Positions 1-61,922 are shown, counted from the first letter of the stretch. The stretch: DNA of 61,922 bases from an uncultured Eggerthellaceae bacterium (GCA_934631995.1 CAKTYF010000001.1:1-61922), one strand, 5' to 3'. A program made the numbers and translations. The notes: a model not told the origin generated them from the sequence alone.

Positions 1-2
1 TC

Positions 3-467
3 GTTCCCTTAACGGGCGAGGCGAACGTTCCCGAGAACTGCGCTCCCGCCACGCTTGCGTTCAACATGTGCCACGAAGCGGCTCATCGTCTGGGCATTGC
101 CGCCGAGGAGGAAGCGAATTTTGCGGCGTTCATGGCGTGCTCGGCAAGCGGTGACCCCAATTTCGCTTATTCCGGGTATTACCGTGCGTTCGTGGCGTGC
201 TTCAACGCGTTGGCGGAAAACTACCCGTCGTTGGTGGAGCAGCTCTTGAGCCCCGATAATGTTACCGCTGAAAAAGCGCTGGTCATTCGCGATATGCTGC
301 AAACGAGCGACCATTACACTGCGTATAGCGGCACGGTTTCCGAGGCGGGTCAGGCGGTAAACGATGCGTACCTGAAAACGTTTGGCCAGCAGCAAGGTAC
401 CCAATCGTACGGCGAATGGGTTGATTACCTGATTGCGTGGCGTGCTGCCCTTTCTAACGCAAGCTAA
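3..467 (+). CDS. DUF3810-family putative zinc metallopeptidase, C-terminal fragment (5' end lies outside the window)
   Basis: The frame is open from the window edge. It has an HExxH-like CHEAAH motif and an NDAYLK..GQQQGTQSYGEWV tail typical of DUF3810 proteins. Confidence 0.6.
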   Translation, partial: VPLTGEANVPENCAPATLAFNMCHEAAHRLGIAAEEEANFAAFMACSASGDPNFAYSGYYRAFVACFNALAENYPSLVEQLLSPDNVTAEKALVIRDMLQTSDHYTAYSGTVSEAGQAVNDAYLKTFGQQQGTQSYGEWVDYLIAWRAALSNAS

Positions 468-591
468 CGGGTACAATAAGCACAGTAAAAAAATGCGTGT
501 CGCGCGCTTGGGCGCACGGTAAGTCGATTGTGCGGGCTTTGGAATGCGCGAGCACGACAAAACGAATCTCGCCGCCTTCTGCCAAGGGTTT

Positions 592-620
592 TGTTGACAA
601 AAGGTGGGGTAATTTGTCAC
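592..620. repeat. 31-nt palindromic intergenic repeat, copy 1 (right arm truncated), 23 nt upstream of purE
   Basis: Sequence is tgttgacaaaAGGTGGGGTAAtttgtcac. The same element recurs at 42587, 55887 and 61706. Confidence 0.8.
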
Positions 621-642
621 GATTGAAAAAAGGAGAAGCGTT

Positions 643-1119
643 ATGGGAAATTGTCACGAAGAGGGTAAAACCGCTGTTGTAGGTGTTATTTTGGGAAGTG
701 AATCCGATCTGCCGGCCATGCGGCCCTGCATGGATCAGCTTGAGGCCTTCGGCGTTCCCTACGAGTTGAAGATTGCGAGCGCGCACCGCAAGCCGCTGGA
801 AGTGCATGAGTGGGCAGCCGGCGCGCACGAGCGCGGTATGAAAGTCATCATCGCTGCTGCGGGTAAGGCGGCACACTTGGGTGGCGTTGTTGCTGCATAT
901 ACGCCATGCCCCGTTATTACCGTTCCCATGAAGACGAGCGACTTGGGCGGCTTGGACTCTCTGCTGTCTATGGTGCAAATGCCCAGTGGCGTTCCTGTTG
1001 CGTGCGTTGCTATCAACGGCGCCAAGAATGCTGCTATTTTGGCTGTTCAAATGCTTGGTACGGGTTGCGATACCGCACGTCAGAAGATCATCGACTTCAA
1101 GGCGGACATGGCAAAATAA
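643..1119 (+). CDS. purE: N5-carboxyaminoimidazole ribonucleotide mutase
   Basis: 158 aa with GSESD, AHRKP and AAGKAAHLGGVVAA motifs. RBS aaaggaga lies upstream of the ATG. Confidence 0.9.
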   Translation: MGNCHEEGKTAVVGVILGSESDLPAMRPCMDQLEAFGVPYELKIASAHRKPLEVHEWAAGAHERGMKVIIAAAGKAAHLGGVVAAYTPCPVITVPMKTSDLGGLDSLLSMVQMPSGVPVACVAINGAKNAAILAVQMLGTGCDTARQKIIDFKADMAK

Positions 1120-1322
1120 CGCTTGTGAGCCTGCGGGCACGCGGTTGTGCAGCGGCGCGGTGTGCGGCTGCGGCGCAAGTTTCGGCCGCGATTGGGTCGC
1201 GCGTCGCGTCACGTGCCTCGGTCGGGGCTCTTCGCCCGCAGACCGTTCGCTCGCAGGACCCTTTGGCTGCTCGCGAGCAAAAAATGTAAACGCGCGAATC
1301 GGAAAGAGAAGAGAGAAGCGCA

Positions 1323-3266
1323 ATGAAAAAGTTCTTGATGGGAAACGAGGCGTTTGCCCACGCGGCGCTCGAGGCGGGTGTGCGTGTGGTGGCGGGATAT
1401 CCCGGAACGCCGTCCTCTGAAGTGGTGGAAACCATCGCCAAGCTTCATGCGCAAGGCGCAGCGGAAGGCGTGCACGTGGAGTGGTCCACGAACGAGAAAG
1501 CCGCGCTTGAGCTTTTGGCGGGCGCTTCGTACGCGGGCGCGCGCACGCTGTATACCTGCAAGCAAATGGGTATGAACGTGGCAAGCGACCCGCTGATGTG
1601 CGTGAATTACGTGGGCATTAAAGGTGGCATGGTGCTGTACGTGGCCGACGATCCCGGCCCCATCTCTTCCCAGACCGAGCAGGACACGCGTCGTTATGCG
1701 GCCTTCGCGAAAGTGCCTGTACTTGATCCCTCGACCCCCGAACAGGGCTTTGCCATGATGAAAGAGGCGTTCGAGCTTTCCGAGCGCTATCACACGCCTG
1801 TTATTGTGCGTCCCACCACGCGCATTTGCCACGCATCGGCGTTTTTCGATGTGGCGGATCACACGGTGGCGCGCGCTGTTCCCGAAAAGGGCTTCGTGCG
1901 CGATTCCAAGTGGGTTATTTTCCCTGCTCGTGCGTTCGCGGCGCATCACGACATCAATAAGCGCCTGCCCGAAATAGGAGCCGAGTTCTCGCGCGGTCCA
2001 CTGGCGGCGGCGTTCAACCCCGTGGTGCGCGGCGGCGAAAAAGAGGCGCACGATCCGATTTTGGGTATTGTTGCCGGCGGCGTAAGCGCGGCGTATGTGC
2101 GCGAAGCACTGCAGATGGTTGAGAAACGTGCTGCTGAACAGGGTGTATTCGTTCCTGCGTACAAGTTTATGCAGATCGGCTTGCCGTACCCCTTCCCGCA
2201 AGATGCGGTGCTGGAGTTCGCGCAGGGCTTGACTGATATTCTGGTGATTGAAGAGCTCGATGGCGTTTTGGAAGACGAGCTTTTGCGCTTGGCAGGCTTG
2301 CGTCACTTGGGCTACAACGTGCATGGTCGCGTTACGGATGAAGTTCGTGCAGCCGGCGAAAACGATGTTGATAATCTTGCGGCACGTCTGGCATGCTACC
2401 TGGGCGTTCCCGGCTGCGGCCCTGATGAGCCAGCGGTTCTGTACGAATCGGAATCCGATCCGCTGCCGGTGCGTCCGCCGGTGCTGTGCCCTGGCTGCCC
2501 GCATCGTGGCAGCTTCTACGCTGTGAAGCGTGCGTTGGGCAAGACGCCTGCCACATACTGCGGCGATATTGGCTGCTACACGTTGGGCAACGCCAAGCCG
2601 CTCGATGCTGTGGATACGTGCTTGTGCATGGGTGCGGGCATTACCATGGCGCAGGGGCTTTCCCTTGTTGACCCGGGCAAAAAGGCGCTTGCGTTTATTG
2701 GCGACTCCACGTTTTTTGCCAGCGGCATGACGGGCGTGGCAAACGCGGTGTACAACCAGCACGACATTACCATTGTTGTGCTGGACAACGCGACCACCGC
2801 TATGACGGGCGCGCAGCCGCATCCGGGCACGGGCCAGACGCTCATGGGACCCAAGAGCGAACCTCTTTCCATTGCTGCCACGTTGGAAACGCTGGGTGTG
2901 AAATGCATTGAGACAGCGAACCCTTTGCACTTGGAGGAAAGCATTGCTGCTGTTCAGAAGGCCGTTTCGTTTGAGGGCCCTTCGGCGGTTATTTTTGTTG
3001 AGCCATGCATCCAGCTGAAAAAGCCGCTTCCTGCGGTAGTGATCGATGCGGAAAAATGCACGGGATGCAAGAAGTGCATCACTGAAATCGGCTGCCCCGG
3101 CATTGGTTTCGATAAGGCGCTGCAAGGTTCGAAGAGCGCCGCGCGTGGCCAGGCGTTCGTGAATGCAGGGCTGTGCAACGGGTGCGGTTTATGCGTGCAG
3201 ATATGCCCATCATCTGCGATTATGCCGGCGAGTGCGCACGCGGAGAAAGGGGAGAGCAATGATTAA
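1323..3266 (+). CDS. iorA: Indolepyruvate:ferredoxin oxidoreductase alpha subunit
   Basis: 647 aa with a TPP motif (GDSTFFASG...LDNATTAMTG) and two C-terminal 4Fe-4S motifs (CTGCKKCITEIGCP, CNGCGLCVQICP). Confidence 0.9.
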   Translation: MKKFLMGNEAFAHAALEAGVRVVAGYPGTPSSEVVETIAKLHAQGAAEGVHVEWSTNEKAALELLAGASYAGARTLYTCKQMGMNVASDPLMCVNYVGIKGGMVLYVADDPGPISSQTEQDTRRYAAFAKVPVLDPSTPEQGFAMMKEAFELSERYHTPVIVRPTTRICHASAFFDVADHTVARAVPEKGFVRDSKWVIFPARAFAAHHDINKRLPEIGAEFSRGPLAAAFNPVVRGGEKEAHDPILGIVAGGVSAAYVREALQMVEKRAAEQGVFVPAYKFMQIGLPYPFPQDAVLEFAQGLTDILVIEELDGVLEDELLRLAGLRHLGYNVHGRVTDEVRAAGENDVDNLAARLACYLGVPGCGPDEPAVLYESESDPLPVRPPVLCPGCPHRGSFYAVKRALGKTPATYCGDIGCYTLGNAKPLDAVDTCLCMGAGITMAQGLSLVDPGKKALAFIGDSTFFASGMTGVANAVYNQHDITIVVLDNATTAMTGAQPHPGTGQTLMGPKSEPLSIAATLETLGVKCIETANPLHLEESIAAVQKAVSFEGPSAVIFVEPCIQLKKPLPAVVIDAEKCTGCKKCITEIGCPGIGFDKALQGSKSAARGQAFVNAGLCNGCGLCVQICPSSAIMPASAHAEKGESND

Positions 3267-3849
3267 CATCCTTTTGGCGGGCGTTGGCGGCCAGGGCACG
3301 GTGCTTGCGGCGAAGGTGCTTGCCCAAGCTGCGCAGGATAAAGGCTGGCATGTGCGCACGGCGGAGACGATTGGCATGGCGCAGCGCGGCGGCAACGTAA
3401 CGTCTCATGTGCGCATGGGCGACTGCGGCGAACAGGTAAGCTCCCCGCTAATTGCGCGTGGAACGGCCCAGGTCATTGTCGCATTCGAGCCAGCCGAGGC
3501 GGCAGGTGCGTTGAAGTACCTTGCTCCGAACGGTGTGGTGGTCACGGCATCAACAGGCGTTCAGCCGGTAACGGCGGCGCTTTCCGAGAAACCGTACACG
3601 GCTGCGGGCGTGCTTGCAGAGCTTAAGCGCTTGCTGACCGATCGCGTAGTGGTTGTGGACGATGCAGCGCTTACGGCTTCGGTGGGAACTACGAAAGCGC
3701 TGAACACGCTGCTGCTTGCAGCGGCGGTGAAAACCGGGCGTCTTCCTATTAGTTTTGACGAGCTGCGCGCCGCAATCCAAGCATGCGTGAAACCGCAGTT
3801 CGCTGAACTTAACTTCAAGGCAATTTCCCTGGTGGAAAGCGGAAATTAG
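3259..3849 (+). CDS. iorB: Indolepyruvate:ferredoxin oxidoreductase beta subunit
   Basis: The internal ATG at 3259 overlaps the iorA stop. The N-terminus MINILLAGVGGQGTVLAAKVLA is typical of the gamma-like oxidoreductase domain. Confidence 0.85.
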   Translation: MINILLAGVGGQGTVLAAKVLAQAAQDKGWHVRTAETIGMAQRGGNVTSHVRMGDCGEQVSSPLIARGTAQVIVAFEPAEAAGALKYLAPNGVVVTASTGVQPVTAALSEKPYTAAGVLAELKRLLTDRVVVVDDAALTASVGTTKALNTLLLAAAVKTGRLPISFDELRAAIQACVKPQFAELNFKAISLVESGN

Positions 3850-3893
3850 CTCTTCAAGAGCGGTAGGCCCACGATACTCGGATAGGGCAACCG

Positions 3894-3947
3894 ACAAGGG
3901 TGGCTATTGACATTATTTTGGTGTTGATGGCCGCCCTTGTTTTTTTG
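3894..3947 (+). terminator. Putative rho-independent terminator after iorB
   Basis: Stem acaagggtggc / gccgcccttgt (one G-T pair) followed by a T7 run. Confidence 0.55.
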
Positions 3948-3955
3948 TTTTCTCA

Positions 3956-4031
3956 AAAATCGTTCACAGTTATTGAAAAAAGCGACTTTATTGGCATAAA
4001 CTCTCAAAAAGCGATAACTGTGAACGATTTT
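3956..4031. repeat. 76-bp hairpin-forming repeat, left copy flanking the DUF559 cassette
   Basis: aaaatcgttcacagttat ...40 nt... ataactgtgaacgatttt. It is ~95% identical to 5119..5194. Confidence 0.85.
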
Positions 4032-4052
4032 TAAAAGGAGGGATATATATCA

Positions 4053-5120
4053 ATGGAGAATGTCGTTCTTTCGGGGAGTGATGCTGTTTCTTTTTTGACG
4101 TCTTCTTTGGTGAAGCAGCTTGATGCCGATAATGAATTTGCAGCATATGTCTCCCGGTCATCGAATAATTTCATGGCCTATCTTTCGGGTTCAATGGATT
4201 TTACGCCGCTCCTTTGTTTCGTTGAGGGCCGTCCGAGGATGTCGAAACAAGAGGGTGCTCAGCTTGCGAAGATGCTTTCGGTTTCATTGCCTTTGCATAT
4301 CATGGTTTCCTCGGCATCGTGCCGTCGAAACTCTAAGAGCATGCGTTGCTCGGTTCAACCTGGCGGCATTCCCGGTGATTTATGCTTTAAGGTGGCAGAT
4401 GGTCTTTATTGTATTTTGCCCGAGCTTGCTTTGTTGCAGCTTGCTAGAGAATGCACGGATATCCAAATTGTTGTGCTCATGAGCATGTTGTTTGGGGTTT
4501 TTGCCAAAGACAGAGAAACGGGCGGTCTTGTGCCTCGCCGAAGCGTAACAACGCCTGCTAAAGTTGCTGCGTTTATTGAATCGTGCGAGCAGAGCTGTTT
4601 GAAGGTGCCTAATGGACTCTCGCGTGTTAAAAAGCTTGTTCCCTTAGCTGTTTGCGGGGCGGCAAGCCCAAAGGAAATTGAATGTGCTCTTAGATTGGGA
4701 TATCCAGTTGAACTGGGAGGATGTGGTCTTGGCATTCCCGAAATGAACTACCGGCTGGATATTCCATCAACAATGCGCGCTCGCTATTGCGATTTGTACT
4801 GGCCCGAGCAAAATGTTGCAGTGGAATATCATGGGGCATTCGAGCATGCTTTGCCCGGTTCTCTTGAGGCAGATGCCCGCCATGGTAATGATCTGGCTTC
4901 TATTGGTGTTCCTATATTCAATATAACAGCAGGTCAGTTAAGAAATCTATCTTCTTTTAACCATGTTGCACGATTGGTGGAGAAACAAATCTTTGCATAT
5001 AAAAAACCGCATGCACATAAATGCAACAGGATTCTTTTTCCGTCCACTGCGGTGTTTCATGACAAGCAGCAAGCCTTGAGAGACCAAATTGATGCTGCTT
5101 TTGCTCTCTTCGGATTCTAA
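4053..5120 (+). CDS. DUF559 / Vsr-like (PD-(D/E)xK fold) endonuclease-domain protein
   Basis: 355 aa. The C-terminal pattern RYCDLYWPEQNVAVEYHGAFEH...ARHGNDLASIGVPIFNIT matches DUF559-type proteins. RBS aaaaggaggg is present, and GC is lower than the flanks by eye. Confidence 0.6.
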   Translation: MENVVLSGSDAVSFLTSSLVKQLDADNEFAAYVSRSSNNFMAYLSGSMDFTPLLCFVEGRPRMSKQEGAQLAKMLSVSLPLHIMVSSASCRRNSKSMRCSVQPGGIPGDLCFKVADGLYCILPELALLQLARECTDIQIVVLMSMLFGVFAKDRETGGLVPRRSVTTPAKVAAFIESCEQSCLKVPNGLSRVKKLVPLAVCGAASPKEIECALRLGYPVELGGCGLGIPEMNYRLDIPSTMRARYCDLYWPEQNVAVEYHGAFEHALPGSLEADARHGNDLASIGVPIFNITAGQLRNLSSFNHVARLVEKQIFAYKKPHAHKCNRILFPSTAVFHDKQQALRDQIDAAFALFGF

Positions 5121-5194
5121 AATCGTTCACAGTTATTGAAAAAAACGACTTTATTGGAATAAACTCTTAAAAAACGATAACTGTGAACGATTTT
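5119..5194. repeat. 76-bp hairpin-forming repeat, right copy (overlaps the stop codon of the DUF559 gene)
   Basis: Direct repeat of 3956..4031 with the same 18-bp inverted arms. Confidence 0.85.
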
Positions 5195-5257
5195 ACGATA
5201 ACTTGGATATAAAACAGTTCTCGCTTGTTTGCAAGCGGCTTACGGAAAGGATTGCTT

Positions 5258-6088
5258 GTGCTTACTATTGGATGTCATTTGTCCTGTTCAAAGGGGTATG
5301 CCGCCATGGCAAAACAGGCGGTGTCCATTAATGCGAACACGTTTCAGTTTTTCACGCGCAATCCGCGTGGTGGCAAGGCAAAAGCCATCGATCCAGCGGA
5401 TATTGCGAAGTTCGAGACTCTGGCGGCGGAAAACGGCATAACCGTGTTCTTAGCGCATGCGCCCTATACGCTTAATCCCGCGTCGAATAAGCCCGAGACC
5501 TGCGAGTTTGCTCATCAGGTTCTTGCCGACGACTTGCAACGCATGGAAGCAACGCCCGGCCAGCTTTACAACATGCATCCGGGAAGCCATGTGGGGCAAG
5601 GCGTTGACGTGGGCGTCGAAAAGATTTCCGCCATGCTCAATGATGTGCTGCAGCCGCCGCATACCACCACGCTTCTGCTGGAAACCATGGCGGGCAAGGG
5701 GAGCGAAGTGGGCGGCTCGTTTCAGGAGATCGCTTCGATTGTTGAGCGTATTGAGCCCGGCTTGCGCGAACAGGTGGGCGTGTGCTTGGATACCTGCCAC
5801 ATTTGGGATGCCGGCTACGACATTGTGGGGGACTTGGATGGCGTGTTGTGCGAGTTCGACCAGGTCATTGGCTTGAATCGCTTGCGTGCCATTCATTTGA
5901 ACGACAGCATGAACGAGCGCAGCTCCCATAAAGATCGTCATGCCGCTCTTGGAGCTGGTCGTATTGGCTTTGACGCACTGCATGCGGTAACGCGTCATCC
6001 GTTGCTTTGCGACTTGCCATTCTTCCTGGAAACGCCCCATGAAAATTTGAGCGGCTGGGCAGAGGAAATTGCTCGCCTGCGCGCATAA
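5258..6088 (+). CDS. nfo: Deoxyribonuclease IV (endonuclease IV)
   Basis: Motifs CHLS, AHAPYTLN, MHPGSH, LETMAGKG, CLDTCHIWDAGYD and IHLNDS. The GTG start at 5258 was chosen 7 nt after gaaagga; the start is uncertain (the ORF opens at 5225). Confidence 0.85.
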   Translation: MLTIGCHLSCSKGYAAMAKQAVSINANTFQFFTRNPRGGKAKAIDPADIAKFETLAAENGITVFLAHAPYTLNPASNKPETCEFAHQVLADDLQRMEATPGQLYNMHPGSHVGQGVDVGVEKISAMLNDVLQPPHTTTLLLETMAGKGSEVGGSFQEIASIVERIEPGLREQVGVCLDTCHIWDAGYDIVGDLDGVLCEFDQVIGLNRLRAIHLNDSMNERSSHKDRHAALGAGRIGFDALHAVTRHPLLCDLPFFLETPHENLSGWAEEIARLRA

Positions 6089-6205
6089 AGCAAGCAGCAG
6101 CGGAGATTCGGGCTGTGTTCGTGGGCTCACGAGCCCCGCAACTTGCTGAACCCGCAAGCCCGCCGAGCCTGCGCCCGCTGCAAAAAACGGGCGAGTAACA
6201 AAAAC

Positions 6206-6230
6206 GGGACCGAACGTGGTCCCTTTTTTT
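6206..6230 (+). terminator. Rho-independent terminator after nfo
   Basis: gggacc-gaacgt-ggtccc followed by T7. Confidence 0.65.
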
Positions 6231-6285
6231 AGTACCGTAGGGGTTTGTTAAAACCGTGCAAGCGCGGCTTTAGCTTGACTTCGCT

Positions 6286-6834
6286 TTAGTCCCATTTCTC
6301 CTGCTCAACAACACATTCAGAGAAAATAGGAACATCGAGTTCCTTTGCGATGTTCTCGCGCGGATGCAGGTATGCCAGTTCCAAAAGGAAGGCAAGGCCG
6401 CCCACGCGCGCACCGCATTTTTGGACCAAGTGAATCTGCGCAATGGCGGTGCCGCCCGAAGCAACAAGGTCGTCAACCAGCAGAACAACGTCGTCTTCGG
6501 AAAGAGCGTCGGCGTGAATGTGCAGCTCATCGGAGCCGTATTCCAAGCCGTACTTTTCGGAGATGGTGTTGCGCGGCAGCTTGCCCGGCTTGCGTGCAGG
6601 CACAAACCCAACGCCCATCTTCAGAGCAACGGGTGCGCCCAAAATGAAGCCGCGCGCTTCAGCGCCCACGACTTTCGTGATGCCGGCGTCTTTAAAGGCT
6701 TCTGCAATGTCGTTCACAAGCGACGAAAAAGCTTCTGCATCGGCGAAAACAGGCGTCACATCCTTGAACATAATGCCCGGTTGAGGGTAGTTGGGCAGGC
6801 TGATAACAAGGCTTTCGTAATCAATATCGCTCAT
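6286..6834 (-). CDS. apt: Adenine phosphoribosyltransferase
   Basis: 182 aa from the internal ATG (MSDIDYESL...). PRPP motif VLLVDDLVASGGTA. Confidence 0.9.
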   Translation of the reverse strand: MSDIDYESLVISLPNYPQPGIMFKDVTPVFADAEAFSSLVNDIAEAFKDAGITKVVGAEARGFILGAPVALKMGVGFVPARKPGKLPRNTISEKYGLEYGSDELHIHADALSEDDVVLLVDDLVASGGTAIAQIHLVQKCGARVGGLAFLLELAYLHPRENIAKELDVPIFSECVVEQEKWD

Positions 6835-7147
6835 GGAACGTCCTTTTCGCGGTCTTTGGCACAGATTGCGGGGGCGTGATTTTCTGCTCACGCGACCTGT
6901 GCGCGGTCTTGCTGTGGCAAAATCGCCACGCTTTCTTCTAAACACAAACAGCAAATATTGTACTACCATCAGGCATTTTTTCGCCAGATTAAGCAGTGAT
7001 TTCTTTTTCTTCAAGCGTGTCCGTTTCTTGGGACGCGTAAAATTGTCCAAAGAAGTACAATTATTTGAAGAAGATTCGCACCCAGATGAAAAGTGTGGTC
7101 GATTGCGGGCAAAACAAAGGTGCAATGCGGGAAAGGCGGTGATTGCT

Positions 7148-7948
7148 ATGCGTGAAGAGATTGGACGTCGCCATATGCGTCGCGGTTATCGCAACCGCCA
7201 CGCGCTACGCGAACGCCGTTGGCTCATCGGTTGTCTTGGCGACTGCCGCATTCGTTATGGTCGCTCTAACCGCATTGACCGCCCCGACCATCGCGGTTGT
7301 TTTTGTCGCCAGCGCTCGCGCGGACTTTTGGCGAAAGCGTGCCTGGTTGCCGCCTTCGCGTTCGTTGCTTTGGGGATGGCTTCCTGCGCGCTTGCTCCCG
7401 GAGCGCCCTCTTCGCAATCATCTTTTGCTGCTTCCAGCGCAAGGGCTTCGAACGAACAAGAAACTAATGTTGACCTGGAGAAACTTGCGCAGAGCCTCCC
7501 TGAAGAAGGCTTGCCTGAAAAATATATCGACGAAACATTTTTGGGATGCAGCGATAAAGTGGAAAGAAAAGGCAGCTGCACCTTTTACACGTGGTATGCC
7601 AAAAACGGCTCGAAAGACGAAATCTTCTATGCTGGTTGTGCGAACGGGGTCGTTGTCGTAACGCTCAAGCTTGGATACCAGTTTGGAACTGTTTACTGGC
7701 CCGATTCAGACGGACTTCCCAATTTATATGCGGAATCCCCCTCCAAAAAAGAAAGTGGCAAAGCTCCTGCGAAAAGCCGTGGGTCATCCGATGCTTCGGC
7801 GGACAGCGCTGCAGGTAGTGGCGGCGGTTCATCGAGCTCTTCGGGCACGTCGAAAAAACCGAACAAGTACAGCCCGCGCGATTACGATTCCGCCGAAGAT
7901 TGGGAGGCCGATACCGGTGGCTCCCTTGACGAATGGGACCGTCAGTAG
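7148..7948 (+). CDS. Putative secreted lipoprotein / membrane-anchored protein; start uncertain (possible frameshift, see findings)
   Basis: Lipobox-like signal LLAKACLVAAFAFVALGMASC and a Ser/Gly-rich tail. Alternative starts are TTG 7328, or TTG 7143 in another frame. Confidence 0.5.
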   Translation: MREEIGRRHMRRGYRNRHALRERRWLIGCLGDCRIRYGRSNRIDRPDHRGCFCRQRSRGLLAKACLVAAFAFVALGMASCALAPGAPSSQSSFAASSARASNEQETNVDLEKLAQSLPEEGLPEKYIDETFLGCSDKVERKGSCTFYTWYAKNGSKDEIFYAGCANGVVVVTLKLGYQFGTVYWPDSDGLPNLYAESPSKKESGKAPAKSRGSSDASADSAAGSGGGSSSSSGTSKKPNKYSPRDYDSAEDWEADTGGSLDEWDRQ

Positions 7949-8509
7949 AGCAGTGCACATGCGTCCGCTACGATGCTCGATCAGCCCTGCAGTGTGTAGT
8001 GTCCGCGCGATCGCCTGCGACATTCGCTGTGTCGCTCGGGTTGCCCTGTCAGCGCGCCCTCCGCGCAACTATATGCGACACTCAAGCCGCATTGGCGGTA
8101 CGCGCCCTCCGCTCTTACTGCATTGTGTCGCTACGTAAAGCCGTTAGTAAAAAATCTGCAAATCCAAAAAGTTTTTCTTCAAAAAAAGTTAACGTCTGCT
8201 AACATGCTCTACGTATGTTAGCTATAGGTAACATTGCGCAGTTCGCATTGGCAAGGCAGCTGGATGGGTTGCCCATTGCGTGAAGTGCTCGGATGGCTGG
8301 TGACTCGTCTTGAAGTGCGAGGTAGCTGGGCGGGTGCCGGTTATGCGAAGTAGTTGGCGCTCAGAACAAATAAGGCGCTCAATGCATTCGTGATTGCCTT
8401 GCGCGCTTTCTGCCCTTGCCGCAGTGCGAATGCAATGTAGCAAAGGTGCAGCCCAGCAAGTTGATGCACTGTAAACAAGCAATGTGCCTGTAAAAAAGAA
8501 AGGAGAACT

Positions 8510-11500
8510 ATGCGAAATGCCCCATTTCGAAAAAACCTGGGAGCTTTGACCAACAAAGCGTTTCGGGTTTTTTTGACGGGATCTATTGTTCTGTCATTTA
8601 GTCCGGCAACGGCTTTGGCAAGCGAGATTCCCCAGGACGGAAGTGCATCAAGTGCGTTGACCTCATGGATGCAAACGCAAAAAGAAGAACCGGCCGACAC
8701 CAGTGCTACCAACATCGATTCGACCGATTCCTCTGAAGTAGAGAACATGATGCTCTCTGAAGGAAATTATACCCAATTTGCACTTTCTCCGGCCACCCTT
8801 TCTGCTTTTGAAGCAGGGAAAACTTACGCTCCGGGTGTGTATACGGGCAACGCGACCGTGACCAACAAGGGCGCCGACGATTGGACGACGTACCAGATTT
8901 CCGTAAACGTCACCATTGACGAGAGCGGAAAAATCAGCGCAGTGGCGCTTACGGATGATTCCTACAAAAATGCCGCTGCTGACAGCTCCGATAACGAAAC
9001 GTATCTCGAAAACGCCGAGCTGGGAACGCGTAAGGCAACGGGCGTAGCAGCGCAGATTGTGCAGGCGCAATCCGTTGAAGGGGTGCAGGCTGTTTCCGGA
9101 GCCACGTATTCAAGCGCCGCGCTTGTGCAGGCGGTAGCGGATGCGCTGTCGAAGGCGGTTGCCGAAACACCCGACGAGTACGTGTACTTGTATGCTGCGA
9201 TTCCCTATAGCGAGTACTATGCCGCAGAAGACGTGCAGGCGGCGGGATCCAATGCTGCCGGCACCCAGGTGGATACGCACAACGAAGCAGATACGGGTGC
9301 GTTTGACGTTGTTTCCCGTGCCACAACGAATCACGGCCTTCATCGCGGCAGCTACCAAAACACGGCCATTATTTATGGTACAAGTGGTGCAACCTATAAC
9401 GTGAGTTCGTGGAATAGCGGTTCAGAAGCTGTTTTGGAAGATGGAACAACTATTACGTTTAGCCGCGGCAACATTACCGCAGGTGAGACGACCGACGTTA
9501 TGGACCACTACGAGATTACGGGCTTCAAATACGTTCCCGTTGCGGTAAAAAGCGCCGATTCGGATGCCTTCAAAGCAAAGTATTCCGTGGTAGAAAACGG
9601 CGGCACGCTTGCGGGGGGCTATACCGAACAGCAGTTGAACAGCTACAACGTTGTTGCCAACGTAGATGCAAACACGAATGGCTTGAAAGTTGCTACGAAA
9701 AACGATGAAACGGGCGACTTCTCGTTCGGAAAGCGCCAGACGGGAACAACTTCGGGCGTGAAAGATTCTGCGCTGAAAGTAGCCGATGTTTCCACGTTGG
9801 GCGTAACAACGAAAAACGCGAAGACAGGTGCGGCGCTTGCTGGTTCGTATGGCGATTTCCTGCGTGTTGACTTGAAATCGAATTATGGCGACCTGGGCGC
9901 CAATATGCAGGCGGTTTTCTGGGAGTATTACGGCTCGGGCGATACGGTGCTGGCAACGTACGGAACGAAGTTCGCTGCGGATAACTGGATGCATAAGTCC
10001 AATGGCATTCAGCTGGGCCTTACGGAATCGGCGCGTTGCACGCTTCCCCAGGGCACCGATGGCACGGGCAAATGGAAAGTGACTATTTGCGCTTTGGGCT
10101 ACGAAGATACCGTTTTGACGCTGGACGTCGATGAAGGCGACATCAACAACGCGCATGTGGTAAGCAGCACGGAAGCTCTTGAGCAGGCAATATCCGCCGC
10201 AGAAGCCTTGACTGAAGCCGACTACACTGCTGCATCGTGGGCTTCGCTTTCCGTTGAGCTGGGCGAGGCGAAAGAGCAGCTTGCCCTTGCTCAGCAAGGT
10301 CCCACCAAGACCACCCAGGAAGCCGTTGACGAAGCGACTTCCCATTTGAACGAAGCAATAAAGAACCTGGTACATGCAGGCTTTACCACATGGGCCGCTA
10401 ATTATGCCGAACTCGGCGTGGACACGTCCACGGGCTACGATGCGGTCTCTTCGGCAACGAACTTCACCAGCCGTCACGCAAAAGACATTCCGGCTAACGT
10501 GCAGCGTGCGACCGGCGAAAACGGCACGGTAACGCTTACCGGCGTGAACAAAACCACAAAGGAAGCCACGGTTTCTCCGACTGTTTCTTCTTCCAGTTTT
10601 GCCTATAGCAACAAATACGGTACGGGTGAATTTGTTGTTGTGCCTGATGATACCGTTGAAGGCTACGTTTGGAACGAGTATCTGAATGCGATTACCGCCA
10701 TCACCATCAGCGACGGAACAACTACGGTAGGCACGCTGCCGTGGATTGACTATTACGGCGAGAACTCAACGGCGGGATTCCATTACAACAAGATTGAAAT
10801 CGCTGTGAATAGCGGCGAATCTGTTGGCTCGAATAAGGCGAATGTGACGCGTTTTGCTCCGTTCTACAATGAAGGCGCATCGCAAATTAAGGCGGGAACG
10901 TATACGATCACGGTTTACGCCGATGGCTACCAACCCCTTTCTACCGGCGTGAACGTTCTTCCCACGGCTGAGCAGCCGCTTTCGGTGAGAAGCACGTATG
11001 ATGGTGCGGCGGTAAAGCTTTCGGGCATGCCTGAAGACATGACGGGCGCAACGGCAACAGTTTCTTACACCGTTGGTTCGGGCCGCAACGCCAAGACGTA
11101 CTACCTTGCTCAGGACGCCGCAATATCCAATGGCGTTGTCAAGCTTTCGGAGTCTATGGTTGCAGGGACCACATACACCGTGGCAGTGAACAGCGCGAAC
11201 TACGCGCCTATGACGGCAAGCTTTACTCAGCAGGCCGAAGCAACCCTGACGCTTGATTTGGCTACTACGGCAACAAATCTCAAGGTGAGCGACACGTTTA
11301 ACGTGGCTATCTCCATGAAGGGCGACAAGATTACCACGGCTCAGGGCACGCTTTCGTTTGATGATAAAGTTGTCCGCCTGACGGGCTTTAGCACTGAGAA
11401 TTCTCAGCTTTCCGAAAAAGACAATTTCAAATGGACCGATGCAGGAATGTTTAGCTTCTTCGGAAACGATGCTGACTTTACCGAAGGTGGCGTTGTCGCT

Positions 11501-11881
11501 CAAGCGCAGTTCGAAGTCATTGGTGCGGGCGCCACGACTATCGCCCTGGATTCTTCTGCCGATAACGTTGCAAGTGTAGAAGGAAGCACGCGCGATCATG
11601 CCATTGTTGCTGGTGTTGCGGCCGAGGTGAGCGTGATTTCCGCACAAGCCGTAAAGGGCGACGTGAACAATAACGGTGCGATTAATATTGTGGACGCTCA
11701 GATTGCCTATGACCTTGCAACGAAGGTAATCGGGCCTGATTATGCGTCGCTTTTGTCAGTTGGCGAAGGCTGGTCGAAGGCTACCGTTGAATATACCGCC
11801 AATGTTAACGGCGATGATGCCATCGACGCTGCCGACGCATTTGCAATCCAGCATTATGCGCTTTTCAAATCGTGGGAATAA
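8510..11881 (+). CDS. Large secreted FMN-binding-domain surface protein with FIVAR-like, cohesin-like and dockerin-like modules
   Basis: 1123 aa with a signal peptide. The FMN_bind domain carries the flavinylation motif VSGATYSS. The C-terminus carries cohesin-like and dockerin repeats (GDVNNNGAINIVDA, ANVNGDDAIDAADA). Confidence 0.8.
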   Translation: MRNAPFRKNLGALTNKAFRVFLTGSIVLSFSPATALASEIPQDGSASSALTSWMQTQKEEPADTSATNIDSTDSSEVENMMLSEGNYTQFALSPATLSAFEAGKTYAPGVYTGNATVTNKGADDWTTYQISVNVTIDESGKISAVALTDDSYKNAAADSSDNETYLENAELGTRKATGVAAQIVQAQSVEGVQAVSGATYSSAALVQAVADALSKAVAETPDEYVYLYAAIPYSEYYAAEDVQAAGSNAAGTQVDTHNEADTGAFDVVSRATTNHGLHRGSYQNTAIIYGTSGATYNVSSWNSGSEAVLEDGTTITFSRGNITAGETTDVMDHYEITGFKYVPVAVKSADSDAFKAKYSVVENGGTLAGGYTEQQLNSYNVVANVDANTNGLKVATKNDETGDFSFGKRQTGTTSGVKDSALKVADVSTLGVTTKNAKTGAALAGSYGDFLRVDLKSNYGDLGANMQAVFWEYYGSGDTVLATYGTKFAADNWMHKSNGIQLGLTESARCTLPQGTDGTGKWKVTICALGYEDTVLTLDVDEGDINNAHVVSSTEALEQAISAAEALTEADYTAASWASLSVELGEAKEQLALAQQGPTKTTQEAVDEATSHLNEAIKNLVHAGFTTWAANYAELGVDTSTGYDAVSSATNFTSRHAKDIPANVQRATGENGTVTLTGVNKTTKEATVSPTVSSSSFAYSNKYGTGEFVVVPDDTVEGYVWNEYLNAITAITISDGTTTVGTLPWIDYYGENSTAGFHYNKIEIAVNSGESVGSNKANVTRFAPFYNEGASQIKAGTYTITVYADGYQPLSTGVNVLPTAEQPLSVRSTYDGAAVKLSGMPEDMTGATATVSYTVGSGRNAKTYYLAQDAAISNGVVKLSESMVAGTTYTVAVNSANYAPMTASFTQQAEATLTLDLATTATNLKVSDTFNVAISMKGDKITTAQGTLSFDDKVVRLTGFSTENSQLSEKDNFKWTDAGMFSFFGNDADFTEGGVVAQAQFEVIGAGATTIALDSSADNVASVEGSTRDHAIVAGVAAEVSVISAQAVKGDVNNNGAINIVDAQIAYDLATKVIGPDYASLLSVGEGWSKATVEYTANVNGDDAIDAADAFAIQHYALFKSWE

Positions 11882-11961
11882 TTTTCCACCATCTTTTTAG
11901 CAGTGCTTTTCAAGGTTCGGGCCTCGTTTTGGGGCCCGAATCGGCGTGAAAAGGAGTAACA

Positions 11962-13356
11962 ATGAAGTCAACAGCGCCATCGGAGTCGTCGTCTTCGCAG
12001 GTGAGCGCGCCGTCAAAACGCGCACGTCTTGCGCAGCTTGTCTTTTTGGTTCCAGGGTTTGCCGTAGCCGTTGCGGTTGGAGCGTCTATTGCGGGGTACG
12101 AGCCGCTTGTTTTTGATCCGTCGCTTTATGAGATTTCTGCCCCTGTCCAGGCGCAAGCGCTTGAGATTATTGACCCGAACGAAACAAGCGTGCGTGAAAC
12201 GGGTCGCGAATACGATGGATCGCTTGATCAAGAATCGTTCGAAATGCCAGCAAATGGCCTGGTAGATGGCGTGTATACCGCAGCTGCGTACGGCTATAAG
12301 AGCGACATCGAGGTTCAAGTGACCATTTTGCAAGGGGAAATCGTTGCAATCGATATTCTCTCGCAAAATGAAGATGCCGCTTACTTCAACCGTGCGATTG
12401 GAGTGGTGTCGTCCGTTTTGGCTGCCCAGAGCACGTCGGTTGATGCGGTGAGCGGAGCAACGTTTTCCAGCAAGGGAATCCTGCAGGCAATCAACAGGTG
12501 CCTTGCCCAGGCGGCCGCTAACCAAGACAGCATGACAGGCGAAGATTCTTCCGCGCCAGATGGCCCCGATACCCCTGCGGCGTCCGTTAAGCCGAGCGTT
12601 CCCAGTGCGCCTGTGGCGCCTGGTGAATCGACCGACCTTGAGGTCGAAGGGCTTTTGGATGGCGAATACACCTCGTATACGTATTGTGCCGACGAAAAGA
12701 ATCCCGATGCCTATCGGCCGTATTACCTTGCGGTAACCATTCGGGTTGAACAGGGCGCGGTTGCGGAAATTGTTGATGTTTACGGAACGGGGTCAGGCGA
12801 AAAAGACGCAGCTGAACTGGGAGAATACGACACAAAAAACGATACGTATCTCGATTGGGCGGCATGGGGAAGAACCATTCGCAGCGAGCACGTTACCTAT
12901 ACGGGCGTTGCTGACCAGATTGAAGCGGCCCATTATCAGCGCGTAGAGTCCTATGATGTGGTAAGTGGTGCTACGTATTCATCGGCGGCAGTTGCGAAAG
13001 GCTATAACGCCGCTCTTGATAAGGCGCGCCTGGCGTTCGCAGAGGCGTATCGCGCGGGGCTGATTGACAAGGATGGCAACCCCATAAAGCCAGAGGCCGA
13101 TAAATCCCCTTCTGATCAGCAAGAGGCGGTCGAGCCGGAAAAGAAGCCGGGGCTCGTAGACAAGGATGGGAAGCCCGTAAAACCGGAAGTAGGCAATGCG
13201 CCCAATCAGCAAGAGACTACCGAGCCGGAAAAGAAGCCGGAACTCGTAGACAAAGACGACAATCCCATAAAGTCGGAAGCGGACAAAGTTCCGGGTCAGC
13301 AAGAAGCGGTCGAACCGGAAAGGAAAGACAGCGAAGCGTTGGGTGATCGCTCGTGA
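11962..13356 (+). CDS. Membrane-anchored protein with two FMN-binding domains
   Basis: 464 aa with an N-terminal TM helix. Two flavinylation motifs (VDAVSGATFSS, YDVVSGATYSS) and a C-terminal 3x ~30-aa repeat. Confidence 0.8.
   Translation: MKSTAPSESSSSQVSAPSKRARLAQLVFLVPGFAVAVAVGASIAGYEPLVFDPSLYEISAPVQAQALEIIDPNETSVRETGREYDGSLDQESFEMPANGLVDGVYTAAAYGYKSDIEVQVTILQGEIVAIDILSQNEDAAYFNRAIGVVSSVLAAQSTSVDAVSGATFSSKGILQAINRCLAQAAANQDSMTGEDSSAPDGPDTPAASVKPSVPSAPVAPGESTDLEVEGLLDGEYTSYTYCADEKNPDAYRPYYLAVTIRVEQGAVAEIVDVYGTGSGEKDAAELGEYDTKNDTYLDWAAWGRTIRSEHVTYTGVADQIEAAHYQRVESYDVVSGATYSSAAVAKGYNAALDKARLAFAEAYRAGLIDKDGNPIKPEADKSPSDQQEAVEPEKKPGLVDKDGKPVKPEVGNAPNQQETTEPEKKPELVDKDDNPIKSEADKVPGQQEAVEPERKDSEALGDRS
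13060..13332 (+). repeat. Coding tandem repeat, three units of 90-93 nt (L[IV]DKDGxP[IV]KPE...EPEKKP)
   Basis: Units start at 13060, 13153 and 13243. Confidence 0.8.
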
Positions 13357-13865
13357 TTCGCATCTTCGCAAAATATGAAGGGTTCTTGCTGCGTTGCCTT
13401 GGATTGGCGGTTGCGCTTGCTGCATTGTTTTCGTTTACGTCATGGGCTCAGGTTGCGAATGCCCATGATGAGCAGATCAAAGCTGAAATCCTTGAAGCTC
13501 AGCGCGCTATGCAACGCGGCTCTTATGCCACCGATGGCGTGTTTCAGGGTGAAGCAGAGGGCTACGGCGGCACCGTTTGCGTGCAGGTGACCATCGATAA
13601 CGGATTCATTACCCAGGTCGAGCTAATCAGTGCCGAAGGAGAAGGCCAAGCGTGGCTGAACATGTCGCTTCCTTTGCTGGACACCATTGTGCAGGAGCAA
13701 ACAACGCAAATTGATGTGGTAAGCGGTGCAACATTTTCTTCGTCGGGCATTTTGAACGGCGCAACAAGAGCGCTTGAACAGTCGGGCTTGGCGGGTTCGA
13801 GTGCTCCTGCGGCGGAAGATGAGAGTGCGAGTGTTTCAGAAAGTACCAATGAGCTGGGTAAATAA
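13353..13865 (+). CDS. Membrane-anchored FMN-binding-domain protein
   Basis: 170 aa. The GTG start overlaps the previous stop (GTGA). It has a signal anchor and the motif IDVVSGATFSS. Confidence 0.75.
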   Translation: MIRIFAKYEGFLLRCLGLAVALAALFSFTSWAQVANAHDEQIKAEILEAQRAMQRGSYATDGVFQGEAEGYGGTVCVQVTIDNGFITQVELISAEGEGQAWLNMSLPLLDTIVQEQTTQIDVVSGATFSSSGILNGATRALEQSGLAGSSAPAAEDESASVSESTNELGK

Positions 13866-13866
13866 T

Positions 13867-14829
13867 ATGAAAGATGGTAAGAAAGCAACAAAAGCACAGC
13901 AGCGCAAACAATCACAGCTAGCTCAAAAGGGAGTGCGCTGGGCTGTTCAAATCGTATTTTTCGTTGCGGCTCCCGGGGCATTCAGCGCTGCATTCAACGG
14001 CGTGAAATATATTGCGGGACAAATAGGCGGCCTTAAAGCTATAGAGCCAACGTCGTTTCTGCTTCTTTTGGCGGGTTTATGCGCATTCACGGTGGTCTTC
14101 GGCCGTTTCTTTTGCGGGTACGCGTGCGCATTCGGCACGCTCGGCGATGCGCTGTATCTGCTGTTCACGCCGCTTCGATCTTGGTATGCCAAGCATTTTC
14201 CCACGGCGAAAGCGCGCCCAAGCCTTCTTGCTGTTCTGCGGTTTGCGAAGGTTGTTGTTCTGGGTGCTATTTTCGCCCTGTGTTTTCGGGGGTCATACGA
14301 TTCTTCTTGGAGTCCGTGGACCGCGTTCGCTGGCTTTACCGGTGGCTCACTTGACGGAATCTCGATCATTGCATTTTCTGTACTTGCCGCAATAGCGGTG
14401 GGAATGGCCCTGGTCGAACGCTTCTTTTGTCGATTCCTTTGTCCGCTTGGTGCACTTTTTAGCCTGTTGCCCGTGCTGCCGATAAGCCAACTCAAGCGTA
14501 ATCCGCAGCGCTGTTCTTCGCGTTGCGAGGTCTGTCGTTCTGCCTGTCCGGTTCACATGCGTCCAGAACGCGGCGGTTTTGAAATGGGGGAATGCATTAC
14601 CTGTGGACGATGCGCTGCGGCATGCCCGATTGATAACATTTCTGTCGCCTCTTTGGCTTGTGCCGGCGATTGGTCGGAAAAAGGGACAGAGGAAACGGAG
14701 CGTATGGACAAGAAGGTGCAGGCGGAAAAGAAGCACTTTGTTCTTAAGGGGAATCATCCCTTGTGGGTAGTGGTGCGGGCCGCTTTGCTGCTTGCGTTGC
14801 TGTGGGTATTAGGTGCAGTGCGCTGGTAG
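13867..14829 (+). CDS. NapH/MauN-like integral-membrane 4Fe-4S polyferredoxin
   Basis: The internal ATG at 13867 lies 1 nt after the previous stop. Motifs CGYACAFG, CRFLCPLG, CEVCRSACP and CITCGRCAAACP, with several TM helices. Confidence 0.8.
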   Translation: MKDGKKATKAQQRKQSQLAQKGVRWAVQIVFFVAAPGAFSAAFNGVKYIAGQIGGLKAIEPTSFLLLLAGLCAFTVVFGRFFCGYACAFGTLGDALYLLFTPLRSWYAKHFPTAKARPSLLAVLRFAKVVVLGAIFALCFRGSYDSSWSPWTAFAGFTGGSLDGISIIAFSVLAAIAVGMALVERFFCRFLCPLGALFSLLPVLPISQLKRNPQRCSSRCEVCRSACPVHMRPERGGFEMGECITCGRCAAACPIDNISVASLACAGDWSEKGTEETERMDKKVQAEKKHFVLKGNHPLWVVVRAALLLALLWVLGAVRW

Positions 14830-15020
14830 CGCTTTTTGTTTGCGCGGGGCGTTATTTTTTACCGATATTTTGTTATCCAAGGTTTACTTTTGCTGGCGAT
14901 TCGTATAATGTTCACTGACGCTTACTTTTAAGAAGTGGGCGCAGATACATGAGCTGCTGCCGCTGGCGAGCATGCTCGTAGCGTTTTCGAGCAAGTTGCG
15001 GTGAAAAGGAGAAGCAAAAT

Positions 15021-16070
15021 ATGATGTCACGCCCGTTGTCCCGAAGGTCTTTTTTGGGCGCCGCGTTGCTCGGTCTTGCAGGATCGGCCTGCGTTTTGCC
15101 TGCTTGTTCGTCTTTCGCTTCGTCGCCGAGCACGCAAAACTCCGACCAAACAGCATCTGATTCTGCTTCTACCATGCAGAAGCGTTCGATTTTCGTATTC
15201 GACACCGAGGTCTCTCTTTCTGCGGCATGTTCCGAAGAAGTCATGGATCAGGCCGTGCAACGCTGCTATTACTTCGAGAATATTTTGTCTCGCACGGTAG
15301 AGGGAAGCGATGTTTGGCGCATCAATCAGGCGCAAGGCGCTCCCGTGCAAGTTGCTGCCGAAACGGCGGCATGCATACAGGCGTCGTTGAACTATGCGCG
15401 TTCAACTCAAGGGCTTTTCGATATCACAATTGGTGCGGTCAGTTCGTTGTGGGATTTTCATAACAACATAAAGCCTGATGATAGTGCGATTCAGGAAGCT
15501 CTTTCCCACGTTGGTTACGAAAACGTTCAGGTGCAGGACAATATGGTCACGCTTGCTGACCCCCAGGCGAAAATCGATTTGGGTGGCATTGCAAAAGGAT
15601 TTATTGCCGATGATTTGCACGATTTCTTCGTGGAGGCCGGCTGCAAGAGCGGCATTATCAATCTGGGCGGCAACATCATGTTGATTGGCACGAAAGAAGA
15701 TGGCTCTCCGTGGCACGTGGGCGTGCAAGATCCCAATAATGCAAGGAATGTTTGCATTGCAAGTGCCGATTGCGCGGATGAGTCGGTGGTGACCAGCGGT
15801 TTGTACGAGCGCTACTTCGAGCAAGACGGCGTGATGTACTACCACATCCTTGATCCGCGAACGGGCTACCCCGCGCAAACGGATTTGCTGGCGTCTTCGA
15901 TTTGCTCAAAGAGATCCATTGACGGCGATGCCTTGGCAACGGCGCTTTTCATTATGGGCAAAGACCGGGCGCTTGAGTTTATCGAGCAGTCAGGGGGCCT
16001 GGAGGCGCTGGTAGTTGATGGTGACGATCAAATCTCACTGTCTGCCGGTGCGCGGTTTCAAGCGGTATAG
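15021..16070 (+). CDS. apbE: ApbE-family FAD:protein FMN transferase lipoprotein
   Basis: Tat/lipobox-like leader RRSFLGAALLGLAGSAC and ApbE motifs DLGGIAKGF and VVTSGLYERYF. Confidence 0.85.
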   Translation: MMSRPLSRRSFLGAALLGLAGSACVLPACSSFASSPSTQNSDQTASDSASTMQKRSIFVFDTEVSLSAACSEEVMDQAVQRCYYFENILSRTVEGSDVWRINQAQGAPVQVAAETAACIQASLNYARSTQGLFDITIGAVSSLWDFHNNIKPDDSAIQEALSHVGYENVQVQDNMVTLADPQAKIDLGGIAKGFIADDLHDFFVEAGCKSGIINLGGNIMLIGTKEDGSPWHVGVQDPNNARNVCIASADCADESVVTSGLYERYFEQDGVMYYHILDPRTGYPAQTDLLASSICSKRSIDGDALATALFIMGKDRALEFIEQSGGLEALVVDGDDQISLSAGARFQAV

Positions 16071-16088
16071 GAAAAGTCCAGGTCAAAC

Positions 16089-16622
16089 ATGAATTCATTT
16101 CCAGTGAAAAATATCAAAGGGGAAGGCGACGCAGTACAGGGCGCTGCCGATGCCGCTACGGGCAAAACGGGCGAGAGAACACGAATGCGCGCTTCAGGAA
16201 AAGCAAGCAAGCGCAGCATGGCGGTGGTTGCCATCATATTCATAATTGCTTTAGGCGCTTATGGCGCTTCGCTTTTTTTGCTCGAGCAGCCGTCTTCGGC
16301 TTATGCTGTGGTTCATGCAAGCGATGGCTCGGAGGAAAAGCTAGCGCTGGACAAAGATACGACAATTACCGTTTCCACCGATTTGGGCTCGAATACCATC
16401 GTGGTGTCCAATGGTGCGGTGAGCGTGATTGACGCCGATTGCCCGAACCATGATTGCATTCAGCAAGGTGAGATTTCGAATGCGAGTCAGCAAATCGTTT
16501 GTCTGCCGCATAAGCTGTGGATTGAAGTTGTAGCGGAAGGCGCTGCCGACGGTGCGCGCGGTGCCGAAAGCCAAGAGTCCGCGAATGGTGCAGACGGCGT
16601 TTTCGATGCAACAACGCGATAA
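16089..16622 (+). CDS. NusG domain II-containing membrane protein
   Basis: TM anchor followed by ...VIDADCPNHDCIQQGEIS...IVCLPHKLWIEV, typical of NusG_II (DUF1312) proteins. Confidence 0.7.
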   Translation: MNSFPVKNIKGEGDAVQGAADAATGKTGERTRMRASGKASKRSMAVVAIIFIIALGAYGASLFLLEQPSSAYAVVHASDGSEEKLALDKDTTITVSTDLGSNTIVVSNGAVSVIDADCPNHDCIQQGEISNASQQIVCLPHKLWIEVVAEGAADGARGAESQESANGADGVFDATTR

Positions 16623-16650
16623 GCACTTGCGTGGTGAAATCAGAAAAAGC

Positions 16651-19572
16651 ATGCGCAAATCTTCGAATCAGAACAGAAAAGAGCACGTTGAACAGGTAAA
16701 ACGCCTTTCTCGTATTGCGCTTTTAAGTGCGGTTGCGCTTGTGTTGAGCTTTGTGGAAACTATGATTCCCCTGCCAATTGCGTTCCCCGGTTTCAAGCTT
16801 GGTCTTGCAAATGTTGCTGTCTTAGTGGCGCTTTATGCAACCGATGCAAAAAGCGCAGTCTGCGTTGCTGCCGTTAAAGTGGCTGCGGCGGGATTCCTGT
16901 TCGGTTCACCCACTATGCTTGTCTATAGCGCATCGGGAACGCTGCTTGCTTTTTTAGGAATGTGGATTTTCTCTCGCGTGAGCTGGCTCGATGTTGTTCC
17001 CGTGAGCATGCTTGCCTCGCTTTTGCATGTGGCGGGGCAACTGTGCGCCGCTGCCGCGTTTCTTGCAAGCCCTGCTGTTTTGATAAACGTGCTTCCTTTA
17101 GGCGTTGCTGCTTGCGTTACCGGGTTTCTAACAGGCATGGTGGCTCGGGGCGTTCTGAACAATTTCGCGGTGCAAAATCAGACCGAACGAATGCCGGTTG
17201 ACTTATCGAATCTTGATATTTCTCCTGGCCAACTTGTTGCTTTCGTGGGAAGAAACGGAAGCGGAAAAACAACAGCGGCGCTGCAACTTGCGGGGCTGCT
17301 TGAGCAAGAGGACGGTTCCTTTTGCCTTGCTTCGGGCGATGCGTTGGTGGGTATTTCAAAAGATGCAGCGAAGAGCGCGCCGGAAAGCGCGCAGGCGGCG
17401 TACGATTTGAGCACGGCAAGGGCGGGAATTGCATTCCAAGATCCCGATGATCAAATTGTTGCGCTTTTGGTTGCAGATGACGTTGCGTTCGGTCCCGAGA
17501 ATCGCGGCATAAGCAGGGAAGAAATGCAAGATATTGTCTGCGCAAGCTTGAAGCAGGTGGGGCTTGTCGGACTGGAGGGGCATCCTATTGACCGGCTTTC
17601 GGGTGGCCAAAAGCAACGCGTTGCCGCGGCGGGGCTTCTTGCTTGCTCTTTTCCGATGCTTATTTTTGACGAAACAAGCGCCATGTTGGATAAACAGGCG
17701 CGCGCCGAGCTCATGGGTGCGTTTCGCGGGCTTTGCCGGCAGGGTATTGCGGTTGTTCTTGTTACGCAACTTGTGGAGGAAGCATTTCAGGCGGACAAGA
17801 TCGTGGTCTTTTCGGAAGGCGCTCTTGTGGCGCAGGGTGCGCCCTCTGAACTGGAAAAACAAGAGAGTGCTTTTCTTTCGTGGGGGCTTGAGCTCCCGAA
17901 ACGTCGCCAGCCTGTGCGGGGAATAACGCCGCAGCAGGCGTATTCCGCTGCTTCAGCCGCATCTGCTTCCCCGCGTGCGGCTGCGAAGAGTGCGCAGGAA
18001 GAAAAAACGCCGCTTCTTTCATGCGAAAAACTCTCTTTATCGTATGAAACGGGCAGCGTGGCGCATCGGGGCGTGTCGTGCCGGGGGCAAGATACGGAAA
18101 ACATCGCGAACGCTTTTGTTCTAGCGGACTTCAGCCTTTCTCTTTATCCGGGTCAGGTGGTGGCTCTTACGGGCTGTTCTGGCAGCGGGAAAACAACGTT
18201 GCTCCGTGCCCTGGCGGGCGAGCTAACCCCCGTGCAAGGCGCGATTTTCGTTTGCGGTGAAAACTATTGGAGCGATAAAAGAACCGTTTCGCCCGATGAG
18301 CGTCGTTTTCTGTTTGCGCAAAATGTTGGAATGTGTCCCCAGATGCCCGAGAGGGCGCTTTTTGCAAAAACGGCGTTTGAAGACGTTGCTTTTGGCGCCC
18401 GCAATAAAGGTATGACGGGCGCGCAGCTGGAATCGGCGGTTTGCGATGCGCTTGAGTTGTTTCATTTGGACCCCGAACGCGCACGCACGCAGGCGTCTTG
18501 TTCGTATTCGGGCGGAGAACAGCGGCGCATAGCCCTTGCTTCCGTTTTTGCCTGCCAGCCAAAGGTCTTGCTTTTGGATGAGCCCACGGCGGGGTTGGAT
18601 CCCGTTGAGCGAGAATCGCTTATGGCGGCTCTTATGGAGTTTGCTGCGGCGGGCGGTGCGGTTTTGTTTTCGACGCATGATGAATTTTTTGCTCGCAGAA
18701 GCGCGTTGCGCGTTGTTTGCTTGGATGAACCTGCGGCGGGCGCTTCTGAAGGCGCTGTGTCCAACGGCGCGGCTTCAGGTCAGGTTACGCAGTCTTGCTC
18801 GGATAACCCTTCGAAGCCCCTTCCGTTTGGCGTGTTTCGCGAGAGCAACTCTTTTGCGCACCAATTGCATCCAGCTACCAAAATCGTATTCTGCCTGTTT
18901 TTGATGGTGGGCGGTTTTTGTTTGAGCGGACCTATTGGCATGGGCGCCTTGGCGTCTGTCAGTGTGGCCTCTCTCCTTGCTGCTCGTATTTCAATGCGTC
19001 AAACAGGGGCTATCATCAGGCCGTTTTTGCCGTTGTTGGTGTTTGTTGCCGCATTTAATCTTCTTTTTTCGGAGCAGCTTTTTTGCGTGAGCGCCGCTTC
19101 TTTTGTTCTTGCGGCAGAAAACCTCCTTCGGTTTGTTTGCGTGCTTTTGGGATCATCCACGCTCATGTACACAACGTCTCCTACTGCGTTATCCGATGGC
19201 GTGTATCTTCTAGCTTCGCCGTTCTCGCGACGTCGGTGCAAAATTGACGATGCTGCCTGTGCTTTAGGGCTGACCTTCCGTTTCACCACGGTGTTGGTTG
19301 ATGAATTCTACCAGGTAAGAAACGCGCAGCAGGCAAAAATGGCACGTTTCGATGGCCCGCTGGTGCAGCGCTTGCGTGCGCTGGTTCCGGTGCTCACGGT
19401 GCTTTTTGTGCGAGCTTTGCGGCGCTCTGACACGTTGGCGTTGTCGTTGATTAATCGCGGGTATGGTATGGGTCAGAAAAGGTCGTGTTATCGGGTGTAT
19501 TGTTTTGGTTGGCGCGATGTAATTGCGCTCGCGCTGGGCGCGTTGCTTGTCGTTTTGGCGGTTGTTCTGTAG
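16651..19572 (+). CDS. Fused Gx-transporter (Hpre_diP_synt_I-like) / EcfA / EcfA' / EcfT single-polypeptide ECF-type transporter
   Basis: ~973 aa with N-terminal TM helices. Two ABC cassettes (GRNGSGKTT, LSGGQKQR, LIFDETSAMLD; GCSGSGKTT, YSGGEQRR, LLLDEPTAGLD) and a C-terminal EcfT-like TM domain. The ATG at 16651 was chosen after the NusG_II stop. Confidence 0.8.
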   Translation: MRKSSNQNRKEHVEQVKRLSRIALLSAVALVLSFVETMIPLPIAFPGFKLGLANVAVLVALYATDAKSAVCVAAVKVAAAGFLFGSPTMLVYSASGTLLAFLGMWIFSRVSWLDVVPVSMLASLLHVAGQLCAAAAFLASPAVLINVLPLGVAACVTGFLTGMVARGVLNNFAVQNQTERMPVDLSNLDISPGQLVAFVGRNGSGKTTAALQLAGLLEQEDGSFCLASGDALVGISKDAAKSAPESAQAAYDLSTARAGIAFQDPDDQIVALLVADDVAFGPENRGISREEMQDIVCASLKQVGLVGLEGHPIDRLSGGQKQRVAAAGLLACSFPMLIFDETSAMLDKQARAELMGAFRGLCRQGIAVVLVTQLVEEAFQADKIVVFSEGALVAQGAPSELEKQESAFLSWGLELPKRRQPVRGITPQQAYSAASAASASPRAAAKSAQEEKTPLLSCEKLSLSYETGSVAHRGVSCRGQDTENIANAFVLADFSLSLYPGQVVALTGCSGSGKTTLLRALAGELTPVQGAIFVCGENYWSDKRTVSPDERRFLFAQNVGMCPQMPERALFAKTAFEDVAFGARNKGMTGAQLESAVCDALELFHLDPERARTQASCSYSGGEQRRIALASVFACQPKVLLLDEPTAGLDPVERESLMAALMEFAAAGGAVLFSTHDEFFARRSALRVVCLDEPAAGASEGAVSNGAASGQVTQSCSDNPSKPLPFGVFRESNSFAHQLHPATKIVFCLFLMVGGFCLSGPIGMGALASVSVASLLAARISMRQTGAIIRPFLPLLVFVAAFNLLFSEQLFCVSAASFVLAAENLLRFVCVLLGSSTLMYTTSPTALSDGVYLLASPFSRRRCKIDDAACALGLTFRFTTVLVDEFYQVRNAQQAKMARFDGPLVQRLRALVPVLTVLFVRALRRSDTLALSLINRGYGMGQKRSCYRVYCFGWRDVIALALGALLVVLAVVL

Positions 19573-19793
19573 GGCAACGGCGCGCCTGCTCCTTCCGTTC
19601 CTCGGATTTCCCCCTAGTGCTTACCGTTTAACTTCCCGTTTTCCAGGTTCAATTTCGCGGAAACATGGTATAGATATCTGTATTTTCTATGCTACTGGTG
19701 TTTGCTGGTCGGACAGATGCGTGGCCTATGAGAATAATACAGGAATGCACTGCGCACTTGAGACGCTTAAAGCAAACAGAAGGGAAGACCGTC

Positions 19794-22700
19794 ATGAGCG
19801 AGATTAAGCACATCAAGAGGGTCCTTGTTGCCAACCGAGGCGAGATTGCGATTCGCATCATTCGCGCTTGCAAAGAGTTGGGCATCAGAACCATCGCGAT
19901 TTATTCGGAGGAGGACAAGACTGCCCTGTTCCGAACAAAGGCCGATGAAGCGTACCAGATTGGCAAGGGAAAGGCTCCCGTTGCCGCGTATCTTGCTATC
20001 GATGAGATCATTGCTCTGGCAAAGGCGAAAGGCGCTGACGCAATTCATCCTGGCTATGGTTTCTTGTCTGAGAATCCCGATTTCGCGCAGGCATGCGAGA
20101 ACGCGGGCATTGAGTTCATTGGCCCCACTTCGCACATGATGAACCAGCTGGGCGATAAGATTCAGTCGAAGATCGTTGCCGATGAAGTGGGCGTTCCTAC
20201 CATTCCGGGTGTCGAAAAGGCAATCGAAAGCGATCAGGAAGCTATCGATTTCGCAAACAAATGCGGCTACCCCATTATCTTGAAGGCAGCAGCGGGCGGC
20301 GGCGGACGCGGTATGCGCGTTGTGCGCGACCAGGCCAATTTGCTGAACGAGTACCACACCGCAAAGAGCGAAGCGGCAAAAGCGTTCGGCAACGACGACA
20401 TTTTCATTGAGAAATACATCGAGAACCCCAAGCACATTGAGGTTCAGATTCTGGGCGACAAATACGGCAACATCGTGCATCTTTTTGAGCGCGACTGCTC
20501 CATTCAGCGCCGCCACCAGAAGGTTATCGAGTTCACGCCTTCTTTGTGCCTGACCGAGGAGCAGCGCCAGTCTATCTGCGAAGATGCTCTGAAAATCGCG
20601 CGCTTCGTGAACTATCGCAGCGCGGGTACCGTGGAGTTCTTGCTGGACAAAGACGGCAACCATTACTTCATTGAGATGAATCCGCGCATTCAGGTAGAGC
20701 ACACCGTGACCGAATGCGTTACGGGCATCGACATCGTGCAAGACCAGATTCTTATTGCGCAAGGCTATGCGCTTGACTCCGATGAGATCAACATTCCTTC
20801 GCAGGAAAGCATTTCGGTGCGCGGTTATGCCATTCAGTGCCGCATTACCACGGAAGATCCCGCTATGGGCTTCATTCCCGACACGGGCTTTTTGGAGCTG
20901 TACCGCACTGCTTCTGGCAATGGCATTCGCTTGGACGGCGGCAACGGCTTCACCGGTTCCACCATTTCGCCGTATTACGACAGCTTGCTGGTAAAGGTGT
21001 CTGCTTACGCTAACCGCTTTGACGATGCCCGTCGCAAGGCCATTCGTGCGCTGGAAGAAGCCGAGATCAAGGGCATCAAAACGAACACGGCGTTCATTTT
21101 AAACGTGCTCAATCACCCCACGTTCATTGCGGGCAACTGCGACACGGGCTTCATTGAGGCCAACCCCGAGCTTACGACCATTCGCCCGATGATTGACCGC
21201 GAAGTCAAGGTGCTCAACCATATTGGCAACGTGGTGGTCAACCAGACGCATGGCAAGAAGCCGAACTTCAACGTGCCCACGTACCCCGAGATTCCGAAAG
21301 AGACCATTGCTTCTTTGAGCGGCACCAAGCAGATGCTTGACGAGCATGGCCCCGAGTACGTGTCGAAATGGGTGCTTGACCAGAAGAAACTGCTTATCAC
21401 CGATACCACCATGCGTGATGCGCATCAGTCCCTTATGGCCACGCGCATGAGGACCGTCGACATGGTGAAGATCGCTCCCGCGGTTGCGCTGTACGAGAAA
21501 GACGCGTTCTCGCTGGAAATGTGGGGCGGCGCAACGTTCGACACGGCGTATCGCTTCCTGAAGGAATCGCCGTGGCGTCGTTTGGAAATGCTGCGCGAGC
21601 TTATCCCCAACGTTGCATTCCAAATGCTGCTGCGCGGCGCGAATGCGGTGGGTTACAAGAACTACCCCGACAACGTGATTCGCGAGTTCGTGAAGCAGTC
21701 CGCGAAGGATGGCATTGACGTTTTCCGCGTGTTTGACTCGCTGAACTGGATTCCTGGTATGGAAGTCGCGCTGGACGAAGTGCTCAACCAGGGCAAAATT
21801 GCCGAGGCAACCATTTGCTACACGGGCGACATTCTGGATGCCAGCCGCGAGAAGTACAACTTGGATTACTACATTCGCATGGCACGCGAGCTGGAGAAGC
21901 GCGGTGCGCATATTATTGGCATTAAGGATATGTCGGGCCTGTTGAAGCCGAATGCTGCTTATCGCTTGATTCGTGCTTTGAAGGACGAAATCGCACTGCC
22001 TATTCATTTGCATACGCATGACACCAGCGGTAATGGCGTGGCAACGTGCCTGATGGCAGCGCAAGCTGGCGTTGATATCATCGACGCAGCCATTAGCAGC
22101 ATGTCTGGTTTGACTTCGCAGCCTTCGCTGAACTCCATTATTGCGGCGCTTGAGCGCAGCGAACGCGATACGGGCATTGACTTGGATGGCTTGCAGGTTA
22201 TTGCCGATTACTGGTCGGATGTACGTCCGGTGTATAAGGATTTCGAGTCCGATTTGCAGGCAGCATCTGCGGAAATCTACAAGTACGAGATTCCGGGCGG
22301 TCAGTACACCAACCTGAAACCTCAGGTGGAAAGCTTTGGTTTGGGACACAAGTTCCAAGAAGTCAAGGATATGTACAAGTCCGTCAACATGATGCTGGGC
22401 GACATTGTGAAGGTTACGCCTTCTTCCAAGGCGGTTGGCGATATGGCTATCTTCATGGTGCAAAACGATTTGACGCCCGAGAACATTTTGGAGAAGGGCA
22501 AATCGCTTGACTTCCCTGATTCCATTGTGTCGTTCTTCGAGGGCATGATGGGTCAGCCTGAAGGCGGATTCCCTGCTGATCTGCAGAAAGTTGTTTTGAA
22601 AGATCGCAAGCCCATTACGTGCCGTCCAGGCGAATTGCTTGATCCGGAAGACTTCGAGTACATTTCGAACGGGCTGTATGAGCACTTTGGCCTGGAGCCC

Positions 22701-23237
22701 GATATGCACCACATTATCAGCTACGCCATGTATCCCAAGGTTTATACGGATTACATGACCGCACTGAGCAAAGATGGTCGCTTCAGCATGATGGGCTCCG
22801 ACGTGTTCTTCCATGGTCTGCGCGAAGGCGAGACGAGCGAAGTCATGCTGGAAGAAGGACGAATCCTGGTCATTCGCCTTGTTGAGATTCATGAGCCCGA
22901 TAAGGAAGGCTACCGCGACGTTGATTTCGAGGTCGATGGAAATCGTCGTAGCGTGCGCATTAAAGATGATGCTGCGGCTGCTGTTGTTTCCGGTGCATCG
23001 CAGCGCATTGCCGACGAGAACAACGATATGGAAGTGGGCGCGAACATTCCGGGCAACATCGTGAAGGTGCTGGTGCGCGTGGGCGAAGTTGTCGAAGAGG
23101 GCCAGCCGATTGCCGTTATTGAAGCAATGAAGATGGAGACGAACATCATTGCCAAGGCTGCGGGCGAGATTGAAGAGGTTTTTGTCAAGGCTGGCGACCA
23201 GGTTAAAGCTGGTCAGCTGATTGCCACGTTAAAGTAA
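19794..23237 (+). CDS. pyc: Pyruvate carboxylase
   Basis: 1147 aa from the internal ATG (MSEIKHIKRVLVANRGEIAIR). It has a biotin carboxylase domain, a carboxyltransferase domain and a biotinyl motif EAMKMET. Confidence 0.9.
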   Translation: MSEIKHIKRVLVANRGEIAIRIIRACKELGIRTIAIYSEEDKTALFRTKADEAYQIGKGKAPVAAYLAIDEIIALAKAKGADAIHPGYGFLSENPDFAQACENAGIEFIGPTSHMMNQLGDKIQSKIVADEVGVPTIPGVEKAIESDQEAIDFANKCGYPIILKAAAGGGGRGMRVVRDQANLLNEYHTAKSEAAKAFGNDDIFIEKYIENPKHIEVQILGDKYGNIVHLFERDCSIQRRHQKVIEFTPSLCLTEEQRQSICEDALKIARFVNYRSAGTVEFLLDKDGNHYFIEMNPRIQVEHTVTECVTGIDIVQDQILIAQGYALDSDEINIPSQESISVRGYAIQCRITTEDPAMGFIPDTGFLELYRTASGNGIRLDGGNGFTGSTISPYYDSLLVKVSAYANRFDDARRKAIRALEEAEIKGIKTNTAFILNVLNHPTFIAGNCDTGFIEANPELTTIRPMIDREVKVLNHIGNVVVNQTHGKKPNFNVPTYPEIPKETIASLSGTKQMLDEHGPEYVSKWVLDQKKLLITDTTMRDAHQSLMATRMRTVDMVKIAPAVALYEKDAFSLEMWGGATFDTAYRFLKESPWRRLEMLRELIPNVAFQMLLRGANAVGYKNYPDNVIREFVKQSAKDGIDVFRVFDSLNWIPGMEVALDEVLNQGKIAEATICYTGDILDASREKYNLDYYIRMARELEKRGAHIIGIKDMSGLLKPNAAYRLIRALKDEIALPIHLHTHDTSGNGVATCLMAAQAGVDIIDAAISSMSGLTSQPSLNSIIAALERSERDTGIDLDGLQVIADYWSDVRPVYKDFESDLQAASAEIYKYEIPGGQYTNLKPQVESFGLGHKFQEVKDMYKSVNMMLGDIVKVTPSSKAVGDMAIFMVQNDLTPENILEKGKSLDFPDSIVSFFEGMMGQPEGGFPADLQKVVLKDRKPITCRPGELLDPEDFEYISNGLYEHFGLEPDMHHIISYAMYPKVYTDYMTALSKDGRFSMMGSDVFFHGLREGETSEVMLEEGRILVIRLVEIHEPDKEGYRDVDFEVDGNRRSVRIKDDAAAAVVSGASQRIADENNDMEVGANIPGNIVKVLVRVGEVVEEGQPIAVIEAMKMETNIIAKAAGEIEEVFVKAGDQVKAGQLIATLK

Positions 23238-23271
23238 GTATTGCCAGGTGCCCGAATGGGGCGTCTGCTGA

Positions 23272-23316
23272 CGAAAGCCACCTGGGGCATGTTGCCACGG
23301 GCGGCTTTCGCTTTTT
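23272..23316 (+). terminator. Putative terminator after pyc
   Basis: cgaaagcc...ggctttcg stem followed by cttttt. Confidence 0.5.
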
Positions 23317-23494
23317 CGGACGAATGTTGCGGCGCGATTGCTGCTGATGCTGCGATTGGTGGCGGCTGACGGCGCGGCTGGTGCGGCCGGCGGCGCCGAG
23401 GCTGCGAGCAGGGGCGAATCGCGCGGTTGCGATGCGGCTGGCGCGGGCGGACTGTGCGGCTGCGTAGCTGCGACCAACGAACAAAAGGATATCT

Positions 23495-25171
23495 ATGAGT
23501 GAGAGAGACATCATCTATGTGACGGGGCACAGGCACCCCGATACCGACTCGGTAGCGGCGGCGATTGCCTACGCCTTCTTCAAGAAAACCATGGGGCAGC
23601 GCGCGGTGGCTTGTCGTTTGGGCGCGCTAAACGCCGAATCGAAGTACTTGCTGGATCGTTTTGGCTTTTCGGAGCCGCTCCTTTTGACGGATGCGCGCGT
23701 GCGCATGGACGAGATAAAGCTTGATCCCGTTATGAGCATCGGGCAGGGTGCGACCATTCTTGAAGCAATGGAGCACATGCAAAAAGAGGATCGCACGTAT
23801 TGCGGCGTGGTGGATGAAGAAGGCCGCTTGCTGGGTCTTGTTACGAAAAATGATATGGGTTCGGTCGGCTTGGGTGACACCGATCTTGACCGAGGACTTT
23901 TGGCGAATACGTCCGTCAAGAATATCGCAAAAGCAATAAACGGCACTGTCATCTGCGATAACGATGAAAAGCACTTGAATGGTCGTGTGTCGTTCATTGC
24001 GCAAACGTCCGATGCGAACCTTGATCGTTACGATATTCGCGACCGCATTGTTATCATTGGTAACGATGCGAATGCGCAGCGTCAGGTCATTAAAAACGGT
24101 GCAGGCTTGCTTATTGTTGTGTGGACAGGCGGCATTGAGGACGATGTGGTGGCGCTTGCTTCTGAACACCATTGTCCCATTATCGTTTCCGGTCACGGCG
24201 GCATGAACACGTCGCGCTATCTGTACTGCGCTCCTTCGGTTGATCAGATTATGACACCGCTGGATAAGCTTGTGGTGTTCAAGGGAAACGAGCTTGCCGA
24301 AGATGTTGCGGCAAAAATGCTGAAGAGTCGCTATCACGTATACCCGGTGGTGGATGCCGAGCAGCGCTTGATTGGCTATGCTTCCCGTTATCACATCATG
24401 AACTGCGAAAACAAGCAGATTATCATGGTTGATCACAACGAGTTCTCGCAATCGGTCCGCGCAATTGAGAAGGCGCGCGTGCTGGAGGTTATCGATCATC
24501 ACCGCATCAACGACTTCTCGTCGCTGCGTCCGGTGTCGTTCAGAAATGAGATTGTTGGTAGTACGTCTACCATTATCGCGACGATTTTCCGCGAAAACCA
24601 GATTCCTATCCCGCAGAACCTTGCCGGCCTTTTGCTGGGTGCGCTGTTGTCTGACACCATGGACTTCTTGTCGCCCACAACCACCGAGAAGGACCGCAAA
24701 ACTGCCGACATTCTGGCCGCGCTGGCAGACGTTGACCTGGAGGACTTCGCGCGCGACATGTTTACCGTGACCGCGAACACCGAAGGTAAAACGGTGAGCG
24801 AAATGATCAACCAGGATGTGAAGGTATACGACATTCACGGCTGCAAGACGTCGATTTCCCAGATTGTTGTGCCGTCGGCTAAGCAGCTGCCGTTTGAACC
24901 GAACGCTATCCAGCAGGATTTGGAAGTGTATGCGGGCAAAAAGCAGTTTGACCTGGCAGTTGCTGTGTTTACGAGCATTCTTGATAACGGTTCCGTTGTG
25001 TATGCAGCGGGAAATCGCGCTCCTTGGGCATCCGAGGCGTTTCCTGACCCATCCGTTTGCGCAGAAGAACAGGTCGAACAGACGGAAGAGCATCCGTTCC
25101 AGCCCGAGCTTTTGTCGCGTAAGCAGCAGATTTTGCCCCGTTTGAGCGAGATTATCGCGCAATATCAGTAA
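23495..25171 (+). CDS. CBS/DRTGG-domain family II (DHH-DHHA2) putative inorganic pyrophosphatase
   Basis: 558 aa with motifs GHRHPDTDS and VIDHHRIN, a CBS pair in the middle and a DHHA2 C-terminus. Confidence 0.8.
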   Translation: MSERDIIYVTGHRHPDTDSVAAAIAYAFFKKTMGQRAVACRLGALNAESKYLLDRFGFSEPLLLTDARVRMDEIKLDPVMSIGQGATILEAMEHMQKEDRTYCGVVDEEGRLLGLVTKNDMGSVGLGDTDLDRGLLANTSVKNIAKAINGTVICDNDEKHLNGRVSFIAQTSDANLDRYDIRDRIVIIGNDANAQRQVIKNGAGLLIVVWTGGIEDDVVALASEHHCPIIVSGHGGMNTSRYLYCAPSVDQIMTPLDKLVVFKGNELAEDVAAKMLKSRYHVYPVVDAEQRLIGYASRYHIMNCENKQIIMVDHNEFSQSVRAIEKARVLEVIDHHRINDFSSLRPVSFRNEIVGSTSTIIATIFRENQIPIPQNLAGLLLGALLSDTMDFLSPTTTEKDRKTADILAALADVDLEDFARDMFTVTANTEGKTVSEMINQDVKVYDIHGCKTSISQIVVPSAKQLPFEPNAIQQDLEVYAGKKQFDLAVAVFTSILDNGSVVYAAGNRAPWASEAFPDPSVCAEEQVEQTEEHPFQPELLSRKQQILPRLSEIIAQYQ

Positions 25172-26838
25172 CGCTTCTCCCAGCACTTGCGCGCAAGACC
25201 AGCACGTGTTCGCGTGCTGGTCTTCTCATAGATGCTTGTAAGATGCCGCTGTACCATACGAAGCGAAATCCCCAGATCATCGGCTACTTGCTTCAAAGGT
25301 TGCTCGTTAGCGGTCACCGCTGCCAGCACATCAAGTTCGCGTGGAGTGAGCTGGTATTCCTGCGCGAACGCGCGCAGGCGTTCCTGTCGTTTCTCGGGCG
25401 ATGGTTCTTCGTTTCCGTCCTCCGCTTTTTCTGCCGTTGCCGTTGCGGGGGTGGCTGGGGCTTTGTGCGTCACCGCTTCATGCGCTGCGGGTGCGGCAGG
25501 GGCTTCGCGCGTTGTAGCGATCGCGCCCTCGCTTTTCTCTGACGACGAGAAGCGAAAGAGTCCTGCGCCCGTAAATGCAACAATGATCAGGACAAACAGA
25601 ACTAGGACCGCAATCATGATGGTTGCTACGTCGTTTGTTTTCGCGAACGATACGAACAAACCTGCCAACGCAAACGAACACAGGTTGTTCGTGGCGCGAC
25701 CCATGCCCGCCCACAGCGGTGAAACACGCATGCTAAGGGAAAGCTCGATAAACGTTGTGGTGAAGAACACAACGAAGAATCCCGAGCTTGCATAAAACAC
25801 CAGAAGACCGATAAGCGCATTTGCCCCTGCCTCAACAGCCAAGACGGAGATGGCGGACAGCAGCGTGATGCACAACATCAAAAGCCCCCGGTAGCGATTA
25901 CCACGAATGTCAAAGAGGAATCCGGCAAGAAGACCGCTTGCTGCAAGGAAAAGACGCGGCCAATCCTCGACGGAAATACTGCCTTGAGCATCGGCGACGG
26001 TGATTACGCCATCGAGCGTTGAGAACAGGCAGGCCAGCAGGGCAACCAGGGCAACAAGCCATAGAGCGCGCGAAAGAGGCTGCGCTGATTGCGCCATCGC
26101 CGTTTTCGGGGTTGCAGTCGGGCGTGCGTCGGCTTGCGGGGGTTCGACCGGTTGCGCGGCGGCTTGCGGTGGTGCAGGTGCGGTGGCTGCTGTTGCGTCA
26201 TCGCGAGCTGCCAGAACAATTAAAATGCCTGATAGGGCGCATGTTCCTAAGCAGAGCGCGATAAGGTTTTCCAAGCTGCTGTGCAGCAGGTGGTTGCTTG
26301 CGAACTGCAGAAGAATACCGGCGGCGTAAGCGAAACCGATTGCGGTCGCTCGTTTTTGTGCCCCGGAATACGACCGCGCAACATTCCAGTGCGTCCAGCT
26401 TCCGAAAATGCCCAACGCAAAGAAGCCCAAGCATCCAGCTGTTTGGATGAGCATGAAATCATTCAAAGCGTACACCGCAATGCAGCACGCAATGGCAATC
26501 GCGGCAGTTATTGAGCTTCCTATCAGGAGGAATGCGTATCCTCTTTTATTTTGCTTGTTATTGTGGGTCCCGGCGGCGCTTTTCTGGGTGCATTGTCCAG
26601 GATTAGTGCGGTTGAGCTTTTGCGCCAGCATCCAAAGGGGAGCGAATGCTAAAAAGCCTAAAACGCTTGCGCCTAAAATAAGCCCTTGTGCATCCACGAC
26701 ACGTTCGGGGGATACAAATCCGCCAATTTCCCGATCAAAGAAGAATTCGCCTCCCAAAAATACAAAGTTGAACAGCGCAAGCGCTATAAGCGATGCGACA
26801 AACGTTTTGTTTTGCTGTTCGGAAGGGTGCGGGTTCAA
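25165..26838 (-). CDS. Multi-TM LuxR-family transcriptional regulator
   Basis: 557 aa with ~10-12 predicted TM helices. The C-terminal HTH is LTPRELDVLAAV...QVADDLGISLRMVQRHLTSIYEKT. Confidence 0.8.
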   Translation of the reverse strand: MNPHPSEQQNKTFVASLIALALFNFVFLGGEFFFDREIGGFVSPERVVDAQGLILGASVLGFLAFAPLWMLAQKLNRTNPGQCTQKSAAGTHNNKQNKRGYAFLLIGSSITAAIAIACCIAVYALNDFMLIQTAGCLGFFALGIFGSWTHWNVARSYSGAQKRATAIGFAYAAGILLQFASNHLLHSSLENLIALCLGTCALSGILIVLAARDDATAATAPAPPQAAAQPVEPPQADARPTATPKTAMAQSAQPLSRALWLVALVALLACLFSTLDGVITVADAQGSISVEDWPRLFLAASGLLAGFLFDIRGNRYRGLLMLCITLLSAISVLAVEAGANALIGLLVFYASSGFFVVFFTTTFIELSLSMRVSPLWAGMGRATNNLCSFALAGLFVSFAKTNDVATIMIAVLVLFVLIIVAFTGAGLFRFSSSEKSEGAIATTREAPAAPAAHEAVTHKAPATPATATAEKAEDGNEEPSPEKRQERLRAFAQEYQLTPRELDVLAAVTANEQPLKQVADDLGISLRMVQRHLTSIYEKTSTRTRAGLARKCWEKRY

Positions 26839-27025
26839 GATCTCCTCTTTTTACGGATGCGTTCGGGACGAGCATTGTATAAAACGAACGACCTCCCATT
26901 CTAGCAGCAAGTACGCCGCAAGAGGGAAGCCGTCCGTTTGTTGTGTTTCAAAATGCATTTTCATACGGCTGAACGTGCGGCAGCGCGCTTGCGGCGCGCA
27001 TCCGCGTACAGGTTCAGCTCCGCGC

Positions 27026-27961
27026 CTACTTGTTATCCTTCGCAATGCCCGCAACGGTGAGCTGGTCAAACATGTTAGCGGTTTCGCGGAAATCGCTCGG
27101 AAGCACCACGGTGCTTGTGTTGCCCTTCTTCGCGAATTCGCTCATCATGTCGGTCCACTGGGTGAACAGGAACAACTCGTTCGCCTCGTTCGTGGAAACG
27201 CCGGATTGCTTGATGACTTCAAGCGATTCCGCAATACCATCGGCAATTGCCTTGCGCTGCGCTGCAATACCGCGGCCGGCTTCTTCCATAGCTTCGGCAC
27301 TTGCTTTCGCCTCGGTGACAATCTTGATGCGCTCGGCTTCGGCAAGACTCTGCGCGGCAATGCGCTCACGCTGCGCGCTGTTGATCTTGTTCATGGATTG
27401 CTCAACGTCGGGCGGCAGGCCAATGCTTGTGATCAGCGTGCTGACTAGGTCGTATCCGTATTCGCGCATCATGGCGGAAACGGTGGCGTTCACGTCGCTT
27501 GCAATGGAATCCTTCTTGTCGAATACTTCGTCAAGCGTGTAACCGGGCACGGCGGAACGAAGCGCGTCAATCAGGTACGCGCGCATCTGATTGATGGGCT
27601 CGCTGAGCATGTAGTAGCTGCGATATACGCCGTTGCCACGTTGACCTGCGCCATCTTGATCGTAGCTTACGTGATACTGGGCGGCAATGTCCATGGTCAC
27701 CGTTACGTTGTCCTTCGTCTTCGCGTCAATGCGGAAGTCAATCTGATTCGTGCGCATGCCTACTTTTGCGGCAACACGCTCAAGAACGGGAATCTTGAAG
27801 TGGAAGCCCGGCCCCACAATGCGGTTATATTTGCCCAGGCGTTCAATGATGTAGGCATTTTGCTGCTGCACAACGAAAAACGCGCCGCCCATGATGAGCA
27901 GGATGAGAACGATGATGACAAGCGTGGGGAGCAGGGCGAAAAGACTGCTGATCAATCCCAT
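27026..27961 (-). CDS. SPFH/Band 7 (stomatin/HflK-like) membrane protein
   Basis: 311 aa with an N-terminal TM helix, then IIERLGKYNRIVGPGFHFKIP and an SPFH core with a coiled-coil tail. Confidence 0.85.
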   Translation of the reverse strand: MGLISSLFALLPTLVIIVLILLIMGGAFFVVQQQNAYIIERLGKYNRIVGPGFHFKIPVLERVAAKVGMRTNQIDFRIDAKTKDNVTVTMDIAAQYHVSYDQDGAGQRGNGVYRSYYMLSEPINQMRAYLIDALRSAVPGYTLDEVFDKKDSIASDVNATVSAMMREYGYDLVSTLITSIGLPPDVEQSMNKINSAQRERIAAQSLAEAERIKIVTEAKASAEAMEEAGRGIAAQRKAIADGIAESLEVIKQSGVSTNEANELFLFTQWTDMMSEFAKKGNTSTVVLPSDFRETANMFDQLTVAGIAKDNK

Positions 27962-28156
27962 GGGGTCTCCTATCTTTCGGTGGTTTGCCGGAATCGTATT
28001 GCCTTTAATTGTACCAAGTCGAGCGAAACTGTGTAGGAACGCGCGCTATCTGTTGCCGTTTTTTGACCTTGCCGCGATGGTCCTTGCGGTCGGCATTGTT
28101 GCAGGTCACGCTTTCATCGCGTATCGGTCACACGCCGGTCACGCGTTTGTCGTGCC

Positions 28157-28840
28157 CTACTTGCGTTTGGCACGGCGCGAAGTTAGGTGCAGCGCGGCAA
28201 GGAAGAGCAAGATTCCCAGAAGCGCCCCTGCGGAGTCGATGCAGACATCGGTGATCAGGCCGGCGCGACCAGGCACGAACAGTTGATGGAACTCGTCGCT
28301 TGCGGCATAGAGAATGCAGAATGCCCAGCTCAATGCAGGAATTATAAGGTTTCGGCGAGACGTTGCTCCTGTGCTGATTGCGGCAGGATAATCCGTTGAC
28401 TTGCTTGTTGTGACATCTTTCGTGCTGTTGCTCGGGCGCTTCGTTGGGAAGTCGGCTGTCTGTGCCATCGGCTGCGTTGCCGTTTGCGTCGTTGTGCTTT
28501 CGTTCGGAGCGCCCGCCGAACAGGATATATGCAGTCGCAGCGCATTAACGGCAAGTATGCCCAGCACTAGGTATTCCGTGAAATGCGCTAGTTTGCGCAC
28601 GGGGTGGTTGATGCTTTTCGCTAAGGCAAGCTGGTCGGCCGCGCTCATGTCGCTAAATCCGGGAACCACCAAGTGCAAGAAACGTCCCGCAAAACCCAGG
28701 CTCAGCGCATCGGAATCTTGAGCAATGCGCGCACTCATGTAAAAGATGAAAGCGCACCATAAAATGAGCGCCACCAGCGATAACGCTGTGTGGCGCGTCG
28801 GCTTCTTCAGCTTGATTTTCCTGGTAATCGTCTTGGGCAA
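28157..28840 (-). CDS. VanZ-family membrane protein
   Basis: RKLAHFTEYLVLG and SDEFHQLFVPGRAGLITDVCIDSAGALLG motifs. TTG start preceded by ggaga. Confidence 0.7.
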   Translation of the reverse strand: MPKTITRKIKLKKPTRHTALSLVALILWCAFIFYMSARIAQDSDALSLGFAGRFLHLVVPGFSDMSAADQLALAKSINHPVRKLAHFTEYLVLGILAVNALRLHISCSAGAPNESTTTQTATQPMAQTADFPTKRPSNSTKDVTTSKSTDYPAAISTGATSRRNLIIPALSWAFCILYAASDEFHQLFVPGRAGLITDVCIDSAGALLGILLFLAALHLTSRRAKRK

Positions 28841-28864
28841 GGCTGATGTCTCCGTTCGTTGTTG

Positions 28865-30478
28865 CTAGAATTCGACGTTGCCGAATTCGGAAAGTTGCAG
28901 TTCGGGGTTGCGCTCGGTTATCCAGCGCACGCTAAACTCGTTAGTAAACAGCAGCAGACGCCGCCCGCGCATGTTCTCTACGCGCAAAACATCAGAAGAA
29001 AGGCGCATTTTTGCAATGTCCAGCTTTTCGGGGTCATTCATGACCCAGCGAATCTCGCTGTAGTGTAGCGGCTGGCGGCGGACCTCCACGCCGTACTCGC
29101 TTTTCAGACGACGTTCCAGCACGTCAAACTGCAAAACGCCTACAACGCCCACAATAACGCTCTCCATACCCATGCCTAGTTCGCGGAAGATTTGGATGGC
29201 GCCTTCTTGAGCCAGCTGCTCCATTCCCTTCACGAATTGCTTGCGCTTCAGGGTGTTCACCTGGCTTACGCGCGCAAAGAATTCGGGCGTGAACGTGGGG
29301 ATAGGCGGATACTGAACGCGCAAGTTGCCGCCGCACAGCGTGTCGCCAATGCTGAAAACACCCGGATCGAACAGGCCCACAATGTCGCCGGCGTATGCTT
29401 CGTCTACAATGGCGCGGTCGTCGGCCATCATTGCCGTGCCGGTGGCAAGTTTGATTTTCTTGCCGCCCTGAACGTGGTAGGCATCCATGCCGCGCTCGAA
29501 TTTGCCGGAGCAAATGCGCACGAAGGCTATGCGGTCGCGGTGGTTTTTGTCCATGTTCGCCTGGATTTTGAACACGAAACCGCTGAATTCATCACGCATG
29601 GGGTCAATCAGCTCGTTTGTGTTCACGTCGCGGTACGCCAGCGGCGTGGGGGTGAGCTTCAGGAATTCCTTCAGGAAGGGTTCAACGCCGAAGTTCGTCA
29701 ATGCCGATCCGAAGAATACGGGCGTCAGCTTGCCGCTTAACACGGCATCCAAGTCGAACTCATCACCGGCGCCGTCGAGAAGTTCCAGCTCGTCGGTGAG
29801 CGTTTGGTAGTTGTCCTGACCAATGCGCTCGATGGTCTGCGGGTCATCCAGCTCGCTTTCAATTTCCTCGACCATTTTCTGGGCGTTCGCGTGACCGTCG
29901 CCCGAGAAGGAAATAACGCGACGCGTGTCGCGGTCAAACACACCGCGGAAATCGCGTCCGTTACCAACGGGCCAGTTCATGGCATAGGTGTTGATGCCCA
30001 GTACTTGCTCGATTTCTTCCACTAGCTCAAAGGGGTCGCGAATTTCGCGGTCGCACTTGTTCACGAATGTGAAAATGGGAATATGGCGCAGCGTGCAAAC
30101 CTTGAAGAGCTTTTTTGTTTGCGCTTCAACGCCTTTTGCGCCGTCGATAACCATTACGGCGGCGTCGGCAGCCATGAGCGTACGATACGTGTCTTCGGAA
30201 AAGTCCTGGTGGCCGGGGGTGTCAAGGATGTTGACGCACTTTCCGCCGTAGGTGAACTGGAGCACCGAAGAAGTCACGGAAATGCCGCGCTCTTTTTCGA
30301 TATCCATCCAGTCGCTGGTTGCCTGGCGAGACCCGCCTTTGCCCTTTACCGAACCCGCCGATTGAATGGTGCCCGTATACAGCAACAGCTTTTCGGTAAG
30401 CGTTGTTTTGCCCGCGTCGGGGTGGCTGATAATGGCGAACGTGCGCCTTGATGCTATTTGGTCGGAAAGCGTAGACAC
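28865..30478 (-). CDS. prfC: Peptide chain release factor 3
   Basis: 537 aa with GTPase motifs SHPDAGKTT, DTPGHQDF and NKCD. GTG start. Confidence 0.9.
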   Translation of the reverse strand: MSTLSDQIASRRTFAIISHPDAGKTTLTEKLLLYTGTIQSAGSVKGKGGSRQATSDWMDIEKERGISVTSSVLQFTYGGKCVNILDTPGHQDFSEDTYRTLMAADAAVMVIDGAKGVEAQTKKLFKVCTLRHIPIFTFVNKCDREIRDPFELVEEIEQVLGINTYAMNWPVGNGRDFRGVFDRDTRRVISFSGDGHANAQKMVEEIESELDDPQTIERIGQDNYQTLTDELELLDGAGDEFDLDAVLSGKLTPVFFGSALTNFGVEPFLKEFLKLTPTPLAYRDVNTNELIDPMRDEFSGFVFKIQANMDKNHRDRIAFVRICSGKFERGMDAYHVQGGKKIKLATGTAMMADDRAIVDEAYAGDIVGLFDPGVFSIGDTLCGGNLRVQYPPIPTFTPEFFARVSQVNTLKRKQFVKGMEQLAQEGAIQIFRELGMGMESVIVGVVGVLQFDVLERRLKSEYGVEVRRQPLHYSEIRWVMNDPEKLDIAKMRLSSDVLRVENMRGRRLLLFTNEFSVRWITERNPELQLSEFGNVEF

Positions 30479-30643
30479 GAATATCCCTTTCTGCAGTTTC
30501 CGTAATTTGTGTAACCCTCATATAATACTGCATTTTTGGGGTGCTTCTGCCGCATTTGCAGGGGGAACAGAAAAGACTTGCATCAACTTCGAGCGGGATC
30601 AGGATGGCGGGGTGGAGTTGCCTCTTTGGTGTTCGATTTCGGT

Positions 30644-30881
30644 CATGTTGTTGAAAAAGCGGAGTCGAATTCGAAGTTGTGGTAGGTTGGAAGTAGGTTG
30701 ACTCTTCGGCGGTGCGTTTGCAAATCAATATACCTTATGCTGGTATAATCATGAACAGGTATTTTGTAAACCCATGGTTCTTGTTAGCGAAGTGCACGCT
30801 GAAAAATGCCCTGATTTGCGTCTCTAACCTACTTCCAACCGACCACAACTTCGAATTACAGGGCATATTTTCAACAACATG
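30644..30881. mobile_element. 238-bp MITE-like element with ~56-bp imperfect terminal inverted repeats
   Basis: The left arm catgttgttgaaaa..aattcgaagttgtggtaggttggaagtaggtt (30644-30699) is the reverse complement of 30826-30881, except for a ~10-nt internal block. The core is AT-rich. Confidence 0.6.
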
Positions 30882-30965
30882 GTTTTGGGTCAAGCTTTAG
30901 CTGGAGTTCGTGCAGCAAAACACCCGACGAAAATGCACAAGCAAGGGGATTTTCGTCAGGTGCGC

Positions 30966-31547
30966 CTACGGGCGAAACGTTATCGTGCCGGTTTCGGGAT
31001 TCATTGACTCGATGATAGCCAGGCTCTCCACTTGGTAGCCGCGTTCGCGCAGTTGCTTGCCGCCGGGCTGGAACCCTTTTTCGATGGCGATGCCAATGCC
31101 TTCAACGGTAACGTTTGCTTGCTCGCAGAGCTCCAAGAGGCCGTTCATGGCAGCGCCCATTGCCATGAAGTCGTCGATGATAAGCACGTGATCATGCGGT
31201 GTGAGCAGGCGCTTTTCAACAATAACATCGAAAACCTTGCCGTGGGTAAACGACTGAACCTTGGTCATGTATTGATCGCCCGTCAAGTTGATGGACTTCG
31301 CTTTTTTCGCGAACACCACGGGTGCATTGTTGAAATGGCGTGCGGCAATGCAGGCGATGCCAATCCCCGATGCCTCGATGGTCAGAATCTTGTTGATGGG
31401 CTTATCCGCAAACAAACGCGCCCATTCTGCACCCATTTCATCAAGCAGCGCCGTGTCCAACTGGTGGTTCAAAAACGAACCAACCTTTAATACGTCATCG
31501 GCTTTGACCTCGCCATCAGCGACAATGCGTTCTTCCAGCAATTTCAT
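30966..31547 (-). CDS. xpt: Xanthine phosphoribosyltransferase
   Basis: 193 aa from the internal ATG ([14 protein letters not shown]...SFLNHQLD). PRPP motif [13 protein letters not shown]. Confidence 0.85.
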
Positions 31548-31720
31548 GATTCGCGTTCCCCTTGTTATACTCTTCCTTGCGCGCAGATTCACGTGTGCGG
31601 TCGGCTTGCTGTCGATTCGCCCTGCGCTCCGCGTTTGCCGTGTGTCCGTCGGTTATGCGCTGCGTGCACTGGTGCTTGTGGCATCAATCTTTCCAAGCTT
31701 GCGGCGCCACGATTCAGCGC

Positions 31721-32641
31721 TTACACTTCTTCGAAGTCGTCCTCGGGGTCGTCCGCAGCGGGGTCGTGCACGGTGATTTCCTGGTTCTTCACGCTCACGC
31801 GTGCGTTTTTCGGCGTGGACTGGCATACAAAGGCGCTGCCGCCAATTACGGTGCCTTCGCCAATCACGGTTTCGCCGCCTAGCACGCTGGCGTTGGAGTA
31901 CACCGTTACGTAATCCTCCAACGTGGGGTGGCGTTTTACGCCGCGCAGCATTTGGCCCTTGCGCGTGGAGAGCGCGCCCAGGGTAACGCCCTGATACAGC
32001 TTGCAATGCGCGCCAATGATGGTTGTTTCGCCAATGACCACGCCCGTTGCATGGTCGATGAAAAAGTACTCGCCAATGGTTGCGCCCGGTGCAATGTCAA
32101 CGCCCGTTACGCCGTGTGCGTATTCGCTCATCAGACGAGGAATCAGCGGCACGTTTTGCTGGTACAGCACGTGGGCAATGCGGTGTACGAAAATGGCGAA
32201 AAATCCGGGATAGCACAGCACAATCTCTTCGCGACTGCTAGCGGCAGGGTCGCCATCGAAAGCGGCCTGCACGTCTTTGAGCAGCAGCGATTGCACACGG
32301 GGCAGTTCGTCCATGAATGCTTCGGCAGCAACTTCTGCGCGTTGGGAGGCCTCGTCTTCGGAGAGCCCGTTGTTTTCGTAAAGCAGCGCTTTTTTGATTT
32401 GCGTCTGCGTAACGCGTTGAATGTGCATCAAACGCTCGCTCAGCAAGTATTCGGATTTATCACCCGCAGCGCATTCGTTGTCAAAGTACCCGGGAAACAT
32501 GAGAACTTTGATGTCATCAAGCAGGTCGATAACCGCCGATCTGCTGGGAAAATGCTTCTTGTAACCAGCGAAGAAATGCTCTTCGGCTTGGTAGCCCTCA
32601 AGAAAAGCGGCAATGTGCTGATCAAGTTTTTGCGTAATCAT
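31721..32641 (-). CDS. cysE: Serine O-acetyltransferase
   Basis: 306 aa from the ATG at 32641 (RBS gagga). It has an SATase N-domain and hexapeptide repeats (GATIGEYFFIDH, IGETTIIGAHCKLYQGVTLG). Confidence 0.85.
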   Translation of the reverse strand: MITQKLDQHIAAFLEGYQAEEHFFAGYKKHFPSRSAVIDLLDDIKVLMFPGYFDNECAAGDKSEYLLSERLMHIQRVTQTQIKKALLYENNGLSEDEASQRAEVAAEAFMDELPRVQSLLLKDVQAAFDGDPAASSREEIVLCYPGFFAIFVHRIAHVLYQQNVPLIPRLMSEYAHGVTGVDIAPGATIGEYFFIDHATGVVIGETTIIGAHCKLYQGVTLGALSTRKGQMLRGVKRHPTLEDYVTVYSNASVLGGETVIGEGTVIGGSAFVCQSTPKNARVSVKNQEITVHDPAADDPEDDFEEV

Positions 32642-32734
32642 AGACGGTCCTCGCTTTCGCAATACATGCGCACCGCGCGTCAGTTTCGCGCAGGAAATGG
32701 TTTTTTCCATGATACCAAGAGCGTTGGTTTTGCG

Positions 32735-32780
32735 GTGCGGCGCATGCGGATTTTTTCGGCAGTGAAAGGGTAGGAATTAC
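32735..32780 (+). repeat. Direct repeat, left copy, bracketing the AbiE module
   Basis: gtgcggcgcatgcggattttttcggcagtgaaagggtaggaattac recurs at 34456..34506. Confidence 0.8.
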
Positions 32781-32830
32781 GACAGGGAAGCCGTTGCGAT
32801 GGTGGATGAAAAGAAGCAAAATAGCATCAG

Positions 32831-33721
32831 TTATTCTTCCCAAGTCGTTTTTTGCGGGTTCCAGGTTGCACTGCTTGTTGAACCGGAAAGCACTGGATTA
32901 AAAAGCGTGGCTGCAAGTTTGGCCGCCCCATCGATGCTCTGAAGCGAATTGGACAGGCCCATTTTGGAGCATAATTTCTCGAACTGTCGTTGCTGAGCGA
33001 CTTGCCATTCCTCGGGGATGCAGAACGCTTTTGGTAAGGTAATGCCGCGAACTCTGCTTTCCCTGAGTACACATTGTTGGAGGCTTCTTCCATCTATGCG
33101 ACACGTTGTCGCGTAAATTGCGATATCAACAAGGTCTTTCACCCGAGAGGATGCTCTTCCATCATGCCTTTCAGTTAAAGCGCAAAGCTTGTCTGCGAGT
33201 GAGTTTTCAACGGGGTAAACTAAATAGTCATACACTTGTATGCCTTCGACATTTACCCTGTCTGCAGGGGTGATAAATTCGGCTCTCTCAAGGGGGACCT
33301 TATCAACGACAAGGTCGATAGAAATGGGTTGCAAACATTTCGGGCCAAGCATCGGCTGAAAGACAATGCGTAATCCGCTTCGATATTCGTCTTCGACTTT
33401 TATTGGGTCTGCAGATTGAAGCATGAAACGCATATGATCGTCAAGATCGGTCGATGCAAGTGCTTCTAGCTTGCTAAGGGCATGTTCGAGTGACTGTTCT
33501 TTATAGAGCAGATCAATATCTCTTGTTACGCGCGCATCCACGGTTCTAGCGAGCATGCTTTGGCCGCCCTTCAACACGAAACTGTGTTGCGGATCATTGA
33601 AGATGCGGCAAAGAAGTCTGTGAAAATAGAAATCCGTTATCGCTCTGCTGGTGTCTAGGCTTGAATTCCTGGCAGAGGCTTTCACCGCCATTTCAAGTGC
33701 GGCTGGAGTTTTGTATCTCAT
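32831..33721 (-). CDS. AbiEii/AbiGii-family nucleotidyltransferase toxin (type IV TA)
   Basis: 296 aa from the ATG at 33721, 1 nt after the AbiEi stop. Motifs FVLKGGQSML and TRDIDLL. Confidence 0.85.
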   Translation of the reverse strand: MRYKTPAALEMAVKASARNSSLDTSRAITDFYFHRLLCRIFNDPQHSFVLKGGQSMLARTVDARVTRDIDLLYKEQSLEHALSKLEALASTDLDDHMRFMLQSADPIKVEDEYRSGLRIVFQPMLGPKCLQPISIDLVVDKVPLERAEFITPADRVNVEGIQVYDYLVYPVENSLADKLCALTERHDGRASSRVKDLVDIAIYATTCRIDGRSLQQCVLRESRVRGITLPKAFCIPEEWQVAQQRQFEKLCSKMGLSNSLQSIDGAAKLAATLFNPVLSGSTSSATWNPQKTTWEE

Positions 33722-33722
33722 T

Positions 33723-34364
33723 TTAGCTGCTCCCCTTTGGTGCTCTTCCTGCAAGGACACGGATTATTGATAGTGCATCCTGCACATTTTTCCTTTTCGA
33801 TTGGCAGGCAACGATTTTTTCCAGGCGTGCGAAGTTGAGGTTGCTTGCGGAGTTGAAGGCGTCCTCTACGAGAGACCATTCTTCATTATCAAGGCAGAGG
33901 TCAATAAGCGTTCGCTCAGGGCGCGTGACAGGAAGGCCCTTGATCCAGGTCACATCCTCAATGTCGATTTTTCTGAGGGCAAAATTCGCTGACTTCACGC
34001 GGGAGTTGATTCGCTGCGGCGCGTAGATACGGTAGGGCGATAGGTAGAAATCACCGAGCTCTTGCAGGCTTGCCGCGGTTGATCCGCCTATTGCAATTCC
34101 ATCCCAATTTTCAATTTGCATGCGCTCGTGGGTGAATGCCGATGGGGCAGTGAGTTTCCATATAGCTGCGAGCTCATCTGTGAAATCGCTTTGCGATCCA
34201 GCAAGCCGGTATGCGCCATGCATTATGCGTTCGGCTCGGCCGGATGCAACGGCTTGCGATAAGGCGTTGCGTGTAATTCCAAGTCGTGCTGCTTGCGCGG
34301 TGGTGAAGATCCCCTCCGAGGCAGAGAGTTCGTTGAGTGCTGTTATGTGGTTTGAATAGATCAT
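33723..34364 (-). CDS. AbiEi-family antitoxin / transcriptional regulator (type IV TA)
   Basis: 213 aa. The N-terminal wHTH is GIFTTAQAARLGITRNALSQAVASGRAERIMHGAYRL. Confidence 0.85.
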   Translation of the reverse strand: MIYSNHITALNELSASEGIFTTAQAARLGITRNALSQAVASGRAERIMHGAYRLAGSQSDFTDELAAIWKLTAPSAFTHERMQIENWDGIAIGGSTAASLQELGDFYLSPYRIYAPQRINSRVKSANFALRKIDIEDVTWIKGLPVTRPERTLIDLCLDNEEWSLVEDAFNSASNLNFARLEKIVACQSKRKNVQDALSIIRVLAGRAPKGSS

Positions 34365-34455
34365 GTTGCAATTGTATGCTTAAAGCAGACATATGCAACA
34401 GATTTTTACTGAATACGATAAAAGCGATACGGGCATTGTGCTCAAATTGTTTGTA

Positions 34456-34506
34456 GTGCGGCGCGGCGTATGCAGATTTTTTCGGCAGTGAAAGGGTAGG
34501 AATTAC
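34456..34506 (+). repeat. Direct repeat, right copy, bracketing the AbiE module
   Basis: gtgcggcgcggcgtatgcagattttttcggcagtgaaagggtaggaattac. Confidence 0.8.
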
Positions 34507-34817
34507 AGCTTGCGAAGCTTCCGAAAGCCAAGAACGTAATGCTTAGGGGCGCTGACGGTGCTACTCAAGCGCCCGCTTTATTTCCTTTGCAACGTTGCTC
34601 ACGATGCTCAGAAAAATGCAACCGCAAAATACGTCATATTTCGCAAAATAGTACAACTTTGTATTTTCCCAGGTCAACCCCAACTTCCTAAAATGTCCAT
34701 TTTTCGATTCGTAAAAATATGCCATAATGGACAAGATAGGACAATTATTTCGCATTTTGCTATTTCAACATGCGTTTTAATTTCCTATAATGAGCCTCAC
34801 TTGGGGAAGGGGACAAC

Positions 34818-35546
34818 ATGGCGGGTTCGTCAAAAGAACGCGAAGAAGAGTGGCGCGAGCTCATCTTCGATGCATATAACCGATGCATCGAACAAGGTGC
34901 TGCCGTGTCTGAAATCACCATCAAGCGCATCTGCGAAGAGGCGCATATCTCCAAACCCACGTTTTATCGCTATTTCGACAACAAAGAAGACATGGCGCTT
35001 TGGGTGTCGCGTCGTGCCATTGATGCGGGATTTACCCAGATAGGGCGCACCTGTACTTGGTTTGTTGGTCTGTATCGCACGTGTCTTGAGTTCCTTCGCT
35101 ATAAAGCATATTTCTCCGCCGCTCCGAAAAGCACGTCTAACGGCATGGTGGGCGACGCTCTTTTTGACTACAAACGTGACGTTTTGATGGAGACGCTTAC
35201 GAAGTATCGTCGCGAGCGCATTGATTCCGTTGCCGCTTTCCAGATCGAAGCGTTCTTGGTTTCGTCGGGCTCGATGTTTCGCTATTGGGGCGAGTCGGGC
35301 ATGAACATGTCGCCGGAAGATATTGCCGCATATATCACAAGCTCGGTTCCTTGGGGTTTGTACAACCTGCTGAAAGAGCCGATTAGGGGCCTAAGCGACG
35401 AGCAACACCACATCAATCGCATTGCTATAACAAGTGTGGAGGGACGCCCCGTGGACTATTGGGCGCTGCGAAAAGATATCCAAGACGGGTCGGAGATCCT
35501 ACGACATATCATGAATGAGTATGGCGTGTCTGAAGTGGGAAAATAA
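34818..35546 (+). CDS. TetR/AcrR-family transcriptional regulator
   Basis: HTH ITIKRICEEAHISKPTFYRYFDNKEDM. Confidence 0.75.
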   Translation: MAGSSKEREEEWRELIFDAYNRCIEQGAAVSEITIKRICEEAHISKPTFYRYFDNKEDMALWVSRRAIDAGFTQIGRTCTWFVGLYRTCLEFLRYKAYFSAAPKSTSNGMVGDALFDYKRDVLMETLTKYRRERIDSVAAFQIEAFLVSSGSMFRYWGESGMNMSPEDIAAYITSSVPWGLYNLLKEPIRGLSDEQHHINRIAITSVEGRPVDYWALRKDIQDGSEILRHIMNEYGVSEVGK

Positions 35547-35655
35547 GAGAAACCATATCACAGTTTTTCATAATATTTTCAATAAGAACTGGTATTATCG
35601 CCTCTGATAAATCGGATACTGTATTGAAGACCGAAGCAGAGGAGATGGTGTCGTA

Positions 35656-36312
35656 ATGCAGCTAGACGAAAATGGTTTGGTCAAAGGGAAACGAAGCGGC
35701 GATGTTCTTGAGACTGCCTTCAAAATGTTCTCTCATGCTGCAATTGATTCCATTAGCATGACGGATATCGCCGATGAAGCTCGTATTGGCGTTGCAACGA
35801 TTTATCGTTATTTTGGCACAAAGCAGAACCTGGTTATTCGCGCATGCGCGTACGCGATGCGTATGCGTACTGAGAAAGTGTTGCAGCGTTTCAAAGAGGA
35901 AAAAGTCGCCGAGCGTCGTGGTATTGAGCAGATAGAGTATCTGCTTATGGGCTTCGTGCAAGATTACGAAGAGCAGCTTGACCTGCTGCGATTCACTACG
36001 AATGTCGATCAATATTTCTTGGATGAGTCCAATAAAGAGGCGCTTATTCCTTGTCGCGATGCGATGAAGCCCATCTTCGATTTGTATTATCATGCTTTCG
36101 ATCTGGCTATTGAGCAGGGGGATGTTGTTCCCGAGTATTGCGATCGCGAGTATCAGACCTGCAGCATTATGGCGATTATGGGTGCTGCGCAAAAATATGC
36201 CGCAAATGGCATTTTCTGCTGCGCGGATGTAGTAAGGCAGAAGAATTGGTTGACGTGGCAAGCGAAAATGACCCTCCATTTCCTGGGGGGGGGGCTGCCC
36301 TCTGAAGCCTGA
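35656..36312 (+). CDS. TetR/AcrR-family transcriptional regulator
   Basis: HTH ISMTDIADEARIGVATIYRYFGTKQNL. Confidence 0.8.
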   Translation: MQLDENGLVKGKRSGDVLETAFKMFSHAAIDSISMTDIADEARIGVATIYRYFGTKQNLVIRACAYAMRMRTEKVLQRFKEEKVAERRGIEQIEYLLMGFVQDYEEQLDLLRFTTNVDQYFLDESNKEALIPCRDAMKPIFDLYYHAFDLAIEQGDVVPEYCDREYQTCSIMAIMGAAQKYAANGIFCCADVVRQKNWLTWQAKMTLHFLGGGLPSEA

Positions 36313-36512
36313 TTCCGGTATACCGCGCTGCTGTGCGTAAGGTTGCGTAGTACGCGGAAGTATCTCGGAGCATGGGCGCGCGTGATTGCGTGCAAGTGAG
36401 TTGTGCCGCGCGCCCGGAGGACATTCGGAGCAAAGGATATTCGGAGCAAGTGTGCGTGATTTCTGGGATAACCCTGGTGAACGCACATGAAGCGCTACGA
36501 TATTTGACGATA

Positions 36513-36555
36513 AGGGTAAACCGTTCTGCGAAGGTGCGGTTTACCCTTCTTTTTT
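36513..36555 (+). terminator. Rho-independent terminator ~200 nt downstream of the second TetR gene
   Basis: 11-bp stem agggtaaaccg / cggtttaccct followed by a T-rich run. Confidence 0.65.
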
Positions 36556-36685
36556 GGTTGTTGCGGGTTCGTTTTTGCGGTAAGCGCCATAATGTTGTAG
36601 GTGATTTTTGCCCGACGCTTTGTGGCGTTGCGCGAACCGCGGCGCGCAGTTCGTTGCGTCAATTCGCTTATAAGAATTCCAATGT

Positions 36686-37165
36686 ATGAGAGGGTTTGAA
36701 ACATTGATTAGAATCCTGTTTGTATGCCATGGCAATATTTGCCGCAGCCCTATGGCGGAATACGTTATGAAGCACTTGGTCAAGGAGGTCGGGCTGGCTG
36801 GCGAATTTGCTATTGACTCCGCCGCGACCAGCACGGAAGAAATAGGGAATACGCCGCACCGTGGCACGCGTCGGGTGCTGGCAGAAAACGGCATTGCGTG
36901 CGGAGAGCATCGCGCGCGGCGCTTGAAGCGCAGCGATGCGGAAGCGTTTGACCTGATCATCGGCATGGATTCCGCGAATATCCGCAACATGAGAGGCGCG
37001 CTGGGCGCCGCCGCGCAGGGCAAGATCTACAAGCTCATGGAGTTTGCGGGATTGACCGACGACGTTGCCGACCCCTGGTATACGGGCGATTTCGAAACAA
37101 CATTCAATGACGTTTACGTGGGCTGTACAGGGCTTTTAGCGTTTTGCAGGAAGAGTCTGCGGTAG
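36686..37165 (+). CDS. Low-molecular-weight protein-tyrosine phosphatase
   Basis: CX5R(S) P-loop VCHGNICRSP and a DPWY loop. Confidence 0.85.
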   Translation: MRGFETLIRILFVCHGNICRSPMAEYVMKHLVKEVGLAGEFAIDSAATSTEEIGNTPHRGTRRVLAENGIACGEHRARRLKRSDAEAFDLIIGMDSANIRNMRGALGAAAQGKIYKLMEFAGLTDDVADPWYTGDFETTFNDVYVGCTGLLAFCRKSLR

Positions 37166-37843
37166 AGTTTCCCTTTCTGTTCCGAGAAGCTTCCGACATT
37201 GGGCCTCAAGTTCTTCCAGAATGAACCCATTTGCGTACCAAACCGTCTCGTAATGCATGTATTGCAGCACGTTTTCGTCCCAGAAGAATTGAAGCGATGC
37301 AGGAAAATCTTCATCGGGAAGCCAGAGCTGAACTTGCATGGTTAGATCATTTATGACGGTGAACTGGGCCGATGCATCGGCTTTATCGAGCGACGCGCCG
37401 CCCAGCGCCCGTGCGGCCTGCGCCAAAATGCCGCTCTTCTGCGCCTCAAGCGCGGCCAAGCGTGCTTCTTGGGCTGCGTAAATGCTGCTTGGCCGTGGCG
37501 CTGTTGCCGCTATTTTCGTGTGCAAGCTTTTCATGTTGACCATGGTTTTGTTGGCGTGGCATGAAGGCTGAGCGTATCCCAGCAGGTCGTAGATGGTCAT
37601 GGCTTCGTTGAATTGCGCTTCTGGCCAGGTGGTTTCTGCGGGAGCGCCCGGGGCTTCGCATTCTTCGCGGCGTTCGATGACGCCCGTGCGCTTGCTCAGG
37701 CGAAACGGCTGCTCAAAGAATCGCACGTACAGATAATCGGCATCTTGTTCAAGCCCAAATCGCTCAATAAGCGCGCTGTGGTCGGTTTCGCAAAACGCTT
37801 GCGCGCAGGCACGTTTCGTCTTTTCGTAATTCGATTCTGCCAT
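37136..37843 (-). CDS. DUF3786-like protein
   Basis: 235 aa. The N-terminal pattern NYEKT...FGLEQDADYLYVRFFEQPFRLSKRTGVI resembles DUF3786. Its 3' end overlaps the phosphatase gene by 30 nt. Confidence 0.5.
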   Translation of the reverse strand: MAESNYEKTKRACAQAFCETDHSALIERFGLEQDADYLYVRFFEQPFRLSKRTGVIERREECEAPGAPAETTWPEAQFNEAMTIYDLLGYAQPSCHANKTMVNMKSLHTKIAATAPRPSSIYAAQEARLAALEAQKSGILAQAARALGGASLDKADASAQFTVINDLTMQVQLWLPDEDFPASLQFFWDENVLQYMHYETVWYANGFILEELEAQCRKLLGTERETLPQTLPAKR

Positions 37844-38168
37844 GGACCCCTTCGCCTCCTTGTTCTTTGAACTGCGCTGTTGCGCTTATTGTACTCCGTA
37901 CGAGCCTTGTGTCTTGCCGCGCGGCGCTTTGCGTTTCGATGCCCGAGCAAAAAAGAAGGATTTTGAAGACTCTGTTCTTTTACCGAGCAGGTTTTTTGAC
38001 AAACAGTGGCACTATCGCGTGATGGAGTATAATGGATGCTCTTGTGTTCACGGGTGCGTCCGCGCGGCGCGCTTCCAGGGTAAACAAGTGCGTTCGGATG
38101 GGCGCAATGCAAGGGCTCTTAGCGCGAACAACAGCAAAGAAATGAAAGAATACCCAGGTAGAGTGGCT

Positions 38169-39779
38169 ATGACGGCAAGCAAAGAGACGCTTCAGAAAAC
38201 GAAAATCTACACGTACGACTGCACGTTGCGCGATGGCGAACAGGGCGAAGGGATTGCCCTTTCCGTTGAGGATAAGCTGCGCATTGTGCAGCGGCTTGAT
38301 GCATTCGGCATTGATTATATCGAAGGCGGTTTTCCCGCCTCGAACCCAAAGGATATCGAGTTTTTCCAGCGTGTGGGCAAGCTCAAGTTGAAAAATGCGC
38401 GTTTGGCGGCGTTCGGCTCCGTGTGCCATAAGGATGTTTCCGCAGATCAGGACAAAGGTCTTGCCGATTTAGTGGCATGCGGGGCGCCCGTTATTGCTGT
38501 TGTTGCAAAAACGTGGGACTTGCAGGTCACGCGCGTGCTGGAGACCACGCTTGAGGAAAACTTGCGCATGATTTCCGATTCCGTAGCGTTCTTGGTGGCG
38601 CAGGGCAGAGAAGTTGTGCTGGACGCCGAGCATTTCTACGATGGCTACAAGGCGAATGCGGAATATGCGTTGGCGTGTGTGGGGACGGCTGTTTCTGCGG
38701 GCGCGCGCATGGTTTCGCTGTGCGAGACGAACGGCGGCGTGCTTCCGTTCGAGGTTGAAGAAATCACTGCTGCGGTTGTTGCTGCGTTTCCGCAGGTGAA
38801 CGTTGGTGTTCACGCGCATAACGACACGGGATGCGCGGTGGCGAATTCCCTTTCGGCGGTGCGTGCCGGCGCGCGTCATGTGCAGGGAACCATCAACGGC
38901 ATTGGCGAGCGCGTGGGCAATGCCGACTTGCTCACCATTATTGCCGACCTGGAACTGAAGATGGGTTTTTCCTGCGTGGGGCCCGATAAGCTGCGCGAGC
39001 TTTCCGAGGTTGCGGCGTTCGTGGCCGATTCGTGCAACCAGTCGGTTTGGGCGCATCATCCGTATGTGGGTTCGGCAGCATTCGCGCACAAAGGCGGGCT
39101 CCATGCCAGCGCCATCGCTCGTTTTCCGCAGGCGTACGAGCATGTTTCCCCTGATGCAGTGGGCAATAAGTCCCATATGGTGGTAAGCGAGCTGGCGGGC
39201 AAGGCGTCGCTTGTTGCGCGGGCGCGGGCTATTGGCATCGACCTGGAGCAGTACCCCAAGCGTGTTGCCGGTATTTTGGAAGACATCAAGCAGCGCGAGA
39301 ACAAGGGCTATTCGTACGAAGCCGCCGATGGTTCCTTGGCCATGCTTATTTGGGGGCATTTAGGCCAGGTCAAGCCGCATTTCACGTTGGAGAGCTTCCG
39401 TGTGATTGTGGATGATTACGAGGACACGGGTGCCTTCGCGAAAGACGCTATGTCCGAAGCAACCATCAAGATCCACGTGGGCGGAAAGCGCGTGGTTGCC
39501 ACGGGCGAAGGCGCCGGTCCCGTTGGCGCGCTGGACAACGCGCTGCGTCTGGCCATTTCCGAGGTGTACCCCGAAGTTGCCAGCATGGAACTGGTGGACT
39601 TCAAGGTGCGTATTCTGGACGAGAACGTGGGTACCGATGCCATTACGCGCGTTGCCATTACCACCAGAAACGGCGAGCACATGTGGGGCACCATTGGCGT
39701 TTCGGAGAACATCATAGAAGCTTCATGGAACGCGCTGGTTGATTCGATTGAGTTTGGCCTGTTCAAACTGGGTAAATAG
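38169..39779 (+). CDS. cimA: Citramalate synthase (LeuA family, with C-terminal LeuA dimer/regulatory domain)
   Basis: 536 aa from the internal ATG (MTASKETLQKTKIYTYDCTLRDGEQ). HxH motif VHAHNDTGCAVAN. Confidence 0.8.
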   Translation: MTASKETLQKTKIYTYDCTLRDGEQGEGIALSVEDKLRIVQRLDAFGIDYIEGGFPASNPKDIEFFQRVGKLKLKNARLAAFGSVCHKDVSADQDKGLADLVACGAPVIAVVAKTWDLQVTRVLETTLEENLRMISDSVAFLVAQGREVVLDAEHFYDGYKANAEYALACVGTAVSAGARMVSLCETNGGVLPFEVEEITAAVVAAFPQVNVGVHAHNDTGCAVANSLSAVRAGARHVQGTINGIGERVGNADLLTIIADLELKMGFSCVGPDKLRELSEVAAFVADSCNQSVWAHHPYVGSAAFAHKGGLHASAIARFPQAYEHVSPDAVGNKSHMVVSELAGKASLVARARAIGIDLEQYPKRVAGILEDIKQRENKGYSYEAADGSLAMLIWGHLGQVKPHFTLESFRVIVDDYEDTGAFAKDAMSEATIKIHVGGKRVVATGEGAGPVGALDNALRLAISEVYPEVASMELVDFKVRILDENVGTDAITRVAITTRNGEHMWGTIGVSENIIEASWNALVDSIEFGLFKLGK

Positions 39780-39792
39780 CGAAAGGGTGAAC

Positions 39793-40095
39793 GTGGTGGA
39801 TAATTTGAGAACGCCCGAGGTTGACGAGTTGCTAACGGTTCTGTCCCGCCTGGACGACCCTGATACCATATACGCGCTGTTGCAGGATTTATTCACGGTC
39901 CGCGAGATTCGCGATACGTCTCAGCGCTTGCAGGTGGCGCGCATGCTTGCAAAGAAGAATTCCTACACCGCCATCGAGGCGGCAACGGGGGCGTCGGCAA
40001 CTACCATCGCGCGCGTGTCCAAGTGCCTGAGCTACGGTGCAGGCGGTTATGCGGCGGCGCTTAAGGCGCTGGAAGAGTCCGGCGCGCAGGCGTAG
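39793..40095 (+). CDS. YerC/YecD-family TrpR-like DNA-binding protein
   Basis: DLFTVREIRDTSQRLQVARML..NSYTAIEAATGASATTIARVSKCL. GTG start 5-8 nt after gaaaggg. Confidence 0.75.
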   Translation: MVDNLRTPEVDELLTVLSRLDDPDTIYALLQDLFTVREIRDTSQRLQVARMLAKKNSYTAIEAATGASATTIARVSKCLSYGAGGYAAALKALEESGAQA

Positions 40096-40233
40096 CGGAC
40101 CGGCGCAGGAAGCAGGCGGGCGAAGGTAGCCAGCCTGGGCTGACTCGCGCATGGCTTCCCGTTCGCGGTGCAGGAGTAGCGGGTGGTCGCGACCTTCGCA
40201 TGCAAGTAGAGAAGAAGAGATTTCGAGGTTTCA

Positions 40234-42576
40234 ATGGAAAAGATAACGGGTTTGACCAGCGAAGAGGTGCAGCAGCGCATTGCTTCGGGCGATGTGAACG
40301 TAGATGCGAACGTGCATACGCGCTCGGTCAAGGAGATTCTTTTCGACAACCTGGTTACGCTGTTCAACGCGGTGAACCTGGTTCTTGCCGTTATCGTTTT
40401 CCTTACCGGTTCTTACAAGAACATGCTGTTCATGATTGTTATTGTCGTGAACGTTTTTATTGGCATCATTCAGGAGCTGCGCTCGAAGGCGGTTACCGAT
40501 AAGCTGTCTATCGTTGCAAGCGCGCATGCTTCCGTTATTCGTGATGGCGTACGCCAGGAAATTGAGCTTGACCAGGTGGTTCGCGATGATATGATTTGTC
40601 TGGGGCGTGGCATGCAAGTTCCCGCTGACTGCGAAATTATTGCGGGCGAATGCGACATGAACGAAAGCTTGCTCACAGGCGAGAGCGACCTTGTTCCCAA
40701 AAAGCCGGGTGATGTGCTTATGAGCGGGTCGTTTGTGAACGCGGGCAGCGTTACGGCGCGCGTGATTCACGTTGGTGCCGAGAATTATGCAAGCAAGATC
40801 AGCGCCGAGGCCAAAAAGCATAAGAAGGTCAATTCCGAAATTATGGATACGCTGAACAAGATTGTGAAGTACGTATCCATTGCGCTGCCGTTTGTGGGCG
40901 GCGCGCTGTTCTGCAGCCAATATTACCTGTCAAGCGAGCCGGTGGATTTGATCGATTGCATTTTGAGCACCGTCGCCGCGCTGATCGGCATGATCCCCGA
41001 GGGCCTGATTTTGCTCACGTCAACGGTTATGGCAGTTGCCGTTATTCGTCTTTCGAAGTCAAATGTGCTGGTCCAGCAGCTGTACTGCATTGAAACGCTA
41101 GCTCGCGTGGATACGCTGTGCCTGGATAAAACGGGTACCATCACCACGGGCGCCATGGAAGTGCATGCGGTCGAGCTGGTGCCGGGTGCCAGCGAGCAAG
41201 AAGTTTCCAGTGCACTGGCGTCACTCATGGCCGCCGAGAACGACCCCACTGAAACGTCGCGCGCCATTATGGAGTATTGCAAAGGGAAAACGGGCGCGGT
41301 GCTGCCGCTGGTGCGCGCGATTCCGTTTTCGTCGGACAAAAAATGGTCGGGCGCGGCTTTCCAAGGCGCCGCATATGTTATGGGCGCGGGTCAGTTTGTC
41401 ATGGGGCAACGTTACGCGCTCATTGAAGAACGCGTTTCTGAGCTGGCGAAAGACGCACGCGTTTTGGTGCTTGCTTCTGTTTCGGGCTTCACGGAAGACG
41501 GCGCGCTGGTGGGTGATCCCGAGCCGTTGGCTTTCATTTGCATCCACGATCAGATTCGTTCTACGGCGGCGCAGACCATTCAGTTCTTCAAGGAGCAGAG
41601 CGTTACCGTGAACGTGATTTCCGGCGACGATCCACGCACGGTTTCCGGCATTGCGGCGAAAGTAGGCGTGCCGAACGCCGATGCCTATGTGGATGCCACT
41701 ACGCTGAAAACCGATGAAGACGTGGCGGCCGCCATGAAGAAATATCACGTGTTCGGTCGCGTGAAGCCCGAACAGAAAAAGCAATTTGTACAGGCTCTTC
41801 AGAGCGAGGGCCACGTTGTTGCCATGACGGGCGATGGCGTGAACGATACGCTGGCGCTCAAGCAGGCCGACTGCAGCGTTGCTATGGCGGCAGGTTCCGA
41901 TGCCGCGCGTAACGTGGCACATTTAGTGTTGGTGGACAACGACTTCGCCAGCATGCCTAAAGTGGTGGCAGAGGGTAGGCGCTCTATCAACAACTTGCAG
42001 CGTTCTGCATCGTTGTTCCTGGTCAAGACGCTGTTCTCGATAACAATGGCGGTTTTGTTCGTGTTCTTGCCCTGGCAGTATCCGTTCCAGCCCATCCAGA
42101 TGACGCTGGTGAGCGCCATGACGATTGGCCTGCCGTCGTTCGTGCTGGCGCTTGAGCCGAATCGCGATCGCATTAAAGGCAATTTCCTGGAAAACGTTAT
42201 CGTGCGCGCTATACCTGGCGCTATTACGGTGGTGTTCAGCGTGCTTATCGTGAACATTGTGGGCAATGTGTTTGCGAATTGGGATTACGAGCAGATCTCC
42301 ACGTTGGCGGTGCTGCTTACGGCATGGACGGGCATTATGCTTATCATTCGCTTGTCGATTCCGTTTACCCCTATCCGAACAGGGCTTTTAGTGGTGTGCG
42401 CGGGTGGCACGATTCTAGGTGCCACGTTATTCCACAACTTGTTTGGTATCTCGGCGCTTTCGATTGGCATGTGGGTCACGCTGGGCGTCATGATGGTGCT
42501 CATTGCGATGTTCTATCACTACGTATATACGCGCTTTGATATCTGGCATGCAAAACGCCAGGCCAAGCTTGTGTAG
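40234..42576 (+). CDS. Cation-translocating P-type ATPase
   Basis: 780 aa with TGES (LTGESDLV), DKTGTIT and GDGVNDTLALKQAD motifs and ~10 TM helices. Confidence 0.85.
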   Translation: MEKITGLTSEEVQQRIASGDVNVDANVHTRSVKEILFDNLVTLFNAVNLVLAVIVFLTGSYKNMLFMIVIVVNVFIGIIQELRSKAVTDKLSIVASAHASVIRDGVRQEIELDQVVRDDMICLGRGMQVPADCEIIAGECDMNESLLTGESDLVPKKPGDVLMSGSFVNAGSVTARVIHVGAENYASKISAEAKKHKKVNSEIMDTLNKIVKYVSIALPFVGGALFCSQYYLSSEPVDLIDCILSTVAALIGMIPEGLILLTSTVMAVAVIRLSKSNVLVQQLYCIETLARVDTLCLDKTGTITTGAMEVHAVELVPGASEQEVSSALASLMAAENDPTETSRAIMEYCKGKTGAVLPLVRAIPFSSDKKWSGAAFQGAAYVMGAGQFVMGQRYALIEERVSELAKDARVLVLASVSGFTEDGALVGDPEPLAFICIHDQIRSTAAQTIQFFKEQSVTVNVISGDDPRTVSGIAAKVGVPNADAYVDATTLKTDEDVAAAMKKYHVFGRVKPEQKKQFVQALQSEGHVVAMTGDGVNDTLALKQADCSVAMAAGSDAARNVAHLVLVDNDFASMPKVVAEGRRSINNLQRSASLFLVKTLFSITMAVLFVFLPWQYPFQPIQMTLVSAMTIGLPSFVLALEPNRDRIKGNFLENVIVRAIPGAITVVFSVLIVNIVGNVFANWDYEQISTLAVLLTAWTGIMLIIRLSIPFTPIRTGLLVVCAGGTILGATLFHNLFGISALSIGMWVTLGVMMVLIAMFYHYVYTRFDIWHAKRQAKLV

Positions 42577-42586
42577 TGCCGCTGCT

Positions 42587-42617
42587 TGTTGACAAATTAC
42601 CCCACCTTTTGTCAACA
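42587..42617. repeat. 31-nt palindromic intergenic repeat, copy 2 (perfect 10-bp arms), 10 nt after the ATPase stop
   Basis: tgttgacaaaTTACCCCACCTtttgtcaaca. Confidence 0.8.
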
Positions 42618-42726
42618 TTTGCGAGCCGAACCCATGCGTTTGCAGCGAGGTTTTATGATGCACGGCGGTGCATTGGGTGGCTTGAGGCTGCTGCGTGCCT
42701 TTTCTTCTGTTGATTTTGCCGCTGCT

Positions 42727-42953
42727 TGTTGGAAAACGACCCCCAAACTCGGGCAAATCGACGATATTCGGTGGTCGGAGCGGTAGGGTGAAAGCCGGAC
42801 CGGCAAGGCTGTTTTTTCGCAGCCGTCTGACCTGGTCTTTTGTGAACGATCATTTTGACAGATGCCCATAAAGCAGAAGAAGAGCCCCGATTGGGACTCT
42901 TCAACCACCGAATATCGTCGATTTGCCTGAATTCGCACCCGTTTTTCCAACAA
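42727..42953. mobile_element. 227-bp MITE-like element with ~50-bp imperfect terminal inverted repeats
   Basis: The left arm ttgttggaaaacg..ggcaaatcgacgatattcggtggt (42727-42775) is the reverse complement of 42904-42953, except for a ~12-nt internal block. Confidence 0.6.
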
Positions 42954-43130
42954 CTACCGTTCGGAAAAGCTTTTTGCCGGCGTCGCGAGCGGTGAGATGG
43001 CGGCAACGCTGTCTCACATGTGGGTAAGAACGCGACTGCGGCTACTGCGCGACGCCGAAATAGTTACAACGCCGTCGCGCGCTGCAACGACCCATCGGCG
43101 TCGCGGCAAGCAGACTCGGCGCCGTTGCCA

Positions 43131-43931
43131 TTACGGACGCAGACCCATGCCGCCTTCTAGCGTGATGGTCTCGCCGGACATGTACTTGAAGTCAGGAGTT
43201 GCCAGCTGCACGCACACGCGGCCGATTTCCTTCTCCACGTCGCCGTAGTGGCCCATGGGCGGCATCTTCACGTTTGCTTCGAATGCTTCGGGGTAGGCCA
43301 GTTTGAAGTTTTCCAGCGCTGCGGTCCAGGCTAGCGGGCATACGGCGTTCACGTTAATGCCGTCGGGACCCCATTCGGTGGCGGCTACGCGCGACATGCC
43401 GCGGATGCCTTCCTTCGCGGCGGCGTACGCGCACTGCCCGTAGTTGCCGAACAGGCCGGCGCCCGATGCGAAGTTGATAACGGAGCCCTGCGATTCCTTC
43501 AAATAGGGGTAGCATGCCTTCATGTAATAGAATGCGGCGTACAATCCAGAGTATAGAGCCAGGTCAAACTGCTCGGTGGTGTGGTCGGCAAGCGTCACGC
43601 CGGAAGCGGATGCCTGCGCGTTGTTGATAAGCACCTGGATGCCGCCGAAGCGCTCAACGGCTTGGCGCACAACCTCTTTTGTGATGGCCTCGTTGTCGGC
43701 GCTGGCGTTCACATCGGCGGCAACGCACAGCACCTCAATGCCGTACAAGCGCTCCAGCTCTTCTTTGGCGGCCTCGAGTTTTGCTACATTGCGGCCGGTG
43801 ATGACCAGGTTCGCGCCCTCTTTGGCATATGCGGTGGCAATGCCGTAGCCAATGGATCCGCAGCTTCCGTCTTGCAGCGTGGCGCGGCCGGCGCCCGTGA
43901 TGATGACGGTTTTACCAGTGAAAAATCCCAT
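43131..43931 (-). CDS. SDR-family oxidoreductase
   Basis: 266 aa from the ATG at 43931 (RBS aggagg). Gly-rich NAD(P) motif ITGAGR...GSIGYGIA and catalytic YAAAK. Confidence 0.85.
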   Translation of the reverse strand: MGFFTGKTVIITGAGRATLQDGSCGSIGYGIATAYAKEGANLVITGRNVAKLEAAKEELERLYGIEVLCVAADVNASADNEAITKEVVRQAVERFGGIQVLINNAQASASGVTLADHTTEQFDLALYSGLYAAFYYMKACYPYLKESQGSVINFASGAGLFGNYGQCAYAAAKEGIRGMSRVAATEWGPDGINVNAVCPLAWTAALENFKLAYPEAFEANVKMPPMGHYGDVEKEIGRVCVQLATPDFKYMSGETITLEGGMGLRP

Positions 43932-44265
43932 GAGTTCAAGCCTCCTTGTATTCGACTGCAGGCCAGCGCGGAGCAGCAACAATAGCCAGATTGCAGTCCC
44001 CAGCGCTTACCTGCGTTATTGTAACAAAATGCAGAAGCGTTCGTTGCTGGGACGTACGGATGGCGATTCGCGTGCGGGTGACGGTTGCGCGGGTGGCAGG
44101 TTGAGCCGTGCGCGAACGACGGCGGTGCAGGGCAGGGCGGATGCGTCCGAGCCACCCTTGCCATGCGCTCCGGTGAACGGCGCCTGGCAAGGGGATGGCG
44201 CGCGGCACGATGGCTGGGGTGGCTGCACGGCCGTAGCATCGACGCGGGTAGCAGCTGGGCAACTC

Positions 44266-46608
44266 CTATTCTTTTCTGGCAAACGGAATCTTGAAACCTG
44301 GTTTGTCGATTGTATCTGCGCTTTCAGGCAAGGGCGGGGCGTAGGAGGACAAATCCTTTATGAGCTGGTTTAGCTTGTCGATTCTTACGGAGCTGTTTGC
44401 AAAGGTGACGCCGAACAGGCCGAATCTAAGGGATTGCTCTTTGCCTTCAAGGTACTCAACGTTATCGTACGGAACAAGCTTCTTCCTTGCTCCATTCACT
44501 ATTGGAACAATGCCGTGAACTGTGAAAATTAGATCAGTGCCGCCTTTCTTCTCAAGGTCGTCCAGGATGGCAAGTGTGCCGGCTATTAGTCCGTTCTCGT
44601 TCGACAACTTCTCGTTTGCTCGGAAATATCGTTCTTTTTTGGGGCTTTCACTCGTAAAGAAATCCACGTACGCAATCGATTGAACCGTTGTGGGGATAGC
44701 CTCTCTAATGAGCTCCATCATCTTCTGCTCACTCGATGTATCAGGGGATTTTACGATCGTCTCATCTCCAAGCAAGTCCACCGAAAAACGGCGGCAGGCA
44801 ATGGTTTCAACAACTTGGTCCCTTGTTGATTCGTAAAGCTCCGAAGGGCTGCTGAGTTCGTTTGCGGAGCAGAAGTCTTCAAGCGACTCTTCCATTATTG
44901 CGAGATCTTGCATCTCGGTACGAGATTGAACGTACTTGTCGTCTTCTTTTGTGAGGGCTGTGAAGAAGTTGGCGGTGTAATTGCCCATTTTCATATCCAG
45001 AAGGCGCTCTATATCCAGGTAGTTAAGCTGGCCCTGGTCGGCCTTTATCGCGAAATCGTTGATGTTCTTTCCGTTTGCTTTAAGGGCCTTTTCGATTTCG
45101 AAAGCCGCGGATTCCTTTGCGGATTCGCTCATGAAGCAAAAGCCGCAGCTTACTTCGAAGAGTTCGTTCATGAGGTCGATGATTCCATAGGGGATGTTTG
45201 CCTCCGCAACACGCTCCAGATATTCGTCTGCGGCTCTTGTGCTGGCGAAAAGCCTTTGGGTGTCATGTTTGCGGGATTGCACTGCCTCTTTCGAAGGCAG
45301 AAAGTAAGCATCGGGATACTCGTGCCGCACATCGGGCACGGGAATCAATTTGCCAAATTTGATAAGGTATTTCTCAAGAAGGGCTCTGATGACCAGATGG
45401 CATTTCTCGGTGAGGATGCCCTTTTGGGTCTCGAAGAAGCACGTTGCGGCGTTGTCTGCCGATTCTGATTGATTGGCGGGCAGGGGGAGCAGGTATTGGG
45501 AGCCAACCTGATTTGCCAGCGTTTCGTAGCGGTGGATGTAGTCGGCCGAGTTTGATTCGCTTGCCTTCCCAACGTAGATGCTGCTTAGCAGTTGGGCGTT
45601 CATGACGGTGTTGTACTGCTCGTTTACCAGCTGTCGTAGAAGATTTGCGGCCCGATTGAAATCGTTCATCTTGAGATAGGCAACAGAGGCAAGCTGAAGC
45701 ACATCATTGGCGCGCCCCGAGTATCTTACCGCCTCTTCAAGCAGCTTGCCAATATATTCGCAATCGTTATCGAAGTCTAGAAGATCAACAAGCTCCAGCG
45801 CGCATGCAGCGGCGATGGGGTCTTCGCGAAGGAGCGCATGGCTATTCGATTTTCGGTACTGTTCGAAGTGGCTTTTCGCAAGCGCAAGGTACACCTGCCT
45901 GGACTCATCGCTTAAATCCAGGGCCGATCGGGCAATCGAGTTGGCAGTGTTACCGAAGTTGTACCAGAAGGGAGGATACGCCGCGAACTCATCCTTGATG
46001 GTGTCAAGGCGGTCGTACTTTCGCAAAAGATCCCCGTCCATAAGAATGTTGTCGTATTGGGTTATCTGACGCTCGGTGAGTCGCAGCCTATCAGGGAAGT
46101 TGTAAGTTTCGGATAAGCGCCAGGCGGTATCGAAGAGCTCTCTTCTTAGTCCGTTGAATTGCTCAATAGCAGTGCGCTCAAGTTCCCAACGCTCCTTGTC
46201 GCGCTGAAGATTTGCTTCCGACTTCACCCTTCGGTAGTTCATATAGCCAATGCCAACTTGGGAGGCAAGCGAGACGGCCATTGTGACAGGGTTGCCGCCC
46301 GCAACAAGAAGCCCCACATTGGGAACAGCGGACCAGATGGCGTTTTTCATCTTTTGCTGGTATTCTCTTTCCACGAACTGTTTGTCAACCTCGTTGATTC
46401 TGAAGAACGTGATGGTATCCAGGATTTGCTTTAGGATGTTGAGAAGCGCCTCATCTTTGGGCATTTGCTCAAGGTTCAGGTTGTTGAGAATTGCCTCGTA
46501 TTCCTGCTCCATGACGTTGATGTCATCGTAATCTATGATTTGGGACACCGACACGGTACAAAGATTCAATGCGCATGCGGCCTTCAGCTGTTCTTGTGTG
46601 TACTCCAT
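44266..46608 (-). CDS. 780-aa hypothetical protein with no recognisable family; partner of the EEP nuclease
   Basis: Long uninterrupted ORF with plausible composition. Its start overlaps the upstream gene by 25 nt. It has a hydrophobic Gly-rich segment (~aa 95-125) and a helical repeat-like middle region. Confidence 0.7.
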   Translation of the reverse strand: MEYTQEQLKAACALNLCTVSVSQIIDYDDINVMEQEYEAILNNLNLEQMPKDEALLNILKQILDTITFFRINEVDKQFVEREYQQKMKNAIWSAVPNVGLLVAGGNPVTMAVSLASQVGIGYMNYRRVKSEANLQRDKERWELERTAIEQFNGLRRELFDTAWRLSETYNFPDRLRLTERQITQYDNILMDGDLLRKYDRLDTIKDEFAAYPPFWYNFGNTANSIARSALDLSDESRQVYLALAKSHFEQYRKSNSHALLREDPIAAACALELVDLLDFDNDCEYIGKLLEEAVRYSGRANDVLQLASVAYLKMNDFNRAANLLRQLVNEQYNTVMNAQLLSSIYVGKASESNSADYIHRYETLANQVGSQYLLPLPANQSESADNAATCFFETQKGILTEKCHLVIRALLEKYLIKFGKLIPVPDVRHEYPDAYFLPSKEAVQSRKHDTQRLFASTRAADEYLERVAEANIPYGIIDLMNELFEVSCGFCFMSESAKESAAFEIEKALKANGKNINDFAIKADQGQLNYLDIERLLDMKMGNYTANFFTALTKEDDKYVQSRTEMQDLAIMEESLEDFCSANELSSPSELYESTRDQVVETIACRRFSVDLLGDETIVKSPDTSSEQKMMELIREAIPTTVQSIAYVDFFTSESPKKERYFRANEKLSNENGLIAGTLAILDDLEKKGGTDLIFTVHGIVPIVNGARKKLVPYDNVEYLEGKEQSLRFGLFGVTFANSSVRIDKLNQLIKDLSSYAPPLPESADTIDKPGFKIPFARKE

Positions 46609-47615
46609 GAGAGGCTCCTTATTCCTGATTTAAGCTCCACGACTAGCTTGATTGGGACGTGGTCCGATACTTCCTTGCGATATTGTTCCAGTGCCTCGCG
46701 CGTGCTGGCAAGTGGTTCAACGCGTGCGGCTAAAAACGAAATGCCCTGGTTGGTTTCGTAATCGCTGTCATATGAGAAGTGGTCGTAGTTTTGCGAGTAG
46801 ATATCTGTGCCCGATTCGTCCATGGTATCGCTGTCGTGCTCCTCGTTAAGATTCTGGTAGGAGTACGATTCTTGCACTTGCTTCAAGGACGTCTTGTCGC
46901 GCTGAACGGTTCGTAATGTTCTGTTTTCGGCGAAGTAAGTGAACTCGGGGACGTTCATGCCGGATTCCCCTGCAAGGCAAAGGTTATAGTCTCCCATTAG
47001 GACGGTGTACGAGGACATGTTGGTCCCATAACGCTTCATTGAGACTTTGCGGTATATCTCTTTCGCTAAAGTTTCGAACTCCATTAACCTGAGTTCTTTC
47101 TGTCCGTATTTATCGGCGCAGATAGAGGGCGAGTTGAAGGCGATATGGGTGTTAATCAGCCGAAGTTCGAAGGGCGCACCGCCGGGCAATCCCGATGGGG
47201 TGAGCCTTACCACCATGGGCGGGCGAACAAGCGAGCCCTTGTGGATAAATGCGCCAGTGCTATCCCTGCTGATCGAGTATCCGTCCATTCTTTGGACGCT
47301 GCTTGGGGCTGTGTCTCCTTCGGGTCCCTTCACGAGTCTTAGTCGCTTGTTGTTCCAGATGAAGGCGTAGCCTTCGAGCTGCGCGGAAGAATTGCCGAGT
47401 GTCTTGTTTGTCTCCCGATATTCAGCGTCCCAGGAAGGGCCAAGATAGCCGCGAATCCGCTTCAAAGCAGACTCCGAACAGACTTCTTGGATGGCGATAG
47501 CATCGAATTTTTCATCTTTGATGATTTGGGCAATGCGCGCGAAGTTCTTTTTCGTCTCTTCAGTTGAGTCGTAGTTCAGCTTCTGAATGTTGAAAGACCC
47601 TATGACATAACTCAT
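46584..47615 (-). CDS. Endonuclease/exonuclease/phosphatase (DNase I-fold) family protein, no signal peptide
   Basis: EEP motifs in order: SFNIQ, AIQEV, INTHI, GDYN, YDHF, SDHVPI. The ATG at 47615 lies 5 nt after ggtgg. Confidence 0.8.
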   Translation of the reverse strand: MSYVIGSFNIQKLNYDSTEETKKNFARIAQIIKDEKFDAIAIQEVCSESALKRIRGYLGPSWDAEYRETNKTLGNSSAQLEGYAFIWNNKRLRLVKGPEGDTAPSSVQRMDGYSISRDSTGAFIHKGSLVRPPMVVRLTPSGLPGGAPFELRLINTHIAFNSPSICADKYGQKELRLMEFETLAKEIYRKVSMKRYGTNMSSYTVLMGDYNLCLAGESGMNVPEFTYFAENRTLRTVQRDKTSLKQVQESYSYQNLNEEHDSDTMDESGTDIYSQNYDHFSYDSDYETNQGISFLAARVEPLASTREALEQYRKEVSDHVPIKLVVELKSGIRSLSWSTHKNS

Positions 47616-47666
47616 TCGAACCACCGCTTATGAGATGCTATTCGTATTGTAATTGGTTTTACATAC

Positions 47667-47696
47667 ATGATATGCGTAGAATCTGCTAGCAAGCAA
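47667..47696 (-). promoter_or_regulatory. Putative sigma-70-type promoter of the EEP operon
   Basis: TTGCTT-18 nt-TATCAT on the minus strand, ~50 nt upstream of the ATG. It is preceded by a hairpin just after the upstream stop codon. Confidence 0.35.
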
Positions 47697-47708
47697 GGAG
47701 CCCTGCTG

Positions 47709-48158
47709 CTAGTTCTTCCTTTTCTTGCTCTTTTCGTCATCGTCGCTGCATGCGCTGAACAACCAAATGTATCCTGCGCCCATCATGAGCATGAGGCCGA
47801 GGACCGACATTGCGTAGAAGCTTGAGTCCGGGTTTCCGGACGCTTCGCCCAGAAAGTTTCCAAAGACCGCCATGACGATGCCTGCCACCACCAAGGCCAG
47901 TGATATTTTGACTTTTAGGCGTTTGGAGGCCTTTTCGTCTTCTCTTTTGGCGGCTTCCATTTCAAGCTCTTTCAAACGGATGAGGCGCTCGGTCTCTGAT
48001 CGCTTGACATCGGCTTCATCAATGCGACGGTATATGCGTTCGTTTTCGTTTTGCAGAACGATTTTTGCCCCGCAATATTGGCAAAACAGCTGGTCGCGAC
48101 CTTCTTCTATGCTAAGCGACGCGGAGCATTCGGGGCATTTCAGCGAAATCACCTTCAT
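47709..48158 (-). CDS. Zinc-ribbon / coiled-coil / 2-TM membrane protein
   Basis: 149 aa from the internal ATG (ATGA overlap with the upstream stop). It has CPEC...CQYCG, a charged helix, and two hydrophobic helices. Confidence 0.7.
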   Translation of the reverse strand: MKVISLKCPECSASLSIEEGRDQLFCQYCGAKIVLQNENERIYRRIDEADVKRSETERLIRLKELEMEAAKREDEKASKRLKVKISLALVVAGIVMAVFGNFLGEASGNPDSSFYAMSVLGLMLMMGAGYIWLFSACSDDDEKSKKRKN

Positions 48159-48613
48159 TGGGCGGCCTCGGGATGAGCGGCTAACCAAGCTTCGTTGCAG
48201 TCGGGACAAAGGCTTGCGTCGGGATTGTCCAGCAACCTGCCGCACTCGCGACAAGTGCCCACCAGATTTTCTTCGGTTACGTTGTTCTCGAATCCGCATT
48301 CCGTGCAAGTCCAATGCTCAGCGTCTGCGGCGAACCCTTCCTGGACGTTCAGGAAACACCCGCATTGGTCGCAGAACCAGAACACGTAGCCGTCTAGAAA
48401 CTCTTTTTCCGGAAGCAAGAAGTCGCCGGACTTGCATTCCCATGCTTCCGTTGTTTTGTTGAAACGCATCTCTTCTCCGCACAAGGGGCACTCCATCCAA
48501 CGTTTGACGTTCTTGATGAAGAAATAGCTGATTTGATCGGATATGCGTGTGGGATCAGGTGTTTTGTTCAGTATGCTTCCGATGCTCGCTGGTGCTGCGA
48601 GTTCATTGTCCAT
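48155..48613 (-). CDS. Multi-zinc-ribbon protein
   Basis: 152 aa with five CxxC pairs (CPLCG, CDQCG, CTECG, CRECG, CPDC). It overlaps the merR-like stop by 11 nt. Confidence 0.7.
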   Translation of the reverse strand: MDNELAAPASIGSILNKTPDPTRISDQISYFFIKNVKRWMECPLCGEEMRFNKTTEAWECKSGDFLLPEKEFLDGYVFWFCDQCGCFLNVQEGFAADAEHWTCTECGFENNVTEENLVGTCRECGRLLDNPDASLCPDCNEAWLAAHPEAAQ

Positions 48614-49388
48614 TCTGTGTCTCCTTGGATTCCTTGCACCAGGTATGTACAGCCTTAACTACGTGCTCTTTCGAGCCGTTGCCGCACATTTCTTCAAATG
48701 CGTTGGAAGTGTCGTTCTGCGATACAAGGCCGCTTACGAAATCAGCGAACATCTCGCGATATTCAGCTTCTTCAATTTCGGCCTCCGATTCCTTGTCGAA
48801 GGAGGAAATCATGCTCTGAAAATGATCGAAACATTCCGAAATAGCGTTGCTGGTGGCGTCTTCGTCGTTTCGTTGCGTAACAAGACCAACGACTATCAGG
48901 CTGTACCAGAACAGCATGAACATCTCCATCTCGTACGCATCGAGCTCGCTATCGAGTTTTGAAGCCTCTGATACAAGGGAGCCAAAGCATGCGGAGAAAT
49001 CTCGTTGTCCGTAAGCTACTAGGGAATCAATTTCCTGCAAGGCTGCGCGGGCTGAGTCCGATAGTTGACTTTCGATTTTGAAGAGCCTGATGGTCCGTAT
49101 GATGCCTTCGATATGCCGTTGCTCTTCGCGCAGGGCGGATACGAGCAAGTCATATTCGTTCGCAAGGTTGATGACAGGGGCGTCCAGAAGCTCCTTGACG
49201 TGTTCACGCGTATATCCCGCTTCGGTGAAGATCTTGATGACGATGAGCTTTTTAATGGCTTCGTCATCGTAGAGCCAGTAGCCAGCCTCGGTCTTCGCAG
49301 TTGGTGACAGAAGCCCCATTTGATCGTATCCCTGAAGTGCGCGCCGGGAAAGACCCGTGATCTTGCACACCTCGCTGAGCTTCTTCAT
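48603..49388 (-). CDS. MerR-family transcriptional regulator
   Basis: N-terminal HTH MKKLSEVCKITGLSRRALQGYDQMGLL. RBS aaggagg. Confidence 0.85.
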   Translation of the reverse strand: MKKLSEVCKITGLSRRALQGYDQMGLLSPTAKTEAGYWLYDDEAIKKLIVIKIFTEAGYTREHVKELLDAPVINLANEYDLLVSALREEQRHIEGIIRTIRLFKIESQLSDSARAALQEIDSLVAYGQRDFSACFGSLVSEASKLDSELDAYEMEMFMLFWYSLIVVGLVTQRNDEDATSNAISECFDHFQSMISSFDKESEAEIEEAEYREMFADFVSGLVSQNDTSNAFEEMCGNGSKEHVVKAVHTWCKESKETQNGQ

Positions 49389-49630
49389 TTCCTGCCTCCT
49401 TCATTACACATATCATAAATCTGCACACAACGTGCAAGTCAATACTATTTTCTCATGTATGGTTGCTGTGGGAAGGAAATCAGGGGAGGCGCCGTTTTGC
49501 CTTGGGCTTCTGCGACCTCCTTTTTCTTTTCCCGCAAAACAAAACGCTTGCTATTCGAGAAAAATGTGATAAAGTATCAAGGCTTATGTCTAGCTTTGGT
49601 CGGAAACCAAGGCATTAAGGAGAACCAAAA

Positions 49631-50047
49631 ATGAAGCAAGGAATTCATCCGGATTACGTGGAGTGCACCGTTCGCTGCACCTGCGGAAACACGTTCGTCA
49701 CCCGTTCTACCAAGCCTGAACTCAGGGTTGATATCTGCAGTGCCTGCCATCCGTTCTTCACGGGTACGCAGAAGCTGATCGACACTGGTGGACGCGTCCA
49801 GCGCTTTGCCGACAAGTTCGGTTCTGCAAAGGATATGGTTGCTCAGCGTGAGGCCGCAAAGAAGGCAGAGAAGGCTGCAAAGGCTGCTGAACTTGAGGCT
49901 GCAAAGAAGGCCGAGCGCGAGGCTAAGGCTGCTGCTAAGGCAGAGCGTGCTGCTGCTTACGCTGCTAAGGCTGCCGAGCAGGCTGTTGCTGAAGAAGCTG
50001 CTCCTGCTGAAGAGGCTGCACCGGCAGAGGAAGTTGCTGCCGAGTAA
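49631..50047 (+). CDS. rpmE: 50S ribosomal protein L31 (type A) with a ~65-aa Ala/Glu/Lys-rich C-terminal extension
   Basis: MKQGIHPDY...CTCGN...[10 protein letters not shown] core, followed by the tail [20 protein letters not shown]... Confidence 0.85.
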
Positions 50048-50073
50048 ATCTCGACAGACAATCTTGCATCTGG

Positions 50074-50112
50074 AATCGCCCTTGGGTTTGCGCCCGAGGG
50101 CGATTTTCTTTC
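50074..50112 (+). terminator. Rho-independent terminator after rpmE
   Basis: 13-bp stem aatcgcccttggg / cccgagggcgatt followed by a T-rich tail. Confidence 0.75.
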
Positions 50113-50351
50113 TAGGGGGGCGGTGACGCGGTGGCGTCTGTGGGTTGAGGCGGCTGCGTCTGCGCGTGGGTGGGGTCCGTCCGCACCAGTGCGTCTAGAA
50201 TCGAAGCGGCTGCGCGTGGGTGCGCGCGTGGTCCGCTGCCTTCGCGTGCGCAGGTTGCTTTCGTTGCGTCAGGAGCGCTCGCAGCCCGTCCTTCGCCTCC
50301 CTCTCAAATGTGCAGAAAATGGGGATATAGACACGCCCGGACACGTGGCGT

Positions 50352-50380
50352 TTGACAAGCTGCATTTTATCCTTTAAATT
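50352..50380 (+). promoter_or_regulatory. Putative sigma-70 promoter of the rpsL operon
   Basis: TTGACA-17 nt-TAAATT, ~240 nt upstream of rpsL. Confidence 0.5.
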
Positions 50381-50622
50381 GCATCCTCGCGTCTTTATGA
50401 GAAGACGTTGCTTCGCGTGCGCAACAGCTGAGCGCACCCGAAAAAATGCCCTGGCGCGAAAATCTCACGAAGCGCAAAAGGGCAGGTAGGGAGCTCGTTT
50501 TCGCCTAACTCACGAGGGCGAAAAGACACAGCTCGAAATTATTGGCAGGGCTTCAGGATGAAGTCCCTAAAGGTTGAGCGGCTTGAAATCAAGCTGCTGG
50601 GTGAAAAAGAAGGAGAATCGCT

Positions 50623-50994
50623 TTGCCTACTATCAACCAACTGGTCCGTAAAGGACGCCAGAAGACGGTCGACAAGAAGAAGACCCCGGCACTGAAGGGT
50701 AACCCGCAGAAGCGTGGCGTGTGCACTCGTGTTTACACCACCACCCCTAAGAAGCCGAACTCCGCTCTTCGTAAGGTTTGCCGTGTACGTCTGGTAAACG
50801 GAATGGAAGTAACGGCCTATATCCCCGGTATTGGCCACAACCTGCAGGAGCACAGCATGGTGCTTATCCGCGGCGGTCGTGTAAAGGACCTTCCTGGTGT
50901 TCGTTACAAGGTCATCCGCGCAGCTTTGGACTGCAACGCAGTTGATAAGCGTCGTCAGGCTCGCAGCCGTTATGGAGCTAAGCGCCCCAAATAA
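50623..50994 (+). CDS. rpsL: 30S ribosomal protein S12
   Basis: [12 protein letters not shown]... TTG start after aggaga. Confidence 0.95.
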
Positions 50995-51099
50995 TGAAGT
51001 AAGTCGCGCGGGTCGCGTTACAACAGGGAGTCAAAGGATTCCAGCGGCCTAATGGATGCGAAAAACATCCCGAAGCGCGCATGAGAGAAAGGTATTACT

Positions 51100-51570
51100 A
51101 TGCCGCGTCGTGCAGCAGCTGTCCGTCGTGAAACCACGCCGGACGCAAAGTACAACAACCGTCTTGTTTCCCAGCTGATCAACAAGGTTATGCTTGATGG
51201 CAAGAAGTCCCTTGCCGAGCGCATTGTGTATGGCGCTTTCGATCGCGTTGAGGAAAAGACTGGCGAAGACGTTCTGACCGTGTTCAAGAAGGCCATGGAC
51301 AACATTCGCCCCACCTTGGAAGTAAAGCCGAAGCGTGTTGGTGGCGCTACTTACCAGGTGCCTATGGAGGTCAACTCCCGTCGTTCTACTCAGCTGGCTA
51401 TCCGCTGGTTGGTGGACTACTCCCGCAAGCGTAAAGAGCACACCATGATCGAGCGCCTGGCCGCAGAAATCATGGATGCAGCCAACAACACCGGTGCCGC
51501 CGTGAAGAAGCGCGAAGACACCTACAAGATGGCTGAATCCAACCGTGCATTCTCCCACTATCGTTTCTAA
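51100..51570 (+). CDS. rpsG: 30S ribosomal protein S7
   Basis: [11 protein letters not shown]...GGATYQVP. Confidence 0.95.
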
Positions 51571-51585
51571 GGCGAGTGACTTAAC

Positions 51586-53706
51586 ATGGCAAAGACTACG
51601 CTTGAAGATACTCGTAATATTGGCATCATGGCCCACATCGATGCCGGCAAGACCACTACGACTGAACGCATCCTGTACTACACAGGCAAGACCCACAAGG
51701 TCGGCGAAGTTCATGATGGCGCTGCTACCATGGACTGGATGGTTCAGGAGCAGGAGCGCGGCGTAACCATTACTTCCGCTGCTACTACCTGCTTTTGGAA
51801 GTACCCGGGTGGTGCCGCAGACGGTAAGACCTACCGCTTCCAGATCATCGACACCCCGGGCCACGTTGACTTCACCGCTGAAGTAGAGCGCTCGCTGCGC
51901 GTTCTTGACGGTGCTGTTGCCGTGTTCGACGCCGTTGCTGGCGTTCAGCCTCAGTCTGAGACCGTTTGGCGTCAGGCCGAGCGCTATGGCGTTCCTCGCA
52001 TCGCCTTCATCAACAAGTACGACCGCGTGGGCGCTGACTACTTCCACGCGATTCAGACCATGAAGGATCGCTTGGGCGCTAACGCTGTTGCAGCTCAGAT
52101 CCCCATGGGCGCCGAGGACAACTTCTGGGGCGTTATCGACCTGGTTACCAAGACCGCTTGGGACTTCAAGGCCGACGACAAGGGCATGACCTACCCCGAG
52201 CCTATGGACGAGATTCCCGCTGAGTTCGTTGACTTGGTTGACGAGAAGTACCAGGAACTTCTGGATGCTGCCGCCGACTGCGACGACGACTTGATGGAGA
52301 AAGTCCTGATGGAAGAAGACGTTACCGTCGAGGAAATTAAGGCTGCTATCCGCAAGGGCGTTATTGCATGCAAGCTCAACCCTGTTTTCGTGGGCTCCGC
52401 TTACAAGAACAAGGGTGTTCAGGAAATGCTCGACGCTGTTGTTGACTACATGCCTTCTCCGGTTGACGTTCCCCCCATCAAGGGTACGAACCCTGAGACG
52501 GGCGAAGAGGACGAGCGTCCTTCCGACCCCAAGGCACCGTTTGCTGCTTTGGCATTCAAGATCATGACCGACCCGTATGTGGGCAAACTGACCTACCTGC
52601 GTGTGTACTCTGGTTCGCTGGATTCCGGCAGCTACGTGATCAACGCCACCAAGGGCGGCAAGAAAGAGCGCATCGGCCGTCTGCTGCAGATGCACTCCAA
52701 CCAGCGTATCGACATCGACCACTGCTCCGCGGGCGACATCGTTGCCGTTGTTGGCTTGAAGGATACCGGCACGGGTGACACGCTGTGCAGCGAGGGTGCA
52801 CCTATCATTCTTGAGTCCATGCAGTTCGCTGACCCGGTTATCGACATTGCTGTTGAGCCCAAGACCAAGGCTGAGCAGGCCAAGATGGACATCGCCTTGC
52901 AGAAGCTCGCAGAAGAAGACCCGACGTTCCGCGTGACCACCAACCATGAGACCGGTCAGACCATCATCGCCGGCATGGGCGAGTTGCACCTGGAAATCAT
53001 CATTGACCGTCTGCTGCGCGAGTTCAAGGTTGAGGCTAACGTTGGTAAACCCCAGGTTGCTTACCGCGAATCTGCCACGAAGCCCGTTATGGGTGCCGAG
53101 GGCAAGTTCGTTCGTCAGTCTGGTGGTCGTGGTCAGTACGGTCATGCTGTTATCAACATGTACCCGACCGAGCCGGGCGAGGGCTACTCCTTCGAGAACA
53201 AGATCGTTGGCGGCGTGGTTCCCAAGGAATACATTCCTTCCATCGACAAGGGTATTCAGGAGGCTTTGAACTCCGGCGTTTTGGCTGGTTACCCGGTTGA
53301 AGATGTTCGCGTTGAGCTGATTGACGGTTCTTACCACGAAGTTGACTCTTCTGAAGCAGCGTTCAAGATCGCTGGTTCCATGGCTATCAAGGATGCTTTG
53401 AAGAAGGGCGCTCCCGTGATCTTGGAGCCGATGATGGCGGTTGAAGTTGAGACTCCTGAAGAGTACATCGGCTTCGTTATGGGCGACATCCCCTCGCGTC
53501 GTGGCCTGATTCAGGGCCAGGACAAGCGTGGCAACGCCGCTATTGTTTCCGCGAAGGTTCCGCTGAGCAACATGTTCGGTTACGCAACTGATCTTCGTTC
53601 CGGTACGCAGGGTCGTGCTTCCTACACCATGCAGTTCGACTCTTACGAGGCCGTTCCGAAGAACATTCAGGAAGAAATCATCAGCAAGGCTGGTGCGAAC
53701 GCGTAA
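51586..53706 (+). CDS. fusA: Elongation factor G
   Basis: 706 aa with [17 protein letters not shown] and NKYD motifs. Confidence 0.95.
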
Positions 53707-53739
53707 GGCGTTTGCCCACTATAATTGGAGGTAAGGTAA

Positions 53740-54048
53740 GTGGCTAATCAAAAGATTCGCATCCGCCTTAAGGGCTACGATCATGAGATTGTGGATCAGT
53801 CCACCAAGCTCATTGTCGATACCGCTCAGAAGACGGGCGCAAAGGTTTCCGGTCCTATTCCCCTGCCCACGGAGCGCAATATGTATTGCGTTATCCGTTC
53901 CCCGCATGTGAACAAGGACTCTCGTGAGCAGTTCGAGATGCGCACTCACAAGCGTCTCATTGACATTCTGGAGCCCACCAGCAACACGGTTGACTCTCTG
54001 ATGCGTCTCGATCTTCCGGCTGGCGTTGACATTGAGATCAAGCTGTAG
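53740..54048 (+). CDS. rpsJ: 30S ribosomal protein S10
   Basis: [11 protein letters not shown]...[16 protein letters not shown] start. Confidence 0.95.
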
Positions 54049-54059
54049 GGGGTGCTGAT

Positions 54060-54698
54060 ATGATTAACACGATTTATGGTAAGAAGATCGGCATGACCCA
54101 GATCTGGGATGAGAACGACAACCTGGTCCCTGTCACCGTTATCCAGGCTGAGCCTAACAAGGTTTGCCAGGTGAAGACCACCGCTACCGATGGCTACGAA
54201 GCAGTTCAGCTGGGCTTTGGCGCAGTTCGCTACTTCAAGCAGTCCGGTGCTCCCCGCCTGAACAAGCCCATGGCTGGCCATTTCGCCAAGCAGGGTGCCG
54301 AGCCTGCTCGCTACCTGCGTGAGGTTCGCGTTGAGAACGCTGCCGACTACAAAATCGGCGATGCTGTGACTGTTGCTGCTTTCGCTGATGCGAAGAAGGT
54401 TGACGTTCAGGGTACGTCCAAGGGCAAGGGCTTCGCTGGCGTTATGAAGCGCTACGGCTTTGCTGGCGGTCCTGGTGGACACGGTGCACACTTCCATCGC
54501 GCTCCCGGTTCTATCGGTCAGTGCGCAACGCCGTCCCGCGTTTTCAAGGGCGTTCGCCTTCCGGGTCACATGGGTTGTGACACCGTTACGGTGAAGAACC
54601 TGAAGGTTGTGCGCGTTGACGAAGAGCAGAATCTGATTCTGGTCAAGGGCGCCATTCCTGGTGGCAAAGACGGCATTGTCCGTGTCCGTATGGCTTAA
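54060..54698 (+). CDS. rplC: 50S ribosomal protein L3
   Basis: GKKIGMTQIW...GTSKGKGFAGVMKR. Confidence 0.95.
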   Translation: MINTIYGKKIGMTQIWDENDNLVPVTVIQAEPNKVCQVKTTATDGYEAVQLGFGAVRYFKQSGAPRLNKPMAGHFAKQGAEPARYLREVRVENAADYKIGDAVTVAAFADAKKVDVQGTSKGKGFAGVMKRYGFAGGPGGHGAHFHRAPGSIGQCATPSRVFKGVRLPGHMGCDTVTVKNLKVVRVDEEQNLILVKGAIPGGKDGIVRVRMA

Positions 54699-54727
54699 TT
54701 TTCGAGCAAGTTGAGGAGCTATTGAAT

Positions 54728-55351
54728 ATGGCAACTATTGAGATCAAAGACACGAAGGGTCAGGGTGCCGGCGCAGCCGAACTCGCAGACTCCGTGTTCG
54801 GCATTGAGCCGAACGTGCCTGTGATGCATCAGGTTGTACGCGCACAGCGTGCTTCTTGGCGTCAGGGCACGAGCAATACCCTTACTCGTGGTCAAGTGAG
54901 GGGCGGCGGCAAGAAGCCGTTCCGTCAGAAGGGCACCGGCAACGCTCGTCAGGGTACCAGCCGTGCTCCGCAGATGCCCGGTGGCGGCATTGTGTTTGGC
55001 CCGCATCCTCGTTCTTACGACATCAAGGTCAACAAGAAGGAGATCAAGCTGGCTATGCGCTCTGCATTGTCCGCTAAACTGGCTGATGGTGAGCTTATCG
55101 TTGTTGACAAGTTCGACTTCGAGCAGCCGTCTACCAAGGCTGCTGTTGCTGCACTGAAGGCTTTGGGTGTTGAAGGCCGTAGCACCGTTTTCATCGGCGA
55201 CGACGACATCAACGCATTCTTGTCCTTCCGCAACATCAAGTCTGTTACTGTTATCCCTGTTGCTTTCATGAACACCTATGACTTCTTGGACAACAAGAAG
55301 CTCATCGTGACCTCTGAAGCACTGGAGCGCATTCAGGAGGTGCTCGCATAA
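54728..55351 (+). CDS. rplD: 50S ribosomal protein L4
   Basis: The ATG at 54728 lies 9 nt after gaggag. RGGGKKPFRQKGTGNARQG motif. Confidence 0.9.
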   Translation: MATIEIKDTKGQGAGAAELADSVFGIEPNVPVMHQVVRAQRASWRQGTSNTLTRGQVRGGGKKPFRQKGTGNARQGTSRAPQMPGGGIVFGPHPRSYDIKVNKKEIKLAMRSALSAKLADGELIVVDKFDFEQPSTKAAVAALKALGVEGRSTVFIGDDDINAFLSFRNIKSVTVIPVAFMNTYDFLDNKKLIVTSEALERIQEVLA

Positions 55352-55635
55352 TGAAGGATCCTCGCGAGGTTATCATTCGCCCGGTTATCACCGAGCACAG
55401 CTACGACATGATGGAGAAGAACACCTACACGTTCGAGGTTGCTAAGACCTCCAACAAGGTGGAAATCGCTCAGGCTATCACCGCAATCTTCAACGTGAAG
55501 GTGACCAAGGTGAACACGCTGAACGTGAAGCCGAAGCCGAAACAGCGTCGTGGCATTCAGGGCAAGACCCGTACCTGGAAAAAGGCTATGGTTACTCTTG
55601 CTCCCGGCGAGAAGATCGAGATTTTCGGTGCCTAG
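55351..55635 (+). CDS. rplW: 50S ribosomal protein L23
   Basis: ATGA overlap with rplD. 94 aa, IIRPVITEHS... Confidence 0.95.
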   Translation: MKDPREVIIRPVITEHSYDMMEKNTYTFEVAKTSNKVEIAQAITAIFNVKVTKVNTLNVKPKPKQRRGIQGKTRTWKKAMVTLAPGEKIEIFGA

Positions 55636-55736
55636 AGCGACTGATTCGCTCTTACGCGCGCCCTCATGGCGCTAAGGCCTATTCGGTTGCACGTCGGGCG
55701 AATCAGTTCGCTTGATGCACCGAAAAGAGAACTCGC

Positions 55737-55768
55737 AAGAGCCTCCTCATCAGAGGGGGCTCTTTTTA
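55737..55768 (+). terminator. Rho-independent terminator ~100 nt after rplW
   Basis: 10-bp stem aagagcctcc / gggggctctt followed by a T run. Confidence 0.7.
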
Positions 55769-55886
55769 TGCGCGAAGTCCGAATGCGGGGGGAGAGGCAG
55801 CGGGCGAAGAGGCAGGCGAACGACCGGGTGGGCAAAGAGACGGGCGAAGGGGCAGGCGAAGGGAACTTGCAACGCGGCGCGAGAAT

Positions 55887-55917
55887 TGTTGACAAAAGGT
55901 GGGGTAATTTGACAACA
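55887..55917. repeat. 31-nt palindromic intergenic repeat, copy 3, 144 nt upstream of tig
   Basis: tgttgacaaaAGGTGGGGTAAtttgacaaca. Confidence 0.8.
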
Positions 55918-56060
55918 AATCGGAAACTGTCGCCGCTCCCCAAAAAAATGCTCTTTTGTTTAATGTTGTGCTGCCATATTGCAATAGGTAAGCTACAATT
56001 CCAAGTTGGAAAAAATGGGTTGAATGGCATACGAGTTATTTTTGGGGGAGAAGCAAAAAC

Positions 56061-57389
56061 ATGAAGGTAACTCAGAAGAAAATTGATGGTGGCAAGTATC
56101 TGCTGGATTGCGTTGCCTCCGAAGAGGACGTTTCGAAGGCGTTCTACACCGCCTCTGTGGAATTCGCAAGCCAAATGGGTCTGCGTCCGCAGAAGGATAT
56201 CACGGTCGAGCAGGCATGCCGCGACCAGCTGGGCATCACTGATCTGGACTCCATGGTTCAGGGTCGCGCTCTTGAGCTGATTGCCCCCATGGCTCTAGAC
56301 AAGAAAGACATTATTCCGTTGTTCCCGCCCACGCCTATGGGAACCACCGAATTCAAGCGCGGCAAGAAGTTTGCGTTTACCATGACGGTCACCCCGAAGC
56401 CTGCTTACGAGCTGACTTCCTATGACCCCGTTGAATTTACGTTCCCGCCGTTTACTCCCGATTTGTCGGGTGTGGATGATCAGATCAAGCGCATTGCCGA
56501 ACAGTATGCTGGTTACGGCACCGCCCCCGAGCAGCACGAAGTGCGCAAGGGCGATACCTGCTTGATTTCCATCGATGCCGCCGTTGATGGCGTGCCGCTG
56601 GCTGGCTTGAACACGCCGGGTCGTCCTTACACGGCTGGCGAGGGCTACATGCCTCCGCAGTTCGATGAAGCCGTTATTGGCATGAAGCCGGGCGAAACAA
56701 AGACGTTCTCGTTCGAGGCTCCCGACTGGGATCCCGAAAAGGGCGAGGTCATGCAGAACATTCACTGCACCGTTGAGGTAAAGGAGCTGCAGGAAAAGCA
56801 GGTTCCCGAGATCGACGACGAGTGGGTTAAGACCTACATGCCCATGTATCGCAGCTTGGAAGACTTCCGTCATTCCTTGGAAGACCAGTTCACCGCCATG
56901 CAGCGTGAGCAGTACGATAACGCTCTGCGCGGTCAGGCCGCCGCGGCTCTGACCAGCCGCTTCCAGGGCTCTATTGCCGATGAGGCATATGAAATCACCA
57001 GCAAGATGATTCAGGACAACTTGCGTCAGGAAATTTCCGCGCAGGGTATGACCTGGGATCAGTTCCTCGAGGAAAACGGTGGAGCTCAGCAAGTCAATAT
57101 GCTCATGATGATGCAAACGCGTCAGCAGCTGGTTACCGGCTTTGCGCTGGATGCCGTATTCCGCAAGAAGAAGCTGGTTGTTTCCGAGGAAGATATTATG
57201 GACGCATGCAAGAACATGAATCCGCAATATCCTTCCCGTGTACGCAAGGAGTTAGAGGACACTGGCCGCAATTTCGTGTTACGCGAAAGTGCTGAACGCG
57301 TGTGCGCTGCTAAGTACTTAGTGAAGCATGCAATCATTCACGAGCCGGTGAAAGACAACCAGGAAACTCCTACGGAAGCTGCCGAATAG
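56061..57389 (+). CDS. tig: Trigger factor
   Basis: 442 aa with an N-terminal ribosome-binding domain, an FKBP-like middle (GMKPGETKTFSFEAP) and a helical C-domain. Confidence 0.8.
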   Translation: MKVTQKKIDGGKYLLDCVASEEDVSKAFYTASVEFASQMGLRPQKDITVEQACRDQLGITDLDSMVQGRALELIAPMALDKKDIIPLFPPTPMGTTEFKRGKKFAFTMTVTPKPAYELTSYDPVEFTFPPFTPDLSGVDDQIKRIAEQYAGYGTAPEQHEVRKGDTCLISIDAAVDGVPLAGLNTPGRPYTAGEGYMPPQFDEAVIGMKPGETKTFSFEAPDWDPEKGEVMQNIHCTVEVKELQEKQVPEIDDEWVKTYMPMYRSLEDFRHSLEDQFTAMQREQYDNALRGQAAAALTSRFQGSIADEAYEITSKMIQDNLRQEISAQGMTWDQFLEENGGAQQVNMLMMMQTRQQLVTGFALDAVFRKKKLVVSEEDIMDACKNMNPQYPSRVRKELEDTGRNFVLRESAERVCAAKYLVKHAIIHEPVKDNQETPTEAAE

Positions 57390-57415
57390 CATCCGTGTTT
57401 CAAGGGTTATTGAAG

Positions 57416-57445
57416 CCGCCGGTCCGTGAGGGTCGGCGGTTTTTG
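57416..57445 (+). terminator. Rho-independent terminator after tig
   Basis: ccgccggtcc-gtga-gggtcggcgg followed by ttttt. Confidence 0.7.
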
Positions 57446-57755
57446 TTTGCCCCTGCTTGGCTCGTTGCCCCTTTTGGTTGCATGCGGAAAATTTCAAAAC
57501 AGCGAATTGCGCTGATTGTGGGGTAAAAGTGCTGCTCGCGCCCTGAAAGGCGAAAGCAGAGTAAAATACTAGGTTCGTACGTTTTTTTCGCAGAACAGAA
57601 AGCAAGAAGAACGCAAGAGCGAGAATCGCAAAACCGCGCAGACCGCGAACGCCTGATGCGCGCGCAACGTAAAGCGCAGAACGCGAAACTGCGAACGTAC
57701 GACCCGAAAACGTAAGAACCAAATGAACATATAGAGGCACGAACAAGGAGAAAAG

Positions 57756-59171
57756 ATGAAAGACGTACGCGTCTGCGATGTAACCATGAAACAGTTTGCC
57801 CGCTCAAAGGCATTCTCTCTTTCCTTCAAAGAAAAGCTGGAAACGGCGAAATTGCTCGATCGCCTGGGTGCTTCCGTTATTGAAATCGAAGGCATTGAGC
57901 GCGCTAAGGCCGATAGCTTGTTGATCAAGTCAATCGCGTCCATCGCGAAAAACAGCATGCTGGCCGTTCCGGTGGCGCTGGGCGGCGAAAACCTTGAGCT
58001 GACCTGGAAGTCTTTGGCTGAAGCGAAGAGCGCTCGCCTGCAGGTTGAAGCATCGGTGAGCCCTGCTCAGATCGAATACATTTACCGCAAGAAGGCAGCC
58101 GCCATGGCGCAAAGCATTGTGGACACTATTAAGATGTGCGCCGAAAAAACGCAGAACGTGGAATTCGTTGCCATTGATGCCGGCCGCTCGGACATGGATT
58201 ACCTGGAAGAGGTAATTGCCCAGGCAATCGAAGCCGGCGCAACCACCGTCACGGTATGCGACACGGCAGGAAAGATGCTGCCCGGCGAATTCGCGCAGTT
58301 CATTCGCGACCTGTATCAGGCCGTTCCTGCTTTGGCAAACGTGGCTTTGGGCGTTTCTTGCGGCGATGACTTGGCCATGGCCGATGCATGCGTGATTGCC
58401 GCCGTTATGGAAGGCGCAGGTGAAATCAAAACGGCATCGTATGCCCTGAACGTTGCTTCCACGGAGAAAATCGCGAAGATCCTCTCGGCAAAACAGGACG
58501 CGTGCCAAGCAAAGTGTTCGGTTCGCACCACGGAAATCGATCGCATCACGGCTCAAATCGCGCGCATTTGCGAAGGTGGCGAAGCGAAGGGCGCCGCACT
58601 TTCCGCTGCGGCCATCCAAAGCGATGAAACCATGGTGCTCACGGTGCACGATAGCCAAGAGCAAGTGATGGCGTGCGTAGAGAAGTTGGGCTACGACCTT
58701 TCCGCAGAAGACGCCTTGGCGGTATATGAGGCGTTCGTGCGCATTGCCTCTAAGAAAGAGAAAGTGGGCAGCCTGGAGCTTGACGCCATTGTGGCAAGCG
58801 CTGCGCTGCAGGTCCCGCCAACGTACGTGCTTGATAGCTACGTTATCAATACGAGCAACATTGCAACTGCTTCTGCTCACGTGAAAATGGCGAAAAACGG
58901 CGAGACGATTGAGAGCATCGTTTTGGGCGATGGCCCCATTGATGCTGCGTTCCATGCTATCGAGAAGATTATCGGCCGCCGCTATGAGCTGGACGGATTC
59001 CAGATTCAGGCTGTGACCGAGGGCCAGGAAGCCATGGGCGAGGCTGTAATCAAGCTGGTCTCCGACGGCAAAGTGTATTCGGGCCGCGGCATTTCGACCG
59101 ACATTATTGGCTCGAGCATTCACGCCTATATCAACGCTTTGAACAAAATCGTCTATGAGGAGCAAAACTAA
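57756..59171 (+). CDS. LeuA/HMGL-like protein lacking the canonical catalytic motifs, with a C-terminal LeuA dimer/regulatory domain
   Basis: 471 aa. DVTMKQFAR replaces DTTLRDGEQ, and VSCGDDLAMADA replaces HxHNDxGxAxAN. The C-terminal GDGPIDAAFHAIEKI...ISTDIIGSSIHAYINALNKI is LeuA_dimer-like. Confidence 0.7.
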   Translation: MKDVRVCDVTMKQFARSKAFSLSFKEKLETAKLLDRLGASVIEIEGIERAKADSLLIKSIASIAKNSMLAVPVALGGENLELTWKSLAEAKSARLQVEASVSPAQIEYIYRKKAAAMAQSIVDTIKMCAEKTQNVEFVAIDAGRSDMDYLEEVIAQAIEAGATTVTVCDTAGKMLPGEFAQFIRDLYQAVPALANVALGVSCGDDLAMADACVIAAVMEGAGEIKTASYALNVASTEKIAKILSAKQDACQAKCSVRTTEIDRITAQIARICEGGEAKGAALSAAAIQSDETMVLTVHDSQEQVMACVEKLGYDLSAEDALAVYEAFVRIASKKEKVGSLELDAIVASAALQVPPTYVLDSYVINTSNIATASAHVKMAKNGETIESIVLGDGPIDAAFHAIEKIIGRRYELDGFQIQAVTEGQEAMGEAVIKLVSDGKVYSGRGISTDIIGSSIHAYINALNKIVYEEQN

Positions 59172-61681
59172 TGAAACTGTCTTTTTCCACAAAGGGCTGG
59201 TCTGAGCGTTCTTGGGACGAATTGGTTGGCCTGGCCGAAGAAATGGATTTCAACGGCATTGAAGTGTTCGATGTCGCGAAAAACGAAGAACTGGTGGGCA
59301 AGGGTGCGCCCTTCCATATTTATAACACGCATGCAACGGCGCGTGAGCTGCGCGAAAAAGGCCTGCAGATTCCGGTGCTCAATACGTCTGTTGACATTGC
59401 CGATGGCCAAGATCACACGAAAGAGCTCACGGCGTTCATCAACATTGCAAGCGAAGTGTTCGCAACGGGCGTATGCGTAACTGCTGTTGCCGGCAACGAA
59501 GAAGCTGCGCGCGCCTCGCTTTCCGCCATTATGCCGTACGCCGAAGAAAAGCAGGTGTCTGTGCTCATTGAGACAACGGGCATCTATGCCGATACGGCGC
59601 GTCTGCGCGAGCTCATGGACGCGTATGCAAGCGATTACCTGGGTGCGTTGTGGTCGGTTCGTCATCCGTATTGGGAGTTCGAGGAAAAACCCGCCATCAC
59701 CATCCGCAATTTGGGCGCTTATGTGAAGCACGTGCACCTGGTGGACTCCGAAGCCGACCACAGCCCCGCGCTGGTGGGCGAGGGCGTTTTGCCGCTGGAT
59801 GAAGTGATGCTGGCGCTTTCTTCCATTGACTACGACGGCTTCATTTCGTTGGAATGGATGCCCGAATGGATGGAAGACGTGACCGAGCCTGAAATCATTC
59901 TGCCGCATTTCGTGAACTACATGGACCGCTTCGCCAGCACGAAGGGCGCGAAAGGCCGCTCGCTGCAGTGGAACCACGACAGCACTGGCCAGTTCGTGTG
60001 GCCTAAATATGACCTGGTAGATTTGACGTTCCCGCAGGTACTTGATCGCATTGTGGAAGAGTTCCCCAACCAGTACGCCTTCAAGTACACCACGCTTGAC
60101 TACACGCGTACCTACGAAGAATTCCGCGAGGATGTGGATAGCTTCGCGCGTGCTTTGGTGAGCATGGGCGTGAAGCCAGGCAGCAAAGTGGCTATTTGGG
60201 CAACGAACGTACCTGCGTGGTACATCACGTTCTGGGCGGCAACGAAGATCGGCGCCGTACTGGTAACGGTGAACACCGCGTACAAGATCCACGAAGCGGA
60301 GTACCTGTTTAGACAATCTGATACGCATACGATTGTCATGATCGACCGTGCGCTGGACTCCAATTACGCGCAAATTATCAACGAGCTGTGCCCCGAAATC
60401 AAAGACACGGTGCCCGGCGAGCAGCTGCATTGCAAGAAGTTGCCGTTCCTGCGCAACGTGATTACCGTGGGCTTCAAAATGCCCGGCTGCCTGACGCTGG
60501 AAGAAGCCATGGACCGCAGCTCGCTGGTACCCAAAGAGGAAATCCTGCGCATGGCCGCTGCCGTTAAGCCCGATGACGTGTGCAATATGCAATACACATC
60601 CGGCACTACGGGCTTCCCTAAGGGCGTTATGCTCACGCATCGCAACGTGGTGAACGACGGCAAGACCATCGGCGACCGCATGGGCTTGTCCACGGCTGAC
60701 CGCATGATGATCCAGGTGCCCATGTTCCACTGCTTCGGCATGGTTTTGTCCATGACCAGCTCCATGACGCACGGTGCAACCATGTGCCCCATGCCGTATT
60801 TCTCGGCGAAGGCGTCGCTTTCTTGCATTACGCAGGAGCGCATCACGTGCTTCAACGGCGTGCCCACCATGTTCATTGCCATGTTCAACCATCCGGATTA
60901 CAAGAAGACCGACTTCTCGCACATGCGCACGGGCATTATGGCGGGCGCTGGATGCCCTGCTGACCTGATGAAACGCGCAGCGCAGCCCGATGAGATGAAC
61001 ATGACGGGCATTATATCTGTGTACGGCCAGACCGAAAGCGCGCCTGGTTCCACCATGAGCGAGTGGACCGATTCGCTTGACTTGCGCACCGAGACCGTGG
61101 GCCACGACTTCCCCTATATCGAGTGCAAGATCGTAGACCCCGAAACGGGCGAGGAAGTGCCCGATGGCGAAAACGGCGAGTTCTGCAGCCGCGGCTACAA
61201 CACCATGAAGGGCTACTACAAGATGCCCAATGAGACGCGCGGCGCAGTTGATGCGGAAGGCTGGCTGCACTCCGGTGATCTGGCGTGCCGCGTGTACAAC
61301 GAGCGCTACACCGACAAAAACGGCAAGATGCTGCCTTGCTATATCATTACCGGTCGCTTGAAGGACATGATCATTCGTGGTGGCGAGAATCTGTATCCCA
61401 AAGAGATCGAGGACTTCGTTTACACGCATCCTAAAGTGCAAGATGTGCAGGTTGTGGGCGTGCCTGACAAGAAATACGGCGAAGAGGCCGCGGCGTGCAT
61501 CATCTTGAAGGACGGCGAGGAAATGACCGAGGAAGAGATGCGCACGTTCATGGTTGAGCGTATTGCGCGCCATAAGGTTCCGCGCTACATCAAGTTTGTG
61601 GATTCGTTCCCCATGAATGCGGCGGGCAAGATTCTGAAGTACAAGATGCGCGAAGAGCTCGCAAAAGAATACGGCTGCTAG
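59171..61681 (+). CDS. Fusion protein: xylose-isomerase-like TIM-barrel (sugar phosphate isomerase/epimerase family) N-domain plus AMP-dependent acyl-CoA synthetase/ligase
   Basis: 836 aa. The start overlaps the previous stop by 1 nt. AMP-binding motif YTSGTTGFPKGV, and GYYKMP...GWLHSGDL. Confidence 0.8.
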   Translation: MKLSFSTKGWSERSWDELVGLAEEMDFNGIEVFDVAKNEELVGKGAPFHIYNTHATARELREKGLQIPVLNTSVDIADGQDHTKELTAFINIASEVFATGVCVTAVAGNEEAARASLSAIMPYAEEKQVSVLIETTGIYADTARLRELMDAYASDYLGALWSVRHPYWEFEEKPAITIRNLGAYVKHVHLVDSEADHSPALVGEGVLPLDEVMLALSSIDYDGFISLEWMPEWMEDVTEPEIILPHFVNYMDRFASTKGAKGRSLQWNHDSTGQFVWPKYDLVDLTFPQVLDRIVEEFPNQYAFKYTTLDYTRTYEEFREDVDSFARALVSMGVKPGSKVAIWATNVPAWYITFWAATKIGAVLVTVNTAYKIHEAEYLFRQSDTHTIVMIDRALDSNYAQIINELCPEIKDTVPGEQLHCKKLPFLRNVITVGFKMPGCLTLEEAMDRSSLVPKEEILRMAAAVKPDDVCNMQYTSGTTGFPKGVMLTHRNVVNDGKTIGDRMGLSTADRMMIQVPMFHCFGMVLSMTSSMTHGATMCPMPYFSAKASLSCITQERITCFNGVPTMFIAMFNHPDYKKTDFSHMRTGIMAGAGCPADLMKRAAQPDEMNMTGIISVYGQTESAPGSTMSEWTDSLDLRTETVGHDFPYIECKIVDPETGEEVPDGENGEFCSRGYNTMKGYYKMPNETRGAVDAEGWLHSGDLACRVYNERYTDKNGKMLPCYIITGRLKDMIIRGGENLYPKEIEDFVYTHPKVQDVQVVGVPDKKYGEEAAACIILKDGEEMTEEEMRTFMVERIARHKVPRYIKFVDSFPMNAAGKILKYKMREELAKEYGC

Positions 61682-61705
61682 TTGCTCTTCGCAGCTGCTG
61701 CCAAA

Positions 61706-61736
61706 TGTTGTCAAATTACCCCACCTTTTGTCAACA
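61706..61736. repeat. 31-nt palindromic intergenic repeat, copy 4, 25 nt after the ligase stop
   Basis: tgttgtcaaaTTACCCCACCTtttgtcaaca. Confidence 0.8.
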
Positions 61737-61756
61737 AAGGGTGGGGTTGTTGTTTT
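61719..61756 (+). terminator. Rho-independent terminator built partly from repeat copy 4
   Basis: 11-bp stem ccccacctttt / aaagggtgggg, 6-nt loop, then ttgttgtttt. Confidence 0.7.
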
Positions 61757-61922
61757 GGTGCCTCGCAGGTGCTTGGCAGAGGGGGGCGGCAAGCGCGGGA
61801 TTATTCACGGATGTGAAAAAGACCCCGTCCCTTTTTAACATCGCGCGCGCAGGCGTCGTGAGCGCGCCCCTTGCCTTGCAGTGCTATACTGGGGCGCATG
61901 ACAAATTGCCTGGGACATACAC

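Follow-up and report, generated by a model that had tools for sequence, protein, structure and literature searches.

Which of the bacterial immune systems described so far come closest to the gene pair analysed here? PARIS (AriA/AriB), Hachiman (HamA/HamB), Gabija and Septu are two-gene defence systems in which a nuclease is accompanied by a large partner, and STAND/NLR-like Avs proteins are TPR sensors with nuclease effectors. Among enzymes of the EEP fold, CdtB of the cytolethal distending toxin is a secreted genotoxin directed to eukaryotic nuclei, with the lectin-like CdtA/C as partners; the fold is shared, too, by phosphatases, lipid phosphodiesterases and enzymes that act on RNA ends. 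An EEP domain is also found in ARMADA type II YprA helicases, where it is fused to the helicase and predicted to be inactive (PMC12458937).

The window, a stretch of 61,922 nucleotides from an uncultured Eggerthellaceae bacterium, carries on its minus strand a gene for a 343-aa cytoplasmic, DNase-I-like EEP-fold enzyme, the predicted effector (46584..47615), and one for a 780-aa protein, here termed BIG (44266..46608). Like PARIS, Hachiman, Gabija and Septu, the pair has an operonic layout in which a predicted nuclease is joined by a much larger partner that would hold or activate it, and it stands beside known defence genes in several loci, with a mobile, patchy distribution. However, BIG has no ABC or AAA ATPase, helicase or conserved P-loop, the effector would be an EEP enzyme rather than a Toprim, PD-(D/E)xK or HNH nuclease, and none of the PADLOC models of these systems matches either protein. 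Indeed, no HMM family of PADLOC-DB v2.0.0 does so at E<=0.1, in agreement with the earlier note on this DNA, which knew of no named defence system built on an EEP nuclease and such a partner. With the Avs proteins, EEP-BIG shares a TPR-like helical repeat beside a variable C-terminus in combination with a predicted nuclease, but it has no NTPase module, its putative sensor and nuclease are separate polypeptides, and the TPR similarity covers only about 200 of the 780 residues. The central P-loop NTPase of STAND/NLR-like proteins was looked for in 52 family members of BIG and not found. The EEP domain of the ARMADA helicases likewise sits inside a defence system, whereas the window enzyme is stand-alone with its catalytic set intact; CdtB is DNase-I-like and partner-dependent, as EEP-BIG would be, but EEP-BIG is predicted to be intracellular and bacterial throughout. 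We regard EEP-BIG as a credible candidate for a new immune module that matches no named system, and from comparative evidence give an even chance to the reading that it is an undescribed anti-phage or anti-MGE module in which an EEP DNase effector is under the control of BIG.

The EEP enzyme and its probable operon

The AF2 model of the 343-aa protein (pLDDT 89, pTM 0.90) has the four-layer alpha/beta-sandwich fold of the EEP superfamily, as in DNase I, DNase1L3 and mycoplasma MnuA (PF03372). A Foldseek search of the PDB returned 175 matches at E<=1e-3 (best 7e-12, TM to target up to 0.71), which do not discriminate among EEP subfamilies, DNase I not being separated from TDP2, ANGEL2 or CCR4. 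As in the same three nucleases, the catalytic set is complete and ordered; this reading of the earlier note is borne out across 49 homologues, in which each of N9, E44, H157, D209, N211, D278, H279, D318 and H319 is either invariant or conserved to >=90%. The family profile finds DNase1L3 (4.4e-10) and DNase I (3e-7) as the closest solved sequences, both matches spanning only residues 4-149, the N-terminal half. In NCBIfam, the model for the MnuA nuclease comes closest, matched over the full length at 1.6e-14, although the 54.6 bits lie below its membership cut-off of 185; for PF03372 (Exo_endo_phos), too, the window protein falls short of the cut-off (21.1 against 24.5 bits), while most homologues have a precomputed hit. 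It is through this subfamily similarity that the protein is called a putative nuclease. Compared with DNase I and MnuA, it has some 80 more residues, an additional helix at 172-193 (invariant R176 and E179) and an acidic, low-confidence loop at ~240-275. It further differs from DNase I, DNase1L3 and MnuA in being always encoded with BIG and in having neither a signal peptide nor a lipobox, which makes it cytoplasmic: hydropathy peaks at a Kyte-Doolittle value of 0.58 (19-residue window) and the N-terminus is polar, so that the enzyme carries no TM helix and no secretion signal, as the earlier note had held.

The ORF for the enzyme (46584..47624, minus strand) has a GTG start, while an ATG at 47615, preceded 5 nt upstream by the ribosome-binding site GGTGG (47625-47621), yields the 343-aa product of the public gene call. 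At its 3' end the gene overlaps the start of BIG by 25 nt (46584..46608), as noted before; the overlap suggests an operon and possibly translational coupling. The 93-nt intergenic region 5' of the EEP gene (47616..47708) also holds TTGCTT (47696-47691) and, after 18 nt, TATCAT (47672-47667). This promoter-like element, put forward earlier as the pair's own promoter, is literally present, but with 3/6 and 5/6 matches to consensus it lies under the scan threshold, and promoter-like sites around the pair occur at chance level (5 found, 4.5 +/- 2.0 expected); the proposed promoter is not significant.

The pair closes a minus-strand block of five genes (44266-49388, 50.4% GC) with overlapping or close junctions, much as it had been described. 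Its first gene encodes a 261-aa MerR-family regulator (48603..49388; PF13411, 3.6e-14), followed by a 152-aa multi-Zn-ribbon protein (48155..48613), which overlaps its neighbours by 4 nt and 11 nt and is a possible operon member, and by a 149-aa protein (47709..48158) with Zn-ribbon Pfam hits, a coiled coil and a C-terminal hydrophobic stretch predicted to be TM, which is possibly co-transcribed with EEP-BIG. The MerR gene stands where many other loci have a WYL regulator, and may regulate EEP-BIG. A 42%-identical homologue of the 149-aa protein lies 1.8 kb downstream of BIG in one locus (L029), and the 647-aa protein directly downstream of BIG in another (L035) has Zn-ribbon repeats like those of the 152-aa protein (E 8e-14). 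The family of the 149-aa protein comprises 109 clusters, with members that also occur without EEP-BIG, and these Zn-ribbon neighbours are not general partners of the pair.

The EEP-BIG pairing is obligate across phyla

The 780-aa protein had been called an orphan that could not be assigned to any family. The second part stands, as nothing in Pfam, NCBIfam, PADLOC v2, PHROGs or the PDB sequences matches BIG beyond weak TPR similarity, and no well-characterised metabolic or structural family is among the matches. It is no orphan, however, but founds a family of about 1,234 clusters at 50% identity, spread patchily over four phyla (Bacillota, Spirochaetota, Bacteroidota and that of the window's Eggerthellaceae). 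Of 76 non-redundant BIG loci, 63 have an EEP gene directly upstream and another 8 have one no more than four genes away on the same strand; 4 lack it, and one has no upstream sequence. The two genes are thus found together, as the reading of the earlier note requires, in 71 of the 75 informative loci, and both of the distant EEP homologues sampled (37-39% identity) have a BIG homologue directly downstream. The gap in 59 homologous pairs has a median of 15 nt, with 48 at <=30 nt and 8 overlapping. At depth, the two proteins cannot be shown to co-diverge (Spearman 0.04).

The composition of the pair points to mobility. It was described as clearly AT-richer than its flanks, and it is, albeit modestly: at 50.2% GC it ranks among the lowest 5% of stretches of its size, the remainder of the window having 54.2%. 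GC of BIG lies below that of the flanks in 59 of 63 loci (median -4.7 points; -4 points in the window), and EEP-BIG has been transferred into Eggerthellaceae. The BIG family is nevertheless essentially absent from phage and plasmid collections: tblastn against 50,697 phage and 72,556 plasmid records gave no hit, no PHROG matches, and the 2.9 M viral contigs of IMG/VR gave a single 6-kb fragment, against 115 hits in species genomes.

Known defence genes stand beside the pair in several unrelated loci, in keeping with the defence or mobile context proposed before. Type I HsdM/HsdR genes lie directly upstream (L024), and DrmD-like, type IIG/DrmMI and DruE-like genes directly downstream (L015); Mrr, a PLD-DEAD-DUF3427 helicase and Abi_2 are found nearby (L091-93), as are Mrr_cat/PDDEXK_2/STAND-like (L003) and HsdS/DUF4145/DUF3800 (L088) neighbours, and a small mobilisable element carries the pair as cargo in the order serine recombinase, HTH, EEP, BIG, Abi_2, Mob_Pre, primase (L087). 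Together with a retron RT and PDC-S01 in other BIG loci, these are raw occurrences in individual loci, and three of ten Pfam-annotated contexts (L001, L004, L094) hold nothing defence-like. The window copy, flanked by SDR/P-type ATPase genes and by the ribosomal genes rpmE-rpsL, with an AbiE pair about 10 kb away, does not belong to any evident defence island. A WYL regulator is present in 32 of 79 genome loci, mostly immediately upstream; the pair is preceded by one in about a third of loci, and in many loci this neighbour is a ~320-aa HTH-WYL(-WCX) protein, comparable to regulators of the BrxR/CapW type, whereas the window has MerR instead. WYL regulators also control non-immune DNA-damage genes. 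Those of the BrxR/CapW type co-localise with defence systems (PMC9122601, PMC9122588, PMC11662680).

BIG and the reading of the pair

What can be discerned of BIG itself? Its AF2 model (pLDDT 81) is all-helical over residues 1-640. A highly conserved module of residues 1-345 comprises a hydrophobic hairpin rich in Gly and Ala (~94-125) as well as part of a TPR-like region (about 180-380); a variable helical region (381-640) and a beta-rich domain (645-760) follow, so that the TPR-like middle and beta-rich C-terminus described before are recovered in the model. The Gly-rich hydrophobic segment is real as well (98-116), although its Kyte-Doolittle value of 1.42 lies under the usual TM threshold of about 1.6. 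TPR_19 is recognised in 13 of 52 family members (best 6.5e-5), the matches of the window protein all being below cut-off, and Foldseek finds TPR proteins with probability 1.0 over about 200-400 columns, at a TM to query of only 0.16-0.19; in the model, TPR is one region of BIG, not the whole protein. Neither an NTPase nor another recognisable signalling domain was found in it. No Pfam NTPase hit occurs in the 52 members, and a Walker-A-like string is present in only three, at differing positions. The HEPN motif R-x(4-6)-H is not conserved, the lone R252..H257 string not being kept in the family consensus, which has no invariant His. In some loci the C-terminus carries fusions, to DUF697 (L081) or to a domain common to small TM proteins (L030/31/41/42).

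Mean pairwise identity is 63% in residues 1-345 against 29% in residues 381-640, as would befit a constant module for partner binding joined to a sensor that diversifies, and BIG is predicted to be a regulator or sensor of the EEP enzyme. Those refuting conditions of the earlier note that lend themselves to computation (a match of BIG to a characterised family, loss of the pairing in other genomes, secretion of the enzyme) all turned out in support of its reading. From the genes we infer a DNA substrate, a contact between the two proteins, an inhibitor or sensor role for BIG, a trigger, and protection against phage. EEP-BIG would then be a self-contained, horizontally mobile conflict module, most likely an immune system that works by abortive infection or nuclease release. 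As an active cytoplasmic DNase-I-like EEP phosphodiesterase, the 343-aa protein would be the effector, and BIG, made from the same transcript, would bind and restrain (or localise) it through the conserved N-terminal 345 residues. The fast-evolving C-terminal half, with its helical repeats and beta domain, would recognise an infection cue and thereby license DNA cleavage. Against this reading stands the conservation of BIG's N-terminal module, which at 63% pairwise identity far exceeds the 37% of the supposed effector; if BIG only inhibited the enzyme, this would be unusual.

Alternatively, BIG could be the dedicated inhibitor of a constitutively toxic DNase, the two forming a toxin-antitoxin or addiction module that stabilises the islands and mobile elements carrying it without dedicated phage sensing. 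The tight operonic pairing, the low GC of BIG relative to its flanks, the mobilisable element with the pair as cargo and integrases or recombinases close by in 11 loci all agree with this, as do the four loci with a solo BIG against no solo EEP in the sample, a finding that equally suits the main reading, being expected if the enzyme is dangerous alone. Yet for simple neutralisation an antitoxin of 780 aa and several domains, its C-terminal half evolving fast and its fusions varying, is far more elaborate than needed, the gene order is toxin-first, and the WYL, R-M, Abi and DISARM-like neighbours fit immunity better. We consider pure addiction unlikely, although toxin-antitoxin and abortive-infection roles are not mutually exclusive.

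Comparably unlikely, in our estimate, is that the system centres on BIG rather than on EEP. The N-terminal module of ~345 residues in BIG, much better conserved across the four phyla than the enzyme and with no relative in any library, could be a new effector or sensor domain, such as a colicin-like membrane-inserting hairpin bundle or an unrecognised all-helical enzyme. It would work together with partners at the membrane (DUF697, small TM proteins, TerB, AAA) and perhaps involve ADP-ribose chemistry, given the ARH and macro/NADAR genes of about 15 loci. If true, this would be the first immune system built on an EEP enzyme, activated by a logic not seen before.

A role in DNA-damage or adduct processing instead of immunity is quite improbable. 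A WYL-type, ssDNA-sensing regulator would here induce a TDP2/APE-like EEP phosphodiesterase that cleans DNA ends or adducts, scaffolded by BIG, perhaps acting on ADP-ribosylated DNA. WYL regulators such as DriD and CapW do sense ssDNA and DNA damage (PMC10853764, PMC11662680), TDP2 is among the top structural matches of the enzyme, and ADP-ribosylglycohydrolase genes recur: they lie between WYL and EEP in Butyrivibrio/Mogibacterium loci (L036/38/39), directly precede EEP in L035 and L047, and number 8 loci overall, with macro or macro-NADAR genes in 6 loci plus L096. However, these genes are absent from most loci, the window included, the family profile lies nearer to DNase I/DNase1L3 and MnuA than to TDP2 or the ExoIII/APE-type xth model (E 0.0018 only), and patchy, HGT-like spread, low GC and mobile-element or defence neighbours are atypical for repair genes.

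Least likely is a membrane-directed pair, with EEP as a lipid or small-molecule phosphodiesterase (sphingomyelinase/PLC-like or nucleotide-signal) rather than a DNase and BIG membrane-associated through its hairpin: the superfamily includes such enzymes, which Foldseek does not set apart, the hairpin is conserved (G119 and M123-N124-Y125-R126 invariant in the family), DUF697 membrane proteins adjoin the pair in 10 loci (9 non-redundant) besides the one fusion, and small TM proteins, TerB and an AAA ATPase lie near BIG in others, but the hairpin is less hydrophobic than is usual for a TM segment and shows no relation to DUF697 in hhalign, the best sequence-profile relatives of EEP are DNases, and no sphingomyelinase or inositol phosphatase appears in its top 50 structural matches.

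Implications

As an anti-phage or anti-MGE module, EEP-BIG is one more candidate among many in the field, and the surprise is moderate until a phenotype is seen. If confirmed, however, it would bring an EEP/DNase-I-fold effector into the repertoire of bacterial immune nucleases and define a large blank family, with about 1,200 clusters at 50% identity and no Pfam, NCBIfam or PADLOC model, which could enter defence-annotation tools at once. Members of this family are frequent among gut and rumen Bacillota, Treponema and Bacteroidales, groups in which phage defence is poorly charted. The contrast in conservation within BIG would make it a tractable model of how a dangerous nuclease in the cytoplasm is gated by a partner that is not an NTPase.

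The gene pair and its possible operon

Can the pair of an EEP nuclease and its large partner be regarded as an undescribed defence or toxin system, as the earlier note proposed? Our analysis supports this candidacy, the support being comparative throughout. The coordinates and features first read for the two genes proved correct: the predicted effector, a 343-aa DNase-I-fold enzyme (EEP), is encoded on the minus strand from the ATG at 47615 (Shine-Dalgarno sequence GGTGG 5 nt 5' of it) to 46584, and its gene overlaps by 25 nt that of the 780-aa partner (BIG; 44266-46608, minus strand). Public gene calls on an identical contig agree with both products, of 343 and 780 aa. The proposed five-gene minus-strand block (44266-49388), encoding MerR, a Zn-ribbon protein, a Zn-ribbon/TM protein (ZnR-TM), EEP and BIG, was likewise recovered, its junctions consisting of 11-nt, 4-nt and 25-nt overlaps and a single 93-nt gap. 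All five genes have a GC content of 50-53%, and the block is flanked by SDR/P-type ATPase genes on one side and by rpmE-rpsL-rpsG-fusA on the other.

Two details of the first reading stood only in part. The pair is indeed AT-richer than its surroundings, with 50.2% GC versus 54.2% in the rest of the window and a place among the lowest 5% of equally sized windows, but the difference is modest, not clear. The promoter-like TTGCTT-N18-TATCAT is present at 47696-47667, but its -35 element matches the consensus at only 3/6 positions; promoter-like sites around the pair are no more frequent than in shuffled sequence, and a significant sigma-70 promoter for EEP-BIG was rejected as being at chance level. 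A search for att-like direct repeats or a tRNA bordering the block yielded nothing convincing.

The Zn-ribbon neighbours have counterparts at some related loci. An Anaerovoracaceae locus (L029) encodes, 1.8 kb 3' of BIG, a 42%-identical homologue of ZnR-TM (window 47709-48158, minus strand), and the 152-aa Zn-ribbon protein is similar to one with multiple Zn-ribbons encoded directly 3' of BIG in a Solobacterium locus. The unannotated ZnR-TM family (homologues P0385-P0493) comprises at least 109 clusters in varied contexts, including one locus (L098) where it adjoins barnase-barstar and an MNT-like gene. As ZnR-TM is also found in unrelated contexts where EEP-BIG is absent, and synteny with L098 is lacking, the Zn-ribbon genes were rejected as general parts of the system; the MerR, Zn-ribbon and ZnR-TM genes are possibly local operon members rather than defining parts.

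Several other features of the window were recorded. About 10 kb from EEP-BIG, an AbiEii nucleotidyltransferase toxin (32831-33721) and AbiEi_4 (33723-34364) are encoded on the minus strand; this AbiE pair (32831-34364) falls within the lowest-GC stretch of the window (~0.48) and is likely a second acquired defence or toxin-antitoxin locus. A second low-GC kilobase (0.463) spans 4001-5000. The intergenic region following the P-type ATPase (42577-42933) contains two repeats, one direct (27 nt, 42577/42717, 85%) and one inverted (35 nt, 42746-42780/42899-42933, 89%), which may represent a small repeat element or a structured RNA. Just 5' of rpmE, an Rfam L31-Coriobacteria ribosomal leader (49593-49622, plus strand) agrees with the Eggerthellaceae origin; the L31 protein itself (49631-50047, plus strand) has 138 aa, about twice the usual length, and carries a long, repetitive, Ala/Lys/Glu-rich C-terminal extension with DNA repeats at 49837-49955.

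The EEP enzyme and the BIG family

The window EEP protein alone gives a sub-threshold match to the Pfam EEP family. In an alignment of 49 homologues, the catalytic set noted at first sight is invariant or nearly so (N9, E44, H157, D209, N211, D278, H279, D318, H319), and the confident AF2 model (pLDDT 89, pTM 0.90) matches a Bacteroides thetaiotaomicron EEP protein, ANGEL2, DNase I, TDP2 and CNOT6L at E-values of 1e-11 to 1e-9, without separating the EEP subfamilies. By sequence profile, DNase1L3 (4.4e-10) and DNase I (3e-7) are the nearest solved proteins, the match being confined to the N-terminal half, and the nearest NCBIfam model, the MnuA membrane nuclease, aligns end to end, far under its cut-off. 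A signal peptide or hydrophobic segment is absent, as had been claimed. Given the catalytic set, the EEP fold and the absence of such segments, EEP is apparently an active cytoplasmic phosphodiesterase, for which DNA is the best-supported guess at a substrate.

BIG matches nothing in Pfam, NCBIfam, PADLOC v2, PHROGs or PDB sequences, and membership in a known family was rejected after Pfam searches with 52 aligned members, PDB searches by sequence and profile, and Foldseek against PDB and BFVD, which gave TPR-type similarity only. The description of BIG as an orphan did not hold: it has at least 1,925 homologues in a collection clustered at 90%, and clustering at 50% leaves 1,234 representatives (529 with E<=1e-30), every one unnamed or called hypothetical. 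Its AF2 model (pLDDT 81) is helical over residues 1-640, including a TPR-like stretch, with a beta-rich domain at 645-760; Foldseek on this model returned TPR proteins only, at low coverage. Conservation is strongly polarised: mean pairwise identity reaches 63% in residues 1-345 and falls to 29% in 381-640 and 33% in 641-760. The conserved part contains a Gly/Ala-rich hydrophobic hairpin (98-116) whose hydropathy of 1.42, below the usual TM threshold, is the KD19 maximum of the window protein (family median 1.5); with no confident TM segment, an integral membrane protein was rejected.

Other candidate assignments for BIG fared no better. A NuiA nuclease-inhibitor match at residues 31-75 occurred in 1/52 members (E 0.013) and was attributed to chance, a colicin Ib profile match (E 0.025) was not significant and lay outside the hairpin, homology of the hairpin to DUF697 was rejected (hhalign probability 0.7%), and no P-loop or HEPN motif is conserved. 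The C-terminus is a fusion hotspot: in one locus (L081, 9953-12376) it is fused to a DUF697 domain (residues ~651-767), and long variants in L030, L031, L041 and L042 carry a ~90-aa C-terminal domain in common with the C-termini of adjoining small single-TM proteins, which are also found in L053.

Pairing, distribution and neighbourhood

A pattern scan in which each species was represented by one genome yielded 115 relatives, of which 79 loci were kept. The lineage of the window itself is Eggerthellaceae (97% identity in two MAGs); the remaining matches (34-56% identity) are from Lachnospiraceae and other Bacillota, Treponema/Spirochaetota and Bacteroidales. In 59/63 loci, the GC content of BIG lies below that of the flanking sequence (median -4.7 points). 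Searches of 50,697 phage and 72,556 plasmid records recovered no member of the family, and IMG/VR almost none; these collections lend no support to a phage- or plasmid-borne origin.

The two genes are kept together elsewhere, with EEP within four genes of BIG in 71 of 76 non-redundant loci: directly upstream in 63, and up to four genes away on the same strand in 8. EEP is absent at four loci, and at one the upstream sequence is missing. The median intergenic distance is 15 nt. In a reverse check, two EEP homologues at 37-39% identity had a BIG-family protein immediately 3' (HMM E 1e-210 and 2e-283). A rival reading of so close a pairing is a pure addiction toxin-antitoxin module. Stand-alone BIG genes occur (L007, L008, L079, L019, L025, L034), and the Solobacterium MAG RUI216 has both a solo (L007) and a paired copy (L035); among the homologues sampled, EEP of this clade was never seen alone. 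The co-evolution signal of a mirror-tree comparison (Pearson 0.38, Spearman 0.04) came from close relatives; it was uninformative at depth and was discarded. In a Lachnospiraceae locus (L012, 109-2052), two tandem EEP paralogues lie 5' of BIG. In a metagenomic locus (L095, 2173-4631), BIG is split into ORFs of 508 and 319 aa; an almost identical contig carries the gene intact (818 aa), which suggests that inactivation was recent.

Clustering of neighbours identified recurring genes, among them XRE regulators, tyrosine recombinases and, at 32/79 genome loci, an HTH-WYL regulator, usually immediately 5' of EEP. ADP-ribosylglycohydrolases occur at eight loci (L035, L036, L038, L039, L040, L043, L047, L058), directly 5' of EEP in L035, L036, L038, L039 and L047 and within the WYL-EEP interval in L036, L038 and L039; macro or macro-NADAR proteins occur at seven more (L014, L030, L045, L055, L060, L068 and L096). 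Our impression is that these ADP-ribose-removing enzymes lie by the pair well over chance expectation, which hints at a link to ADP-ribosylation; a second rival reading is a WYL-controlled module processing DNA adducts, possibly ADP-ribosyl-DNA. A third is a system directed at the membrane, in which the EEP enzyme would not be a DNase. DUF697 membrane proteins adjoin the pair in 10 loci, and at four loci there are small TM proteins with the C-terminal domain of the long BIG variants; in L030, L031, L041 and L042, genes for an AAA ATPase and a TerB protein come after those for the small proteins.

Established defence genes also adjoin the pair at several unrelated loci. Type I HsdM/HsdR lie immediately upstream in L024; in L015, the genes immediately downstream are of the DrmD-like SNF2, type IIG/DrmMI and DruE-like kinds. 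Neighbours elsewhere include Mrr, a PLD-DEAD-DUF3427 helicase and Abi_2 (L091-L093); Mrr_cat, PDDEXK_2 and a STAND-like giant protein (C. algidicarnis); HsdS/DUF4145/DUF3800 (L088); and retron RT and PDC-S01 at other loci. The pair in L087 travels as cargo on a 14-kb element with a serine recombinase, a Mob_Pre relaxase, a D5-type primase and Abi_2. The contexts of L001, L004 and L094 hold no defence-like gene, and the association, seen locus by locus, is suggestive. The nearest non-Eggerthellaceae relatives (57% identity) are in L086 (1-6993), where an HATPase_c_3 protein, a WYL/WCX regulator, a 1,783-aa SACS + UvrD/AAA_11/AAA_12 helicase and a flavodoxin are encoded ahead of them and may form a further uncharacterised defence cassette.

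A possible mechanism and relation to known systems

The reading with the best support is that the pair is an immune or conflict module, which we consider about an even chance. In such a module, a cytoplasmic DNase-I-like enzyme, intrinsically dangerous, would be co-translated with BIG, whose constant N-terminal module would hold or position it, and the diversifying C-terminal half, variable fusions included, would perceive infection and release nuclease activity. Expression would often be under a WYL-type regulator that senses damage or ssDNA (PMC9122601, PMC9122588, PMC11662680), and in the window perhaps under MerR. The main fact that this scenario does not account for is that the N-terminal module of BIG is far more conserved than the presumed effector, which leaves room for BIG itself as the key catalytic or membrane-active component.

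With PARIS and Hachiman the proposed module would have in common a partner that restrains a nuclease; unlike them, EEP-BIG has no NTPase and a different nuclease fold. None of the PADLOC models matches EEP or BIG. A literature search for defence systems that use EEP or otherwise match, made mainly among papers outside subscription journals and therefore no proof of absence, brought up an EEP domain, predicted to be inactive, in the YprA helicases of ARMADA II (PMC12458937); the remaining matches to 'EEP' were unrelated uses of the abbreviation. Nuclease-plus-partner defence cassettes are already known as a kind; what would be new is one that joins a family without annotation to an effector fold not yet known from a named system.
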